From contig JACVGT010000021.1 of assembly GCA_018992685.1 (NCBI GenBank), positions 32,001 to 96,000 of the forward strand: a stretch of DNA of 64,000 nt, in the 5' to 3' direction. Below are positions 1-64,000 of this stretch, in pieces; position 1 is the stretch's first letter, and every line of letters begins with the position of its first letter. The DNA is from Theionarchaea archaeon (GTDB lineage Archaea > Methanobacteriota_B > Thermococci > Methanofastidiosales > SZ-28-30). The translations under genes and the position numbers were made by a program. The notes under the pieces are model-generated. The model did not search any database. It saw nothing but the letters and a program-made list of their open reading frames with translations, and had not been told where the DNA came from.

Positions 1-687
1 GCGCCATTGGTAGTCTACTGTCATGGGGGACCTAATTTCGCAACACTGAACATATGGGACCCCGAGTTGCAGGCACTTGTCAAGGCGGGTTACCACGTGT
101 TTGCTCCTAACTTCAGAGGTAGCACAACCTTTGGTTCTGCTTTCAAGAACCACAATACTGGGGACATTGGAGGAGGAGACATCAAAGATGTGTCATATGG
201 TGCGAAATATGCATGTAAGGTGCTTGGAGTTGAAGGCAAGCCTGCCATTGCTGGTGGAAGTTATGGTGGATATTTAACCTTGCAGGCTCTGACCACTCAG
301 CCTGAGGAATGGGCTGGCGGAGTGGCTCTTATCCCTTTGCTCGATCTTCTGGGAACTTACGAGATGGTCGATGCCCACTACAGAGCGTTGTTGGTCTATT
401 TACTGGGGGGAACTCCAGAAGAGAAAAGAGATCTTTACAGAGAACGATCCCCAATTACGCATATAGAAAACCTGAAAAGTCCCGTTCTGATACTGGCTGG
501 TGAAAATGACTCCCGCTGCCCTCTAGAACTCATCCAGAGATTCCATGAAAGGGCAACCCAGTTGCACCTGCCCGTGGAGCTAGAGATCATGAAAGAAGAA
601 GGCCACGTGGGATTCCATCTTTCCAGTCTTATCAGAACATCGGTGTTTCAGCTTGAATTCCTCAAGACCCTGTTCTTTCATGACTGA
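1..687 (+). CDS. S9 family prolyl oligopeptidase / acylaminoacyl peptidase (5'-truncated by window edge)
   Basis: HGGP, nucleophile GGSYGG, Asp in ENDSRC and His in EGH; frame open from base 1. Confidence 0.9.
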   Translation, partial: APLVVYCHGGPNFATLNIWDPELQALVKAGYHVFAPNFRGSTTFGSAFKNHNTGDIGGGDIKDVSYGAKYACKVLGVEGKPAIAGGSYGGYLTLQALTTQPEEWAGGVALIPLLDLLGTYEMVDAHYRALLVYLLGGTPEEKRDLYRERSPITHIENLKSPVLILAGENDSRCPLELIQRFHERATQLHLPVELEIMKEEGHVGFHLSSLIRTSVFQLEFLKTLFFHD

Positions 688-739
688 ATGTACGTCAGTT
701 GACGGTAGGTGGCCCCGGCACTTATAGCAGCCGGGCGTC

Positions 740-1414
740 TCACCTATCTCTCTGCACCGTCACTGTTAAGACCCCGATTCCCTCTATGCCTGCCTCAACA
801 ACATCTCCATCTACCATGGGACCAATGCCTTCAGGAGTCCCCGTGGCCACAACGTCCATGGGTTCCAGGGTCATGATGTTAGAAATGTGAGAGATCAGCT
901 CATTCACAGAGAAGAGCATGTCCCGTGTAGTGCCATGTTGCCTGTAGATACCATTTACTTTCAACCAGATATCCAGATCACGTGGATCGATTTCCTCTTT
1001 GGATACAATATTCGGTCCAATCGGGGCAAATGTGTCAAACCCTTTTGAAATTGCCCAGGAAAGTCCTTTTTTCTTTGCTTCAGCCTGTAGATCGCGTGCC
1101 GTTACGTCGATGAACACGGTATATCCCAGAATAAATCTAAGAGCTTCAGGGGCAGATACCTTTCTGCAGCGGTCCTTCATGACCACTGCCAGTTCTACCT
1201 CATGGTCCACCCGCTGGGATGCAGCAGGCAGTACCACAACACCAGTATCACCTATCAAGGAAGAAGGAGGTTTCAGGAAGAAAGTAGGAATCTCGGGCAC
1301 AGCTGATCCCATCTCCTGCGCATGAGCTCTGTAGTTCCTGCCAACAGCCACAATCTTTGTAGGAACAAGATCTACCCAGGTGTTCTCGAACTTGAGTATC
1401 AAGAACCTCACCAC
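740..1414 (-). CDS. Fumarylacetoacetate hydrolase family protein
   Basis: KIVAVGRNY, FLKP, HEVELAVV, DVTARD, KGFDTF and TGTPEG motifs. Confidence 0.92.
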   Translation of the reverse strand: MVRFLILKFENTWVDLVPTKIVAVGRNYRAHAQEMGSAVPEIPTFFLKPPSSLIGDTGVVVLPAASQRVDHEVELAVVMKDRCRKVSAPEALRFILGYTVFIDVTARDLQAEAKKKGLSWAISKGFDTFAPIGPNIVSKEEIDPRDLDIWLKVNGIYRQHGTTRDMLFSVNELISHISNIMTLEPMDVVATGTPEGIGPMVDGDVVEAGIEGIGVLTVTVQRDR

Positions 1415-1512
1415 ATAGATTTAGCCCTCTGATTATAAAAGTACTCTCCCTGTCATGTCCTCTACGGCTGCCCCTTACCTGAACCAGCAGCCACATGGCC
1501 TGTGGCAGGTGC

Positions 1513-2241
1513 CTACTCTTTCTCTATGACGACACAGTAGGTGCCCTGTTTCGCTTCGATGAATCGGTTAATTGCCCAGCCGGTACCTGAAACAATATCC
1601 TGCATCTCGTCTTTTGAGACTATCAAATAGTCAAACCATGGCGTGACATATTTCTTGTAGTGTACTCGTAATCTCATCTGTCCCGCCATTCTGCCTCTTT
1701 TTCTGTTAAACTCGTGGTACTCCAAGTGTTCGGGGACATCAGTCTGGTACGGGTCTCGACTTTCAGCGAGTATTCGTGCTGTGTCACTGGTCATGGTGGA
1801 AAACTTCCTTAAGTACGCCTTAGCCTGCTCATAGCCCTGCAGGAGTCCGAAATTATTCCCAAACATAATAATGGTGTTGAATACACCTAATTCCGGTCCA
1901 ATTTCAGCGATAGACCTCACCTCTGCTTCTTTCAGTCCTCGCAACTTGCAGGTCCTGATGGCCAGCGGCGAAATATCGATGGCCACCACATCATGTCCAT
2001 GTTCTTGTAAGTACAGCGAGTGTCTTCCCGCCCCACATCCAATGTCCAAGACACGTCCTTCAGCATGGGTTATAACCTTTTTCTCACGATCGCTCCAGTT
2101 CTTATATTCGGAGAAATATAGATCGGGTCCTGAAGATACGTCAAAGTAGCCGTCATCCCGTTCTGTGATCTCATATCCGCCCTGCCCATTGAAGTGGTCG
2201 AACATGGCATGTCCATATGCATCTTCAGAGTCTTTCAACAT
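1513..2241 (-). CDS. Class I SAM-dependent methyltransferase
   Basis: VLDIGCGAG motif I and AIDIS motif II. Confidence 0.88.
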   Translation of the reverse strand: MLKDSEDAYGHAMFDHFNGQGGYEITERDDGYFDVSSGPDLYFSEYKNWSDREKKVITHAEGRVLDIGCGAGRHSLYLQEHGHDVVAIDISPLAIRTCKLRGLKEAEVRSIAEIGPELGVFNTIIMFGNNFGLLQGYEQAKAYLRKFSTMTSDTARILAESRDPYQTDVPEHLEYHEFNRKRGRMAGQMRLRVHYKKYVTPWFDYLIVSKDEMQDIVSGTGWAINRFIEAKQGTYCVVIEKE

Positions 2242-2586
2242 GGTATCCCCCTCTGTAAATCCTTCATGTCACGTCTGGCGTTCAGCTTCCTACGAGTTGA
2301 TCTCTCTTGGAGGTTTCTCTGCTTTTCTCCTCCTGATTCAGTACCTTCCTTGCCTTTCCTGTGAGTGGCAGAAGAATCTCGGATTGCTACACTGGACAAC
2401 TCTTTCCTGTTCTGGATGAGAATTTCACACTTCAGCATACAACATCTTGTCATATCAGCTCTTAAGTGTTTTGAAGAGATCCCATCCACATTATCCTTCT
2501 CTCAGGGCGGCGAATACGCTTCCAGCAGGTGATTCACGACAAGAAGTCTACAAAATGCTTATGAATGACGGAGTGAAAAAGGGGGT

Positions 2587-3267
2587 ATGAACCTCGGCGT
2601 TCTGTTCTCTGGTGGTAAAGACTCCACTCTTGCTCTGTTCAAGGCACAGCAGACTGACACTGTGGTATGCCTCATCTCTCTGCTGTCCAGCAATGAGGAG
2701 AGCTACATGTTTCACACACCAAATATTGATATTACCCGATTGCAGGCAGAAGCTGTGGGATTGCCACTCATTCAGGAGACAACTGAGGGAGTGAAAGAAA
2801 AGGAATTGATTGACCTGGAGAGAGCCATAGAAAAGGCCAAGTCCGTGTACAATATTGAGGGCGTGGTAACGGGAGCTGTTGAATCTGTATATCAGGCCGA
2901 AAGAATACAGAAAATATGCCACGGATTGCAGGTGTGGTGTTTTAATCCCCTGTGGCTGAAGAGCCAAGAAGCCCTCCTCCGTGAAATTGTTGAGGATGGG
3001 TTTCACGCAATCATCTCTGGAATTTTTGCGTATCCTTTAAGCGAGGAGTGGCTGGGCAGGTCGCTGGACGAACCCGTCATCAACACATTGATACAACTGC
3101 AGAAAACCCACGGGATTAGTCCCTCCGGCGAGGGGGGAGAGATTGAGACCACTGTCCTGGACGCCCCTTTCTTTAAGAAGAGAATCGCAGTTACAGATTC
3201 CGAGATAGTGTGCGACAAGTATTCAGGAGTCTACATCATACAGAAGGCTGATCTGGTGAAAAAATGA
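2587..3267 (+). CDS. dph6: Diphthine--ammonia ligase family (Dph6/MJ0570-like) PP-loop ATPase
   Basis: SGGKDS PP-loop, SYMFH and GEGGEIET motifs; could be a paralog of the true Dph6. Confidence 0.82.
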   Translation: MNLGVLFSGGKDSTLALFKAQQTDTVVCLISLLSSNEESYMFHTPNIDITRLQAEAVGLPLIQETTEGVKEKELIDLERAIEKAKSVYNIEGVVTGAVESVYQAERIQKICHGLQVWCFNPLWLKSQEALLREIVEDGFHAIISGIFAYPLSEEWLGRSLDEPVINTLIQLQKTHGISPSGEGGEIETTVLDAPFFKKRIAVTDSEIVCDKYSGVYIIQKADLVKK

Positions 3268-3812
3268 TCTTGATCATGGATTTGAACCAGACGAGCCTGG
3301 GGTCTTGTGAATTCTGCCTCCCTTTGTACAGTATTGTCAGTGAGATAGAAGAATGTGTAATCCAGCACCACACCACAGCACAATCCTTCTCACCCTACAG
3401 CAAGATCATTCTGTCCGGCACTCCCTTGATGGACACTGAATACCTGGACCATGTTGATAACTTCCACTGGTTGGAGACCTGCAATATTCCTGTCCTGGGT
3501 ATCTGTGCCGGCATGCAGGTTATGGGGCTTGCCTTTGGTTCTGACCTGATACCCTGTCTGGAAATCGGGATGACACAGATCACTCCTCTGAAAGAGAATG
3601 CATTGGTTTCCCGCTCTTTTTCTGCCTACTCACTTCACAGGTATGGGATCTGTCCCAGCAGTGATTTCGATGTCCTGGCCAGGTCAGACCTCTGTGTCCA
3701 GGCAATAAAACACATACACCTCGACCTGTATGGGGTGCTGTTCCACCCTGAAGCGAGGAATAAAGAAGTGATCCAGACGTTTGTCCGTGAAGGGAGTACC
3801 TGTAGCAGGTAG
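3264..3812 (+). CDS. Class I glutamine amidotransferase (stand-alone)
   Basis: IILSG, LGICAGMQ (catalytic Cys) and FHPE (His-Glu); ATGA overlap with the dph6-family gene. Confidence 0.88.
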   Translation: MILIMDLNQTSLGSCEFCLPLYSIVSEIEECVIQHHTTAQSFSPYSKIILSGTPLMDTEYLDHVDNFHWLETCNIPVLGICAGMQVMGLAFGSDLIPCLEIGMTQITPLKENALVSRSFSAYSLHRYGICPSSDFDVLARSDLCVQAIKHIHLDLYGVLFHPEARNKEVIQTFVREGSTCSR

Positions 3813-3908
3813 GGGAGAATTGATCTTTTCTGCACGCTACTGTCGATATAACGTGTCTCTGTGAAGCTCAAAGGAAAGATTTTTGTGCTGGTCATTCCAG
3901 ATATCTGT

Positions 3909-6473
3909 ATGTATGTCTGGCTGGGGACTATCATTCTCTTAATTGCACTTGAAATTGCGTATTTCCGAGCGGGCAGGAGAAATAAGGTAATTGATCAATT
4001 CGAAAGTGACATACGAATCCTCCTTCTGATTGTCGTCATTGTGGGCTCCTACATTCTATTCCTCAGTATTTCCCTCTATCATATCACAAGTTTCATTGGC
4101 TCTGGCGAACTGAAATATCTGGCGTGCTCTCTCTACTTTCTATCTCCTCCTCTCCTTGGAGTCCTCCTGTATCTTTTCTTACCTCAGATATATGGGAGAT
4201 CAATCGTGTCGAAGGATGTGCCCGCCCCGGATGTACCACCAACCGACACTGTCCCCACCTTGAGCAGGCTCTTGGGCCTTGAGACTATCCCTCACATCAA
4301 GAAATGCTCATCCACGAGCTCTCCCGCAATGTATGGAAGAAATGCAAGAGGTTCAGTCCTCATACTTGGCGACATGCACTTCCTCACTGAAGAAGAGCAG
4401 AAAGCAGTTATTGTCCATGAACTCTCCCACATAAACCAGGGGGATATTGGGTTCTACACCTGGCTCACCCTGCTCTTGAAAGCATTTTCCTTCTGGATGC
4501 TCCTGTACCCTGCAGCAGTTTATTTCAGATACAGAGTTCCTCCCCTTTTCGCCATTGAGACCTCAGGGTTCGTTGTGTTCATCCCTGTTTTGTTCGTGCT
4601 GCTTTTTCTCCTGAAGAATTCCCTTTTCAGAATCAGAGAATCAATAGCAGATGCGTATGCAGTTCTCCACGGGATGGGGGATCCTCTGGAAAGAGCATTG
4701 ATAAAGTATTCAACTCTGGAAACGTCGAAGAAGAGGGGCTTCAGTCTACACTTTTACAGTGGAGTCACCTCAAGCAGTGTGATGGCAGGCCACCCCCCTC
4801 TCCTCAATCGACTTCACAACATCAAAGCCCGAACTTACCTCACCGAGGCGAGCACCAATTTATCCACTGAAGCCGCCCTGTGGACAGGCATTGCTGCTGC
4901 ATTCTTCTATCACTGCATGGTTCGAAGCTTCATATATATCCATACAGGTGTTGTGGACTCTCTTCCTTCTGATACACTATCACACATGATGTGGCTTGTC
5001 CTCTTCTTGTCGATAGTCAATGTGGTGGGAGCTTCATACGCGGTTCCTGCTTCTAAGGCTTCGATGCTCTTCATGGATCTGGGACACGGGGACTTTGTTG
5101 TACCACTCCTGAGAAACATGGGGATCACCCTGGCAGCTGCTGTGGTTACCGGCTATGTTCTCTCCCTATCCACGCAGTTCACCAGCCAGATCATATCCGG
5201 AGTGGTGGGTGGATTCCTATTTTGGGTCTTGGGATTTGTAGGAGCCCGAAGAACAGATTTCAGTCATGGGGATACATATCTGGTGCTTGCTCCACTATCA
5301 CAGGCACTCATCTTCTGGTACCCGCTGAAGAAGATATATTCTCTTGCAGGGATGCAGCTGGACGCACAGTTTTACTTTTCATTGCTGGCAATACTCGTCC
5401 TGTCTTTAACAGTGGTGCTTATCCTCACCGTGAAGGGTATGCTTCTCATGGAAAGGAATGACAGAATCCTCATGCTCTTTAAGAAGACAAAGGAATTCCC
5501 TGGAACAAATGATCTCATCTTCATCATACTGGTGGTACTCACCCTGTTAGTTCCTGGAGTGGTGGCCTTCGGAACATATATGATTTCCTTTCTTGTGGAT
5601 GGATTGAATATTTTCCCCTTCAGAAATATACCCATGTACAGTATTATCGCAGTTCTTGGGATTTATGGACTCAAGAATGCAGACATACTGTTCTTCAGCA
5701 AGCTGGCTTTCCTTGTAGATATCCTGTCTGGAAAAGGCATCGATGACACTGACCGGAGGTTCATTGGCCACGTAATTGAGAAGTATCAATCACCAGACGG
5801 TGGATTTGACTATGCTGGAATTGGATTCTCCAATCAAAAAGATACTTACTACTTTGCCAGGACGGCTGAAATCTTGAACCTCCCATTGGACATCCGGAAG
5901 ATAGAGAGGTGGATAAAATCCACGGAAACGCATACGGGAGGAGTCGCACTATTTGCCGGGGGTAATCCGAGGATAGAGGGGTTGTACTACGCTCTGTTAA
6001 CATCAAACGTCCTCCATCCGGATGAATCCCTGGAAAAGGAAATGCACAAGAAATGGGTAATCTCCCATTTCAACGGCCATTGTTTCGATTTTGAGTATGA
6101 TACAGCTCCACGGTTCCTCCAGACATGCTGGGGTGCACAAGTCTTGTACTTGCTCGGTGGTACAACGGAAATTGATACGAATGGCCTGGCACAATGGATT
6201 ATTGCTCAGTTCAATAGAAATTCCACTCCTCGAGAAGCTTTTTTTGCTGCATGTACCCTCAAAAGCCTGAAGGCGTCACGAGACCCAGCGCAGCAGTGGC
6301 TCTCAGCCAATACCAGCGTTCTGCACACTCGCGTCGACAAGAACTTGGAGGATATCTACTACTACATTAAGGTGATGAGAGCAGGTGGTGAGGCTCCCCC
6401 TCCCTTGGTATTGGAGCAGGCATTGCGGGACCTTGTGAAAACAAGGAAAGAGTATTCTAATTCTGGGTCATGA
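3909..6473 (+). CDS. Multi-TM M48 (HtpX/Ste24-like) metalloprotease with C-terminal prenyltransferase/squalene-cyclase-like repeats
   Basis: HELSH, RESIADAYA and HPPLLNRL M48 motifs; many hydrophobic helices; repeats such as QSPDGGF..SNQKDTYY and GG..F..PRIEGLYYA; start may be 3861 (GTG) or 3909 (ATG). Confidence 0.75.
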   Translation: MYVWLGTIILLIALEIAYFRAGRRNKVIDQFESDIRILLLIVVIVGSYILFLSISLYHITSFIGSGELKYLACSLYFLSPPLLGVLLYLFLPQIYGRSIVSKDVPAPDVPPTDTVPTLSRLLGLETIPHIKKCSSTSSPAMYGRNARGSVLILGDMHFLTEEEQKAVIVHELSHINQGDIGFYTWLTLLLKAFSFWMLLYPAAVYFRYRVPPLFAIETSGFVVFIPVLFVLLFLLKNSLFRIRESIADAYAVLHGMGDPLERALIKYSTLETSKKRGFSLHFYSGVTSSSVMAGHPPLLNRLHNIKARTYLTEASTNLSTEAALWTGIAAAFFYHCMVRSFIYIHTGVVDSLPSDTLSHMMWLVLFLSIVNVVGASYAVPASKASMLFMDLGHGDFVVPLLRNMGITLAAAVVTGYVLSLSTQFTSQIISGVVGGFLFWVLGFVGARRTDFSHGDTYLVLAPLSQALIFWYPLKKIYSLAGMQLDAQFYFSLLAILVLSLTVVLILTVKGMLLMERNDRILMLFKKTKEFPGTNDLIFIILVVLTLLVPGVVAFGTYMISFLVDGLNIFPFRNIPMYSIIAVLGIYGLKNADILFFSKLAFLVDILSGKGIDDTDRRFIGHVIEKYQSPDGGFDYAGIGFSNQKDTYYFARTAEILNLPLDIRKIERWIKSTETHTGGVALFAGGNPRIEGLYYALLTSNVLHPDESLEKEMHKKWVISHFNGHCFDFEYDTAPRFLQTCWGAQVLYLLGGTTEIDTNGLAQWIIAQFNRNSTPREAFFAACTLKSLKASRDPAQQWLSANTSVLHTRVDKNLEDIYYYIKVMRAGGEAPPPLVLEQALRDLVKTRKEYSNSGS

Positions 6474-6568
6474 TGCAGGAGCAATCCAAGGGATCGAGAA
6501 TGAATCAGTGAAAGCCTCCAAGAAAGGCAAGGTGACAAACCTTATAAGCCGGTTAGCAAAGCTACTGC

Positions 6569-7639
6569 ATGCGGCAGAACAGAACCATCCGCCTGATTGT
6601 CCTTGTCCTTTCCATCTACTGTTTCTTGCTGAGCATTGATATCATGGGCGGAGCATTCAAGCTGCTCGGGGAAGGATTTTCCCTCAAACTCATTCAGATG
6701 ACCTCCAGTCCCTACGTTGGGCTTGTAGTGGGTATCTTATCCACGTCTGTTGTCCAGAGCTCCTCTGCCACCACTTCTGTGGTAGTATGTCTCGTGGGAG
6801 GAGGGAGTCTAACCATTTCGAACGCAATTCCCATAGTCATGGGGGCCAACGTTGGAACAACTGTTACCAATATCTTCGTTTCCTTTGGCCATGTCAGTCG
6901 GAAAGAAGAATTCAAGAGAGCCTTTGCTGGGGCGACGGTCCATGATTTTTTCAATTTATGCGCCCTACTGGTGTTGTTTCCTCTTGAAGTGAAATTTCAC
7001 TTCATTGAGAAGATGGCTTCCTTTATGGCAGAAGCGTTCAGCGACATGGGTGGACTGACTGTTGTCAGCCCGCTAAAACTGATCATTGCTCCCGCCAGTT
7101 CCAGGATTCTTCATATTCTGGGTCCCAAGATCGGCATTATTGCTGCGCTTATCCTCCTGTTTGCAGCCCTCAGGTACATTGTATCAAGCATGCGATTTTT
7201 CACCCTTGATCGATTCCAGGTGCTCCTGGACAGATTCTTATTCAAAAATGATGCTTCCAGCTTTGTCGTGGGGACTGTCACCACAGCAATTGTGCAGAGC
7301 AGTTCAGTGACCACATCCCTCATTGTCCCACTTCTGGGCTCTGGGTTGCTTACCCTGGAACAGGTCTATCCCTACACGCTGGGGGCCAATGTGGGCACCA
7401 CAGTGACCGCAATTCTCGCTTCATTGGTTACCAACCAGGTAGCTGGGGTGACGATAGCTTTCTCCCATCTCTTGTTTAATGTGTTCGGGATTACTCTGTT
7501 CTATCCTCTGAGAAGATTTCCCATCTTTTGCGCCCGATGGCTGGCTGGGTTAGCTGCAGAAAAAAAGATAGTTGCAATTCTCTTTGTGGTGATTACCTTT
7601 TATGTAATTCCTATTCTCTTGGTGTTCCTCAGTCCTTAG
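6569..7639 (+). CDS. Na+/phosphate cotransporter (NptA/SLC34 family)
   Basis: Two QSSS(A/V)TTS and GANVGTTVT repeats. Confidence 0.93.
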   Translation: MRQNRTIRLIVLVLSIYCFLLSIDIMGGAFKLLGEGFSLKLIQMTSSPYVGLVVGILSTSVVQSSSATTSVVVCLVGGGSLTISNAIPIVMGANVGTTVTNIFVSFGHVSRKEEFKRAFAGATVHDFFNLCALLVLFPLEVKFHFIEKMASFMAEAFSDMGGLTVVSPLKLIIAPASSRILHILGPKIGIIAALILLFAALRYIVSSMRFFTLDRFQVLLDRFLFKNDASSFVVGTVTTAIVQSSSVTTSLIVPLLGSGLLTLEQVYPYTLGANVGTTVTAILASLVTNQVAGVTIAFSHLLFNVFGITLFYPLRRFPIFCARWLAGLAAEKKIVAILFVVITFYVIPILLVFLSP

Positions 7640-8306
7640 AGGCTGCTTTTTTCTTGTCGAACCCGATCCTATCAAATGGCTGCACCACGGTGGAGGCGAT
7701 ATTCTGCAGGTGGGCAGAAATTCTCCTGAGATACTCAGTGAGCAGTGCATAGACAATGGCTGTCTTGACGTCTACTGATTCCTCGCCATTCAATTTCCTC
7801 ACGACCTCTGTATGGAGTTGCTTCGTCTCCACGTGCATGGTCATCACGACTTGGGCCTTTTCCGCATCAGATTCTTCCAGTGCCCGGAGAGTGAGATCAA
7901 ACATGGAACTGATATTCTCGTGCATTTTTGAAAAGATGTCGAAATAGGGGGAAGGGTTCAGTGAGGTGGGATACATCAGCCCCAGCTGAGCGATGTTCTT
8001 GCAATAATCTCCGATACGCTCATAATCCACCGCAATGGCCAGCAGTACGAGAGAGGTTGAGATATCGGGAGCTGAGTTAATGGCCAGATACTGCAAGATC
8101 TCCCTGCGAACTTCCTTTACAGACGTATTTATCACTCGATCTTCTCTGCTAATGTCTTTCGCAATCTCATCTTTGTTTTCCACCAGGCATTTCACTGAAA
8201 GATCGTACATGCTCCTGGCCTGATTGTGCATTCGTTCAACTGCATTGAGGGCAGACTTGAGGATAGAACCCTTGAAAACTGCGTCGAAAAGCTCCTTGAA
8301 CATCAT
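7629..8306 (-). CDS. phoU: PhoU-domain phosphate uptake regulator
   Basis: DYERIGDYCKNIA and LRRISAHLQNIA PhoU repeats; convergent with the Na/Pi transporter. Confidence 0.85.
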   Translation of the reverse strand: MMFKELFDAVFKGSILKSALNAVERMHNQARSMYDLSVKCLVENKDEIAKDISREDRVINTSVKEVRREILQYLAINSAPDISTSLVLLAIAVDYERIGDYCKNIAQLGLMYPTSLNPSPYFDIFSKMHENISSMFDLTLRALEESDAEKAQVVMTMHVETKQLHTEVVRKLNGEESVDVKTAIVYALLTEYLRRISAHLQNIASTVVQPFDRIGFDKKKAASKD

Positions 8307-8722
8307 GCTAGTAACTACCCACAATAGCTTAAAAGACTTTGTGAGCCTCAGGCCTCTCTGGGATGTCCCTGGCGAAGGAAGAATTGAAGAAGAGCCTCAC
8401 TATGATGGACTTCTTTTTGTATTTTATCCGGGATGGACTTCCCTGAGAACTCTGGCCAACAAAGCACTCAAGATCTTGAGGTGGAAAGAAAAAACCAGGC
8501 AAGAGAAACGACTTAGGAAGGAATTTTCACTGAATGAAACCTTCGTAATTGAGCATTAATGTTAATAACCTGATGATGAAATGAATATATCTTGGAAAAT
8601 TTCCTAGAAAGGTGGTATTTCTGTGATCTGAAGACACGTTTGACATTTCAAGTGGTATTCGATATGCAACACTCGCCATATACCAAGTTTGTTTTCGCGT
8701 AAATACGGAATGGATATTTTCA

Positions 8723-8738
8723 GCAAAGTATTTATATA
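8723..8738 (+). promoter_or_regulatory. BRE/TATA box of the island operon
   Basis: gcaaagtaTTTATATA about 30 nt upstream of ATG 8767. Confidence 0.55.
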
Positions 8739-8766
8739 CAGCTTTCTAAGAGAGGCAGGGAATCCA

Positions 8767-9504
8767 ATGAACACATACATCGTGTCCTTGTTGAGCAGAA
8801 ATGGAAAGAAGGCTGTCGAATCGCTCAATTCCAATCTCAATTCAAAAGATCTGTTTTCTAAGATGCCTTCCACCATGAGCTTCGACGTAAAGTTCGATGC
8901 GGATGATGGCTACATTTTTGTTCTATCGGATGAGAAAGTGCCACTTAGCTTTTTCTACCTGAAAGAAGAACGATTCTACGACTTGAATACAGTGAATATA
9001 TTAAATTTAGATAGAATGAACTTTATGCTGAGTTTCGTAAAGGGAATTGGAATTTTGAGGCGTGGTGATCCCCTCAAGTACATTTCATCAGAAATAAATC
9101 CATTAATTGGTAGCTCTCTATTCAACGATCCAAGTATTCTTGAAATAAGGCAATTCAGCGACAAGGAGATGCAGTGGCAAACCTGGAAAGGAGATTTGGT
9201 GAGCATTACTCTCGAATTGCCCGATGCCAAGGTTATCTCAGTAAGAGGAAGAGAAATAGAATCAAAAATAGAGGAATTAGAGCTTTATCCGAATAATAAC
9301 AACAAGATAGCAGAAATCAGGATCCATAATGCGGATTTCAATAGATATATCACGATAAGAAGAAACGGAAAAATGAGGATTGCGCTATGGCCAGGTGAAA
9401 TCAAAATGGAAGATCTGAACGAAAAAACGTTATTCTCTCGATTCTCGAAAAGAATGATTAATCTTTATGAATACGTGCAACAGGCTGTGGGTGAGGAGCT
9501 GTGA
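8767..9504 (+). CDS. Hypothetical protein (island operon gene 1)
   Basis: 245-aa ORF after a TATA box; GTGA overlap with next gene; no recognisable motif. Confidence 0.75.
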   Translation: MNTYIVSLLSRNGKKAVESLNSNLNSKDLFSKMPSTMSFDVKFDADDGYIFVLSDEKVPLSFFYLKEERFYDLNTVNILNLDRMNFMLSFVKGIGILRRGDPLKYISSEINPLIGSSLFNDPSILEIRQFSDKEMQWQTWKGDLVSITLELPDAKVISVRGREIESKIEELELYPNNNNKIAEIRIHNADFNRYITIRRNGKMRIALWPGEIKMEDLNEKTLFSRFSKRMINLYEYVQQAVGEEL

Positions 9505-10670
9505 TAGATTTCTATGAGCTGAGCTTCTTGATTCCATTGATACTTCTACACGCGAGAGAAAACTCGATAAGGGGAGGTTTGGGTCGTTTCCAGATTGCAA
9601 AGATCTCGGCGTGGCTTCTTGTGAATTCAGGAATTTGTTCACTTCAAGAAAGAGTTTTCATATATAAGTTCGGCCCATATATCTCCGGATTTGAGAATGC
9701 ACTAGCTGATTTGATAAGACGCAACATAATTGAAATCATAATTGATAGTGAGGGGCAAACAAGATTCTGTATCACGGAGGATGGAAAAAGATGGATAATG
9801 TCTCGTCTCAGGGATCAAGATTCTAGTGGGAGTGAGGTCAAAGCAGCAGAAATCGATCGAATACTATTCACTCCGCTTTCTGACCTGATAGTGGATCTTG
9901 TAGAAAAGTCTCCTTTCTTCAAACCAATTAAATATGTTATTGGGGATAAAGAACTGATTAGGATATTCGATTGGACTAATTTCGGAGATGGCAGAATTCA
10001 TTCATATCATTATACACTCTTGCGCTCATTTTACCGATTGGAGGATTACTTCGACAGAGAGCGTTATGAAGCCGAAACGAAAATGACTGAGAATGATACA
10101 GACTATCAATTGAGGATAATAGACAATTCCGCCATACCAAATACTATGCACTTGGAAGATCTCATCCAAAATTGCAAAGAAAAACATACAATACGCTACA
10201 TTTTCAACAAGGAGAATCCTAGGAGTGTTGCAGAAGACAAGTTTGAGGGGAAGAATTACATTGGACATCTCTGGTATGTGTATAGTGCTATTGACATCAT
10301 TCACACACTGGCCGGATTAGCTCCGACTATAGATGAGATTGCTAGAGTTTGTCTTACAAATTATGAATATTCCATAAAAAAAAGACATGATTATTCCAAG
10401 AGAAGGAAAATGAGAGAAGGGGCTATCCGCTCTGACATGCAGAAATTGGTTAAATATGGTATCCTGAATAGAGGGAAAGTAAATAGGATGTTCATCTACA
10501 GTATTAGAGCAAGAAGAATAGTTGACAGCTATACCTCACAGACCTACTCACTGTTGAATCCTGAGAAGATACGAAATCTATATGAAGAAGTAATTAGACC
10601 TTCCCCCGCAAATGCCGAAATAATCAAGCAGATAATTGCGGAAGGAACGGAAGCGGCAATGGAGGTTTGA
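9501..10670 (+). CDS. Protein with N- and C-terminal winged helix-turn-helix-like domains (YwgA-like N-terminus; island gene 2)
   Basis: YKFGPYIS..L..L...II..FCITEDG; C-terminal TIDEIA..IRSDMQKLVKYGIL..YSI. Confidence 0.6.
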   Translation: MIDFYELSFLIPLILLHARENSIRGGLGRFQIAKISAWLLVNSGICSLQERVFIYKFGPYISGFENALADLIRRNIIEIIIDSEGQTRFCITEDGKRWIMSRLRDQDSSGSEVKAAEIDRILFTPLSDLIVDLVEKSPFFKPIKYVIGDKELIRIFDWTNFGDGRIHSYHYTLLRSFYRLEDYFDRERYEAETKMTENDTDYQLRIIDNSAIPNTMHLEDLIQNCKEKHTIRYIFNKENPRSVAEDKFEGKNYIGHLWYVYSAIDIIHTLAGLAPTIDEIARVCLTNYEYSIKKRHDYSKRRKMREGAIRSDMQKLVKYGILNRGKVNRMFIYSIRARRIVDSYTSQTYSLLNPEKIRNLYEEVIRPSPANAEIIKQIIAEGTEAAMEV

Positions 10671-10674
10671 TTAG

Positions 10675-12393
10675 ATGAATGAAGAACTTGACGAGTTGTT
10701 GAAATGCTTCTCTCGAAAACGTGTGATAAATTATTATCGAAGAGAGAGGGAAGCACAAGAATCAACCGACGGAGAATCACTGGAGGATATTCAACAAACG
10801 GCAGAAGAAGTGGACATGAAACTCCTCGATGATTTCTTACATTTCATGCAAACTAGAAATATTAACAAACTTGATGATAGTCTCTCAAAAAGAATTGAAG
10901 AATTCAGAAATTTTCTCACAAGAATCGAAGAAGAAATAAAAATAGAAGTCTCTTCAGCTACTCCTGAACAGAACGAGTACTACCAAGAGCTTATTCGAAT
11001 GCTTGAGAAACAGAGGCATTCAGTGGAACTCGTGAAGCAGACTTTTGGATCCTTGGAACCATTTGAATTATCAGGAGCCCTTCTAGACTACTTCGAAATG
11101 CTCAAGGAATTTCAAGAAGCAAGCTTTAAATATCAGCAAAACTACAGAGATCATTTGATTCATTCTCTGCGGGTTTTCCTCTTGATTATCTCGATTCTCA
11201 ATGCAATGGGTGATATTTGGATTTGTATTCTGAGAAGATTCCTTTGTAAGAATCTGCGAAATCTGGGCATAAGGATTAGTAAGAAGCAGTTTGCTGAAGT
11301 TCTCAATCCGGAAGAACTCTGGGATTGTTCAATACAAGGAGTTTCAATAATGTCTTTTTTCCATGATATCGGGATGGTCTATTCCAGATATAGGGAAATG
11401 GTGGATGGCTTGGAAGAAAGGATTTTTGCGGATAGATCTCGCACCGGCATGGAGGGAGACAGATCGATATTTACCTATAAGCCAATTCTTCGCTTGAAAC
11501 ATGAAGCTGTAGGGGAAATAAAAGGAAGAATATCCATTTTCAGTGAAGCACTGGGAAAAATGCATCCAGAATACGAAGAACTTACTACAATCTTAAATCA
11601 CGTGTTCGGGAGCATTGAGAATTCCGAGAAAGAAACTGAAGAAGCGGAAAGTGAGTCTCCTGCGTCCAATGACAAGAAACTCCACGGAGTTTATGCTTTG
11701 CTGAATATTTATACCTATCAAGTCATAGAGAGGCGTTTTCTAGATAGTATTAGAGATCTCGAAAGAGAATCTAAGGAAGTAGAGAGATATAGAAGCTCTG
11801 CTTTCAGAGCATATAGGTCAAATCTAGAATCTGGGGCTAAGATTCCTCCGGATACCCTGCTTGACAACGAATCAAGGGGAAACATAAATAAACAGAAGGA
11901 AATCCTTCGGACGCTAATTCTTTGCGAGGTGTTCAATTGTATTCTGATCCATGATATGGATGGATTTCCATACATGTCTCCGCTTAGTGAGCTATTGATT
12001 TTTGCTGACAACGCTCAAGAATGGAATCGGATTGCATTCGAAGGAGGGTGCAAAAAGCAATATGAAAAAGATCAGATAGAAATCTGCATCAACAAGTGTG
12101 AAAAGGCATGTTTGTTAATTCTAGACTTCTATGAAAAGAAGATGTTTGAAGGATCAGAATCTCTGAATACGCTAATGGATATGTGTACGAAAAGATACAG
12201 TTGTGAGATTGAAGCAGGCGTGTTTGGTATCTTCTATCGCATAAAGGCTAGTGATTACGAAACAAGACGTCCTTCCCAGGCAGTCTTTGTTTGTCCACAT
12301 CTGGAGGTGGGCAAAGGAAGAATTCCACTAGAGGACACAGGAGACATCAGCCTAGACATGTTTTGTCAATATTGTCAATACACTGATAGGTGA
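10675..12393 (+). CDS. HD-superfamily phosphohydrolase with helical N-terminus and C-terminal Cys/His cluster (island gene 3)
   Basis: YRDHLIHSLRV, FHDIG, LHG, IHD and FADNAQEWNR; C-terminal CPH...CQYC; SD ggaggt. Confidence 0.75.
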   Translation: MNEELDELLKCFSRKRVINYYRREREAQESTDGESLEDIQQTAEEVDMKLLDDFLHFMQTRNINKLDDSLSKRIEEFRNFLTRIEEEIKIEVSSATPEQNEYYQELIRMLEKQRHSVELVKQTFGSLEPFELSGALLDYFEMLKEFQEASFKYQQNYRDHLIHSLRVFLLIISILNAMGDIWICILRRFLCKNLRNLGIRISKKQFAEVLNPEELWDCSIQGVSIMSFFHDIGMVYSRYREMVDGLEERIFADRSRTGMEGDRSIFTYKPILRLKHEAVGEIKGRISIFSEALGKMHPEYEELTTILNHVFGSIENSEKETEEAESESPASNDKKLHGVYALLNIYTYQVIERRFLDSIRDLERESKEVERYRSSAFRAYRSNLESGAKIPPDTLLDNESRGNINKQKEILRTLILCEVFNCILIHDMDGFPYMSPLSELLIFADNAQEWNRIAFEGGCKKQYEKDQIEICINKCEKACLLILDFYEKKMFEGSESLNTLMDMCTKRYSCEIEAGVFGIFYRIKASDYETRRPSQAVFVCPHLEVGKGRIPLEDTGDISLDMFCQYCQYTDR

Positions 12394-12397
12394 TTCT

Positions 12398-13606
12398 GTG
12401 ACAATGGAATTGAGAAGACCAAGTAAGATCCAGGAAAAAATCAATGAGGTCGAAAATGACTTGGCGTGTCTATTCTCTGAGATTGCAGAAAAAGAGAATC
12501 TCGACTTCGCGGAAATCGCCCTAATACCTTTGCCGAGAAGGGGGGCCGGTTTGCTGCCCGATATAAAGAGAATCGATGGCGAAAGAAGTAGCCTCATTAG
12601 CATCCTTGAAGAGTTCGGGTATCTTGAGGAATACCCTTTGTTCCCTCTATTTGAAAGGATTTCGGACTTCAGAATGATACTCATTTTTGATGACCTTTGT
12701 AGAAGAGGAACTCATTTTGCCGAATATGGAGAATATCTGCAGGAGCTTGATAAGATATTCGGGTTTATGAACGAGAAACGTATAGTCCTGGCGACTTATC
12801 TATTACACAAGAATAGATGGAATAGAGAAAAAAATCTCAAACAGGGAATTTACGCAAAAAAAATTCTCGATAAGGAGCCTTTTGATCGAGAAGTGTCAAA
12901 TATATTTTTGACAATAGCATGCAGAGGGGAAATCATCGATGCAGATCATGAACTTATTGAAGCTGAATTTTCAGAAAAGCAGGAGTTCTTTACACTGTGG
13001 AAGGAACTCGAAAAGATTGCAAAGGAGAATCACTGCGAACTTGTAGAAGACGGTATCGATTTTCTTCATCCAAAAAGAAAGAAACTGAGTTTTTTTGTTA
13101 GTGGTGATGAGGCATCGCTGGAGAAAAAAGAGGTTTTGGAAGAACATATGGATCTCAGATTTCCCAAGTTTATTGAAGGAATCAAAATTGCCAAATTTAG
13201 AATGGTTTTCGAGCTTGAATTGTCCGAAGATTGCAAAGGAGTCTTTACCACAAGACTTGAAGCAGTTCCAATTCTTAATCCGATTATTGACAACACTAAG
13301 TTCTCTCCCGAGCTTTGCCGTAAATATTGGAAACCCTACTGCGGGTTCTGTAAAGAAGGCGTAATCTCCGAGGAAGAGTGTAAGAAAAAACAGAAGCCAA
13401 GAATAGATTTCCTGAGGAAGTACTACCATAACCCTGGGTACGACTGCATGATTTGTAATCTTGTGGAGCCTTTTTCGAATCATTTCTGCAAAGAAATCGG
13501 AGACTTGTTTAAAGAGAGTGTTCTCAGGGGCGGGATAACCTTCAAGAGTAGATGGCTTCACCGTGACAGATTATTCGAATTCTGGAGAAAGCTGAAAGCT
13601 CCATAG
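12398..13606 (+). CDS. Type I phosphoribosyltransferase-like protein with Cys-rich C-terminus (island gene 4)
   Basis: IALIPLPRRGAG (PPi loop) and ILIFDDLCRRGTH (PRPP-binding loop); CGFC and CMIC; SD aggtgat. Confidence 0.65.
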   Translation: MTMELRRPSKIQEKINEVENDLACLFSEIAEKENLDFAEIALIPLPRRGAGLLPDIKRIDGERSSLISILEEFGYLEEYPLFPLFERISDFRMILIFDDLCRRGTHFAEYGEYLQELDKIFGFMNEKRIVLATYLLHKNRWNREKNLKQGIYAKKILDKEPFDREVSNIFLTIACRGEIIDADHELIEAEFSEKQEFFTLWKELEKIAKENHCELVEDGIDFLHPKRKKLSFFVSGDEASLEKKEVLEEHMDLRFPKFIEGIKIAKFRMVFELELSEDCKGVFTTRLEAVPILNPIIDNTKFSPELCRKYWKPYCGFCKEGVISEEECKKKQKPRIDFLRKYYHNPGYDCMICNLVEPFSNHFCKEIGDLFKESVLRGGITFKSRWLHRDRLFEFWRKLKAP

Positions 13607-13691
13607 CTTCGTGGATGGAAATGTAGAAACTCATTTCTTTTGGGCGTTGTTGAAGTTCTGTCGGTTTTGAGACAAGTAGAATTCCATAGTG

Positions 13692-14141
13692 CTAGCTTGA
13701 ATTGTCTAGACTATCAAAGAGTCTCACATTTTCTTGAGTATCCCCAGCTCTATAATTCAAATACACTTTCCCAAGGAATTTAGAAGCTTCACTTCTATTG
13801 TGAAATTCCCGGAAGAATTTCCCTTTCTTCTCGACCCATTTGGGCTTGACAAATCCGAAATCCAGCGAAATATCCAAAGCACGACCTATTCTTATTTCAT
13901 CTAATGTAAACCCATCAAAGTATTTGTCAAAATGCCTTTTGAATTTCTCGAATCTTCCTCTCAGACGATTGGTTACCATTAGGAAAGAGAACGTCTCGAA
14001 TTGAAGTGTTTCCAAGACTAAATAGAAAGATCTGCCTAATATGGATAGCCCGATTTCCTGATATGGTTTAAGGCTCTTCTCCACAACGATACATGGGAGT
14101 ACCTCCTCACTCCTTTGATCTATACGCTTCACTTTGACCAC
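13692..14141 (-). CDS. Hypothetical protein, possibly 5'-truncated
   Basis: 149-aa protein-like ORF convergent with the operon; its GTG start directly follows an in-frame TAG. Confidence 0.45.
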   Translation of the reverse strand: MVKVKRIDQRSEEVLPCIVVEKSLKPYQEIGLSILGRSFYLVLETLQFETFSFLMVTNRLRGRFEKFKRHFDKYFDGFTLDEIRIGRALDISLDFGFVKPKWVEKKGKFFREFHNRSEASKFLGKVYLNYRAGDTQENVRLFDSLDNSS

Positions 14142-14891
14142 CTAGCAATCATTTTTCCATACTCTTACGTTCTTTCTGTTTTTGTTTGAGTATGACACGT
14201 CAGTATTTCTGAAGCAATCAAGCTCCTGATCTGACTTCAGAGTTGAATGCAATATCATAGCGCAAATCTGACCTCTTTGAGAAGTCTGAAAGTCTCTATG
14301 ACCTGCCTATCATGAAACCTCAAATCCACTTTCTGAAATGTTTCGACGTGGCTATCGTTTCTCTTTTCTATCCATATAAAACTTTCGGTGAAAGCATCTC
14401 ATTCTGAATTTTTTACACAAATGCTTAATTTGTAAAAAAGTGAGAATTCTCTTGATATCCACGATATGAATAAATTTCAACGCATTTCTTTGCAGTGCAT
14501 GCAGTCGGAGAGGCTTACAGTATACTATACTGAAAAGAGAATTAGACAAGTGTTAGAAGCGCAGAATTCAACAGGTCACAGTATATACAGAATCCTCTGG
14601 AGAACCAGGTGATCTCTGCAGCTCTTAATCTGTTGAGTATGTAATCGGCAAAATCAAGACAATTTCCATGCTCTCTTGCACAAACAACCAGAGCAACTGC
14701 TTTCATGAGCGTTCTGTTAAAGGATATTAGAACACATTTCTATGAAGGCGGTGGATGTGCAAGACGTCCTTGCATAGATCTGCTGCACCTGGACAGCTAG
14801 TTGTTGATTTCGTGAAAGGGTTCCATATTTCTTCAAGTGTGAAGTCAGTATTAATTTCGTAATGAAAGGGAAATATGTCATGAAATTGTGA

Positions 14892-15197
14892 ATGGTCAGA
14901 AATGCCCATGATTCAGACATGGAAAAAGAAGAATCCGAGATATCAAATAAAGAAGTAGTTGAGATCATCAGATTACAAGTCTTTGACCCATCTACCAATG
15001 AAATAAAGAAGCTTTTCAAGGAGAAATATAACCTCTCTTAGAATACGGGGAACCTGTTTAGGAAAGGCGTTCTAGACAAAGCACTAAGACTGGCCAAACA
15101 TCATGCTGGCCACATAGCCAAGAAGAAAAACAAGGATGGGTATATAAAGTTATTTAATAAGAAATATGAAAGTATCACATTTTACAACATTTTTTAG
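14892..15197 (+). pseudogene. Decayed ORF with one internal TAG
   Basis: MVRNAHDSDMEKEESEISNKEVVEIIRLQ...KYNLS*(15039-15041)NTGNLFRKGVLDKALRLAK... stays in one frame. Confidence 0.35.
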
Positions 15198-15298
15198 CCT
15201 TTAAAGCCTTCTATAAGCGATCAGAGCTTTCTAGGAAAACTCCATGGCATTAAAATACATAAAAAAAAGGGAAAAAGGCTCAAAAACCTAAATCTGAG

Positions 15299-15372
15299 AG
15301 CCCCGGGAGGGATTTGAACCCTCGACCAACTGATTACAAGTCAGTCGCTCTACCGAGCTGAGCCACCGAGGC
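15299..15372 (-). tRNA. tRNA-Thr(TGT)
   Basis: GCCTCGG...ACTGA-CTTGTAA-TCAGT...GGTTCAAATCC...CCGGGGCT cloverleaf; TATA at 15396-15403; downstream T-run. Confidence 0.97.
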
Positions 15373-15434
15373 CTACAGCTTTCTCTTTACCCAGATTTAT
15401 AAACCTTTCTTTTTCGTTTCAGTGTCTCATCCCA

Positions 15435-16724
15435 TCAGAATTTCAGCACTTCCTGGTACCCCGTCAGGTCAAGCAGCCCATGGCCTGAAATATTGAACGC
15501 AATAACCTTTTCTTCATTCTTCTTCTTGCATTCCAGAGCCTCATCAATTGCACAACATATACTGTATGCCGACTCAGGCGCTGGCAGGAAGCCTTCCTTC
15601 TGGACGAATAATTGGGCCCTTTCAAAGACCATTTTTTCATCAGGTGGATACGCAATTGTATCGAGTAATCCTTCATGTCGCAGCAGACTCAGTATGGGAG
15701 AACATCCGTGATAGCGCAGCCCATCTCCTCGTATGGGCACCATCTTTGCCTGGTGACCAAGGGTGTACATTTTCAGCATGGGAGTCATTTCAGCATGGTC
15801 TGCAAAGTCGTACCGATACTCACCCTGCAGATTGGGAGCAGCCTGACTCTGAGCAGCTATAAACCTGATCTGCTTCTTCTTTGTCAATAAATCCTGGTAA
15901 AACGGGATGGCAAATCCACCAAAATTAGACCCACCTCCCAGACATGAAATCACAACATCCGGATAGTCATCGACTTTCTCAAACTGCTTCTTGGTTTCCA
16001 ATCCAATGATAGTCTGGTGCATCAACACGTGGTTCAACACAGATCCCAGAGAATATGCCACCGTATCACTTGAGGCCGCATCTTCCAGTCCTTCAGAGAT
16101 GGCAATCCCCAACGAACCCACATGTTCCGGGTCTTCCTTCAACAATTCTCTTCCAACTTTGGTCTTGTCACTGGGAGAAGCGAACACTTCAGCTCCCAAC
16201 ATCTTCATGAAACTCCGTCTCTCAGGTTTCCAGTTGTAGACTGCCCTCACCCAGTAGATCGTACATTCCAATCCAGCCAGACGAGACGCATACGCCAGAG
16301 CAGTTCCCCACTGTCCTGCTCCCGTCTCAGTCGTCAACCGTTCCAGTCCCTGTTTCTTGGCATAATATGCCTGTACCAGAGCAGTATTTACCTTGTGTGA
16401 TCCTGTAGGAGAGTAGAACTCCGCTTTGTAGTACATTCTGGCTGGAGTCTTCAAGTACTCTTCCAGCCGCCGGGCCCTGAACAACTGCCTGGGCCTGCCT
16501 GCCTGCTCATATAATTGCAGAACACCTTCAGGGATATCTATCCACCGTTCCTGGGACATCTCCTGCTTTAAACATTCACCTATCAATACTTTCTGCAGAA
16601 AATCCAGTCTGGATTCTCCTTCCTCGGGGTTCTTGGGAGGAGGTAGAGGTTGTGGTAAATCGGGAACAATATTGTACCATTTAGTGGGCAGTTCATCTGG
16701 AGAAAGAACAATTTCTGTATGCAT
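15435..16724 (-). CDS. trpB2: Tryptophan synthase beta-like PLP enzyme TrpB2
   Basis: PTGSHKVN, TETGAGQWG, SLGSVLNHV and GGGSNF; no trpA nearby. Confidence 0.93.
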   Translation of the reverse strand: MHTEIVLSPDELPTKWYNIVPDLPQPLPPPKNPEEGESRLDFLQKVLIGECLKQEMSQERWIDIPEGVLQLYEQAGRPRQLFRARRLEEYLKTPARMYYKAEFYSPTGSHKVNTALVQAYYAKKQGLERLTTETGAGQWGTALAYASRLAGLECTIYWVRAVYNWKPERRSFMKMLGAEVFASPSDKTKVGRELLKEDPEHVGSLGIAISEGLEDAASSDTVAYSLGSVLNHVLMHQTIIGLETKKQFEKVDDYPDVVISCLGGGSNFGGFAIPFYQDLLTKKKQIRFIAAQSQAAPNLQGEYRYDFADHAEMTPMLKMYTLGHQAKMVPIRGDGLRYHGCSPILSLLRHEGLLDTIAYPPDEKMVFERAQLFVQKEGFLPAPESAYSICCAIDEALECKKKNEEKVIAFNISGHGLLDLTGYQEVLKF

Positions 16725-16818
16725 GCTGTCACTTCCGAGAGGAGTTTAAAAGATTTACGTTTCCACCTGGTATGAATCGCATCACCACAGTCCCCGGCCA
16801 CGTACGAACTCTATACTT

Positions 16819-17658
16819 CTATTCAAATGCATTCACATCGAGTTCACAATAGGTAAAATTACCATCCTTTTCTCGTTTGATGATTCCTCTCTTCTCCATC
16901 CGTATCAGCAGTTTGGAAAGACTGGTCTTGGGGATGCTGCATGCTCGAGAAATCTTTATCTGCCGTGATCTCCCTCTCTCGTGCAAATACTCAACTACCT
17001 GTATCTCCCGTTCATTCAGGATAGAGAGAACTGCTTTGTTCAGGGGAGCTGCTTTGTATTTCTTTCTCTTGAGAAGGTTCCTGCTCATGTAGAGCACGAC
17101 TCCTGCTGCTCCCGCCAAACCTGGCACCACACCCCATGTCCAGGTTGCAGCAGGTTGGCCATCCAGCGACACTTCATAGTAAATATATACCTCATCAGAC
17201 AATTCGTCCCAGAAAAGGGTGATTTTCCTCTCCTCTTCAGAAATCTGCGGAAAGGGTGAGTCTGTCACCATGTAGGAGATTACAGCACCCTCCGGCATCA
17301 GCACTGTTACCCCTGCTTCATTGGGAGGCAAATACAGCCACCATTCAGCCCCCTCCTTATGGATTATATCCCAGCTATAATACTCGGGAAATACATATGC
17401 AGATTCTCCTTTCTGAAGAGATATATGCAGTGTAATCTGAGTTTCAGTTCCGAGCACAGTGAATTCGCTCTGGACTGTCCTATCAGAATAAACCTCCAGA
17501 TGGGTTATGGGAAAAGGTATGACATAGGAATAGGTGTCCATGTCCTCCTCAGCTGTAATGATCACCTCATGTGAGATTACGGCATACCCGGTCCCTGAAA
17601 CATCCACTGTGTACCCTGTGGTCTGCACCGCAAGGAGAAGAAGCAGGATGGTCCACAT
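16819..17658 (-). CDS. Membrane-anchored winged-helix transcription regulator (signal peptide, extracellular domain, TM helix, C-terminal HTH)
   Basis: Hydrophobic N-terminus, single TM, LNEREIQVV..Q..I..IPKTSLSKLL.RME.RGII. Confidence 0.8.
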   Translation of the reverse strand: MWTILLLLLAVQTTGYTVDVSGTGYAVISHEVIITAEEDMDTYSYVIPFPITHLEVYSDRTVQSEFTVLGTETQITLHISLQKGESAYVFPEYYSWDIIHKEGAEWWLYLPPNEAGVTVLMPEGAVISYMVTDSPFPQISEEERKITLFWDELSDEVYIYYEVSLDGQPAATWTWGVVPGLAGAAGVVLYMSRNLLKRKKYKAAPLNKAVLSILNEREIQVVEYLHERGRSRQIKISRACSIPKTSLSKLLIRMEKRGIIKREKDGNFTYCELDVNAFE

Positions 17659-17712
17659 ACAGGGGAATACTACTCCCCCTTTTTAACTGTTCCCACCTCG
17701 ACCCACACTGCG

Positions 17713-18336
17713 TCACCAGACTTTCGGCAGAAACATGCCCACCTCTTTCTGATATTTTCTGTATTTTTCCCCGAATTTCTGGATCAGTATCTTCTCTTCT
17801 GCTGTGGCAATGCCGTAGTACCCCGGGATGCCCACCAGCAACAGCAGGAGCGGCACACTGAGCAGTGCCAGTGGCAGTCCAATGAAAAACAGCCAGTAGG
17901 ACATGTAGAGTGGGTGTCTCATCACACCGTACGCTCCCCGGGTTGCGAGAGTGTAATCACTGGGCATGGGGCCAGAAGGTGCAATGACTCCTCTGGAAAC
18001 ACGTCCCCAGTCAGCCAGCACGACACCGCCCAGTATCACCAGGAGACCTGCCACCTGAATCACATCTTCGTGAGGATTCCTGAACAGGAGGAAGGTCAAC
18101 TCCTGGTAATACCATCCCCTGTATAACAGGAGGGGACTGATCAGAAACAGAGCCCAAAATACAAGGGAGGGGGGAAATGCCAGAGCTTTGGCCCATCCAG
18201 GAATGGGGAATTCACGGTCACGAGAAGACGAATTCCTTCTCGATCGAGCCATTCTCAAATCCATATATATATGAACTGAAAAAAACAACGCCACAAGCAA
18301 TGTCAGGACACCTGCCATCAAACTCTGATCAATCAT
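17713..18336 (-). CDS. Isoprenylcysteine carboxyl methyltransferase (ICMT/PEMT) family membrane protein
   Basis: L.TRGAYGVMRHPLY and EEKIL..KFG..Y..Y...V. Confidence 0.88.
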   Translation of the reverse strand: MIDQSLMAGVLTLLVALFFSVHIYMDLRMARSRRNSSSRDREFPIPGWAKALAFPPSLVFWALFLISPLLLYRGWYYQELTFLLFRNPHEDVIQVAGLLVILGGVVLADWGRVSRGVIAPSGPMPSDYTLATRGAYGVMRHPLYMSYWLFFIGLPLALLSVPLLLLLVGIPGYYGIATAEEKILIQKFGEKYRKYQKEVGMFLPKVW

Positions 18337-18452
18337 GTGAGCACATTCCCTGCACAGTAAAAAAGGTTATCCTACCCCTTACCTCCTCGATCCTTAAACA
18401 TCATCCCAAAAACTTTTATATTCTAAGATAATAGGATAGAAAGGTGTGTCAA

Positions 18453-20396
18453 ATGAAAAAAGCTTTGTGGTACCCTTCTGAAGAACGCAAAAGGAATGCG
18501 AATATGACACAGTATATGAATTCCCTGAGCGAGACGTATGGACTGACGTTCAGAGACTACCATGAACTCTACGAGTGGTCTGTCAGAAACAGGGAGGATT
18601 TCTGGTCTTCACTGTGGCATTTTTTCGATGTACGAGCTTCTCGTCCGTATGGTACAGTACTGGAAAATCCTGATGACATGCTAAAGTCCAGATGGTTTCA
18701 GGGTGCCACGTTAAATTTCGCTGAGAACCTGTTGAGACACACTGACCAGCACACTGCACTCGTCTTCAAAGGTGAAACCCAAGACCCGATTTACGTCACC
18801 TACGGGGAGCTTTTCAGAAAGGCGGCGTCCTTGGCTGCTTCTTTGAAGGAATGTGGAGTTGCTGCAAGAGACAGAGTCGTCGGATTCATGCCCAATATGA
18901 TTGAGACTGTTGTGGCCATGCTGGCAACTGCCAGTCTCGGGGCTATATGGTCATCCTGTTCCCCAGATTTCGGAATCAAAGGCGTCCTGGATCGATTCGG
19001 ACAGATAGAACCCAAGGTACTGTTTACAGCAGATGGGTACAGCTACAAGGGGAAGAGGATTGATTCGCTTGAGAAAATTTCCGGTATCCTGGAGAAGATT
19101 CAATCTATTGAAAAAGTGGTAGTGGTCCCCTATGCAGAAGAACCCACGATCACTCTTCCCAAAGCAATTCACTATGAAGATTTTCAGACCAGTGCGTCCA
19201 GCATCCAGTTTGAACAGGTACCATTTGACCATCCTCTCTATATCCTGTATACATCTGGGACAACCGGTGCTCCCAAGTGCATGGTTCACGGGGTAGGGGG
19301 CACCTTGCTTCAACACATGAAAGAGCTGGTCTTACACACCAACCTGAAAAGAGATGATACCATTTTTTATTTCACCACGTGTGGGTGGATGATGTGGAAC
19401 TGGCTGGTGAGCTCGCTGGCTGTAGGCAGTACTGTGATCCTGTTCGACGGGAACCCCTTCTACCCTGATGAAGGAGCGCTCTTTCAACTGGCAGAAGATA
19501 CAGGGTTAAGTGTGTTTGGAACCAGTGCAAAGTACTTGGCTGAAGTGGAGAAGGCCGGACTAATCCCCTCAAAGGAATTTGACTTGAATGCATTGCAGAC
19601 AATCCTATCCACGGGATCTCCTTTGTCTGTGGAGAGTTTTGATTATGTGTATAGAAGCATAAGAGAGGATGTACAGCTGTCCTCGATATCGGGGGGATCT
19701 GACATCATTTCATGCTTTGCCCTGGGGTGTCCTCTCCTCCCTGTGTACCCGGGTGAACTGCAGTGCAGAGGGCTGGGGATGAAGGTAGAAGTACTTGATG
19801 AGAATCAGAAAAGCGTGGTAAATAGAAAGGGGGACCTGGTGTGCGCTGCATCATTTCCTTCCCAACCGATTTTTTTCTGGAATGATCCTTACAGCGAGAA
19901 GTACAAGAATGCCTATTTTGATGTGGTGGACAATGTGTGGGTGCACGGTGATTTTGCAGAAATCACTGACCACGGTGGCGTCATCATCTACGGGAGATCA
20001 GATGCCACCCTGAATCCTGGCGGGGTGCGGATTGGAACGGCTGAAATCTACAGGGAAGTGGATACGTTTCCAGAGGTTGTGGACAGTATCGTGGTTGGAC
20101 AACCCTGGAGGGGCGATGTCCGGGTTATTCTCTTTGTCAAGATGCGTGAAGGTACAACGCTGACAGACCAGATGAAGGACAAGGTGAGAAAGACGATCCA
20201 GGAGAACTGTTCTCCCCGTCACGTTCCCAGCAAGATCATCGGAATAGAAGATATCCCCTATACAATAAGTGGAAAAAAGGTGGAAGTTGCTGTGAGGAAG
20301 ATCATTGAGGGACGTCCTGTGTACAACAGAGATGCACTCAGTAATCCTGAAGCTCTTGACCTGTACCGGGACATACCTGAGCTTTCAACTGAGTGA
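18453..20396 (+). CDS. Acetoacetate--CoA ligase
   Basis: LNFAENLL, YTSGTTGAPK, FTTCGWMMWNWL and GRSDATLNPGGVRIGTAEIY. Confidence 0.95.
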   Translation: MKKALWYPSEERKRNANMTQYMNSLSETYGLTFRDYHELYEWSVRNREDFWSSLWHFFDVRASRPYGTVLENPDDMLKSRWFQGATLNFAENLLRHTDQHTALVFKGETQDPIYVTYGELFRKAASLAASLKECGVAARDRVVGFMPNMIETVVAMLATASLGAIWSSCSPDFGIKGVLDRFGQIEPKVLFTADGYSYKGKRIDSLEKISGILEKIQSIEKVVVVPYAEEPTITLPKAIHYEDFQTSASSIQFEQVPFDHPLYILYTSGTTGAPKCMVHGVGGTLLQHMKELVLHTNLKRDDTIFYFTTCGWMMWNWLVSSLAVGSTVILFDGNPFYPDEGALFQLAEDTGLSVFGTSAKYLAEVEKAGLIPSKEFDLNALQTILSTGSPLSVESFDYVYRSIREDVQLSSISGGSDIISCFALGCPLLPVYPGELQCRGLGMKVEVLDENQKSVVNRKGDLVCAASFPSQPIFFWNDPYSEKYKNAYFDVVDNVWVHGDFAEITDHGGVIIYGRSDATLNPGGVRIGTAEIYREVDTFPEVVDSIVVGQPWRGDVRVILFVKMREGTTLTDQMKDKVRKTIQENCSPRHVPSKIIGIEDIPYTISGKKVEVAVRKIIEGRPVYNRDALSNPEALDLYRDIPELSTE

Positions 20397-20451
20397 CATC
20401 CCGCTGCTGAGAAACCAAATGTATAAGTACATTCAGAGAGAAAGGGAGACT

Positions 20452-22671
20452 ATGATCTACGGTTGCGATTACATTGGCCGTGACCATGCCATCATCAGGT
20501 TGTTCAGCAAGAACGGAACAAAGCATGTGGACTATGATGAGGATTTCTTGCCGTATATTTACGGGATTGGCTGTACCTGTCAGGATTTGTCCGCGGTTCG
20601 GGGCATTAAAGAGTGTGAGCCTGTCTCCAGAACCTTCAAAGGTGAGAAGGTGGAGGCTGTGAGAATTGTCTTCCACTTTCCCAAAGATGTCCCCCTCTAC
20701 AGAGAGGAACTGCGCTCCTACTGCAAGATTTACGAGCACGACATTCCCTTTGCCCGGAGATATCTTATTGACAGTGATACATATCCCATGAGCGGTGACT
20801 GTGATCTGAAAGTCCTGGCCTTTGACATTGAAACATACACAGAGACATATCCTGATTCCAGGAAAGATCCCATAATAATGATTTCTCTGGCAACAAACGA
20901 GAAGAGTGCTGTTATCACGTACAAGCACAGTGAGAAGGATTTTGTTGAGGTTGTAGAGAATGAAGCCCTCATGCTGACCCGGTTTTTTGAATTGATACAG
21001 GAGATTGATCCTGACGTTTTGGTGACCTACAATGGGGATTCCTTTGATCTCCCCTACATTCTGGACAGAATCAAAATTTTGAAAGTTGAATGCCCTCTAG
21101 AATTCAGGATCCTGGGCAGGGGGGTCACCACCAAAGTCCGTGTCCCTGGGTTCTGTCACGTTGATCTTTTCCCCATTTCCAAGCGACTGCTGAATCTCAC
21201 CAATTACACACTGGAAGCTGTGTATGAAGAGATCACGGGGAGAAGAAAATCGAAAATCAGGGGCGATCACATATCCCAATACTGGGACAAAGGAGGTGAG
21301 CCCCTGGCTCAACTCATCGAGTATGCCAGAGAAGATGCGGAAGCAGCCCTGGCCATTGGTGAGAAGTTTCTCCCCCTCCAGTATGCACTCTCCCGAATTG
21401 TGGGGCAGACGCCCTTTGACATTTCCAGAGCGTCCAGTTCTGCCATGGTGGACTGGCTCCTCCTCCGAGAAGCGCACAAGAGGGGGGAAATTGCACCAAA
21501 CCAGCCTCACGGTGGAGAATATGAGAAACGGGCCTCTCAGAGTTACGAAGGGGCCTACGTTCTGGAGCCTGAAAAGGGTCTGCACGAGAACCTGGTCCAA
21601 CTGGACTTCAGGTCCCTGTATCCTTCCATTATCATAACCCACAATATTGATCCTTTGACTCTCGGGTGTGATTGCTGTGAGAACAATACATCTCCTGCAG
21701 GATATACCTTCTGCCTCAACAAGAAAGGGTTTATCCCAGAAATTCTAAAGACGCTTCTCAACGAAAGAGCAAAAGTCAAACAACAAATGAGAGAATCAGA
21801 TGACAGAATGCTGGAATTCCAGCAGTGGGCTCTCAAGATACTTGCCAACTCCTTTTATGGGTACATGGGCTACCCCCGGGCACGCTGGTATTCACTGGAA
21901 TGTGCTGAATCCACCACAGCCTGGGGGAGAATGTACCTGAAACAGATTATTGACATGGCGAAAAAGGAAGACCTGAGAGTTATTTACGGGGACACAGATT
22001 CCGTTTTTATTGCCATGAAAGACGCCAACATTGAGATGGCACTGACATTCTTGGAAACAGTCAACAGTTCTCTTCCCGAGTCCATGGAACTGGAATTCGA
22101 AGGATTCTACCCTCGGGGATTATTCGTAACCAAGAAAAAATATGCGCTGCTTGACGATAAGGGCACTTTCATCACCAAGGGGTTGGAGATTGTAAGAAGA
22201 GACTGGGCAGACATTGCCAAGAAAACCCAGCAGGACGTGCTTGAGATCATCCTGCGGGAGGGCAACCCTCAAAAAGCTGCACAGATCGTAGAACAGGTCA
22301 CTCACAGACTGAAACAGCGCCAGGTGGACCTGGAAGACCTGGTAATATACACTCGATTGACCATGCCCTTATCCCAGTACAAACAGATTGGCCCCCACGT
22401 ACAGATTGCCCAGAAGATGAAGCAGCAGGGAGAAGACGTGGGAGTTGGCTCCACCATTGCCTATATCGTGAAAGAGGGAAGAGGGCTCATCAGAGATCGC
22501 GTTGTACCCTATGAAGAAGGTGAATCCAGAGACATTCAGTACGATGCTGATTACTACATTGAGAACCAGGTGCTCCCTGCAGTAATGCGGATCATGACGG
22601 CTTTCGGATTCAAGAAAGAGGACTTAATCTATCAGAAAACAGAACAGATGTCTCTGGAAAAATGGTTCTGA
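20452..22671 (+). CDS. polB: Family B DNA polymerase (archaeal PolB3 type), no intein
   Basis: DIET exonuclease motif, DFRSLYPS, KILANSFYG and YGDTDS; C-terminal PIP box QMSLEKWF. Confidence 0.97.
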   Translation: MIYGCDYIGRDHAIIRLFSKNGTKHVDYDEDFLPYIYGIGCTCQDLSAVRGIKECEPVSRTFKGEKVEAVRIVFHFPKDVPLYREELRSYCKIYEHDIPFARRYLIDSDTYPMSGDCDLKVLAFDIETYTETYPDSRKDPIIMISLATNEKSAVITYKHSEKDFVEVVENEALMLTRFFELIQEIDPDVLVTYNGDSFDLPYILDRIKILKVECPLEFRILGRGVTTKVRVPGFCHVDLFPISKRLLNLTNYTLEAVYEEITGRRKSKIRGDHISQYWDKGGEPLAQLIEYAREDAEAALAIGEKFLPLQYALSRIVGQTPFDISRASSSAMVDWLLLREAHKRGEIAPNQPHGGEYEKRASQSYEGAYVLEPEKGLHENLVQLDFRSLYPSIIITHNIDPLTLGCDCCENNTSPAGYTFCLNKKGFIPEILKTLLNERAKVKQQMRESDDRMLEFQQWALKILANSFYGYMGYPRARWYSLECAESTTAWGRMYLKQIIDMAKKEDLRVIYGDTDSVFIAMKDANIEMALTFLETVNSSLPESMELEFEGFYPRGLFVTKKKYALLDDKGTFITKGLEIVRRDWADIAKKTQQDVLEIILREGNPQKAAQIVEQVTHRLKQRQVDLEDLVIYTRLTMPLSQYKQIGPHVQIAQKMKQQGEDVGVGSTIAYIVKEGRGLIRDRVVPYEEGESRDIQYDADYYIENQVLPAVMRIMTAFGFKKEDLIYQKTEQMSLEKWF

Positions 22672-22896
22672 ATGCAGTCTTCCAGAGATGACTCTTGGTT
22701 TTCAGGAGGAGTTGCCTGGTACGCAGAAGATGATTCCCAGCCCATCCCTTTCGACATCCTATGTATTCTTTCTGTCTATAATACTTCACCCCTTTTTCGA
22801 CAATTGTTGATATAACAAGAGGCGAACACCGAAAGAAATATATAGGTACACTCATAGTTGAGGCAATCAATTATAAATGTTTCCAAAGGCGGTGCC

Positions 22897-23682
22897 ATGC
22901 ACGATTATGATTATACAACACTCGATGTGAAATCCACGCAAGGGGTTCTGCATGTGGTGCTGGACAGACCAGAAGTTTATAATGCGTTTAATGAGCAGGT
23001 GGTAGAGGAACTCACTGAATGCTTCGCGAAAATATCGCAAGATGAAGGGTACTGTGTGATACTGACAGGAAATGGACGCCATTTCTGCGCCGGTGCAGAC
23101 CTCGGCTGGATGCAGAGGGTTGCATCATATACGAGAGAGGAGAATATGGAAGACTCCAAGAAGATGGCATTGATGTTTGATACTATTGACAGGTGCCCTA
23201 AGCCTGTGGTTGGGCGAGTCAATGGTTCTGCATTCGGTGGTGGGGTGGGACTGGTGGCAGTGTGTGATTACGTGGTGTGCAGTGAGAATGCTCAGTTCGC
23301 CTTCAGTGAGATCAACCTGGGTATTGTGCCTGCTGTTATCTCTACATATGTTCTGCCCAGGATAGGGATCTCTCGTGGAAGAGCATTGTTCCTGAGTGGA
23401 GAACGCTTCACTGCTCATGATGCACTGGCCATGGGGCTGGTTCATACTGTATGTCCTGCTGAAGAGCTGGACGGTGTATGTGAAGAAAAAGTTCAGGTGC
23501 TTGAGTCAAGCAGTCCCAGGGCAATGGCCGCAGCCAAAGAAATGATGAGGAAGTGGTCAGTGCTGCCCAGAGAAGAGTATAGAGAGTATACGACTGAGCT
23601 GATTGCCGGTCTGCGTGCTTCTGAGGAGGGGAATGAAGGGATATCAGCTTTTTTGGAAAAGAGAAGACCTGTATGGAGGTGA
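22897..23682 (+). CDS. liuC: Enoyl-CoA hydratase family, probable methylglutaconyl-CoA hydratase
   Basis: FCAGADL, GGGVGL and FSEINLGIVP; first gene of the methylcrotonyl-CoA carboxylase (MCC) operon. Confidence 0.85.
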   Translation: MHDYDYTTLDVKSTQGVLHVVLDRPEVYNAFNEQVVEELTECFAKISQDEGYCVILTGNGRHFCAGADLGWMQRVASYTREENMEDSKKMALMFDTIDRCPKPVVGRVNGSAFGGGVGLVAVCDYVVCSENAQFAFSEINLGIVPAVISTYVLPRIGISRGRALFLSGERFTAHDALAMGLVHTVCPAEELDGVCEEKVQVLESSSPRAMAAAKEMMRKWSVLPREEYREYTTELIAGLRASEEGNEGISAFLEKRRPVWR

Positions 23683-23686
23683 TCAA

Positions 23687-25192
23687 ATTCTGGAAAAGGT
23701 TTTGATAGCCAACAGGGGGGAAATTGCAGTTCGTATTTTGACTGCTTGTCAGGAATTGGGAATCAAGACGGTGGCAATCTACTCTGATGTGGATGCGAAT
23801 TCACCCCATGTTCGGAATGCAGATGAAGCGTATTGCCTGGGTGACCCTGAGCCACGTTCCAGCTACCTAAATGTGGATAAGATCATAGCAGCGGCAAAGG
23901 AAATGGGAGCTGAAGCAATTCACCCGGGATATGGATTTCTGGCTGAGAATCCAGAGTTTGCCAGCCGGTGTGAAAAAGAAGGCATCATCTTTATTGGTCC
24001 CAGCAGTGAGGTCATACGGCTGATGGGCCACAAAGTGGAGGCAAAGAGTACCATCAAGACAGCAGGAGTCCCCGTGATTCCCGGATATCATGGCGGGGAT
24101 CAGAAGAGTGAAGCCCTGGTTGAAGAAGGGATAGCCATTGGATTTCCCCTGCTGATTAAGGCAGCTTCAGGCGGGGGCGGGAAAGGTATGCGCATCGTGC
24201 GAACAAAGGAGGAACTGCCGGAGCTTATTGAAAGCTGCAAACGTGAATCTCTGAAAGCATTTGGGGATGAAACTGTCTTTCTGGAAAAGTATCTGGACAG
24301 GCCCCGCCACATTGAATTCCAGGTTCTGGGAGACAATCACGGTCACATGATCCATCTGTTTGAGAGAGAATGTTCCATCCAGAGGCGGCACCAGAAGATC
24401 ATTGAGGAAACTCCTTCCACAGCTCTTGACCAGTCTCTCCGCAAAACCATGGGGGAGGCAGCTACCAGGGCAGCCGAGGCTGTGGGCTACACCAACGCGG
24501 GGACTGTAGAGTTCATGGTGGATGCTGAGAAAAATTTCTACTTCCTGGAAATGAATACCCGACTGCAAGTGGAGCATCCCGTAACTGAATTCGTTACTGG
24601 TGTAGATCTGGTAAAATGGCAGCTACGGATTGCGTCCGGAGAGCCCCTGACCCTTGATCAGGCAACAGTTGCCCAGAGGGGGCATGCTGTGGAATGCAGA
24701 GTCTACGCAGAAGATCCCCAGAATGAATTCCTTCCATCTACCGGCATTATCCACTACGTGGAGCTTCCAGAAGGAGTTAACATACGGAATGATTCTGGTA
24801 TCGAATCTAACATGAACGTAACTTCCCACTACGACCCTCTTCTGGCCAAGCTGACAGTTTACGCTGAATCCCGCTGTGAAGCAGTTGAAAAGATGATGTG
24901 GGCTCTTTCCAATTATGTTATTTTGGGTGTGACTACCAACATCAGTTTTCTCAGACGAATTCTGGCTCATCCTGACTTTAGAAATGGAAATATTACCACT
25001 CATTTCATAGAAGAGCATGAAGAAGTATTTCAAGAGCCTGAAATCCCCCATGAAGCACTTATTTCCGCCGCAATGGCAGAAAAACTGCGAGTATCTCCTC
25101 AGAAAGTGTCAGTTGAAGGTGCTGCATCACTGTCAGGAACAGAGGACCCCTACTCCCCCTGGAAAATTAGGAGCAACTGGAGTAATGTGTGA
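23687..25192 (+). CDS. Biotin carboxylase subunit of 3-methylcrotonyl-CoA carboxylase (probable non-canonical start)
   Basis: KVLIANRGEIA, HPGYGFLAEN, ERECSIQRRHQK and EMNTRLQVEH; SD GGAGGTGA followed by ATT/CTG. Confidence 0.92.
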   Translation: MLEKVLIANRGEIAVRILTACQELGIKTVAIYSDVDANSPHVRNADEAYCLGDPEPRSSYLNVDKIIAAAKEMGAEAIHPGYGFLAENPEFASRCEKEGIIFIGPSSEVIRLMGHKVEAKSTIKTAGVPVIPGYHGGDQKSEALVEEGIAIGFPLLIKAASGGGGKGMRIVRTKEELPELIESCKRESLKAFGDETVFLEKYLDRPRHIEFQVLGDNHGHMIHLFERECSIQRRHQKIIEETPSTALDQSLRKTMGEAATRAAEAVGYTNAGTVEFMVDAEKNFYFLEMNTRLQVEHPVTEFVTGVDLVKWQLRIASGEPLTLDQATVAQRGHAVECRVYAEDPQNEFLPSTGIIHYVELPEGVNIRNDSGIESNMNVTSHYDPLLAKLTVYAESRCEAVEKMMWALSNYVILGVTTNISFLRRILAHPDFRNGNITTHFIEEHEEVFQEPEIPHEALISAAMAEKLRVSPQKVSVEGAASLSGTEDPYSPWKIRSNWSNV

Positions 25193-25201
25193 GGTGGTGA
25201 A

Positions 25202-25711
25202 ATGGAAATGTACTTTGAACACAAGAACGCAATCCATAAGGTGGATGTGGAGCAGCGCTCAGATGCCTGGGAAATTCGGATTGGAGAACAGGTGTATAAC
25301 GTTTCCGCATCCCAGATAGGGGAAGCCCATCTGCAAGTTTCCGTGAATAATGCTTGTTTCCAGCCACGAGTTTTCTGTAATGGCCAGAAGCAATTTGTGT
25401 TCTGCAACGGAGAAACCTACTGCCTGAAAAGAGCTATTCGCAGCTCCCAAATTCACGATCATGTTGAAGGGGAGATCATTTCTCCTATTGGAGGCAAAAT
25501 AGTTAAAGTATTTGCCTCCGAAGGTGATATTGTGGAGAAAGGAGAAAACCTGGTCATCATTGAATCAATGAAAATGGAGCACAGAGTGAAGGCCCCCATG
25601 AAAGGAACAGTGATGAGACTCCGGTATGGAGAGGGAGCCATTGTAGACACTGGCGAGGTTTTAGTAGACATGGAGCCAGACAGAACTGCCACCGGACAGG
25701 CAGAATGGTAA
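25202..25711 (+). CDS. Biotin carboxyl carrier protein
   Basis: ESMKME biotinylation motif. Confidence 0.92.
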   Translation: MEMYFEHKNAIHKVDVEQRSDAWEIRIGEQVYNVSASQIGEAHLQVSVNNACFQPRVFCNGQKQFVFCNGETYCLKRAIRSSQIHDHVEGEIISPIGGKIVKVFASEGDIVEKGENLVIIESMKMEHRVKAPMKGTVMRLRYGEGAIVDTGEVLVDMEPDRTATGQAEW

Positions 25712-25754
25712 CGACTCCAGTGAAAGAATAGAAGAATAAGGAAATGGTGATTTC

Positions 25755-27362
25755 ATGGAAGTCATAGAAACCCAGATAGACCCTGATGATCCAGAATTCA
25801 AGGAAAATAGAGAGCACTACCTCAAATTGTTGAAAAACCTGAATGATACCCTAAACAGGGTAAAAGGAGGAGGCAGCGAGCAGGCCTGTGAACTGCATAA
25901 ATCCAGAGGAAAAATGCTGGTCAGAGACAGGATTAAAACCCTCCTGGACAAAGATAGCCCTTTCCTGGAATTCAGTACACTGGCTGCATACAATATGTAC
26001 AATAATGATGCCCCCTGCGCAGGCATTATCACAGGGATTGGGATCATCCATGGAAAGGAAGTGGTCATTATTGCCAATGATGCCACAGTAAAGGGGGGGA
26101 CCTACTACCCAATGACAGTGAAAAAGCATTTGCGAGCTCAGGAAATCGCCCTGGAGAACAGACTGCCCTGCATATACCTGGTAGATTCAGGGGGAGCTTT
26201 CCTCCCCATGCAGGACGAAGTCTTTCCTGATCGAGAGCACTTTGGCCGCATCTTCTACAACCAGGCAGTAATGTCTTCAAAACAGATCCCCCAGATTGCA
26301 GTGGTCATGGGGATGTGCACAGCAGGTGGCGCCTATGTTCCTGCCATGTCGGATGAGACTATCATTGTCAAGGAGACGGGAACCATTTTCCTGGGAGGAC
26401 CTCCTCTGGTGAAAGCTGCTACCCATGAAGATGTCACTCCTGAGGAACTGGGTGGTGCTGATGTCCATTGCCGGATTTCCGGGGTGGCTGACCACTATGC
26501 CCATGATGACATGCATGCTATCCAGATGTGCAGGTCCATTGTGGAGAACCTAAACCGCCCCACCAAGACCTTTCTGGATGTCAAGCCCCCGGAAGATCCC
26601 CTCTACCCGGTGGAGGAAATCTACGGGATCATCCCGAAAGATTCCAGGGTGCCCTTCGAAGTGAGGGAGGTCATTGCCCGGTTGGTGGATGGCAGCGAAT
26701 TCCATGAATTCAAGAAGGTGTATGGTACCACGCTGGTCACCGGATTTGCCAGAATCATGGGGTATCCGGTAGGAATCCTGGCCAACAATGGTGTTCTACT
26801 CAGTGAAAGTGCTTTCAAGGGGACGCATTTTATTGAGATCTGTTGCCAGCGGAGAATCCCTCTAGTATTCCTGCAGAATATTACAGGATTCATGGTGGGA
26901 AGGCAGTCTGAAGCAGGTGGAATTGCCAAGAATGGTGCTAAGATGGTATCTGCAGTTGCTGTGGCTCAGGTGCCCAAGTTTACGGTGATCATTGGTGGTT
27001 CTTTTGGGGCAGGTAACTACAGCATGTGTGGACGCGCGTACCAGCCTCGCCAGCTGTGGATGTGGCCCAATGCCCGAATTTCTGTCATGGGGGGGCAGCA
27101 GGCTGCTACGGTGCTCCTCACTGTGAAAAAGGATCAGTTATGGAGAAAGGGAATAGAATTGTCTGAAAAGGAAGAAGAAGCCATCGTAGAACCCATTATG
27201 GAAAAATACGAGAATGAGGGGAACCCTTACTACAGTTCATCCAGGTTGTGGGATGATGGTATCATCAATCCGAAAGACACTCGACTGGTGCTGGCCCTCG
27301 GGATTTCTGCTTCCCTAAATGTCCCTATACCCGATCCACCCTTTGCCCTGTACAGAATGTGA
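25755..27362 (+). CDS. liuB: 3-methylcrotonyl-CoA carboxylase beta (carboxyltransferase) subunit
   Basis: [31 protein letters not shown] and RLWDDGII. Confidence 0.94.
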
Positions 27363-27745
27363 TGAGAACGTTTCTGATCATTAACCCTGAGAAGAGAGCC
27401 TCGATGGAAAGGTAATCGAGGATGGTACCACCATGGCAATAGATCTTATGTTGAGATACTAACTCTGAAACCCCTCCTGTGTCAAAAGCCCCTGAAACGT
27501 ACCCGCTGTTCCACATCAAGAGAAGGGAATTTCGCATAAGGAACGTGCGGAAACCGTCTGTAACATCCAATCGCCGCCACCATCTCAGAACTCTCTCCCA
27601 TTCAGGATTGTAGTGACACAGAAATTTCACTTCAACAAAAGATGTTTAGGTTACAATACAACAGTAAATATCGCTAGAAAACTACAATATCATCAAAGAA
27701 TCTGTTAAATTTCCAACATAGTGCCGTTGTTACGGTTTATAGCCA

Positions 27746-27761
27746 CCGAAAGGTATTTAAG
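27746..27761 (+). promoter_or_regulatory. BRE/TATA box of the S8 protease gene
   Basis: ccgaaaggtaTTTAAG upstream of SD GGAGGTGA (27802-27809). Confidence 0.55.
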
Positions 27762-27813
27762 CATAATGATGTACCGTGGTACACATTCAATAACTTTAAA
27801 GGGAGGTGAAAAC

Positions 27814-30012
27814 ATGAGGAAAGAAATGAGTCTAGTGCTGATAGGTATACTGGTTCTCGCAATCTACGTGCCGGTTAGTGCTCCAAGTGGTGAAGATGTG
27901 CACTTGATCTTCGAGACAACTGACAAGGCAGGATTAACCAATGTTATTAACGCTGCTGGCGGTCACGTTACCACTGAATTTGTCACAGTAGACATGCTGG
28001 CTGCTGAGATTCCATTCAGCGCCCTGGAGGACGTTCTTGGTAGCTCATACATTGTTTCAGTGTGGAAGGACCGCGTACAGACATTGCCAGAAGTTCCTGA
28101 AACTACAGACGGTGACAACTTCGAAACTACTGAAGTCATGGACATATCAGCACAGATATCAGGCTCTTACACACTTGAGGATATAGAGAGCTTACCGGAA
28201 GACTACTACAACTACATGGTGACTGGAGCTCAGGAAGTATGGTCTGAGACCAATGCTGGTGCCGGAACCCTGGTAGCTGTCATTGACACTGGTACGTTCC
28301 CATACCACCCGTGTCTGTATCCCCGTGTGATCGGTGGTATCAGCTTCGCACCTGACGAGCCCTCTGACTCCTGGGGCGACCCTGACAATCACTACCACGG
28401 AACTGTTTGTGCGGGTATTGTTGCATCCAACGCTGCTGTTCTCCTGCCCAAGACTCACCTGTGGGGTCAGGCTATCATGAGATATGCACCAGCCGAGAGC
28501 TGGATTGACTACGACGAAGACTACATTCTCGTCCCACTTCTGGGAATGGCTCCACTGGCTGAGATCTATGCCATCAAAGTCTTCCCCAAGTCAGGTGCAG
28601 GTGTGCCCACGTCAGTAGTCATGCAGGGAATTGACCATGCCATCTACATGAGACAGCTGTATGATGCCACTGGTGGTGCAGAAGGACTGCCCATTGACGT
28701 AATCAGCATGAGTCTGGGAGGAGCCACTGGCTACGATGGACATGATGCTGAAGACAAGCTGGTAGATAAAGCCACAGAGGTGGGTATAGTTGTGTCAGCC
28801 GCTGCTGGTAACAGTGGCCCTGCACTGAATACGATAGAGGCACCCGGAAATGCCAACACATCTCTTGCTGTAGGTGCAGCAGCTGATCCTATCCACACAA
28901 GAGTAGGATCGGATATTGCATACGGCATACCCGGCATTGGAGCAGACATGTTTCCCTACGATGAGCAACAGATCATCTACTTCTCCAGCCACGGACCCAC
29001 CAGTGACGGCCGTCTGGGCCCGGATGTTCTGGCATGCGGTGTCTATGCCCTGTCTGCCTTCCCACCGTACTCAATCGGAATCATGTCAGGAACGTCATCT
29101 GCTTGTCCTGCTGTATCCGGTGCAGCTGCGCTGCTGGTGAGCTGGCAGAAGACAAACCTGGGTGCTGCCAATCCCTACCAGATCAGGAACGCCATCATTG
29201 AAGGAGCTGTTCCACTTACCAAGCCCTACGGCATCTATGCTCAGGGTAACGGGTACCTGAATCTGCCCAACTCGCTGAGCTTGCTGCAAGGCGGAATCGA
29301 TGATGGACTGCACCTGCACAAGAGCTACACCTATGAAGCAACTGACCTTCATGGCGGTACCCAAACGTGGTTCACTGGGACCTTGGAGCCCGGAATTGCC
29401 TACGACCTGACCATTGCTGTTGATGAAGACACTCAGAAACTGGACATCTCTCTGACCGACGTTACCTTCTCCGGATCACAGAATCCCTGGCTGGGAGACT
29501 CTATCGAGTTCTATGTCCAGGATTCAGTCCGAACAAGTGATGCCTTTATTTACAACAGTATCAATGTCTACGGTGACGCCGACTTCACTGCCTACGAGCC
29601 GAGCCCCGGTAAGGTCAGAATCGTCATCGAGGCTGATTGGACGAACTGGGGAACCCTGTCCTGCAATATTACAGTCACGGAAACAGAAAGCCAGGAAAAC
29701 AACGGCGGGCCCAAAGAAGTTATCGGCTTCGACGAATGGCACCAGTACAACATCGAAGTTCCTGAAGGTCTGAGCTATGTGGTCTTCGAACTGTGGTGGT
29801 TGCACGATTGGTCTATGTGGCCCACGTATGACCTGGACATGTACATCTTTGATCCCAACGGCTACTTGTACGTAGATGGTGCGACACTTGCATCGCCGGA
29901 GAAGCAGGTCTTTGCTGCTCCTGTACCAGGTACCTACATAGTCTTAGTCTACGGCTACGATATCTACCACGGGAAGGATCCGTACCAGCTGAGAGTTCAA
30001 TTCATTGAATAA
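27814..30012 (+). CDS. Secreted S8 subtilisin-like serine protease with propeptide and C-terminal PPC-like domains
   Basis: Signal peptide; IDTG, HGT, AGNSG and GTSSA catalytic motifs; DLDMYIFDP. Confidence 0.93.
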   Translation: MRKEMSLVLIGILVLAIYVPVSAPSGEDVHLIFETTDKAGLTNVINAAGGHVTTEFVTVDMLAAEIPFSALEDVLGSSYIVSVWKDRVQTLPEVPETTDGDNFETTEVMDISAQISGSYTLEDIESLPEDYYNYMVTGAQEVWSETNAGAGTLVAVIDTGTFPYHPCLYPRVIGGISFAPDEPSDSWGDPDNHYHGTVCAGIVASNAAVLLPKTHLWGQAIMRYAPAESWIDYDEDYILVPLLGMAPLAEIYAIKVFPKSGAGVPTSVVMQGIDHAIYMRQLYDATGGAEGLPIDVISMSLGGATGYDGHDAEDKLVDKATEVGIVVSAAAGNSGPALNTIEAPGNANTSLAVGAAADPIHTRVGSDIAYGIPGIGADMFPYDEQQIIYFSSHGPTSDGRLGPDVLACGVYALSAFPPYSIGIMSGTSSACPAVSGAAALLVSWQKTNLGAANPYQIRNAIIEGAVPLTKPYGIYAQGNGYLNLPNSLSLLQGGIDDGLHLHKSYTYEATDLHGGTQTWFTGTLEPGIAYDLTIAVDEDTQKLDISLTDVTFSGSQNPWLGDSIEFYVQDSVRTSDAFIYNSINVYGDADFTAYEPSPGKVRIVIEADWTNWGTLSCNITVTETESQENNGGPKEVIGFDEWHQYNIEVPEGLSYVVFELWWLHDWSMWPTYDLDMYIFDPNGYLYVDGATLASPEKQVFAAPVPGTYIVLVYGYDIYHGKDPYQLRVQFIE

Positions 30013-30070
30013 AGTTTCCTTTTTTCTTCTTTTCCTTTCTTTTCTCTTCCCGCCTATTACTTTCTCTTGG
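30013..30070 (+). terminator. Oligo-T/pyrimidine terminator
   Basis: Long T-rich tract right after the stop codon. Confidence 0.6.
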
Positions 30071-30252
30071 TTCATTCTGCCTTGGTTGTTTTCCTTTTCA
30101 ATCACAGTCGACTTTTCCTTCTGTGAGCGTTTCAGCAGCCATTCATCGTTAGGTAAAACGGAAGGTTGGAGATACTTTTGCATGGAACCACCACAACTCT
30201 GCATCAAAGAGTGCAGGGAAAAGAATTTAAAACGCTGCACCAACCTCATACC

Positions 30253-31365
30253 ATGACATACAAGATCGCTGTTCTGCCAGGTGACGGCATTGGCAATGAT
30301 GTTATGGATGCTGCCAAAATCGTGCTCGACAAGATCAATCTGGATGCAGAATACCTCCATGGCGACGTTGGATGGGAATTCTGGTGTAAGGAGGGTAATC
30401 CTCTCCCGGAACGTACTATTACTCTTTTGAAAGAAAGCGATTGCTGCCTGTTCGGAGCAATCACCTCAAAACCAAAAGAAGAAGCAGCTAAGGAGCTCGC
30501 TCCTCACCTGCGTGACACAGGCCTGTCCTACTACTCTCCCATTGTGGCCATGAGACAGCTGTTCGGTCTGTACGTAAACATGAGGCCCTGCAAGTCCTAT
30601 CAGGGAAACCCTCTCAATTATCGAGATGACATTGACATTGTGGTATTCAGGGAGAACACGGAAGGACTGTACGCAGGCGTTGAATTTCACCCCGTCCCTG
30701 ACCAGGTGAGGACCGCATTGTCCGTGCATGCCAAGATGGCAGCCTTCAAAGATGTGGCTAATGAAGATATGGCAATTTCCTGCAGGATCTTCACTCGAAA
30801 AGGCTGTCAAAGAATTGTGAGAGCTGCTTTCGAATACGCAAAGAAGTTCAACAGGAAGACCGTGACAGTCATTGAGAAACCCAATGTTATCAGGGAAACC
30901 AGCGGACTCATGATCCGAGAAGCCAGGAATATTGCCCGGGAATACCCTGATATCGAGATGTGGGAGACAAATGTCGATGCCATGGCCATGTGGTTGATAA
31001 AGAATCCCCAGGACTACTCTGTTCTGGTCACTTCGAATTTGTTCGGAGATATCATCTCTGACTTGTGCGCTCAGTTAGTGGGAGGCCTCGGATTCGCCTC
31101 TGCGGCTAATATGTCAGAATCTTTTGCTGTCTTTGAGCCCACACATGGATCAGCTCCAAAGTACGCGGGGCAGCACAAGGTCAATCCCACGGCGATGTTA
31201 CTAGCTGTGAAATTAATGCTGGACTGGTTGGGAGAAAAGGAGGATGCTCGAGCTCTGGAGCAGGCCATAGCCACTGTTGTTAAAGAAGGGAGGTTCAGGA
31301 CATACGACATGGGGGGAACAAGTTCAACCCTCGAAGTGGCCCAGGAAGTAGCAAATAAGCTGTAA
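30253..31365 (+). CDS. Isocitrate/isopropylmalate dehydrogenase family enzyme
   Basis: PGDGIG, RENTEGLY, NLFGDIISD and FEPTHGSAP. Confidence 0.93.
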   Translation: MTYKIAVLPGDGIGNDVMDAAKIVLDKINLDAEYLHGDVGWEFWCKEGNPLPERTITLLKESDCCLFGAITSKPKEEAAKELAPHLRDTGLSYYSPIVAMRQLFGLYVNMRPCKSYQGNPLNYRDDIDIVVFRENTEGLYAGVEFHPVPDQVRTALSVHAKMAAFKDVANEDMAISCRIFTRKGCQRIVRAAFEYAKKFNRKTVTVIEKPNVIRETSGLMIREARNIAREYPDIEMWETNVDAMAMWLIKNPQDYSVLVTSNLFGDIISDLCAQLVGGLGFASAANMSESFAVFEPTHGSAPKYAGQHKVNPTAMLLAVKLMLDWLGEKEDARALEQAIATVVKEGRFRTYDMGGTSSTLEVAQEVANKL

Positions 31366-31446
31366 CCTGCAGTCAGTACATATGAGTGTGTCCAGAAGAA
31401 ATCTGGGAACAGAAGAGTTATATATACTAACCAAGAGGACTAGCAG

Positions 31447-33417
31447 GTGATGAACATGTGGATACTTGCACCGATAACTTCGGTGATTGCACTGGTGTTC
31501 GCCAGTGTCATCGCGTATAGACTCATGAAGTTAGATCCTGGTACTGAGAAAATGAAAGAGATCTCAGAAGCAGTCCACCACGGAGCTATGACCTTCCTCA
31601 ATAAGGAATACAAATTCCTGGTCATATTTGCCGCGGTGGTCACTGTTGCTATCGCTCTGACTATTAATAGGGAAACCGCAGTCTGCTTTGCTGTGGGAGC
31701 CCTATTCTCTTCACTTTCTGGCAATATAGGTATGCGGATTGCCACTGCTGCCAATGCCAGAACTGCCCAGGCTGCCAAGAGCAGCATCACTGCTGGACTC
31801 CGAGCGGCGTTCAACTCTGGGACAGTCATGGGGATGTGTGTAGTGGGGTTGGGACTCCTGGGAGTGAGCATATTCTACTACATCTACGGGAATCCAGACA
31901 TCATCTACGGGTTTGGATTTGGAGCATCTTCCATTGCGTTGTTTGCCAGAGTAGGAGGCGGCATCTACACGAAAGCAGCTGACGTGGGTGCTGACCTTGT
32001 GGGAAAGGTTGAAGAAGGCATTCCTGAAGATGATCCCCGGAACCCTGCGGTCATTGCTGACAATGTGGGGGACAATGTTGGGGATGTAGCAGGCATGGGT
32101 GCAGACCTGTTTGAGTCCTACGTTGACTCCATCATTGCTGCCATGGCCATTGGTGCTGTGATGGCGGCTACACTCAAGGTAGTCCTTCCCCTGCAAATTG
32201 CTGCCATCGGAATCCTCGCGTCAGTTGTGGGAACTTTCTTCGTGTCGGCCTCGGGAGAAAACCTGCACGCCGCACTCAATAGAGGTATTTTTGCTGCAGC
32301 CATCCTTATGGCGCTGGGCACGTTTGGATTGATCTATGCCACAGGCAATGACATGGGGATCTTTGGGGCTACCGTGGCCGGCTTAGTTGCCGGTATTGTC
32401 ATCGGGTTAATTACTGAATACTATACTGCAGACAACCGCCCCCCTGCCAGGGCAGTGGCCTCTGCCTCAGAGACAGGTCCTGCCACCAACATCATTGCAG
32501 GCCTTTCTCTGGGCATGCAAAGCACCGTCATACCGGTCCTTGCAGTATGTGCCGCCATTCTGGCCGCATACTACTTTGCTGATCTGTATGGGATTGCCAT
32601 TGCAGCTGTAGGCATGCTTTCCACCCTCGGGATTACACTGGCCACTGACACATATGGCCCGGTGGCCGATAATGCGGCAGGAATTGCAGAAATGGCCAAA
32701 ATGGGAAAGGAAGTGAGAGAGCGAGCAGAATCACTGGATGCAGTGGGTAACACCACAGCCGCCATTGGAAAAGGATTTGCCATCGGCTCTGCTGCTCTGA
32801 CAGCTCTTGCCCTGTTCAGTGCATACGGAACAAAGGTGTCCCAGTTATCAGGCGCACCCTTTGGCATTGACATTACCCAGCCTTCCACTGTGGTGGGGCT
32901 GTTCATCGGTGGATTGCTGCCCTTTGTGTTCTGTTCCTTCTCCATATCTGCTGTGGGAAGAGCTGCGTTTGACATGGTCAAGGAAGTGAGGAGGCAGTTC
33001 AAGGAAATTCCAGGCCTCATGGAGGGTACTGCAAAGCCAGATTACAGCAGGTGTGTTTCCATTTCAACAGGTGCTGCCCTGCGTGAAATGCGCATCCCCG
33101 GATTTCTGGCTGTGGCGTCTCCTGTGGTAGTGGGATTATTACTGGGGACGGAAGCCCTGGGCGGACTGCTGGCGGGTTCTGTGGTCACAGGATTCCTGCT
33201 GGCTGTATTCATGGCTAATTCAGGTGGAGCCTGGGACAATGCAAAGAAATATATAGAAAAAGGCAATCTAGGAGGTAAGGGCTCAGATCCACACAAGGCT
33301 GCTGTCGTGGGAGACACAGTGGGAGACCCCTTCAAAGACACGTCAGGTCCCTCGCTGAACATCCTCATTAAGTTGATGTCCATTGTGGCCCTGGTCTTTG
33401 CCCCCTTATTTGTGTGA
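31447..33417 (+). CDS. hppA: Membrane ion-translocating pyrophosphatase, K+-dependent type (probably Na+-pumping)
   Basis: [26 protein letters not shown] (Ala indicates K+ dependence) and [10 protein letters not shown]. Confidence 0.95.
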
Positions 33418-33421
33418 TTGT

Positions 33422-33973
33422 ATGTACAAGAAAGTGATACTACGAGATACGGTACGAGTGCCTCCTGCCAGGTTCGGCGAGAATCTGAAGGAGGCAATCA
33501 TTTCCATTTTGCGGGAAAGCTTTGCCGGTATCTGGAAGAAAGATCTGGGACTAGTCCTGGCCGTCATAGAGGTGCATGAGGTTGGGTCAGGCAAAGTAAT
33601 CCCTGGAGATGGGGCAGCATATTACGATGTGGAGTACGAAGTATTAGCATACGACCCGGTGATGCACGAAGTTGTTGAAGGAGAAATAGCAGAAATTCTG
33701 GAGTTTGGTGCGTTCATCAGGCTAGGTCCTGTGGATGGACTGGTTCATGTATCCCAGATAACCAATGACTTCATCAGCTTTGATTCCAAGCAGAGAACAC
33801 TGGCCGCAAAAGAAAGCGGAAGAATTCTCAAAGAAGGAGATAGAGTGCGGGCCAGAATCGTGACCATATCCAAGAAGAAGGATGGCACAAAGATTGGGTT
33901 GACATTAAGGCAACCAGGACTGGGCAAAATTCAGTGGATACAGGAAGACATGAAGAAAGAGGAGAGCGCATGA
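33422..33973 (+). CDS. rpoE1: RNA polymerase subunit Rpo7 (E')
   Basis: GDGAAYY, EVVEGEI and [12 protein letters not shown]. Confidence 0.97.
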
Positions 33974-34146
33974 AAGTCTGTAGAGAGTGTCATAGACTGG
34001 TTGAGGGGAATGTGTGCCCAGTGTGCAAGACCTCTCATCTCACTGATGACTGGAGTGGACTGGTAATCATCTTCGATCTCGAATCGCAGATTGCCAAGAG
34101 TCTGAACATAACCCATCCTGGAAAGTACGCACTTCGGGTCAGATAA
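33970..34146 (+). CDS. spt4: Transcription elongation factor Spt4 (E'')
   Basis: CRECH..CPVC..WSGLVII..PGKYALRVR. Confidence 0.96.
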   Translation: MKVCRECHRLVEGNVCPVCKTSHLTDDWSGLVIIFDLESQIAKSLNITHPGKYALRVR

Positions 34147-34644
34147 ATGAAGATGACGCAAGAAGCATGGGAAAAGATGCAGGAACGTATTGGGCTCCTC
34201 ATCTCAGGAAAGATACCAGAACCGTACAGAATCTTGAAAGGCATGCTCACCGGTGAGAAAGTAATTGCTATTGGAGACGTTGTGGCCGAAAATATGCTGA
34301 AAGTGGGTATTGAACCTGAGATGATCATCGTAGACGGAAAGAGTATGAGAAAGGACCGTGTGGGTACCATGGAATGTGACATCACGGTGGAAAATCCGGC
34401 ATCTGAACTAACAAAGGAACTAATCGCAGCAGTAAAGAAGGGGTACAAGAGGATTTTTGTGGAGGGAGAAGAAGATCTGGCTGCACTCCCTGCAATCTTG
34501 TATGCTGATACCAATACAGTCATTGTGTATGGGGAACCCTCAGAAGGTATTATGGTGATTAGACCTACTGAAGAAAACAAGCAGAAGGTGAAGGAAGTTC
34601 TGGCTCTTTTTGAAAATGGTGATATGGCGCAACTTCTGGGTTGA
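34147..34644 (+). CDS. GTP-dependent dephospho-CoA kinase (DUF359)
   Basis: IGDVV, VDGK, GEEDLAALP and YGEP.EG; conserved position after spt4. Confidence 0.92.
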   Translation: MKMTQEAWEKMQERIGLLISGKIPEPYRILKGMLTGEKVIAIGDVVAENMLKVGIEPEMIIVDGKSMRKDRVGTMECDITVENPASELTKELIAAVKKGYKRIFVEGEEDLAALPAILYADTNTVIVYGEPSEGIMVIRPTEENKQKVKEVLALFENGDMAQLLG

Positions 34645-34735
34645 TGGTCCGAACTTTTCTGCAGAGTCAGCAGAAAGGAGGGTTTTCACCTCCCGTCAGA
34701 AAATGACAACCTCCACAGTACACATGACTTGCCAT

Positions 34736-35167
34736 CTAGTATTTTCTTCTGCCTCCAAAGAAGAGACCTGCTAAAATATCTCTCCGGGATCCGAGTGAAA
34801 GGCTTCGTGTGAAGCTCCTACTCTCCTCATACGTGAGTTTTTCTTTGCTTTCCTGAATTCCTTCTCTCCAGATCTGAAGCCCTTCTTCAATCTCCACCGT
34901 GTAAACCGGAATCTCTTTCTTCTCGGCAAATTCCAGGACAGTCCACACGCTGACAGTGTACTTGCCTTCCAGAGCGATTCCCACCACTGCCTGACACGTA
35001 GTTATTTCCTTTTTCCAGTCTCGTATTCTTTCTGAACTGAGTCTGGAGGGAGACACAATCTGTACATCCGTCCCTAACTTGGACTTGATCATCTCTTTTA
35101 CTGATGCTTCGGTCCGGGAATTGTAGGTAATTGGAGGAAGTATTAGGTAAATTGTTCTCTGTTGCAT
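34736..35167 (-). CDS. Hypothetical protein, possible degenerate nucleoside 2-deoxyribosyltransferase-like fold
   Basis: TIYLILP...ITTCQAVV..VWTVLEFA..EIPVY pattern. Confidence 0.6.
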   Translation of the reverse strand: MQQRTIYLILPPITYNSRTEASVKEMIKSKLGTDVQIVSPSRLSSERIRDWKKEITTCQAVVGIALEGKYTVSVWTVLEFAEKKEIPVYTVEIEEGLQIWREGIQESKEKLTYEESRSFTRSLSLGSRRDILAGLFFGGRRKY

Positions 35168-35892
35168 TACTTTCCCCTGGAGTCAGATGAATAAAAAGGT
35201 TTCGAATTCTGTTTTGACTTCGATTTCTTCAAGTGGTTCATACATCTTTTGGATTCGCAGGCAACAGCAAGGATCTCATGCACCCAGACTCTTCAACCTG
35301 TGTAAGCGATCATCTATGAGGACCTTTATCCCTTGGAATCTCGTGTATCAAAAGGAGGAAAACTTATCATTCGCCGATAAATGAGGAAAAGTTACTGTTC
35401 TTTATTGATTCTCTGTCAAACGAAAGCCTCTTACGAAAATTTCTGTCTAAAGTATGTTAATTTAATCATAATGAGCATGAAGTAGATAATTTTTATTATA
35501 ATAGATCATGCTTAGATTACAGTGGTAAAAAAAGGATCAAGAATGATTTATCTGTATTTGGTGCACCTTGAGCAAATATAAACAGGAATAAAATAGTAAT
35601 TATAATTTTCACAATCTCTAAAATTTGATTCTTGCAGGAATTTCAGTCAAAAGTAAGAATCAAGTCGTTCACTAGAAATCAGGGATATGTACATCAGAAA
35701 AATGCACTAATCTGCATTCTGAGAAATAAGAAAAATCGCAAAGAATTCTTCCAATGGCTGGCTGGAGTCATCTTTGTTCTGTAAATTGAGTCACTTCTGA
35801 TATCACAATTGATATGTTTTTAGATATTAAAAGGCATTTAATAAGTATAAAATGTAGAAAAAAGGTTCAAACAGGGTCATTGGTAATCAATA

Positions 35893-35908
35893 CCCAAAAG
35901 TTTATATA
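35893..35908 (+). promoter_or_regulatory. BRE/TATA box of the C25 peptidase gene
   Basis: cccaaaagTTTATATA, then SD GGAGGTGA at 35941-35948. Confidence 0.6.
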
Positions 35909-35954
35909 CCCATATGATAACACAAGAACATCACTACAAAGGAGGTGACAAGAT

Positions 35955-37790
35955 ACGAAAGGTAGAATAGGTATTGCACTTGTTCTCATGATATTACTGA
36001 GCTTGAGTATGTCTGCGGTTTATTCTGAAAACGACAACTTCAGTGTGGAGTATCATTTCACTGTCGCCACTGCCACAGATCAGTGTGGTTCCTGGATGAT
36101 CGAGGGCACTATAACCCAAGAGATTGCAGGAGAACCCTTGGTCCCCTACTACCCGGCCACCATTCTTTTGCCACAGGATTCAGAGGTGAAGGACATCAAA
36201 GTGAAGACCAGCAACCCTGTGATCCAGAAGGGTGTAGATTTGCCGTGGGGTCAGCCCCCTTGCACATTCAGTGATGAACCTGTAGTGGTGGGCAAGAATG
36301 AAGCAATCTACGGCTCTGATAATCTGTACCCGGCAACAGACTTTGAGGTGGTGAGCATAGAATCCTGTAAAGGATTCCAGATACTTCTGGTCAACCTCTA
36401 CCCTCTCCAGTACCAGCCAAAATCTGGAACCATAAAGTTCTATGAGACCATGACAGTGGACGTGAAATTTGGCAAGGGCATGAAGAACAACCTGTACAGA
36501 GGACTGGGAGGAGACAAAGCAGAGATCGCTGGGTTCGTGGACAATCCTGAAATGATATCCACATATGAAGAGGGTGCTGTCCCGCTGCAGACTTACCAGT
36601 ACGTCATCATCACCAACGATACCATGAGTTCCACTTTCCAGACACTGGCCAACCATAAGGCACATTACGTGACAGGAGCAGCGGTGTACACGGTATCATG
36701 GATTTCATCCAACTACACCGGAAGGGACAACCAGGAGAAAATCAGGAACTTCATCAAGGACTACTACACCAACCATGGAACACGGTATGTACTGCTGGGT
36801 GGTGATATTGCTGCTGTCCCCTACAGAGGATTCTACGTGTCAACTGGTGGATACACCGATTATGACATGTTGGCTGACATGTACTACGGCCATCTCGATG
36901 GCACGTGGAATACAGACAATGACAGACGCTGGGGAGAATCAGGCGAAGAAGACTGGTATGCTGAAGTCGCTGTGGGAAGAGCACCCGTTGAGACCACCTC
37001 AGAAGCATCAGCTTTTGTGAGCAAAGTCATCAGCTATGAACTGGCCACAAAACCACAAAGAGTCCTCTTGCACCAATCCCGGATTGCATCCAACAACGTC
37101 CCCGATTCACGATGTCTGGCATACAACTGCGACAACTGGATTCCTTCAGGGTACACCATTGATTACCTCTTCGAGGAGAATGGTACTGTTTCCAAATCAG
37201 TGTGGATTTCCCACTGGGCCCAGAACCCCGTGGCAGTAGCCCACATTGGACACGGTAACACAACTGTCTACTACATCAACTACCAGAATGGTGGTACAGT
37301 AAGCTGGTACAATTCAGATGTTGCCAGCATGACCAACACGTTCTGGCCCTGGACCACCAGCGTCGCCTGCATCTGTGGACAGATTGAAGCCAATGACTGC
37401 CTGGCAGAAGCCTACGTCAAGGACTCCAACAATGGAGCTATTGCTGCCATCTACAATGACAACTACGGGTGGTACTCCACAAGCAATGCGTGCAAGTACT
37501 CTGGAGAGTTCTGCGAGAAGGAGTTCAGAGCCTGCTGGAGTGATGGAAAGCAGAAGCTGGGTGATATGCTGAACAAGGCACGGAGCTACTTGGTATCCTC
37601 TGCAAAAATCAACACCACCTACAGATGGTGCTTCTACGAGAGGAACTTGGTAGGAGATCCTGAATCCCCCTCTCTCACCAAGAGAGCAAGCTACAGCGTT
37701 TCAGTAAGGCAGTTCCATTCCTTTGGGGCTTATGGGCTGTTTTCATACAGTACGACATTTCTCGCTCCTATAAGGTATGGACTTCAATAA
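35955..37790 (+). CDS. Secreted C25 (gingipain-like) cysteine peptidase with propeptide (probable ACG start)
   Basis: YVLLGGD, VAVGRAP, HIGHG (His), SVACICG (Cys) and NLVGDP; full signal peptide starts at ACG 35955, first ATG is 35988. Confidence 0.9.
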   Translation, partial: TKGRIGIALVLMILLSLSMSAVYSENDNFSVEYHFTVATATDQCGSWMIEGTITQEIAGEPLVPYYPATILLPQDSEVKDIKVKTSNPVIQKGVDLPWGQPPCTFSDEPVVVGKNEAIYGSDNLYPATDFEVVSIESCKGFQILLVNLYPLQYQPKSGTIKFYETMTVDVKFGKGMKNNLYRGLGGDKAEIAGFVDNPEMISTYEEGAVPLQTYQYVIITNDTMSSTFQTLANHKAHYVTGAAVYTVSWISSNYTGRDNQEKIRNFIKDYYTNHGTRYVLLGGDIAAVPYRGFYVSTGGYTDYDMLADMYYGHLDGTWNTDNDRRWGESGEEDWYAEVAVGRAPVETTSEASAFVSKVISYELATKPQRVLLHQSRIASNNVPDSRCLAYNCDNWIPSGYTIDYLFEENGTVSKSVWISHWAQNPVAVAHIGHGNTTVYYINYQNGGTVSWYNSDVASMTNTFWPWTTSVACICGQIEANDCLAEAYVKDSNNGAIAAIYNDNYGWYSTSNACKYSGEFCEKEFRACWSDGKQKLGDMLNKARSYLVSSAKINTTYRWCFYERNLVGDPESPSLTKRASYSVSVRQFHSFGAYGLFSYSTTFLAPIRYGLQ

Positions 37791-37860
37791 CTTCTTTGAT
37801 TTCTTTATTTTGTTTTTTTATTTTTTTATTCCTGTTTTCTGGTCGTTTTGTTGTTATTTC
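37791..37860 (+). terminator. Oligo-T terminator
   Basis: Several T runs after the stop codon. Confidence 0.6.
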
Positions 37861-38039
37861 AGAATTATCATCCTTGCTGGTCAGTGATCCTGTCATATAA
37901 GATGAACATCTGCGAGATGAAACGAATGGAACTTGAATGAGAAGAGAAGATTATCTCTCGTCACAGTATGTCATCACATACTTCTTTGGCGTGACACCCA
38001 TATCTTTTAATACCTTCTTTCATAAAGATTCTTGATACT

Positions 38040-38321
38040 ATGGCATGTAAGATGAACTGCACTTTGAAAGGGAATGACCCTAAAGAAACCATGGAAACCC
38101 TCATCAAGATGGTTGAAGGTCAAGGGTTTGTCTTCAAAGGAACCTCCACCAAAGGGACATTCAAGTATGAGAAAACACTGAAAGCAAGCGGTGAATACTC
38201 CAGGTCAAAAAAGAAGGTTACCTTGACTGTAACCAAATATCCCTTCTTTGTCACTTGCGGAATGATCATATCAGAACTGAACAAAAGGCTGGGTGACTAC
38301 CTTTCATGTGAAGAAGATTAG
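38040..38321 (+). CDS. Small hypothetical protein
   Basis: 93-aa ORF with protein-like composition and an upstream TTTAA element. Confidence 0.7.
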   Translation: MACKMNCTLKGNDPKETMETLIKMVEGQGFVFKGTSTKGTFKYEKTLKASGEYSRSKKKVTLTVTKYPFFVTCGMIISELNKRLGDYLSCEED

Positions 38322-38415
38322 AGTATCACTCGCCGGCATTGTAGGTTCGGGATAGTGACACGCCTGGCAAGCAATCAAAAATAAATGTGAGAAACCTTCC
38401 ATAAGGTGAACCGAG

Positions 38416-39645
38416 ATGACCAAAAGTATTGCGACATCGGGCTTTGTTAAGCCAGGATTTGAGGCTGTGCGGGAAGCTTTCATCGAGAACTTCGAGCGCC
38501 GCAGTGAGCTTGGAGCTGCCTGTTGTATCTACTACCGTGGGGAAAAAGTAGTGGACTTATGGGGCGGAATCCGGAACAAAGCAACGGGCGAACCCTGGCA
38601 GGAGAATACGATGGCCCTTGTCGCCTCGACCACAAAGGGACTTGCCGGTCTATCCATGGCACTCGCTCATTCTCGAGGGTTGTTTGATTACGATGAGCGT
38701 GTCTCGAAGTATTGGCCGGAATTTGCACAGCAAGGGAAGGAATTGACTACAGTTAGGCAACTCCTTTCGCACCAGGCCGGATTGCATGTGTTGGATATGC
38801 CGCCAGAAAAGAACCTGATCGCTGACCTCGACCAGCTCGCAATTGTACTCGCGGGGCAAAAGCCGGAGTGGGAGCCCGGCACGAGACAGGCTTACCATGC
38901 CATCACACTCGGGTTCTATGAAAGCGAGTTGCTTCGCCGGGTAGATCCTAAACACCGCTCTTTAGGGCAGTTCTTCCAAGAGGAAATGGCCATTCCACTG
39001 GGCCTTGATTTCTATATTGGGCTACCTGAAGAGATTCCCAACGCCAGACTTGCAACACTTCACAGGGTTAATTTGGCGAGTGCCTTTTTCACCATGCCCA
39101 TCCAGTTAGCACTCTCAGCTATGAACCCGCGCTCACGGTTTCGCCGATCGTTACTAGGATCGTTGCCAGAAGAGAGAGAGCACATCTATGCCCGGAATCT
39201 AGAGGTACCGGCAGGAGGGGGAGTGGGAACGGCTCGAGCCATTGCTCGAGCGTATGGCGAGTTCGCGACCGGGGGCCGTAACCTCGGATTGCGGGAGGAA
39301 ACACTTCAACAGCTAATGGCGCCCGCAGTCCCCCCACTTCATGGATTCCATGATGAATGCCTCAAAATGGAGATTGTTTTCTCACTTGGTTTCATGAAGC
39401 CAAGTCCTGAGAACGCATTCGCTCATCCGAGCTCCTTCGGAGCCCCGGGAACAGGGGGATCCTTCGGTTTTGCTGATCCTCATGCCGGGATTGGTTACGC
39501 GTACATCCCGAATTTGGTTAAGTTCTACTTGACGGATCCAAGGGAAGAAGCGCTTCGTACAGCAATGTATCGCTCGATTGGCAAGACAGACCCGTACCTC
39601 GAGCACAGAGAGCAATCCAGCACGTGCGGTCAGGGGGATTCGTGA
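38416..39645 (+). CDS. Beta-lactamase-family serine hydrolase (EstA/EstB-like esterase)
   Basis: VVDLWGG, STTK (SxxK), LLSHQAGL, YHA and GSFGFADP. Confidence 0.92.
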   Translation: MTKSIATSGFVKPGFEAVREAFIENFERRSELGAACCIYYRGEKVVDLWGGIRNKATGEPWQENTMALVASTTKGLAGLSMALAHSRGLFDYDERVSKYWPEFAQQGKELTTVRQLLSHQAGLHVLDMPPEKNLIADLDQLAIVLAGQKPEWEPGTRQAYHAITLGFYESELLRRVDPKHRSLGQFFQEEMAIPLGLDFYIGLPEEIPNARLATLHRVNLASAFFTMPIQLALSAMNPRSRFRRSLLGSLPEEREHIYARNLEVPAGGGVGTARAIARAYGEFATGGRNLGLREETLQQLMAPAVPPLHGFHDECLKMEIVFSLGFMKPSPENAFAHPSSFGAPGTGGSFGFADPHAGIGYAYIPNLVKFYLTDPREEALRTAMYRSIGKTDPYLEHREQSSTCGQGDS

Positions 39646-40277
39646 TGGTAGAAACTGCAAGGATATTGCGATTCTTCCTCGTCTGTGGGATTCTCTCTTC
39701 GCTATTGTATGTCAGCACTGATATACTCGCAGGCATGCTGTGGGAAGGCTATGACTTTGCCTCCCAGTCCGCCAGTGAACTGAGCGCTTTAGGTGCTTCC
39801 ACGAGACCCTTCGTGCTTCCGCTTGAACTCACGGCTGACGTTCTTTTGATCGCTTTCGCGCTGGGAGTATGGGTATCAGCCGGTCGGAATCGCGCTCTGC
39901 GAGTGACTGGAGGCCTGCTGGCTGCAAACGCGGTCACGGCCCTGGTGGCAGTTGCATTCTTTCCGGTGCACCCCGGCGAGGCCATGACAGCGTCTGCCAA
40001 TACCATGAACGTAGTTCTCATGGGTCTGAGCGTACTCTTCCTTCTAGTAGCCATGGGATTCGGAGCTGCTGCATGCCAAAATTGGTTCCGCTTCTACTCG
40101 ATCGGGACATTTCTGGTATTCCTTGTAGAAGACATTTTGGCAACAATGGGCGCTCCGCGAGCCATTAGAGGACAATCGGGGCCGTTGGTGGGGATACAGG
40201 AGCGCACTATGATCTATGGTTGTCTGTTGTGGATCGTGGTGCTGGCAATTGTCCTCTTACGCGCGGAAAAGAAATAA
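39645..40277 (+). CDS. DUF998 family membrane protein
   Basis: GYD..SQ.ASEL.A.GA, FPVH and GIQER; overlaps the upstream stop codon. Confidence 0.8.
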   Translation: MVETARILRFFLVCGILSSLLYVSTDILAGMLWEGYDFASQSASELSALGASTRPFVLPLELTADVLLIAFALGVWVSAGRNRALRVTGGLLAANAVTALVAVAFFPVHPGEAMTASANTMNVVLMGLSVLFLLVAMGFGAAACQNWFRFYSIGTFLVFLVEDILATMGAPRAIRGQSGPLVGIQERTMIYGCLLWIVVLAIVLLRAEKK

Positions 40278-40398
40278 TTAATTCCGTTTATTCGTGAATG
40301 AAGTAAGAAAGTGTCTCGTGAAGCTGGGACGAATAAAAAGTACCAAATCTAAAAACAAAGAAAGAATATAGTACTATAGATTCAAACAAGTCATTTTA

Positions 40399-40470
40399 TG
40401 CCCCTGTCGGGATTCGAACCCGAGTCACAGGCTCCGCAGGCCCGTATTATATCCACTAAACTACAGGGGC
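40399..40470 (-). tRNA. tRNA-Arg(GCG)
   Basis: GCCCCTG...CGGGC-CTGCGGA-GCCTG...GGTTCGAATCC...CAGGGGCA cloverleaf. Confidence 0.96.
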
Positions 40471-40724
40471 TACTACTCATTGTGAGAGTGTGAATAAAAG
40501 GTTTCCCCCTGCACTCTTCTTTTCTCCATCCAAGTCCTCCAACCTTTCTCATACAATGAGGTCCAAGGAGTCTTTCCACCGCCAAGAATGATCCCCACAT
40601 GGCTTTCCGTTGGAACCCCCGAACTAGGCAACCTTCTGCTTGGCTTTGGATAACAACAGGGGCACATTGAAATGTTGAGCCAGCCCACAAAAAGACTTAA
40701 GTATCGAGAGGAGGTGGACAATTC

Positions 40725-40934
40725 ATGCTAGAAAACCTCAGCAAGAATGGAGGAGGGAAAAGGGTGCTGAGAGTGACATATGTCATTCTCTTGTTGGCTC
40801 CTGTGGGAATTCCCTATCTTTTCAAAGAACAACTTCCCGGATCATGGTACAATTGGACAATTTTCGGGATGTGTCTTGCGATTCTGGCTTTCACTTTCGC
40901 CCAGATGGCCTACATTATTGTCCGGAACCCATAG
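40725..40934 (+). CDS. Small two-TM membrane protein
   Basis: SD gaggaggtg and two hydrophobic helices. Confidence 0.65.
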   Translation: MLENLSKNGGGKRVLRVTYVILLLAPVGIPYLFKEQLPGSWYNWTIFGMCLAILAFTFAQMAYIIVRNP

Positions 40935-40956
40935 TCATTTGCTACTTTTTCCTTGC

Positions 40957-41466
40957 TCATTCCCCACTTGCTTTTTCCCTCTTGCGACATCCGGTCATTT
41001 GCGATTTTCTCTGGATACTCCTTCTTCGGATCACCCGATTTCCACAGAAGGGACATTCCGTGAGAGCGTGCCCGAATTTCCGTCCACATCCTACACACAC
41101 AAACTCCCACCGGAATATCTCCTCAATCCCCTTAACTCCTGCAGACTCGTATGGTACATCAAGAACTTCGCACACGTTTTGTATCCCATAGTCCCCGCTG
41201 ACCACACATCCATCCAGATCCAGTGCCAGTGCCACTACCTTCACATCTGTAGCACTCAAGGTGTCTTTCGTTTTCCCAACTGCACATTCAACCTCACTGA
41301 CTGCCTCTTCTGATGGCTCCTCAATCTGCAGTTTCCCTGATGCAATCAGTGATTCCATGGTAAATTCTGATGAATAATCTCTGATCTCCTGGATGACTTC
41401 AGGAACAGTATACCCATTATCCACAAATCCCGAGATGATGGCTGATGCATCCAGAATGTATTTCAT
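40957..41466 (-). CDS. nob1: NOB1 family PIN endonuclease with zinc ribbon
   Basis: ILDASA, LSATD, DYGIQNV and CVGC..CPFCG. Confidence 0.92.
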   Translation of the reverse strand: MKYILDASAIISGFVDNGYTVPEVIQEIRDYSSEFTMESLIASGKLQIEEPSEEAVSEVECAVGKTKDTLSATDVKVVALALDLDGCVVSGDYGIQNVCEVLDVPYESAGVKGIEEIFRWEFVCVGCGRKFGHALTECPFCGNRVIRRRSIQRKSQMTGCRKREKASGE

Positions 41467-42194
41467 AATTTCTTTTTCCTCCAGAATATGGCACAATTGC
41501 TCGATTTTCTTACTGTGATCTGGTCCCCCACGGAAAGAGAAGATAATGCAAATCCATCCAATGTCATGTGACACGGCTTGTCCACAGCCGTAATCACAAC
41601 CTCCCAATCATGAGGAATGACCCGGGGGATAAAGGACAAGTCCAGAGGACAGATTGGAGTAATACACAGGACAGGACAGCCCTCTTCAATCCGAGGACCC
41701 CCTGCAGCAAGAGAGTAGGCTGTGGATCCCGTGGGTGTTGTGACAATAATCCCATCACCCAGGATTTCGTCAACGTGGTTCCCATACGCAACTCTGAATC
41801 GAGCCACCTTGTCCGGAATCTTGGCCCTCACTACCACTTCATTTAGAGCCTCCCCTGCTCCAGGAACTTCAATCTTCATCAGCCGGCTGACTTCATGGCT
41901 CTTCAATATATCCTGCATGCATGATACTTCGTCAGGAGAAATCTCACAGAGATGGCCATGTCTACCCACCTTTACTGCCAGAATGGGGAATGAATATTTC
42001 CTTACAGTCCGTAGAATGGTGCCGTCCCCCCCAATAACCATGAGAACGTCCACTTCCCGAATGGGATCGCCCTTGAAGAAAGGGAGTAAATCTGAATCAT
42101 AGAACAGATCATGGTGAGAGAATCGATCTGTAATCTCCTTTGCCAATTGGATAGCTTCTTCTCTATCTGTCCTTGAAACCAGGCCAATTCTCAT
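41463..42194 (-). CDS. nadK: NAD kinase
   Basis: GGDGTIL, LNE and TPTGSTAYSLAAGGP. Confidence 0.95.
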   Translation of the reverse strand: MRIGLVSRTDREEAIQLAKEITDRFSHHDLFYDSDLLPFFKGDPIREVDVLMVIGGDGTILRTVRKYSFPILAVKVGRHGHLCEISPDEVSCMQDILKSHEVSRLMKIEVPGAGEALNEVVVRAKIPDKVARFRVAYGNHVDEILGDGIIVTTPTGSTAYSLAAGGPRIEEGCPVLCITPICPLDLSFIPRVIPHDWEVVITAVDKPCHMTLDGFALSSLSVGDQITVRKSSNCAIFWRKKKL

Positions 42195-42322
42195 GCAAAA
42201 CTCTGGAAATTTTCATATATAAGGTTTTGGAATTGTCACCAGTGCTGCGAAACGCACATTTTCTGGGAGAGGATTCCGTGATGAACGGAAACCTTTATCA
42301 ACCCCACGGTCTTTCATACTGC

Positions 42323-43102
42323 ATGATCGAGATCGAGTCGCATGACGATGTTCACCGCATTAGTATGAGTATTTCTTTTTTTGGGAAACAGATTTTCCCC
42401 ATAAATGCATACATCATCAACGATTTGCTCATTGATACGGGTGCTGCCAATCTGTCAAAAGATTTCCTTGACACCATCAAGGAATTCACCATACAGGACG
42501 TGGTCAATACCCATGCTCATCCCGATCATACTGGATCGAATTCGGCCTTTCCCTTTGTTTATGTGCATCCTGAAGGTGCTGACCGGCTGAGATGTCCTCA
42601 GCTAGAAATGCAAATTCAGAAGTTCTTGTATGGACTTCCTGAGCCCTCCAATCCCAAGGAGGTTCCTCCTGTCCTCAAGACGGGTGAGTACACCTTTGAC
42701 GTACTCCACACGCCAGGACATTCCCCGGATCACATTTCACTGTATGAATCCCACAAGAAGTGGGCATTCACAGGGGATCTCCTCCTGTGGGGTCCCACTA
42801 GGGAAGTATTCGTCGATGTGAAAATTTATGATGCCATTGAGTCTCTGGAACGCCTTGCCGATCTAGATATCGACATTTTGTTCCCTGGTCACGGCCCCCC
42901 TTTTGGGCATCCCAAGGAAGCCCTTTCAAAGCAGGTGAGAACTCTGAAGGACTTTGGGGTGCAGGTGAAAGAACTTCACGAGAGAGGATGGAATGCAGAG
43001 GAAATTCGTAATCATCTGTTTGGAAGAGAGCGGATGTATGTGTATTTGTGTGGAGGCAAATTCTCTGCTCTAAACCTGATTAGAAGCTATCTTGAAGGGT
43101 AA
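42323..43102 (+). CDS. Metallo-beta-lactamase-fold hydrolase
   Basis: THAHPDH, TPGHS, FTGD and PGHG. Confidence 0.9.
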   Translation: MIEIESHDDVHRISMSISFFGKQIFPINAYIINDLLIDTGAANLSKDFLDTIKEFTIQDVVNTHAHPDHTGSNSAFPFVYVHPEGADRLRCPQLEMQIQKFLYGLPEPSNPKEVPPVLKTGEYTFDVLHTPGHSPDHISLYESHKKWAFTGDLLLWGPTREVFVDVKIYDAIESLERLADLDIDILFPGHGPPFGHPKEALSKQVRTLKDFGVQVKELHERGWNAEEIRNHLFGRERMYVYLCGGKFSALNLIRSYLEG

Positions 43103-43156
43103 TTTCACCCCAGGATTCTTCCATTAGAATACGTTGAATCGTCGGCTCGCGGACCT

Positions 43157-44347
43157 TTACTGAACAATCTGCAGAGGAATGGGAATGACTGTCAGGACAA
43201 AGACGGTCAGTGCTGCAAGGGCCAGAACCTTGTTGGATCCACTGATTGGCTGCAATTCATTCATGGCCCCACCGGAGCCTGCCCGCATAATCACAAAATA
43301 CAGGAGCAAAGCCCAGACAAACCACCCTTCCCACACGAACAGAGGATTGTAGTAGGGGAATCCCAAGACCACCATGACGCCGATTAACATGTGCGATACT
43401 ATTCTATGCACCTTCTCTCCCAAGATTGCACGCGCAATGTGACCTCCGTCCAGCTGTCCAATAGGGATCAAATTCACCGAGGTTACCAAGAGGGCAGCCC
43501 AGGCTGCAATCCCCACGGGATGCAGAACCACCCCATAGCCTTCTGGAATGTTCAACAACAGAGTTGCCAGAAAGTCAGTCAGCAATGATTGACCGAAGTA
43601 TATCATCACTCCTCCTTCGACTGAAGGCTCCAGATGTGGCACCACATACGACAGCTTCAGCCCAAGAATGAAGAGAGGAACTGCCACCAGAAACCCACAC
43701 AACGGGCCTGATGCTCCAAGCTGAATCATTGAATCACTGTTTGGCATGGGTGACCTGGATTTTATGACAGCCCCCATGGTCCCGATTATGAAGAAAGGCA
43801 TGGGGATGAAATATGGCCAGGTGGCATCCACTCCATTCCTGCTGGACGCATACTTGTGTCCCATCTCATGGGTTCCCAGGATAAACATGATGGCCGCGGA
43901 AAAACTCACTGCTCCCATCCACACATTGCTCATCAATCCCTCCCGTACCATGCTCTGGGAAAGAGAGTACCCTGCAAAGAGCGTAGAAGCAATGGTAGCC
44001 ACAAGGAGCACAATATTCCACATGACGTTAGGAGAGCCCTGCTTCACTTTTTCTGCAAGAATGAGGAAGTCCTGGTCACCTTTCTTCCTCAAGAAAGGAT
44101 AGTACCCCTGGGACTCAAATTCCCTCTGTATCGTCCCAAAATCATATGCAGAGGGCTGCACCTTAAATATTATCACAGAGTCCTCTACTTTGTACTCTGC
44201 ATAGGTAAAGTACGTTGAAACCAGCCTTTCGATTTTTTCCATATTTATCCCTTTGAATAACAGGGGTGATCTGCACCTGGGGCACTCCCATAATTCATCT
44301 TCCGTCACCTGGGAAAACCCACATTGGGGACACTTGTAAATTCGCAT
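43157..44347 (-). CDS. Site-2 (M50) intramembrane protease with N-terminal zinc ribbon
   Basis: HEMGH and NLIPIGQLDGG; N-terminal CPQC..CPRC. Confidence 0.92.
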   Translation of the reverse strand: MRIYKCPQCGFSQVTEDELWECPRCRSPLLFKGINMEKIERLVSTYFTYAEYKVEDSVIIFKVQPSAYDFGTIQREFESQGYYPFLRKKGDQDFLILAEKVKQGSPNVMWNIVLLVATIASTLFAGYSLSQSMVREGLMSNVWMGAVSFSAAIMFILGTHEMGHKYASSRNGVDATWPYFIPMPFFIIGTMGAVIKSRSPMPNSDSMIQLGASGPLCGFLVAVPLFILGLKLSYVVPHLEPSVEGGVMIYFGQSLLTDFLATLLLNIPEGYGVVLHPVGIAAWAALLVTSVNLIPIGQLDGGHIARAILGEKVHRIVSHMLIGVMVVLGFPYYNPLFVWEGWFVWALLLYFVIMRAGSGGAMNELQPISGSNKVLALAALTVFVLTVIPIPLQIVQ

Positions 44348-44467
44348 GTCGGTTGTTTGAAAGGGAGCCTTTTAAAGATTGGCAAGAAGGAAGGAAAACA
44401 ATATTCCGCAGTCACTCCTCCTGAAGTTGATGCAATACCTTTTTAGTACACGTTCTCAGATTACAGT

Positions 44468-46393
44468 ATGAACCACTGCTTCCCATACCCGGAGATGCGC
44501 CTGCACCAGGAAGAACTGATTCATCTCATGCTGGAACATGTATCACTGGGCAGAAATGTGTTATTTGAGGCAGCCACGGGGTTTGGGAAGACGATTTGTG
44601 TCCTGTCGTCTCTGCTTCCTGTAGCTGATGCAGCCGGGAAGAAGATTGTGTATTGCTGTCGGACTCACAAGCAAATGGACAGAGTCATCGATGAATTGAA
44701 TGCTATTTCCCCGAATCATCCCGCATCTGGCATCTCACTGAGGGGAAGGCGGGACATGTGCCTGCATCCCACCGTGAAGAACCATGCGATGGATACAGCA
44801 TCTGCTCTCTATCTGTGCAAACTGCTGAGAAGCCTTGAGCGATGCGAGTACCATCTGAAATTCAAAGAGAAGCAGGAACAGGTTTACGAAATGGAAATAG
44901 CCCTTTCAAGGCGACCTTCGTACTCTTCTGAGATTCTGGATATCTGTATGGAAGCAGGAATTTGTCCCTATGACTTCATAAAAGAGGTGGCAAAGAATGT
45001 AGACGTGGTGGCCTGTTCCTACATGTACCTGTTTCACCCCCCCATACGCGAGAATTTTCTGGAGATTGTAGGGTGCCACCTCGAGGACATGATTGTGGTT
45101 CTGGATGAAGCGCATAACCTTCCTGATCTGTCTATACGGCTGGGATCGGACATACTGAGTACCATCTCCTTACAAGCAGCGCAGAAAGAGGCTGAAGAGT
45201 ATGAGGAACCAGATATTCTTTTCATTCTGCAAATCGTGGAACAGGTCATTGAACAGTTGGCTCAGAAATATGAACTGAACCAGGAAGATGAGGTCATTCT
45301 GAGTTATGTGGAACTGATGAATAGACTTCCGGGAGGAGAACACAAACTCCTGGAACTGTTCCGGTACATGAGAAAAGTGGGGGAAGAGGTCCAGAAAGAC
45401 AGGCTCAAGAAGGGCAGACCTCCCCGTTCCTACATTCACGGATGTGCCTTCTTTTTGATTAACTGGCTCAATGTCAAAGAAAGGGAAGACTACTGCTATT
45501 TGATCAAGCGGTTCTATACCCGCAGAGGGCATCCTGCATTCAGGCTGGAAATTGTCGATTTAGACCCCCGGAATATCTGCACTCAAGTCCTGAGCAATGT
45601 ACATGCATCTGTTTCTATGTCAGGTACTCTCACTCCCTTACATGCTTTTGCAGAGGTGGTAGGGTTAACCAATTATGAATCCAGGACATTCCCCACTCCC
45701 TTTCATCCTTCCAATATATTCGTGGCAGCTGTCCGGGGAGTAACAACCAAGGGCAACTTTCGCAGTCAGGAAATGTATCGAAAGCTGACAGTGGCCGCCA
45801 GTGAGGTCATTGATAACACGCCGAAGAATGTGGGAATCTTTGCTGCATCATACGAGGTTTTGAATGGGCTTCTCTCTGCAGGATTGAAATTGATATCCTC
45901 GAAACCATTGTTTATCGAGCGGAGAGAGTATACCTCCGGGCAGAATGATGAGCTTGTTGAATCCTTCAAGGAATGTTCTCACGAACATGGTGCTGTCTTG
46001 CTGGGGGTCATGGGGGGGAGAAATGCAGAGGGAGAAGACTTCCCTGGAGATCAGATGAATGCAGTGGTATTGGTAGGCGTCCCCTATGCGCAGCCCACGC
46101 CCCGTGTTGAGGCTCAGATACGGTACTACACCCAGGTCTTCCCCAACAAAGGGAAGTATTATGGATATTTCTTGCCCGCCCACCGGAAACTGAGCCAGGG
46201 AGCGGGGAGAGCACTTCGAATGGTCACTGATCGGGCAGCCATCGTGTTCCTGGACGAAAGGGTTATCCAGCCCTTTGTGAGAAAAGACATTGCCCAGTGG
46301 ATGCGGAGTGAAATGAAGATGCTTGAAGGCAACGAAGACCTCCTGGGAAGAATGATTGACCGATTCTTCAGGGGGACTGATGAGTCCCTGTGA
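44468..46393 (+). CDS. xpd: XPD/Rad3 Fe-S DNA helicase
   Basis: ATGFGKT, Fe-S Cys residues, CPY, DEAHN, MSGTL and QGAGR. Confidence 0.93.
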   Translation: MNHCFPYPEMRLHQEELIHLMLEHVSLGRNVLFEAATGFGKTICVLSSLLPVADAAGKKIVYCCRTHKQMDRVIDELNAISPNHPASGISLRGRRDMCLHPTVKNHAMDTASALYLCKLLRSLERCEYHLKFKEKQEQVYEMEIALSRRPSYSSEILDICMEAGICPYDFIKEVAKNVDVVACSYMYLFHPPIRENFLEIVGCHLEDMIVVLDEAHNLPDLSIRLGSDILSTISLQAAQKEAEEYEEPDILFILQIVEQVIEQLAQKYELNQEDEVILSYVELMNRLPGGEHKLLELFRYMRKVGEEVQKDRLKKGRPPRSYIHGCAFFLINWLNVKEREDYCYLIKRFYTRRGHPAFRLEIVDLDPRNICTQVLSNVHASVSMSGTLTPLHAFAEVVGLTNYESRTFPTPFHPSNIFVAAVRGVTTKGNFRSQEMYRKLTVAASEVIDNTPKNVGIFAASYEVLNGLLSAGLKLISSKPLFIERREYTSGQNDELVESFKECSHEHGAVLLGVMGGRNAEGEDFPGDQMNAVVLVGVPYAQPTPRVEAQIRYYTQVFPNKGKYYGYFLPAHRKLSQGAGRALRMVTDRAAIVFLDERVIQPFVRKDIAQWMRSEMKMLEGNEDLLGRMIDRFFRGTDESL

Positions 46394-46407
46394 GAGTACC
46401 CAGAGGA

Positions 46408-47793
46408 CTAGTACTGGAGTGAGAAGGCCCCGGGGTTCAATATGCACCGTGGATCAAGCGCTTTTTTTATCCTCTCCAGTGTATCCCTGAATTGGGGAGT
46501 CATGTCCAGGTACGGATACCAGGCAATTCCCGTCCAGTAGGGAACTCCCCCGTACTCCCAGATATCCTTCTTCTTTTCGTCCCACATGTTCCGTATGAGT
46601 TCTAGGGACTTCTGGTCATTTTCCTTCCCGTAAACATGGCCCACGAAAGAGACACAGTTATTCAGAGCAGGCATGGCACATATCAACCCAAATAACCCTT
46701 TTTTCTCGATTTCGTATTTCTTGAAAGTGGCTTTCAATTCCTCCACAATTTCAGGGATTCGGTACGTTTCCAGACAGTGGCAGGTGGCATTCCACATGCC
46801 ATATTTAAAGAGCGGGGTAATCATCTCAAATTTAGAATTCCAGTACACCTTGGGAAACATGTCCCCCAAATCCTTTCCGTTGTGTTTTTGAGCTATATTC
46901 TGGCACAGTGCCTGCTTGGCTGCTGAAATATCTGCCGAAGGCTCTTCCAGGATAACCACAAACAGTGCTTCAATGTCAGGGAATAAATCTGCCATTTCCT
47001 CAATGACTCCTCTGATGGATGCTTTATCACATACCATCGTCATGTCCTCGGCAATCATCAATTTTTGGATGTCATAGAAGGCGCCTGTGGCATCCTCAAT
47101 GTTCGAGAACCCGAATGCACAATATGCAATACTTTCAGGGTACGGATAGATTCGCACGGTAATGTCATATTTCACCCCCAACAGGGAATGATCACCACAG
47201 AATAGCCCTGTTAAATCTGCGGTACAGGTAAACCTATTGAAGGGACGGGCATGAGGGTTGATTCGAGACCCCGTTTCCAGGATGTCTCCTTCGGGCAAGA
47301 CCACCGTGATGCTGGTCACTCCCTGGGGAGCCTGACCCCATTTGGCTGACGCCAGCCCAATAGAATTTGACGATACAGACCCTCCGATGGTTGCTGAATG
47401 ACCGGAGTAAGGTCCTCTGAATCCTGGTTTGAACCCTTTCTGTTTCAGCTCATAGAGAAGGTTTCCCCAGGTACATCCTGCACCTACAGTGGCCGTCATG
47501 TTATCGGGAGTTATAACTACCTGGTTAATTCCCGTCATGTCCAGCATGATTCCTCCCCTTTGGGGAAGACATGCACCTCCCATGCCACAACGGCCCCCTG
47601 CAGCAATGACAGGGGTTCCTGTCTGATTGGCAAGCTTGAGAATATCTGCTATGTGCTGGGCAGTTAGGGGTCTCACCACGAAATCAGGTTTGAGCGTCTG
47701 TATGAGAGACGCATCCCTAGAGTAAGAGAGTAACACAGTATCCCTATCAGTAGCATTGGATTCTCCCACAATGTTCTGGAGTCTGGAAAGCAT
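46408..47793 (-). CDS. FAD-linked oxidoreductase (GlcD/D-lactate dehydrogenase family)
   Basis: PDFVVRP, ATIGG and KKALDPRCILNPG. Confidence 0.88.
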   Translation of the reverse strand: MLSRLQNIVGESNATDRDTVLLSYSRDASLIQTLKPDFVVRPLTAQHIADILKLANQTGTPVIAAGGRCGMGGACLPQRGGIMLDMTGINQVVITPDNMTATVGAGCTWGNLLYELKQKGFKPGFRGPYSGHSATIGGSVSSNSIGLASAKWGQAPQGVTSITVVLPEGDILETGSRINPHARPFNRFTCTADLTGLFCGDHSLLGVKYDITVRIYPYPESIAYCAFGFSNIEDATGAFYDIQKLMIAEDMTMVCDKASIRGVIEEMADLFPDIEALFVVILEEPSADISAAKQALCQNIAQKHNGKDLGDMFPKVYWNSKFEMITPLFKYGMWNATCHCLETYRIPEIVEELKATFKKYEIEKKGLFGLICAMPALNNCVSFVGHVYGKENDQKSLELIRNMWDEKKKDIWEYGGVPYWTGIAWYPYLDMTPQFRDTLERIKKALDPRCILNPGAFSLQY

Positions 47794-48067
47794 ACTATGC
47801 GGGTGGTATGACGTTATAAATAACTTTTCATTTCACATGCGTTGAGCCCTGCCAGGCGGCAAGGTTCAATCGTCTCGGTCTCAGAAGCCCGCTGATGAGA
47901 ATACCCCACAGGAATATGGGTAAGAAATGAACCTTGCACTTTGAGAACCCGTATGATCCCTGATTCCTCTTTTCTCACTCTCAGGCTTCAATTATCCACC
48001 GAGTTCAGAATATGGTAGCTTTTCAAAGAAGAGGGCCCAGGCAGCCACATTTCCCATATCCTGCATA

Positions 48068-49663
48068 TTATGTCAAATGTAACGTTCTAACGCTGTTGTT
48101 TCTCCGAGAGGTTTTTCTCCACCAGATTCCCATGATACGTTTCGATCTCCACAGACTATGTAGTTCTGAAATGATGAGTACCCGGTCAAAAATATCCACA
48201 ACATTAAACGAATTGCCAAAAAGACTCCTCACATACTGACCAGAAACGGCATTCGCATTGGAAATTACCGTATTGTCAACTCTGGATGCATAGGGATAGG
48301 AAGAATGGCCTGTAAGCACCAAATCTACCTGGAGGTCGCACAGTGTTTTCAAGACGTCTCCTGCATCTTCCAGTAGCCCCTTCTCTCTGATATGGGGCAA
48401 AGGAATGACGTTGTGGTGCAGGAACACGATGCTCATGTCCTGTTCCTGCTCTCTGATACCCCTTTCCAGTTTGGCCAGCTCGAATCGCCCTACAGCCCCC
48501 ACATCTGAATCATACTGAGAAGAGTTCACTGCATGCACATGAACCAGTGGGTTCTCAAAGTCCTGGTCCCATCCGCCTGCTAATCGGGGAAAGAGTTCAT
48601 ATCCAATATAGTTGATGTCTCGGGGCCCGGGCGTATATACTACGGGAGAACTGATCTGGCTCAAATACGTTTCTGCCAGATCGTAGTGGAGAGGAATTCC
48701 CGCCTCCACAATATCGCCGCAGTGGACCACAAGATCTGGTGAGAGAGCATTAATCTTTCTCACAGCATTTTCAAACTTTTTCCTCTCAAACATTTTTCGA
48801 TCCGAAAAAAAGGTACCTGCAATGTGAATTATTCGGGCCAGCTTCTTACCTTCTGAAATGAAGATCTCACTTGAGACACGGGGGTACTCATGTGGCTGAT
48901 ATTCCTGGAAGTGTTGTGGCCGAGACGGAGCGGTGTCACCAGCACTCCCATAGCACTGGGATCGTTCATTCCCTACTCTCCTGATGGTGATGGTGATCTT
49001 CTGAGGTGAAATGTCCACCTGGTTATAACTGCATGCATCTCCCGCTCTCACCTTCCTGCAGGACATGCAGCCCGCATTGCTGATGATCATGTCATCCACA
49101 TCGACCACATTCGGGTAGTGACGGTGGCCGGATAAAACGAGGTTTACATTATACTTTTGGAGTAAATCCATCAAATCTCCTGCATTGAACAGGACGTTTC
49201 TCTCTGTACCTGCCTTTGGAACAGGGACCAGGTGGTGATGGACTGCCACTATTTTTATCTTCTTTGAACTGTACTTCATCAGCTGAGTTTTCAACCAATT
49301 GAACTTGCTGCTTCCCACTCTGCCCTCATTGCGATCGGGAATGGAACTGTCCACGTAAAGGAGTACATAATCATCACCCTCTTTCACACCATTGAATTCC
49401 CCGTAGTACTCATTGAAAAGTTCGTATCCAACGTTACGTGAATCATGGTTTCCCGGGATAATCACAAGTGGCTTTTTTATCGTGTCGATGAAAGCCTTGG
49501 AATGTTCATACGCTTCCCTCAGTCCAGAGTCAGTCACGTCGCCTGTGTGAACCACCAGATCAAAAGGAAGGCGGTTAACCTCTTCCACGATCTGCGAAAA
49601 GGGTTCCTTCTTGAATTCTCCTCCAGGAGTGATGTGAGAATCCGAGATATGAGCAATTCTCAT
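48068..49663 (-). CDS. Tandem calcineurin-like metallophosphoesterase (intact N-domain, degenerate C-domain)
   Basis: Domain 1: DSH, GD, GNHD, HHH, GHRH; domain 2: HIAGT, GD, GPRD, HHN, GHSS. Confidence 0.88.
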   Translation of the reverse strand: MRIAHISDSHITPGGEFKKEPFSQIVEEVNRLPFDLVVHTGDVTDSGLREAYEHSKAFIDTIKKPLVIIPGNHDSRNVGYELFNEYYGEFNGVKEGDDYVLLYVDSSIPDRNEGRVGSSKFNWLKTQLMKYSSKKIKIVAVHHHLVPVPKAGTERNVLFNAGDLMDLLQKYNVNLVLSGHRHYPNVVDVDDMIISNAGCMSCRKVRAGDACSYNQVDISPQKITITIRRVGNERSQCYGSAGDTAPSRPQHFQEYQPHEYPRVSSEIFISEGKKLARIIHIAGTFFSDRKMFERKKFENAVRKINALSPDLVVHCGDIVEAGIPLHYDLAETYLSQISSPVVYTPGPRDINYIGYELFPRLAGGWDQDFENPLVHVHAVNSSQYDSDVGAVGRFELAKLERGIREQEQDMSIVFLHHNVIPLPHIREKGLLEDAGDVLKTLCDLQVDLVLTGHSSYPYASRVDNTVISNANAVSGQYVRSLFGNSFNVVDIFDRVLIISELHSLWRSKRIMGIWWRKTSRRNNSVRTLHLT

Positions 49664-49682
49664 GTTTATCCTGCATTCACGC

Positions 49683-50099
49683 CTATTCGCTGGAGATCAC
49701 TGTCTCCAAGAGCTGTCTTTCCGGATCTACAAGATCTTTTAAGGAAAATAGCCCTGTGATCTGTCCTCGTTCTGTGATGAGAACATGACGTATCTGGTGT
49801 TGTTGCATTAATTCAAGCACTTTAGATACGGGAGAGTCAATGTCAGTTGTGATGAGGTCCCTGGTCATGATGCTGGAAATGGGTTTAGCATAGGACAGTC
49901 CTTTAGCCACCACCCGCTCGATAACGTCCCCCTGGGTTAGGAATCCCACGACTCCTTCATTACACACTACCAGAGAACCTACCTTGAATTCCACCATTTT
50001 TCGACAGGCTTCCTGAATAGTTTCATGTTCAGATATGCCCACCAGTTTTCGTGTGGTGTACTGTCTGATGGGAACTGAAAGGTTATTAATATCATTCAT
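49683..50099 (-). CDS. CBS-pair protein
   Basis: Two CBS repeats (VGSLVV..GFLT..D; IRHVLI..GLFS..D); overlaps the pgk2 stop. Confidence 0.9.
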   Translation of the reverse strand: MNDINNLSVPIRQYTTRKLVGISEHETIQEACRKMVEFKVGSLVVCNEGVVGFLTQGDVIERVVAKGLSYAKPISSIMTRDLITTDIDSPVSKVLELMQQHQIRHVLITERGQITGLFSLKDLVDPERQLLETVISSE

Positions 50100-50973
50100 C
50101 CGTTGCAGCCTCCTTTTGAAGTTGATCATACATTCTATTTAAGATTTGAGTGACTGTCTCCTCTAACGCTATATTTTCCAGAACCGGAACCCTCTCTCTA
50201 TTAGCCCTCCCTACGATGTGGTCTTGTATCTGCCTGATCTTGTCAATATTCTCAAGGTAGTGTTCTGGAGGTCTTCTGCTGTCCTTTGCTCGAGCATAGA
50301 ACCTGTTCACGTGTTCCTCTCTGTCACTGAGGGTAAGAACGAAATGAAATATCGTCCGATCCTGACGTTCAACATACCCAGGGACAAGATGAATTCCTTC
50401 CATTACAAGACTGAACCCCTCGGTCAGTGCTCTGTTGATTATGGCATTAATCCCCACAGCAACATGAGATACCTGAAGCTCAAAAGCATAGATCACTGCA
50501 CTCAAAAATGAAGAAGGAGCCTGAATTTCTTTCCATGCGGAAAATGAGGACGTGTGAAGAGTGGGGAGTAGATCCCGTGAGACCATTTTCCGCATGACCT
50601 CACGCACGACGTCTGTCCCAATAATGGAATGAATCCCCAGTCGATAGCTGATTTCAAAGGCTACCGTAGATTTCCCGATGCCTGTGGCACCTCCCAGAAG
50701 AACAACAAGTGACTGTTTTTTCTTTCTCAGTGAATGCCACATCTGGTAGAACGAGGCGATACGTGGGTACCCGTCATCTATCAGGATGTGGTAAGTCATG
50801 TCAGTGAGATCTTGTTCAGAGATCCGGGAGATTCCTGAGGTCACCATTCTCTGCCCAATTTCCTCTGCCATTTTGTAGGCCCTGTTCACATCCAGCCCTG
50901 CTTTCAACAAAGATCCGGCCAGGACACCCTTTGAAAATGGAGTTACATACTTCTTGCCTACTACTTCTATCGT
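50092..50973 (-). CDS. pgk2: 2-phosphoglycerate kinase (probable ACG start)
   Basis: N-terminal ATP cone PFSKGVLA.SL, GGATGIGKST, TDVVREVMR, LHTSS and EGIHLVPG. Confidence 0.92.
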   Translation of the reverse strand, partial: TIEVVGKKYVTPFSKGVLAGSLLKAGLDVNRAYKMAEEIGQRMVTSGISRISEQDLTDMTYHILIDDGYPRIASFYQMWHSLRKKKQSLVVLLGGATGIGKSTVAFEISYRLGIHSIIGTDVVREVMRKMVSRDLLPTLHTSSFSAWKEIQAPSSFLSAVIYAFELQVSHVAVGINAIINRALTEGFSLVMEGIHLVPGYVERQDRTIFHFVLTLSDREEHVNRFYARAKDSRRPPEHYLENIDKIRQIQDHIVGRANRERVPVLENIALEETVTQILNRMYDQLQKEAATDE

Positions 50974-52313
50974 GTGATCCCCTCCTCAGCCTTTCTTGCC
51001 AGCTGGACAATGGCATCCTCCAAGCTGGTGACAGTTCCTCCTCGAAGGCGGGGAACGTTATCCATGAACACGACATTGCGGTCGAATTTCAAAGCCTCTC
51101 GCGTGGCCACATCAATGGCAGAGGCCTTTATTTCAGTAAGGAGAGTATCTGCCTGGGGAAGGAATTGGTTCAGGTCTTTCTTTAATCTCGGTCGATTAGA
51201 AAGATGGGGAGAAGCCTTTACTATTTCACAACTGAAGGTTTGTTCGAGGTAGGGTACCAGAGTAGATTCCAGGACTGAGGGGGGCGCCGTGGTAGCCAGG
51301 AATACTTTTCTACCTGAAATGTCTTTCAGGGGTACCGGCCTGAACACGCAGTGTGCCTGGGGGAGTTCGGGCTTGATTTCACTAATTGCTTTTTGCATCT
51401 CTGCCACTTTTTGCGGCGAAGCCATGGGTTCTTCACACATCATGAGGATGAGCAGATCGGCCATGAGAATTCTAAAGGGACCGAAGTACTCGTTGATGAA
51501 TTCCAATGGTTGATGCGCTCCTGCAATCACGATGCAGCAATCTGTATTCACAGGAGGGAAGGTGGTGCCTGACCCCTCTAGTATTACGAAGGTTGCTTCC
51601 AGTGTATTTGCCAGTTGGGCTCCTTTTTCCATATTAGATGAAAAAGGAACTCCAGCCATTCCACCACCACATCGCCTGCATCCGACTGTTGCTACGCGGG
51701 AAATAAGAGCATTCTCCCAGTGGTCTGACGCAGCGTGCTTTCCCTGATTTGCCTGTTTCAGTAGATACGAAGGAGTGAGTTCGATGGTGTCACCTCTGAT
51801 GATTTCGGGCTGAGCTGGACCTCCCCTTCCCATCGTCACAATCCAGGGAATATAACCTGAAGCCTTGAGTGTTCGGGCTATGTATCCCGAGACAGCAGTT
51901 TTTCCCACCCTCTTTGTTGTCCCCACCACGGAAAAACTGGGACGTTTCAGAATCTTTGGGTATCTTGGAGGTGTAAACAGGAAGTCTGATCCCTTGTATT
52001 GGACTCCTTCTTTCATGAGCGCACAGGCGAGATGTAACCTGCTGACGTAGTCCATAATCGGCTCGTCTGAAAGATCCACAACTTGCTCAATCTCATGAGC
52101 CGAGCAAGCTGTCACAATAACGTCGTGAATATCTCTTGACTGGTTTCCTCTGTAGATAGGAATATCAAGATGTGCTGTCAATTCCTCAATGCTACCGACT
52201 TTTTCCGTTCCTCCCAAGAAAACAGCAGCTCTCACGTCACCTTCAATAGTTGCCAACGCATCTTTCGTTACTGGTGGATAATGTTCGCCGTCTATGAGGG
52301 CAAGAATATTCAT
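50967..52313 (-). CDS. cpgS: Cyclic 2,3-diphosphoglycerate synthetase
   Basis: LIDGEHYPPV, DLSDEP, KRVGKTA, MGRGGP, HAASD, GCRRCGGG and EIKA.AID. Confidence 0.95.
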   Translation of the reverse strand: MNILALIDGEHYPPVTKDALATIEGDVRAAVFLGGTEKVGSIEELTAHLDIPIYRGNQSRDIHDVIVTACSAHEIEQVVDLSDEPIMDYVSRLHLACALMKEGVQYKGSDFLFTPPRYPKILKRPSFSVVGTTKRVGKTAVSGYIARTLKASGYIPWIVTMGRGGPAQPEIIRGDTIELTPSYLLKQANQGKHAASDHWENALISRVATVGCRRCGGGMAGVPFSSNMEKGAQLANTLEATFVILEGSGTTFPPVNTDCCIVIAGAHQPLEFINEYFGPFRILMADLLILMMCEEPMASPQKVAEMQKAISEIKPELPQAHCVFRPVPLKDISGRKVFLATTAPPSVLESTLVPYLEQTFSCEIVKASPHLSNRPRLKKDLNQFLPQADTLLTEIKASAIDVATREALKFDRNVVFMDNVPRLRGGTVTSLEDAIVQLARKAEEGITR

Positions 52314-52376
52314 CAAATGAACTTGTTTAGTATGTATTTAAGGGTTCGCTTGAGAAAGAAGGGACTTCTCATACCT

Positions 52377-52763
52377 TTTCCCGTGGAACGAACCACGGGC
52401 TTGAGTTCTTATATTACTAGTTATTTGCGGACGAGGGGGCTTGGTTGATTCTGCTAGTTGAGATGGGGTGTGACGAGGACCGTAAAATAGGAGTGAAGTA
52501 ATTCGTTAGGAACGGGAAGGTGATTATTGAGTCTCGGAGAGGTCTTGATTGATTGTTTTTTGAGTGGCTGCCCTACCCCTTTATTTCCTGTGGAAGTGGG
52601 GAAGAGGAAATGGTCGCTTATGTAGTGATAGAAGAATGAAATGGTTACTTGGTTAAAAAAGATTGTACGCTTATAAAGATTCCTAACGAAAATTACTGCG
52701 CACCTAGCCGCGAAGTTACTTATCTTCTTATAACCCGTCATATTCCAGTGGAAATGAAGGGGG
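52377..52763. other. Probable replication origin (oriC) with ORB elements
   Basis: ORB TTCCAGTGGAAATGAAGGGGG (+, 52743-52763), ORB TTCCACAGGAAATAAAGGGGT (-, 52575-52595), mini-ORB GTTCCACGGGAAA (-, 52377-52389); AT-rich spacer; directly upstream of cdc6. Confidence 0.85.
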
Positions 52764-52812
52764 CGGAGGAAGGCTTAAATAGGTTTATCATGAAGGTGAC
52801 AACGGTGATACA

Positions 52813-54102
52813 TTGGAGGGTCAGAGATCATTGGACCAGCTCTTTGATGAGCTCTTGATTCAAAGGAAGATTTTCAAAAACAAGGAAGTGCTTCGCGACC
52901 ACTATACTCCCTCACTGCTTCCTCATAGAGATCTGCAAATTGATGAACTTGCTACTATACTTGTATCTGTAATGAAGGGTGAGACCCCTTCTAATATCTT
53001 TATTTATGGTAAAACGGGAACGGGCAAGACAGCTGTTACCATTCATGTAGGAGAAGCGTTGGTAAGAAAAGTAGGTGGATGTTGCTATATCCGTCCATAT
53101 GGAACAAAACTGGAGATAAAAAAGCCGGAAATGCGCATTCCTGTTTGGCTCATCTACACGAATTGTGAAATTGTAGATACTCAGTATCGGCTGCTAGCAA
53201 AGCTTGCAGAGTACATGGGGCAGTCAGTACCTTTGACTGGGTGGCCCACAGACAAAGTGTATGAAAGCTTTGTCCGCGCCCTGGACAAAGAGGAACGATT
53301 GGTGATTGTGGTCTTGGATGAGATCGATCGACTGCTCAAGAAAGGAAGCGATAGTGTCCTTTACAATTTGACACGCATCAACTCAGATCTGAAACGAGCC
53401 AAAGTGAGTATTATTGGAATTAGCAATGACCTGAACTTCGTGGAGTTTCTGGATCCCAGAGTGAGGAGTTCTCTGGGAGAAGAAGAATTGGTGTTTCCTC
53501 CGTATTATGCCCAGCAATTAGTTGACATTCTTTCCCATCGGGCAGAAGAGGCTTTTTTCGACAATGCACTGGATCTTGGGGTTATCCCACTGTGCGCTGC
53601 ATTTGCAGCTCAGGAACATGGTGATGCACGTCGCGCTCTAGACTTCTTGAGGATAGCAGGAGAAATTGCTGAAAGAGACAGAGCCTCTCGCGTGACTGAG
53701 AAACATGTGCGTATTGCCAAGAACCGCATTGAACAGGACAGGGTGACGGAAGTCATCAAGACCTTTCCCACCCAATCAAAGTTTGTACTGTTTGCCATAC
53801 TGCTTCTGGAGAAGTACAATGCTTCAGCCATTACCACGGGAGAAACGTACAACGTGTACAAGGAACTGTGCAGACAATCAAAGATGGACATTCTCACTCA
53901 GAGGAGGGTATCTGATATTATCAGCGAAATGGACATGATGGGGATAGTGAATGCAACGGTGGTCAGCAAAGGGCGATATGGAAGAACCAAGGAAATTCGG
54001 CTGGGAGTTCCAATGAGCCAGGTAAAGAATGTTCTGGAGAAGCACCACAAGATAGAACGAATTTCTAACTTTGTACCCCCTATTCAACGAAAACTTGTCT
54101 AG
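52813..54102 (+). CDS. cdc6: Orc1/Cdc6 replication initiator
   Basis: YGKTGTGKT, LDEID, GDARRALD and SKGRYGRT. Confidence 0.97.
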   Translation: MEGQRSLDQLFDELLIQRKIFKNKEVLRDHYTPSLLPHRDLQIDELATILVSVMKGETPSNIFIYGKTGTGKTAVTIHVGEALVRKVGGCCYIRPYGTKLEIKKPEMRIPVWLIYTNCEIVDTQYRLLAKLAEYMGQSVPLTGWPTDKVYESFVRALDKEERLVIVVLDEIDRLLKKGSDSVLYNLTRINSDLKRAKVSIIGISNDLNFVEFLDPRVRSSLGEEELVFPPYYAQQLVDILSHRAEEAFFDNALDLGVIPLCAAFAAQEHGDARRALDFLRIAGEIAERDRASRVTEKHVRIAKNRIEQDRVTEVIKTFPTQSKFVLFAILLLEKYNASAITTGETYNVYKELCRQSKMDILTQRRVSDIISEMDMMGIVNATVVSKGRYGRTKEIRLGVPMSQVKNVLEKHHKIERISNFVPPIQRKLV

Positions 54103-54307
54103 GTTCACTCTACTTTTCCATTGATTTGACGATTCAGTTTTCTCATTTTCTTTTCTTTGGGTTCATGACACCGGATAGGGTAACCCTTCTTGTATGACAG
54201 GGACCATCTTCCCCTCTTTCACAGACTCTCACATGGCTGAGGTTCAGAAGCATTTTTTTTCCTAGGCTATAGGCTACTACCATAACCGTAACATTTATAT
54301 AATAGAC

Positions 54308-54320
54308 TAACTTCAAGTTA
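54308..54320. promoter_or_regulatory. Palindromic Phr-type heat-shock operator
   Basis: TAAC-N5-GTTA immediately downstream of the TATA box (54294-54301) of the phr-dnaK operon. Confidence 0.7.
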
Positions 54321-54326
54321 AGATAA

Positions 54327-54998
54327 GTGATGCTTATGATTTCATCAGAACAACTTCTGGACGTACTGGGAAACGAAACACGGAGGATGATACTGGAACT
54401 GCTGGCAGAAAAGCCACGATATACTACAGAAATTGCCAGTTTGTTGAATATCGGTCAAAAGGCCATCAATGATCATCTCAAAATTATGTCTGACTTCGGC
54501 ATAATTGAGACGTACGTCCAAAAGCAGCAGAGAGGTTCTCCTCGAAAGTATTTCCAGGTCAATGAACGGTTCAAACTTGAATTTACATTGACTCCTGGAT
54601 TGTTCCGGATTTATGTGTTGGAACCTAGAAGTGATTGGAAATTCATCCTTGAGGAGTTTCCTGAGTTTAAAGAGCTGCAAAAAGAAGTGGAGCAAATACA
54701 GAAACTGAGGCAGATCGAGCAACATCGAAAGGTGTGCAGAGATCTGGTTCAAGAACTGGATCGACTGACACAGGCAAAAATGTATATTGAAAACCTGCTG
54801 GCAAGGACAAGAAAGCGGTGTATGATGATCATAGATTCTCTGGATCTGCCGCCTGTAGAGAGCAGGGTACTCTTTGAGGTGGTAACTGGAAAAGAAGGTC
54901 TCACTGTGGAGGGTATTGCTGAAAAGTGCAAAATTTCTACAGAAGAAACTGTACAGGCCCTGCAGAACCTGGAACAGAAAGGTGTGGTGAGATTATGA
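54327..54998 (+). CDS. ArsR-family heat-shock repressor (Phr-like)
   Basis: LLDVLGNETRR.IL..L..P.Y..EI...L.IGQKA..HL and RG.PRKYF match Pyrococcus Phr; start may be 54336. Confidence 0.85.
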   Translation: MMLMISSEQLLDVLGNETRRMILELLAEKPRYTTEIASLLNIGQKAINDHLKIMSDFGIIETYVQKQQRGSPRKYFQVNERFKLEFTLTPGLFRIYVLEPRSDWKFILEEFPEFKELQKEVEQIQKLRQIEQHRKVCRDLVQELDRLTQAKMYIENLLARTRKRCMMIIDSLDLPPVESRVLFEVVTGKEGLTVEGIAEKCKISTEETVQALQNLEQKGVVRL

Positions 54999-55531
54999 GT
55001 GTTATGTTCTGCGTGTATTGTGGGAATTATCTCTCGCAGACATGGCGGTACTGTCCATATTGTGGGAGGAAAATCTCAGGTGAATCAGAGTTGTTCGATG
55101 CTTTGTTCAGGAATGAGGTCAGGGGGATCAGCATTCAAATTATTTCAGGAGGCTTCAGAAGACAGGAGACGCGAAACAAGGCGGAACGATGGAGGATCCC
55201 TATTGAAGAATCCCAGGACAGGAATGAAGAGCATACCTTGAAGGTAAAGGACAGAAAGGGTGAACGCATCGGGGCTGAATCCCTCGTTGTGCCCAGGCGA
55301 GTTGAGGAGCCCGAAGGCAGGATTCACAGAATTGGGCAGCACTGGATAATCAGGGTTACTTTGCCTGGAGTCAGGAAAGAGAATATTGATGTACGAAAGC
55401 TGGAGACATCAATTGAAGTGAAGGCACACAAAAATGGTGAAGCATATTTTAGACAATTCGAAGTGCCAGAATCTGCACGAATCATCTCACAGCACATGGA
55501 AGGGGATGAACTCGTTGTAGAAGTGGGGTGA
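54995..55531 (+). CDS. Hsp20/alpha-crystallin-like protein with N-terminal zinc ribbon
   Basis: CVYC..CPYC and LPGVRKENIDV..SIEVKA; ATGA overlap with phr. Confidence 0.8.
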   Translation: MSVMFCVYCGNYLSQTWRYCPYCGRKISGESELFDALFRNEVRGISIQIISGGFRRQETRNKAERWRIPIEESQDRNEEHTLKVKDRKGERIGAESLVVPRRVEEPEGRIHRIGQHWIIRVTLPGVRKENIDVRKLETSIEVKAHKNGEAYFRQFEVPESARIISQHMEGDELVVEVG

Positions 55532-55532
55532 C

Positions 55533-56111
55533 ATGATGGATAAAAAAGAGCGCAGTGGCATGCAGCCTGAAACGAATGCCCAGCCTGCAGATGACGAGGG
55601 AGAACCCGTATCTGAATCCATTGAGGTCCCACCTCAATGTCAGGAAGAGATCGATGCATTATGCAGAGAGATTGAGGAACAGGATCGTACGGTGAAGGAG
55701 TATCTTTCCACCCTCCAGAGGTTGCAGGCTGAATTCGAAAATTACAAGAAAAGGGTGGAACGAGAGCGAATTGAGTATACAGAGCAGGCAAATACAGCCT
55801 TGCTTGAGAAATTACTTCCCGTTCTGGATAATTTCGAGCGAGCATTGAATGCAGAGAGTTCTGACATCCACTCATTGAGGAAGGGCCTCGAGATGATCTT
55901 CTCGCAGTTCAGAAAGATACTGGAGGGAGAGGGACTTTCATCCATCGATGCTCTAGGAGAAGAATTTGATCCTTACTATCATGAGGCCGTCTTGGTAGCA
56001 TGCGGCGATTATGAAGACGACACTGTTATTGAGGTGCTGGAGAAGGGATATATGTTTAAGCATCGCTGTCTCCGGCCTTCAAAAGTTAAGGTGGGAAAGA
56101 GAGGTGATTAA
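55533..56111 (+). CDS. grpE: Nucleotide exchange factor GrpE
   Basis: AEFENYKKR, LLPVLDNFERA, FDP..HEA and LRPSKV. Confidence 0.97.
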   Translation: MMDKKERSGMQPETNAQPADDEGEPVSESIEVPPQCQEEIDALCREIEEQDRTVKEYLSTLQRLQAEFENYKKRVERERIEYTEQANTALLEKLLPVLDNFERALNAESSDIHSLRKGLEMIFSQFRKILEGEGLSSIDALGEEFDPYYHEAVLVACGDYEDDTVIEVLEKGYMFKHRCLRPSKVKVGKRGD

Positions 56112-59158
<3,047 letters not shown>

Positions 59159-59354
59159 TTCTGGAATCCTTGCTGAGTTAGAGATCTGCACGTTACTCAC
59201 AGGGTTCCAAGAGGACTACTATCACGTTCCTGTATGCGGACATGAAACGTCATGTGAAAGATGCAAGTCCCTTCTTTTAACGCTCGGTCAGAGTACCTTT
59301 ACTTTTCCAATGCTCTCGGACAAGTCACTTAAAAAGACCAATCCAGGTCTTCTC

Positions 59355-59588
59355 ATGCACTATGAACTGGTAGCTCAATGTAATGCAGTAGAAAGACACC
59401 ACGTGATTCAGAAAATAGAGATGACTGGAGGACGAATCAAGGATATCCTGGAAGATGAACACGGGCTGCTGCTATTCATTGAATATGATGAACCACCAAT
59501 CCCTCGAAAAGGGCGCCTGATGGAGGTTTTGAGCGGCATTCTCTCGCAGATTGGGGATGGCGTTGCATTCCCCACTCCCTCAGCATAA
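59355..59588 (+). CDS. Small hypothetical protein
   Basis: Protein-like ORF filling the intergenic gap; start 59310 or 59355. Confidence 0.5.
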   Translation: MHYELVAQCNAVERHHVIQKIEMTGGRIKDILEDEHGLLLFIEYDEPPIPRKGRLMEVLSGILSQIGDGVAFPTPSA

Positions 59589-59620
59589 ACCCTTATATTG
59601 TTTCCGGATTCTCTTTTCTC

Positions 59621-60361
59621 ATGCTCTACTTAATTGGACTGGGTTTGAATGGTGATCTCACACAGGAGGGAGTTGCAGCTGCAAGAAGGTGCCGTGTCTA
59701 TGTTGAGAAATATACCAGCCTTCTCACAAGTTCGATTGAAGAGATCGAGAGGGTTCTGCAACGGACCACGGGCACCCTGTCCAGAAGAGACATTGAGGAG
59801 ACTGACAGGTTGCTCAGAGAAGCCGAAACAACTGATGTCGCACTTCTGGTGGTGGGGGATCCAATGGTAGCCACAACTCATTCTGAAATTATTATTGAAG
59901 CAAGAAAACGGAATATACCCACGAAAATTATTCATAATGCTTCTATTTACTCTGCAATAGGTGAAACGGGCCTTCAGATTTATAAGTTTGGCCGGACAGC
60001 AACGATTCCCTTTCCACAAGAAGGGTTCAATCCCACCAGTTTCTATGACATCATTGAAAAGAATAGGAGCATAGGAGCACATACGCTTGTCCTTCTGGAT
60101 ATTCAGGAAGACAAAAGAAGGTACATGAACCCTACGGAAGCGATGGAGATTCTGGACCAGTTACGATTTTCTGGTAATCTGATTTGCATTTCTCGTCTCG
60201 GTTCCGACAGCCAGCAGATTCTCTATGGTGACATCTCCACCCTCCTTTCCATTGAGAAGGATCACTGGGGACAACCTCCTCACTGCCTCGTAATTCCATC
60301 TTCTCTTCACTTCAAGGAAGAAGAGTCTCTGGAAGCCTTTAGTATAGAGGTGAGCACATGA
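59621..60361 (+). CDS. dph5: Diphthine synthase
   Basis: LYLIGLGL, GDPMVATTH, GLQIYKFG and HTLVLLD. Confidence 0.96.
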   Translation: MLYLIGLGLNGDLTQEGVAAARRCRVYVEKYTSLLTSSIEEIERVLQRTTGTLSRRDIEETDRLLREAETTDVALLVVGDPMVATTHSEIIIEARKRNIPTKIIHNASIYSAIGETGLQIYKFGRTATIPFPQEGFNPTSFYDIIEKNRSIGAHTLVLLDIQEDKRRYMNPTEAMEILDQLRFSGNLICISRLGSDSQQILYGDISTLLSIEKDHWGQPPHCLVIPSSLHFKEEESLEAFSIEVST

Positions 60362-60651
60362 AAGAGGTTACAGAGGAAAAAATCACCACCTACCTCGCCA
60401 TCACAGAGAAGGCTCTATCAGTGCTGAAGGTCCTGCCTCCAGAAGGTTCCACACTGCGGAAAGTTGCCGAAGATATCCTCATGATGGCAACGTCATACTT
60501 CAATGACGCTCGCTACTACAAAGAGAAAGCCGACTATGTGACTGCCTTTGCCTGCGTCAATTATGCACATGGATACATAGACTCGGGGGTTAGAATGGGA
60601 CTGTTCATGGGAGATGGCAGCGGACTCTTTGCATTTGAACCCGCAGATTGA
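60358..60651 (+). CDS. DUF357 domain protein
   Basis: MA.SY..DA.YY..K.D.V.AFA..NYAHG.ID.G. Confidence 0.9.
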   Translation: MKEVTEEKITTYLAITEKALSVLKVLPPEGSTLRKVAEDILMMATSYFNDARYYKEKADYVTAFACVNYAHGYIDSGVRMGLFMGDGSGLFAFEPAD

Positions 60652-60694
60652 ATCTTGACGTTCAAGGAATGCAGTAGCCTGAACCGGCGGATCA

Positions 60695-62824
60695 TCACAA
60701 GTCACTGTCAACTAAAACAACCTGACCGAAGCTCGTTCCACCGTCTCCTGGAGGCACTTCACAGTGAAGGTACAGGTTGGTTCCTCTGCGGTGCATTTCC
60801 TTTCTCAGAACAGTGGTGATGATTTCATTGTATGCCACTCCTCCGGAGAATCCAACTGGCATGTGCAGATCTTCATAATGAGATACTACTTCACTGTATG
60901 CCCTGCCCAGAGCAGCGTGTGCTGTTCGGGCAATATCCTTCTTAGACGCATTAATTTCAGAAATCTTCTTCACAAAGTCCCTCACCATGATTGCATCCCC
61001 TTCTACTTCCATTTCCAGACCAAGATCACATCCTCCCATGGCAAGAGATTCCGCTTTCATGGCAGGCTCTCCTTCATACGTTCTCTCGTAACAGATTCCG
61101 GTTAGAACAGCCACACTATCCAGGAAGCGTCCAGTTGAAGAAGTGAGAACCTTTTCCTTCTTCAGCCGCGATAAAAGGATTCTCTGTTCTTCTGGGGAAT
61201 AGCGGTAACCGGGAATTTCATGTTCCAAATAGCTGAGCAGCATCCTTTCTGGATATTTTGTAGCCAGATCTCCTCCAGGCATGGGCACATATTCCAGGTG
61301 GCCAAGTCTCTCTGACGCTGTAAGTATTTCACCCCCCCACACATTTCCGTCCAGCCCGTATCCCGCACCATCAGCTGTGATTACCACCATCTCCTGATTA
61401 TGCTCGGCCATCAGCCCACGTGCGTGCGCGAAATGGTGCTGTACCTTCTTCAAAGGAATCCCGTGCGTTTCACAGAATTCCTCAGCCTGCCGCCCTGTGG
61501 AGTACTGGGGATGCAGATCAGATACGATTAGCTCAACAGCAGACCAATCAATTCCCAGCAATCGCATCATATGGGAAATGGCTTCCTTCTGGAATAAGAG
61601 AGTGTCATAGTGTGACGTATCCCCTATGTGCTGGGAAAGAAAGGCTTTTCTTCCTTTGGTGATGCAGAATGTGTTGTTCAGCTCCCCACCTACTGCCAGG
61701 ACGACTTTTTCGTGTGTCACCGGAATTCCCCGGGGCACAAATCCTCGGGACCTTCTGATGAACATCCCATTCCTGATAACAGAATCATCGCACCGGTTGA
61801 CAATTCTGAGATCGTGAGCAAGAAAGGCATCTGCAACGGGTAGCTCCTGTCGCGCAGCAGCATTGTCGACTATCATAGGGTTGCCTGGGAAATTGGCTGA
61901 GGTCATGACAAACACGTCACTGTGACTGAAGTGAAACAGTATGTGATGAACAGGTGCATAGGGCAGCATGATCCCTATGGTGTGGAGTCCTGGAGCTACA
62001 GCTTCCAATGGAATCTTCTTGGGCAAAACGACAATGGGTCGCATCCAGGATTCCATGAGGTTTTCCTCCCCCCGGAAGTGAGCCAGGGCTCTGACTGCTT
62101 CTATGTTGCGAGCCATCAGAGCAAAGGGCTGTTGCGGACGATTGAGCGCTTTTCTCAACGTTGTGACCACTTCATTATCTATTCTACACGCAATATGATA
62201 TCCGCCCAACCCCTTTATGGCCACAATGTTATCTGCGTCCAGAAGACGTGCGGCCTTCTCTATGGACATGTCATACTTGGGGCCCTCTTGTGGACAGCAC
62301 ACGGGCTCTGCATGGTATCGTCTATCTGTAATGGTCGTATACTGTTCTTGACAGAATTCACACAGGGGAAAGGCCTTCATAGATGTCTTTTCTCGGTCAT
62401 ATGGAATTTCTTCAATGATAGTAAATCGCGGACCACAATTTGTGCAATTTATAAATGGATACATATACCTTCTATCTGACGGTGAGAAGAGCTCTTCCAG
62501 GCAGTCATCACAGACTGCAATGTCTGGAGGGATTATTGATTCACCACCTTCCCTCTTCCGGCTTTTCACAACTTCAAACGTCTTGAAGTTCTGATCAGGA
62601 AGCTCTTCTTTCTCAATTCTGTCAATTTCTGATATGGGCGGCTTCTCGTTCTGTAGATCGTTTAAGAAATGCTCAATATCTTCTGCGGATCCCTCTACGG
62701 AAATCTCAACGTGATCTCCCACGTTGGCTATATACCCTCTGAGGTTATTCTCCAGCGCAATGCGGTGAATGAAAGGGCGGAACCCCACTGCCTGGACGAT
62801 ACCGTGCACCTGAAGTTTGAGCAT
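60695..62824 (-). CDS. hypF: Hydrogenase maturation carbamoyltransferase HypF
   Basis: GIVQAVGFRPF, CTNCGPRF, DLHPQY, QHHFAH and PPGDGG.S.GQ. Confidence 0.97.
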   Translation of the reverse strand: MLKLQVHGIVQAVGFRPFIHRIALENNLRGYIANVGDHVEISVEGSAEDIEHFLNDLQNEKPPISEIDRIEKEELPDQNFKTFEVVKSRKREGGESIIPPDIAVCDDCLEELFSPSDRRYMYPFINCTNCGPRFTIIEEIPYDREKTSMKAFPLCEFCQEQYTTITDRRYHAEPVCCPQEGPKYDMSIEKAARLLDADNIVAIKGLGGYHIACRIDNEVVTTLRKALNRPQQPFALMARNIEAVRALAHFRGEENLMESWMRPIVVLPKKIPLEAVAPGLHTIGIMLPYAPVHHILFHFSHSDVFVMTSANFPGNPMIVDNAAARQELPVADAFLAHDLRIVNRCDDSVIRNGMFIRRSRGFVPRGIPVTHEKVVLAVGGELNNTFCITKGRKAFLSQHIGDTSHYDTLLFQKEAISHMMRLLGIDWSAVELIVSDLHPQYSTGRQAEEFCETHGIPLKKVQHHFAHARGLMAEHNQEMVVITADGAGYGLDGNVWGGEILTASERLGHLEYVPMPGGDLATKYPERMLLSYLEHEIPGYRYSPEEQRILLSRLKKEKVLTSSTGRFLDSVAVLTGICYERTYEGEPAMKAESLAMGGCDLGLEMEVEGDAIMVRDFVKKISEINASKKDIARTAHAALGRAYSEVVSHYEDLHMPVGFSGGVAYNEIITTVLRKEMHRRGTNLYLHCEVPPGDGGTSFGQVVLVDSDL

Positions 62825-63059
62825 AATCCTCCCACTTGATGGACTTTTAAATCCCTTTTGGTTTGACAGACGCACGAACCGTGTTCGTGGCAGACCAGCG
62901 CTGCCGTATTAGTGAGTGACTGCTATCACTGGTTCTATGACACCTGTGCTTGCCCTCGCTTGATATGTCTGCCTTTCGTTGCACCGGCCTGCAATGTGAC
63001 GTCTTTTCTGTACCTGACGCATAGAAAATTCTTAAGAAGCCAGCCCGTCATGATGCAAT

Positions 63060-63779
63060 ATGAACCCTGCACATTTGTTGTGTGATCCTGACAAGGTCGC
63101 AAGGTCTGTACTTCTCCCCGGAGATCCCAGAAGATCTGAGTGGATAGCAGATTTCTTTGATAATACAGAAAAAGTTGCACACAACAGAGAATTCCTCCTG
63201 TTCACTGGTGAGTACAAAGGTGTTCCAGTTTCTGTATGCTCCACAGGAATTGGCTCTCCTTCAGCAGTCATAGCTCTCGAAGAGCTCATCATGTGTGGTG
63301 CAAAGACTTTCATCAGAGTGGGCACGTGCGGTGCCCTCCAGGAGAACATTGATATCGGGGATTTAGTCATACCTCTGGCCAGCTGCAGAGGAGAAGGAAC
63401 ATCCTCACGGTACGCCCCTCCTGAATTCCCTGCAGTTGCTGACCCTGATGTTGTCGGGAGCTTAAGAAAGGCAGCTCCCGCAGCACATGTGGGTATTGTG
63501 TGGACTGATGATTCTTTCTATTGCTCGGGTGCGCAGTGCTGGCATTCTCTGGGGATTCTAGCAGTGGAAATGGAATGTGCGTCTTTGTTCACCGTGTCTT
63601 TGCTTAAGAAAGTGCAGACGGGAGCAATACTGGCTGTGGATGGGAACATCCTTTTGGGAACGTGTAAGAGTGATAGAAAGGCTACTGATCACACAGAAGT
63701 TTCTCAGGAAACACGGGAAGGTATTGAAAGAGAGATCGAGGCAGCTCTGGAAGCAGTGGTGTACTTGAGCCGGGAATAG
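63060..63779 (+). CDS. Nucleoside phosphorylase (uridine/purine NP-I family)
   Basis: PGDP.R, STGIGSPS, IRVGTCG and VEME. Confidence 0.93.
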   Translation: MNPAHLLCDPDKVARSVLLPGDPRRSEWIADFFDNTEKVAHNREFLLFTGEYKGVPVSVCSTGIGSPSAVIALEELIMCGAKTFIRVGTCGALQENIDIGDLVIPLASCRGEGTSSRYAPPEFPAVADPDVVGSLRKAAPAAHVGIVWTDDSFYCSGAQCWHSLGILAVEMECASLFTVSLLKKVQTGAILAVDGNILLGTCKSDRKATDHTEVSQETREGIEREIEAALEAVVYLSRE

Positions 63780-64000
63780 CCCATATCATCACACATGCAG
63801 TGATCCAAGGTCGCTTTCGCGTGCTTTTTCTCATTCCCCTTCCTGGACACTAGAAAGAGGTAACACAATCAAGGAGGAAAAGTTTGCCCTTAACGTGTAA
63901 CTCCGCGTACAGAACACATATATTTACATTGGTCAAATTGATCAAGGTAAACTTGTCATAGGTAAAATCTGGGAATCATCCAGCATCAATTACCTCTTTA

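Follow-up and report, generated by a model that had tools for sequence, protein, structure and literature searches.

Four co-oriented genes on the minus strand of a 64,000-nucleotide stretch of DNA from a Theionarchaea archaeon (hereafter designated the window), namely cpgS, pgk2, a gene for a CBS-pair protein, and a gene for a 531-aa tandem metallophosphoesterase (MPE), in this order, may constitute a single module that both builds and degrades 2,3-diphosphoglycerate (2,3-DPG) and the cyclic pyrophosphate cDPG. We consider it probable (about 0.6), with the substrate read from gene context alone, that MPE is the regulated hydrolytic arm of the module, acting on cDPG and/or 2,3-DPG; within this reading, opening of the cDPG ring and dephosphorylation of 2,3-DPG appear roughly equally likely. 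In the proposed scheme, 2-phosphoglycerate kinase (2PGK) would convert 2-phosphoglycerate into 2,3-DPG, cDPG synthetase would close the ring at the expense of ATP, and the N-terminal domain of MPE, with a two-metal site of the GpdQ/Rv0805 type, would hydrolyze the anhydride of cDPG back to 2,3-DPG and/or remove phosphate from 2,3-DPG. The inactive C-terminal duplicate of MPE and the CBS-pair protein would serve as regulatory parts, whose ligand is probably a phosphorylated compound or an adenylate. The features of the locus, in window coordinates, are as follows.

52335..52341, minus strand: TATA-like TTAAATA, read from the sequence
50967..52313, minus strand: cpgS, cyclic 2,3-diphosphoglycerate synthetase, 448 aa from the ATG at 52313
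50979..50985, minus strand: Shine-Dalgarno-like GGAGGGG, read from the sequence, within the 3' end of cpgS
50092..50973, minus strand: pgk2, 2PGK with an N-terminal ATP-cone, 293 codons from the ACG at 50973-50971
49683..50099, minus strand: stand-alone CBS-pair (Bateman) protein, 138 aa (PF00571 twice, E = 1.4e-23 to 1.7e-23)
48068..49663, minus strand: MPE (Metallophos match in two stretches, E = 1.7e-32)
48962..49663, minus strand: MPE N-terminal domain, residues 1-234, intact calcineurin-like phosphoesterase
48914..48967, minus strand: interdomain linker of MPE, residues 233-250, pLDDT <50
48104..48898, minus strand: MPE C-terminal domain, residues 256-520, diverged duplicate, putative pseudo-enzyme domain

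The original prediction described overlaps of 7 and 8 nt and a gap of 19 nt among the four genes, and re-reading of the positions gave exactly these values: pgk2 starts at 50973 within cpgS (stop codon, 50967-50969), the CBS gene starts with an ATG at 50099 within pgk2 (stop codon, 50092-50094), and MPE starts with an ATG at 49663 behind the CBS stop codon (49683-49685). The TTAAATA, centered about 25 nt upstream of the cpgS ATG, is likely the operon promoter in view of archaeal promoter geometry, and the transcript would then be leaderless or nearly so. The cpgS product matches, in phmmer searches against PDB, the cDPG synthetase structure 8ORU/8ORK over residues 4-443 (E = 1.4e-138) and also 9SXB (E = 1.7e-126), and it contains the family-invariant stretches GCRRCGGG and FLGGTEK; an alternative TTG start is found at 52316, one codon upstream of the ATG at 52313, and relatives use ATG.

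The pgk2 product scored 367.4 bits against NF003259 (curated cut-off, 343) over profile positions 5-298, read over 50101-50973, and 32.7 bits against the ATP-cone profile PF03477 (cut-off, 25.8). The gene layout stood as described except for the start of pgk2, the codon at 50973-50971 being a non-canonical ACG. An in-frame TGA lies upstream at 50988-50986, and the first ATG, GTG, or TTG is the TTG at 50910, from which initiation would cost about 21 residues of the ATP-cone. The orthologous start codon is ATG in one relative (L003) and TTG in another (L004), and the ACG was reproduced, with no variant letter, in contigs of four runs from four studies. Presumably, the GGAGGGG takes part in initiation of pgk2, its GGAGG being spaced 7 nt ahead of the ACG.

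MPE consists of one intact and one degenerate domain, as had been proposed. The N domain retains the DxH (D8, H10), GD (D42), GNHD (N72-D74), HHH (142-144), and GHxH (H180, H182) motifs, which are invariant or nearly so across 66 relatives. The two halves share 33% identity over 226 aa (E = 1e-37), and the C half is without most of the metal ligands, the replacements corresponding to D8 to G, H10 to F, N72 to P, H73 to R, and H182 to S. The C domain nevertheless holds residues of its own that are invariant across 66 sequences (G316, D349, H416, H417, E432, D433, G452, and N469) and, judged from these residue patterns, appears to be a conserved but inactive duplicate. Most family members have a shorter linker than MPE of the window and its nearest relatives, in which the alignment shows an insertion, and the pTM of 0.89 for the whole-MPE model points to fixed packing of both domains.

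CBS pairs commonly bind adenosine derivatives, and in CBS-domain family II inorganic pyrophosphatases the hydrolysis of P-O-P is set by adenine nucleotides on the CBS pair. The CBS protein of the window weakly matches the CBS part of these enzymes, and the logic of CBS protein plus MPE would be analogous, although the pyrophosphatases have the DHH/DHHA2 rather than the calcineurin-like fold and have their CBS pair embedded within the catalytic chain, not encoded separately as in the window; a fused CBS-MPE single chain was looked for and not found. In an alignment of 42 orthologues, P10, G52, T55, D58, T133, and I135 are invariant, and the C-terminal tail LETxISRE is conserved. The distance from the CBS stop codon to the MPE start was 0-20 nt in all 69 loci measured (1 nt in 34). 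Complex prediction for MPE and the CBS protein gave a score of 0.34 (three runs, 0.34, 0.34, and 0.62), against 0.00 for the best of three controls, with at least 63% of contacts agreeing between runs and a partner pLDDT of at least 76. Of 157 solved complexes, 116 attained the pass mark, as did 2 of 215 mismatched pairs, yet passes at scores of 0.60 or below comprised only 18 of the 157 solved complexes and both of the mismatches. The prediction thus lends weak support to a physical contact between the two proteins, and the CBS protein or the degenerate MPE domain may sense energy charge.

The association of the four genes was evaluated in 80 MPE-centered loci from many phyla, the top-ranking ones among 479 relatives recovered. 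A CBS gene directly upstream of MPE was present in 73, pgk2 in 69, and cpgS in 55, so that the synteny of the phosphoesterase with cpgS, suggested as a check, was indeed observed. The collinear order of the window occurred in 42 of the loci, and in 12 others CBS-MPE faced a convergent pgk2(-cpgS); each of the five loci with MPE only started at a contig end. Unbiased clustering of 968 flanking ORFs recovered the four module families in 76, 67, 51, and 47 loci, the next family occurring in 15. The arrangement, recurring dozens of times across phyla, is far beyond chance. In a quick maximum-likelihood tree, bacterial MPEs were interspersed among those of Thermoplasmatota, with at least three changes forced by supported branches, and pairwise distances of MPE, PGK2, and cpgS correlated with r = 0.90-0.92 over 42 loci, which would be the pattern for a module that travels as a unit.

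A sample of 80 cpgS-centered metagenome loci gave a different picture: 54 had no MPE, CBS, or pgk2 gene in the flanks, 35 of them showing a methanogen-like context (hisD/UPF0058/Zn-protease/thermosome), and the link between MPE and cpgS is therefore not universal. In 11 of the 80 loci, a single-domain MPE (36-42% identity to the N domain) is encoded directly upstream of cpgS in a bacterial context with Rho and L31, and five high-GC bacterial loci hold this pair with pgk2 not adjacent. This pairing is a second, independent architecture.

Phylogenetic profiles also bound MPE to the pathway. Among 133 genomes of the phylum of the window, 109 encode MPE, 97 cpgS, and 107 2PGK; 106 have both MPE and 2PGK, 3 have MPE without 2PGK, 1 has 2PGK without MPE, and 23 lack both, and 96 of the 97 cpgS genomes also encode MPE, the exception being 81% complete. 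In 151 genomes of a Thermoplasmata-class sample, tandem MPE was present in nine and full-length 2PGK in the identical nine, and all seven cpgS genomes fell within them; in 23 others a single-domain homologue was present where both cpgS and full-length 2PGK were missing, and the wider subfamily thus has other roles. In a complete genome (G125), compared with its congener (G124), a deletion removed cpgS, pgk2, and CBS residues 1-111, and MPE is now split over two reading frames. Synteny and profiles thus tie the phosphoesterase and the CBS gene to cpgS and pgk2 in several phyla, and the distribution of MPE follows that of pgk2 no less closely than that of cpgS.

A narrower version of the function, which confines MPE to hydrolyzing cDPG to 2,3-DPG by ring opening and excludes any action on 2,3-DPG itself, agrees with the near-complete presence of tandem MPE in cpgS genomes of both samples (96/97 and 7/7) and with the five high-GC MPE-cpgS pairs. 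This version seems rather unlikely, because pgk2-CBS-MPE trios without cpgS were found in six of six genomes of one family (f2) and five of seven of another (f4), and also in a Gracilimonas isolate (G134) and one further genome (G386), so that cDPG cannot be the sole substrate unless cpgS was recently lost in those lineages; moreover, the Thermoplasmata-class profile of MPE coincides with 2PGK (9/9) rather than with cpgS (seven genomes). In favor of the narrower version, residue 120 of the N domain, elsewhere K, reads S in f2 and D in f4, two of the three lineages that lack cpgS; against it, MPEs of Balneolaceae retain K120 although cpgS is absent there as well, and no MPE position differing consistently in all three lineages was found.

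A membrane-bound cDPG hydrolase activity that converts cDPG to 2,3-DPG and is inhibited by K+ and phosphate was reported for Methanothermobacter thermautotrophicus (PMC1224877). This is the activity, in regulated form, that the module would need, whereas MPE looks soluble: it contains no hydrophobic segment, and its Kyte-Doolittle mean over 19 residues peaks at 1.14. As the original prediction stated, no gene assigned to cDPG hydrolysis was found in the literature searched, nor was a paper linking this MPE to breakdown of cDPG or 2,3-DPG. Its placement of MPE in a synthesis-and-turnover module was supported by synteny and profiles; cDPG as the specific substrate was not, the cpgS-less trios, the 54 cpgS loci without MPE, and the soluble-looking protein all cutting against it.

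MPE might instead be a cyclic-nucleotide or other nucleotide phosphodiesterase like CpdA/Rv0805, serving signaling or nucleotide turnover and merely regulating the pathway. Its top NCBIfam and PDB matches are indeed CpdA (NF008359), SpdA, Rv0805, and GpdQ, and the ligands common to CBS pairs would fit. By both sequence and fold, the N domain comes closest to GpdQ of Enterobacter aerogenes (3D03, 2ZO9, and 2DXL), with DxH, GD, GNHD, H, and GHxH aligned (profile E = 7.9e-18) and all metal ligands of the GpdQ/Rv0805 type retained; the best Foldseek matches were 3D03 (E = 9.8e-15, TM 0.71 on target) and the class III phosphodiesterase Rv0805 (2HY1, TM 0.75 on target; also 3IB7), which shares the fold and metal site. 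GpdQ is, however, only about 21% identical, single-domain, and oligomeric, with glycerophosphodiester substrates, and has no counterpart of the fused inactive copy, the neighboring CBS gene, or the family-specific R115 and K120. The CpdA match (E = 1.3e-26, 93.7 bits) is far under the equivalog cut-off of 225, and, unlike CpdA/Rv0805, MPE is tandem, with metabolic rather than signaling genes as operon partners. A general nucleotide diesterase would not be expected to stay so closely linked in operons with two metabolic enzymes in different phyla, in both architectures and despite rearrangement. Furthermore, 6/6 tandem N domains and 9/9 cpgS-linked single-domain MPEs carry R115 together with a basic residue 120, but of the single-domain representatives of unknown context only 2/10 have R115 and 0/10 a basic residue 120. 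We therefore regard a nucleotide substrate as improbable.

Action on another small molecule connected with the kinase or synthetase reactions, rather than breakdown of the main pool, likewise deserves little credence; the substrate would then be a side product of erroneous phosphorylation (metabolite repair) or a further three-carbon acid carrying phosphate. Sequence cannot reveal the substrate of MPE, the tighter tracking of 2PGK than of cpgS would suit this possibility, and the bacterial loci also hold gluconeogenic genes (transaldolase/FSA-like and a GlpX-like FBPase, 236 bits); a near one-to-one profile, translational coupling, and a dedicated sensor are, however, rare for repair enzymes, and there is no known candidate side product. 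That tandem MPE is mainly a non-catalytic scaffold of the Vps29 type, binding and controlling 2PGK or cDPG synthetase together with the CBS protein, is very improbable despite the pseudo-enzyme domain making up half of MPE, the Vps29 structures among its fold matches, and the weak CBS-MPE contact support, since the seven N-domain metal ligands, kept also in the cpgS-linked single-domain forms, argue for catalysis.

The metallophosphoesterase superfamily cuts phosphodiesters and P-O-P anhydrides, and in cDPG every phosphorus takes part in both an ester and an anhydride bond. LpxH/LpxG and the ADP-ribose/CDP-alcohol pyrophosphatases of the same superfamily provide a precedent for hydrolysis of esterified pyrophosphate, although their substrates are unrelated, they have no tandem pseudo-domain, and the LpxG match to MPE is weak (E = 1.7e-11), covering the first 76 residues only. 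The closest solved relatives of MPE are diesterases, and the fold does not imply monoesterase activity on 2,3-DPG. Against hydrolysis of cDPG and/or 2,3-DPG by MPE it also counts that co-expressed synthesis and hydrolysis are wasteful unless regulated; the regulatory C domain and CBS protein are proposed to prevent such a futile cycle, in whichever direction regulation may run within the module. Collectively, conservation of the module in many archaea and some bacteria makes MPE a strong candidate for the enzyme that breaks down cDPG or its precursor.

The four genes of the module were found to be co-oriented on the minus strand, overlapping by 7 nt and by 8 nt and then separated by 19 nt, exactly as in the original prediction. 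The window belongs to contig 6 of an assembly of 3.03 Mb with a rated completeness of 91%.

Features of the module and its surroundings (window positions, strand, description)
44468–46393, plus: XPD/Rad3-type helicase, neighbour of the module
46408–47793, minus: FAD-linked oxidase of the GlcD/D-lactate dehydrogenase type, downstream of the module, with its own TATA-like box at 47814–47822
48068–49663, minus: tandem metallophosphoesterase (MPE)
between MPE and pgk2, minus: CBS-pair gene
50092–50973, minus: pgk2, candidate 2-phosphoglycerate kinase (2PGK) gene
50967–52313, minus: cpgS, match to the structure of the Methanothermus fervidus synthetase for cyclic 2,3-diphosphoglycerate (cDPG), nearly full length
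some 25 nt ahead of the ATG of cpgS: TATA-like box, the basis for the proposed operon transcription
52813–54102, plus: orc1/cdc6 gene
54926–56111, plus: zinc-ribbon protein, directly followed by a grpE-like ORF, neighbours of the module

The product of cpgS, to which no Pfam or NCBIfam model matches, aligned over residues 4–443 of 449 with the structures 8ORU and 8ORK (E 1.4e-138), and also with 9SXB (E 1.7e-126); by this full-length similarity to a solved and characterised enzyme, it is predicted to be the cDPG synthetase. When pgk2 was read from its first canonical start, TTG 50910, it scored 335.8 bits with NF003259, and when read over 50101–50973 it scored 367.4 bits, above the equivalog cut-off of 343 bits, and on that reading it would encode 2PGK. 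The homology extends upstream to 50973, from where the ATP-cone is complete (32.7 bits), and no canonical start (ATG, GTG or TTG) occurs between the in-frame TGA at 50988–86 and TTG 50910. The codon at 50971–50973 (minus strand) is ACG, located 7 nt after GGAGG, and the orthologous codon is ATG in L003 (the locus of the closest relative) and TTG in the compared locus L004. Contigs of four runs, each run from a different study, carry the same letters, and because these contigs agree there although they differ at nearby positions, the ACG is taken to be real in the population. Either pgk2 is initiated non-canonically (at ACG or at the next codon ATA, 7–10 nt after GGAGG) or the gene is weakened.

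The MPE is a protein of 531 residues with two calcineurin-like phosphoesterase stretches, whose closest relatives (86–89% identity) are labelled Theionarchaea or Methanofastidiosia, and its halves are duplicates of each other, sharing 33% identity over 226 residues (E 1e-37). In the N half, the two-metal ligands D8, H10, D42, N72, H143, H180 and H182 are invariant or nearly so among 66 relatives and fall on the GpdQ motifs in an alignment. On the strength of five motifs and these seven ligands, the N domain is predicted to be a metallophosphoesterase of the GpdQ/CpdA/Rv0805 branch. The C half carries the replacements D8 to G, H10 to F, N72 to P and H182 to S, together with H73 to R at a neighbouring position, and does not possess the ligand set; in most relatives this half has also lost the aspartate of GD and the first histidine of GHxH. 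It is nevertheless conserved about as strongly as the N half in the 66 relatives, with G316, D349, H416, H417, E432, D433, G452 and N469 invariant and H314, C315, R426 and E427 nearly so. An AlphaFold2 model built from the 66-sequence alignment (pLDDT 89.1, pTM 0.89) showed disorder only in the linker (residues 233–250) and the C-terminal tail, and the two domains are therefore predicted to be packed in a defined manner. The best fold matches were GpdQ, Rv0805 and then purple acid phosphatases, each spanning one domain only, with no solved tandem of this kind among them, and the ESM Atlas yielded nothing beyond generic metallophosphoesterase clusters. Assignment of the protein as CpdA was rejected, because it scored only 93.7 bits against the 225-bit cut-off of the NF008359 equivalog.

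The CBS gene encodes 138 residues with two consecutive PF00571 stretches (83 bits), and its product is thus predicted to be a CBS-pair (Bateman) protein. It contains conserved G-x-x-T/S-x-x-D stretches (G52, T55, D58; G116, D122), putative motifs for the binding of an adenosine-containing ligand, and an LETxISRE tail. The distance from the CBS stop to the MPE start was 0–20 nt in all 69 loci measured (1 nt in 34 of them). Fused CBS-MPE or PGK-MPE forms were found neither among the longer relatives of the CBS protein, which is weak evidence, nor when the best 150 of the 153 strong MPE-profile representatives were inspected. Structure prediction of the MPE-CBS complex gave a score of 0.34 (runs, 0.34, 0.34 and 0.62), as compared with 0.00 for the best of three controls, with at least 63% of contacts shared among the runs and a partner pLDDT of at least 76. 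The predicted complex thereby passes weakly: in calibration, 116 of 157 solved complexes scored above the pass mark, as did 2 of 215 mismatched pairs, and passes at a score of 0.60 or less comprised only 18 of the 157 solved complexes, yet both of the passing mismatches.

From the TATA-like box ahead of cpgS, we infer that the module is transcribed as an operon. Sigma-70 promoters (7 versus 6.9 expected) and intrinsic terminators (4 versus 4.4) occurred at chance level, these models being unsuited to an archaeon. The orc1/cdc6 gene (Cdc6_C, E 1.4e-31) diverges from cpgS across a 496-bp spacer (52317–52812) that contains a perfect 7-bp hairpin, CCCGTGG-TTCGTT-CCACGGG (52380–52399), along with an inverted pair of 11 nt whose copies are separated by 167 nt. 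A search of the spacer for origin-type repeats revealed short two-copy repeats only, nothing convincing; the spacer could be a replication origin. The oxidase and the helicase, the sole neighbours sought elsewhere, recur beside the module only in L003.

The gene neighbourhood of the MPE was compared by taking the best 80 of 479 relatives' loci, with one genome per species. By tblastn, CBS was present in 73 of these loci, pgk2 in 69 and cpgS in 55.

Arrangements in the best 80 of 479 MPE-centred loci
cpgS-pgk2-CBS-MPE, same collinear order as the window: 42 loci
pgk2-CBS-MPE: 14 loci
CBS-MPE, or MPE facing convergent pgk2(-cpgS): 12 loci
other arrangements, or CBS-MPE only: 7 loci
MPE only, every one starting at a contig end: 5 loci

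The archaeal loci belong to Thermococci, Thermoplasmatota, Hadarchaeota and one bin labelled Aenigmatarchaeota, and the bacterial loci are labelled Acidobacteriota, Aminicenantes, Balneolaceae, Brocadiia, Bradymonadales, Cloacimonadota, Spirochaetales and others. Label-free clustering of 968 flanking ORFs revealed only the four families of the module as widespread (76, 67, 51 and 47 loci), the next family being lineage-specific and present in 15 loci. Chance adjacency is ruled out by the recurrence of the association in MPE-centred loci (42 collinear, 12 rearranged) and in 12 loci obtained with cpgS as the query. In Pyrococcus-like genomes (G039–G047 of genus g11; loci L090/L091 and L174), the module is split, with cpgS-pgk2 and CBS-MPE on one chromosome but 4 to 60 kb from each other (roughly 18 kb for the one pair checked, in G047), and all four genes are kept in 9 of the 9 g11 genomes with the split module.

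The co-occurrence of the genes was also examined in whole genomes.

Occurrence in the 133 genomes of the window's phylum, the window's genome included (MPE; cpgS; 2PGK)
all 133 genomes: 109; 97; 107
family f1: 2/3; 2/3; 2/3
family f2: 6/6; 0/6; 6/6
family f3: 0/17; 0/17; 0/17
family f4: 5/7; 0/7; 6/7
family f5: 1/2; 1/2; 1/2
family f6: 94/97; 93/97; 91/97

The MPE was present in 96 of the 97 cpgS-containing genomes of the phylum, the exception being an 81% complete genome (G087). MPE and 2PGK occurred together in 106 genomes, MPE alone in 3, 2PGK alone in 1 and neither in 23. In a sample of 151 genomes of the class Thermoplasmata, the tandem MPE was found in 9, and a full-length ATP-cone 2PGK in exactly those 9, within which all 7 cpgS-containing genomes were included; 12 other genomes had only short kinase-domain paralogues and 23 only a single-domain MPE homologue. 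Among 121 genomes of a Balneolales-like order, the MPE was present in a Gracilimonas isolate alone, whose whole genome lacks cpgS. The pgk2-CBS-MPE trio without cpgS was seen in this isolate, in families f2 and f4 (L083–L088) and in G386 (with a 6.7-kb upstream flank). No MPE position distinguished all three cpgS-less lineages from the others, and their MPE looks the same as elsewhere.

In a quick maximum-likelihood tree of 72 MPEs (23 bacterial rows; the careful tree search is unfinished), bacterial MPEs were interleaved with those of Thermoplasmatota, and their placement requires 6 changes of label, of which supported branches force at least 3. Pairwise distances of MPE, 2PGK and cpgS were correlated across 42 loci (r = 0.90–0.92), and the module seems to travel as a unit, also across domains of life. 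The one-contig genome G125, rated 99% complete, contains neither cpgS nor 2PGK. Comparison of its locus (L093, G125:C1:484000-496000) with that of its congener G124 (L094) revealed a deletion that took cpgS, pgk2 and CBS residues 1–111, and the remaining MPE is broken at the linker into two reading frames. In this single case the entire module seems to be in decay, which matches the prediction of functional dependence.

To counter the bias of an MPE-centred sample, metagenome contigs were scanned with a cpgS profile, and the best 80 of 496 relatives were taken.

Arrangements in the best 80 of 496 cpgS-centred loci
cpgS alone: 54 loci
cpgS with tandem MPE: 12 loci
single-domain MPE directly upstream of cpgS: 11 loci
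cpgS-pgk2 only: 3 loci

Among the 54 loci with cpgS alone, 35 (L101–L137 and others) draw their neighbours from one set, namely histidinol dehydrogenase, UPF0058, a Zn-protease-like gene and thermosome. The full context of the 35 comprises aspartyl-tRNA synthetase, histidinol dehydrogenase, UPF0058, cpgS, the Zn-protease-like gene, thermosome and acetyl-CoA synthetase, with pgk2 not adjacent, and in 30 loci the gene immediately upstream of cpgS is the small UPF0058 gene. One of the 35 also contains the coenzyme-M gene comA, and the methanogen-like loci include digester, bioreactor and peat-type records; we infer that the 35 derive from Methanobacteriales-like organisms. No MPE was found within the examined flanks of the methanogen-like loci, and, as cpgS stands alone there, it would follow that in organisms of the cDPG-accumulator type cpgS is not beside pgk2, CBS or MPE. 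In a metagenome locus of 64% G+C (L139:8304–9881), cpgS is preceded by ABC transporter genes and followed by a cofactor-independent phosphoglycerate mutase gene, a further pairing of cpgS with a gene of metabolism.

The 11 loci with a single-domain MPE (L149, L150, L156, L158, L159, L161, L163, L165, L167, L168 and L169) are bacterial (G+C, 42–69%), lack the CBS gene, and have Rho, ribosomal protein L31 and homoserine-kinase-like genes as neighbours. Six of them show the order MPE-cpgS-pgk2-transaldolase/FSA-Rho, and the five high-GC loci show MPE-cpgS, then a GlpX-like fructose-bisphosphatase (236 bits, below the 259-bit cut-off), then Rho. The encoded enzymes, of about 270 residues, are 36–42% identical to the N domain of the window's MPE, and this pairing with cpgS is a second, independent architecture. 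A small alignment showed R115, together with a basic residue 120, in 6/6 tandem N domains and 9/9 cpgS-linked single-domain enzymes; among ten single-domain representatives of unknown context, R115 occurred in two and a basic residue 120 in none. K120 is replaced by S in family f2 and by D in f4, both without cpgS, and is kept in the cpgS-less Balneolaceae. The two positions are leads to possible substrate contacts, not proof of them.

The original prediction had proposed a cDPG synthesis-and-turnover module, in which the intact domain of the phosphoesterase hydrolyses cDPG or 2,3-diphosphoglycerate (2,3-DPG) and the degenerate domain or the CBS protein links this to the energy charge. This interpretation is supported in part. 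The MPE and CBS genes are clearly members of the cDPG/2,3-DPG pathway, but the trios without cpgS and the 54 of 80 cpgS loci in which the gene is alone tell against cDPG as the specific substrate. A candidate hydrolytic and regulated role of MPE and CBS in this pathway is the best reading, to which we assign a probability of about 0.6. In such a scheme, 2PGK would make 2,3-DPG, cpgS would consume it and opening of the cDPG ring would regenerate it, 2,3-DPG presumably being the node common to the pairings of 2PGK with MPE, of cpgS with MPE and of all three. The diesterase-type two-metal centre would be suited to attack on the esterified pyrophosphate of cDPG, an anhydride worth about -16 kJ/mol according to PMC12136491. 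The trio genomes without cpgS argue for action on 2,3-DPG, and the two substrates are given about equal weight. Because synthesis and hydrolysis would be co-encoded, regulation would be needed, for which the ATP-cone of 2PGK, the CBS pair and the conserved remnant pocket of the MPE pseudo-domain, with H314, C315, D349, H416 and H417, are candidate sensors.

Knowledge of the cDPG synthesis genes dates from the 1990s, and that of the synthetase structure from 2023. A 2005 review (PMC1224877) describes a membrane-bound hydrolase that converts cDPG to 2,3-DPG and is inhibited by K+ and phosphate, without naming its gene. The hydrolase of M. thermautotrophicus is reported to be membrane-bound, whereas the MPE has no hydrophobic segment (maximum 19-residue Kyte-Doolittle mean, 1.14), although it may bind membranes peripherally. 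The abstract of the 2023 structure paper places cDPG exclusively in hyperthermophilic methanogens, and its main text nowhere mentions an operon, a phosphoesterase or CBS. The synthesis genes are mentioned in two Thermococcales omics papers, in one of which PYCH_14390-400 of P. yayanosii respond to stressful pressures (PMC4890121); entries in the supplement of the other give cpgS (TEU_10715) at 0.57 under high pressure and a 'CBS domain-containing' TEU_10730 at 0.34 under low pH, the latter being presumably, from locus-tag spacing, the module's CBS gene. The literature searched, which took in no subscription papers (the first report of the hydrolase, from 1992, among them), contained no cDPG-hydrolase gene assignment or description of the cluster, no paper joining 2-phosphoglycerate kinase and metallophosphoesterase, and nothing relevant on the genes next to TK1039, the cpgS of Thermococcus kodakarensis according to PMC5663688. 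The association of the MPE with the cDPG/2,3-DPG pathway is thus previously undescribed, the kind of enzyme itself being known.

The module provides a concrete, clonable candidate gene for the degradative side of the pathway together with a likely regulator, which makes an old orphan activity testable, directly so in genetically tractable Thermococcus species. It also redraws the distribution of the pathway, whose genes are near-universal in one Thermococci family and occur in Thermoplasmatota, Hadarchaeota and several bacterial phyla, in contrast to the methanogen-only statement. As cDPG is under development as an extremolyte (PMC12136491), a co-encoded hydrolase would be worth deleting from, or avoiding in, production hosts. 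Moreover, a phosphoesterase with an active and an inactive domain in tandem, joined by a CBS protein as its putative separate subunit, would be a tidy case of pseudo-enzyme regulation. More speculatively, and rather improbably at present, cDPG and 2,3-DPG may not be static osmolytes in Thermococci, Thermoplasmatota, Hadarchaeota and scattered bacteria, but a fast-turnover phosphate and three-carbon buffer, possibly a signal, gated by the energy charge, with synthesis by the ATP-cone 2PGK and cpgS and hydrolysis by the tandem phosphoesterase under control of its pseudo-domain and CBS partner, all co-encoded and moving between domains of life as a unit. If true, this energy-gated turnover would explain why methanogen-type loci, those of the expected accumulators, keep cpgS apart from such a hydrolase, and would give a gene to an enzyme activity that has been geneless since its first description.
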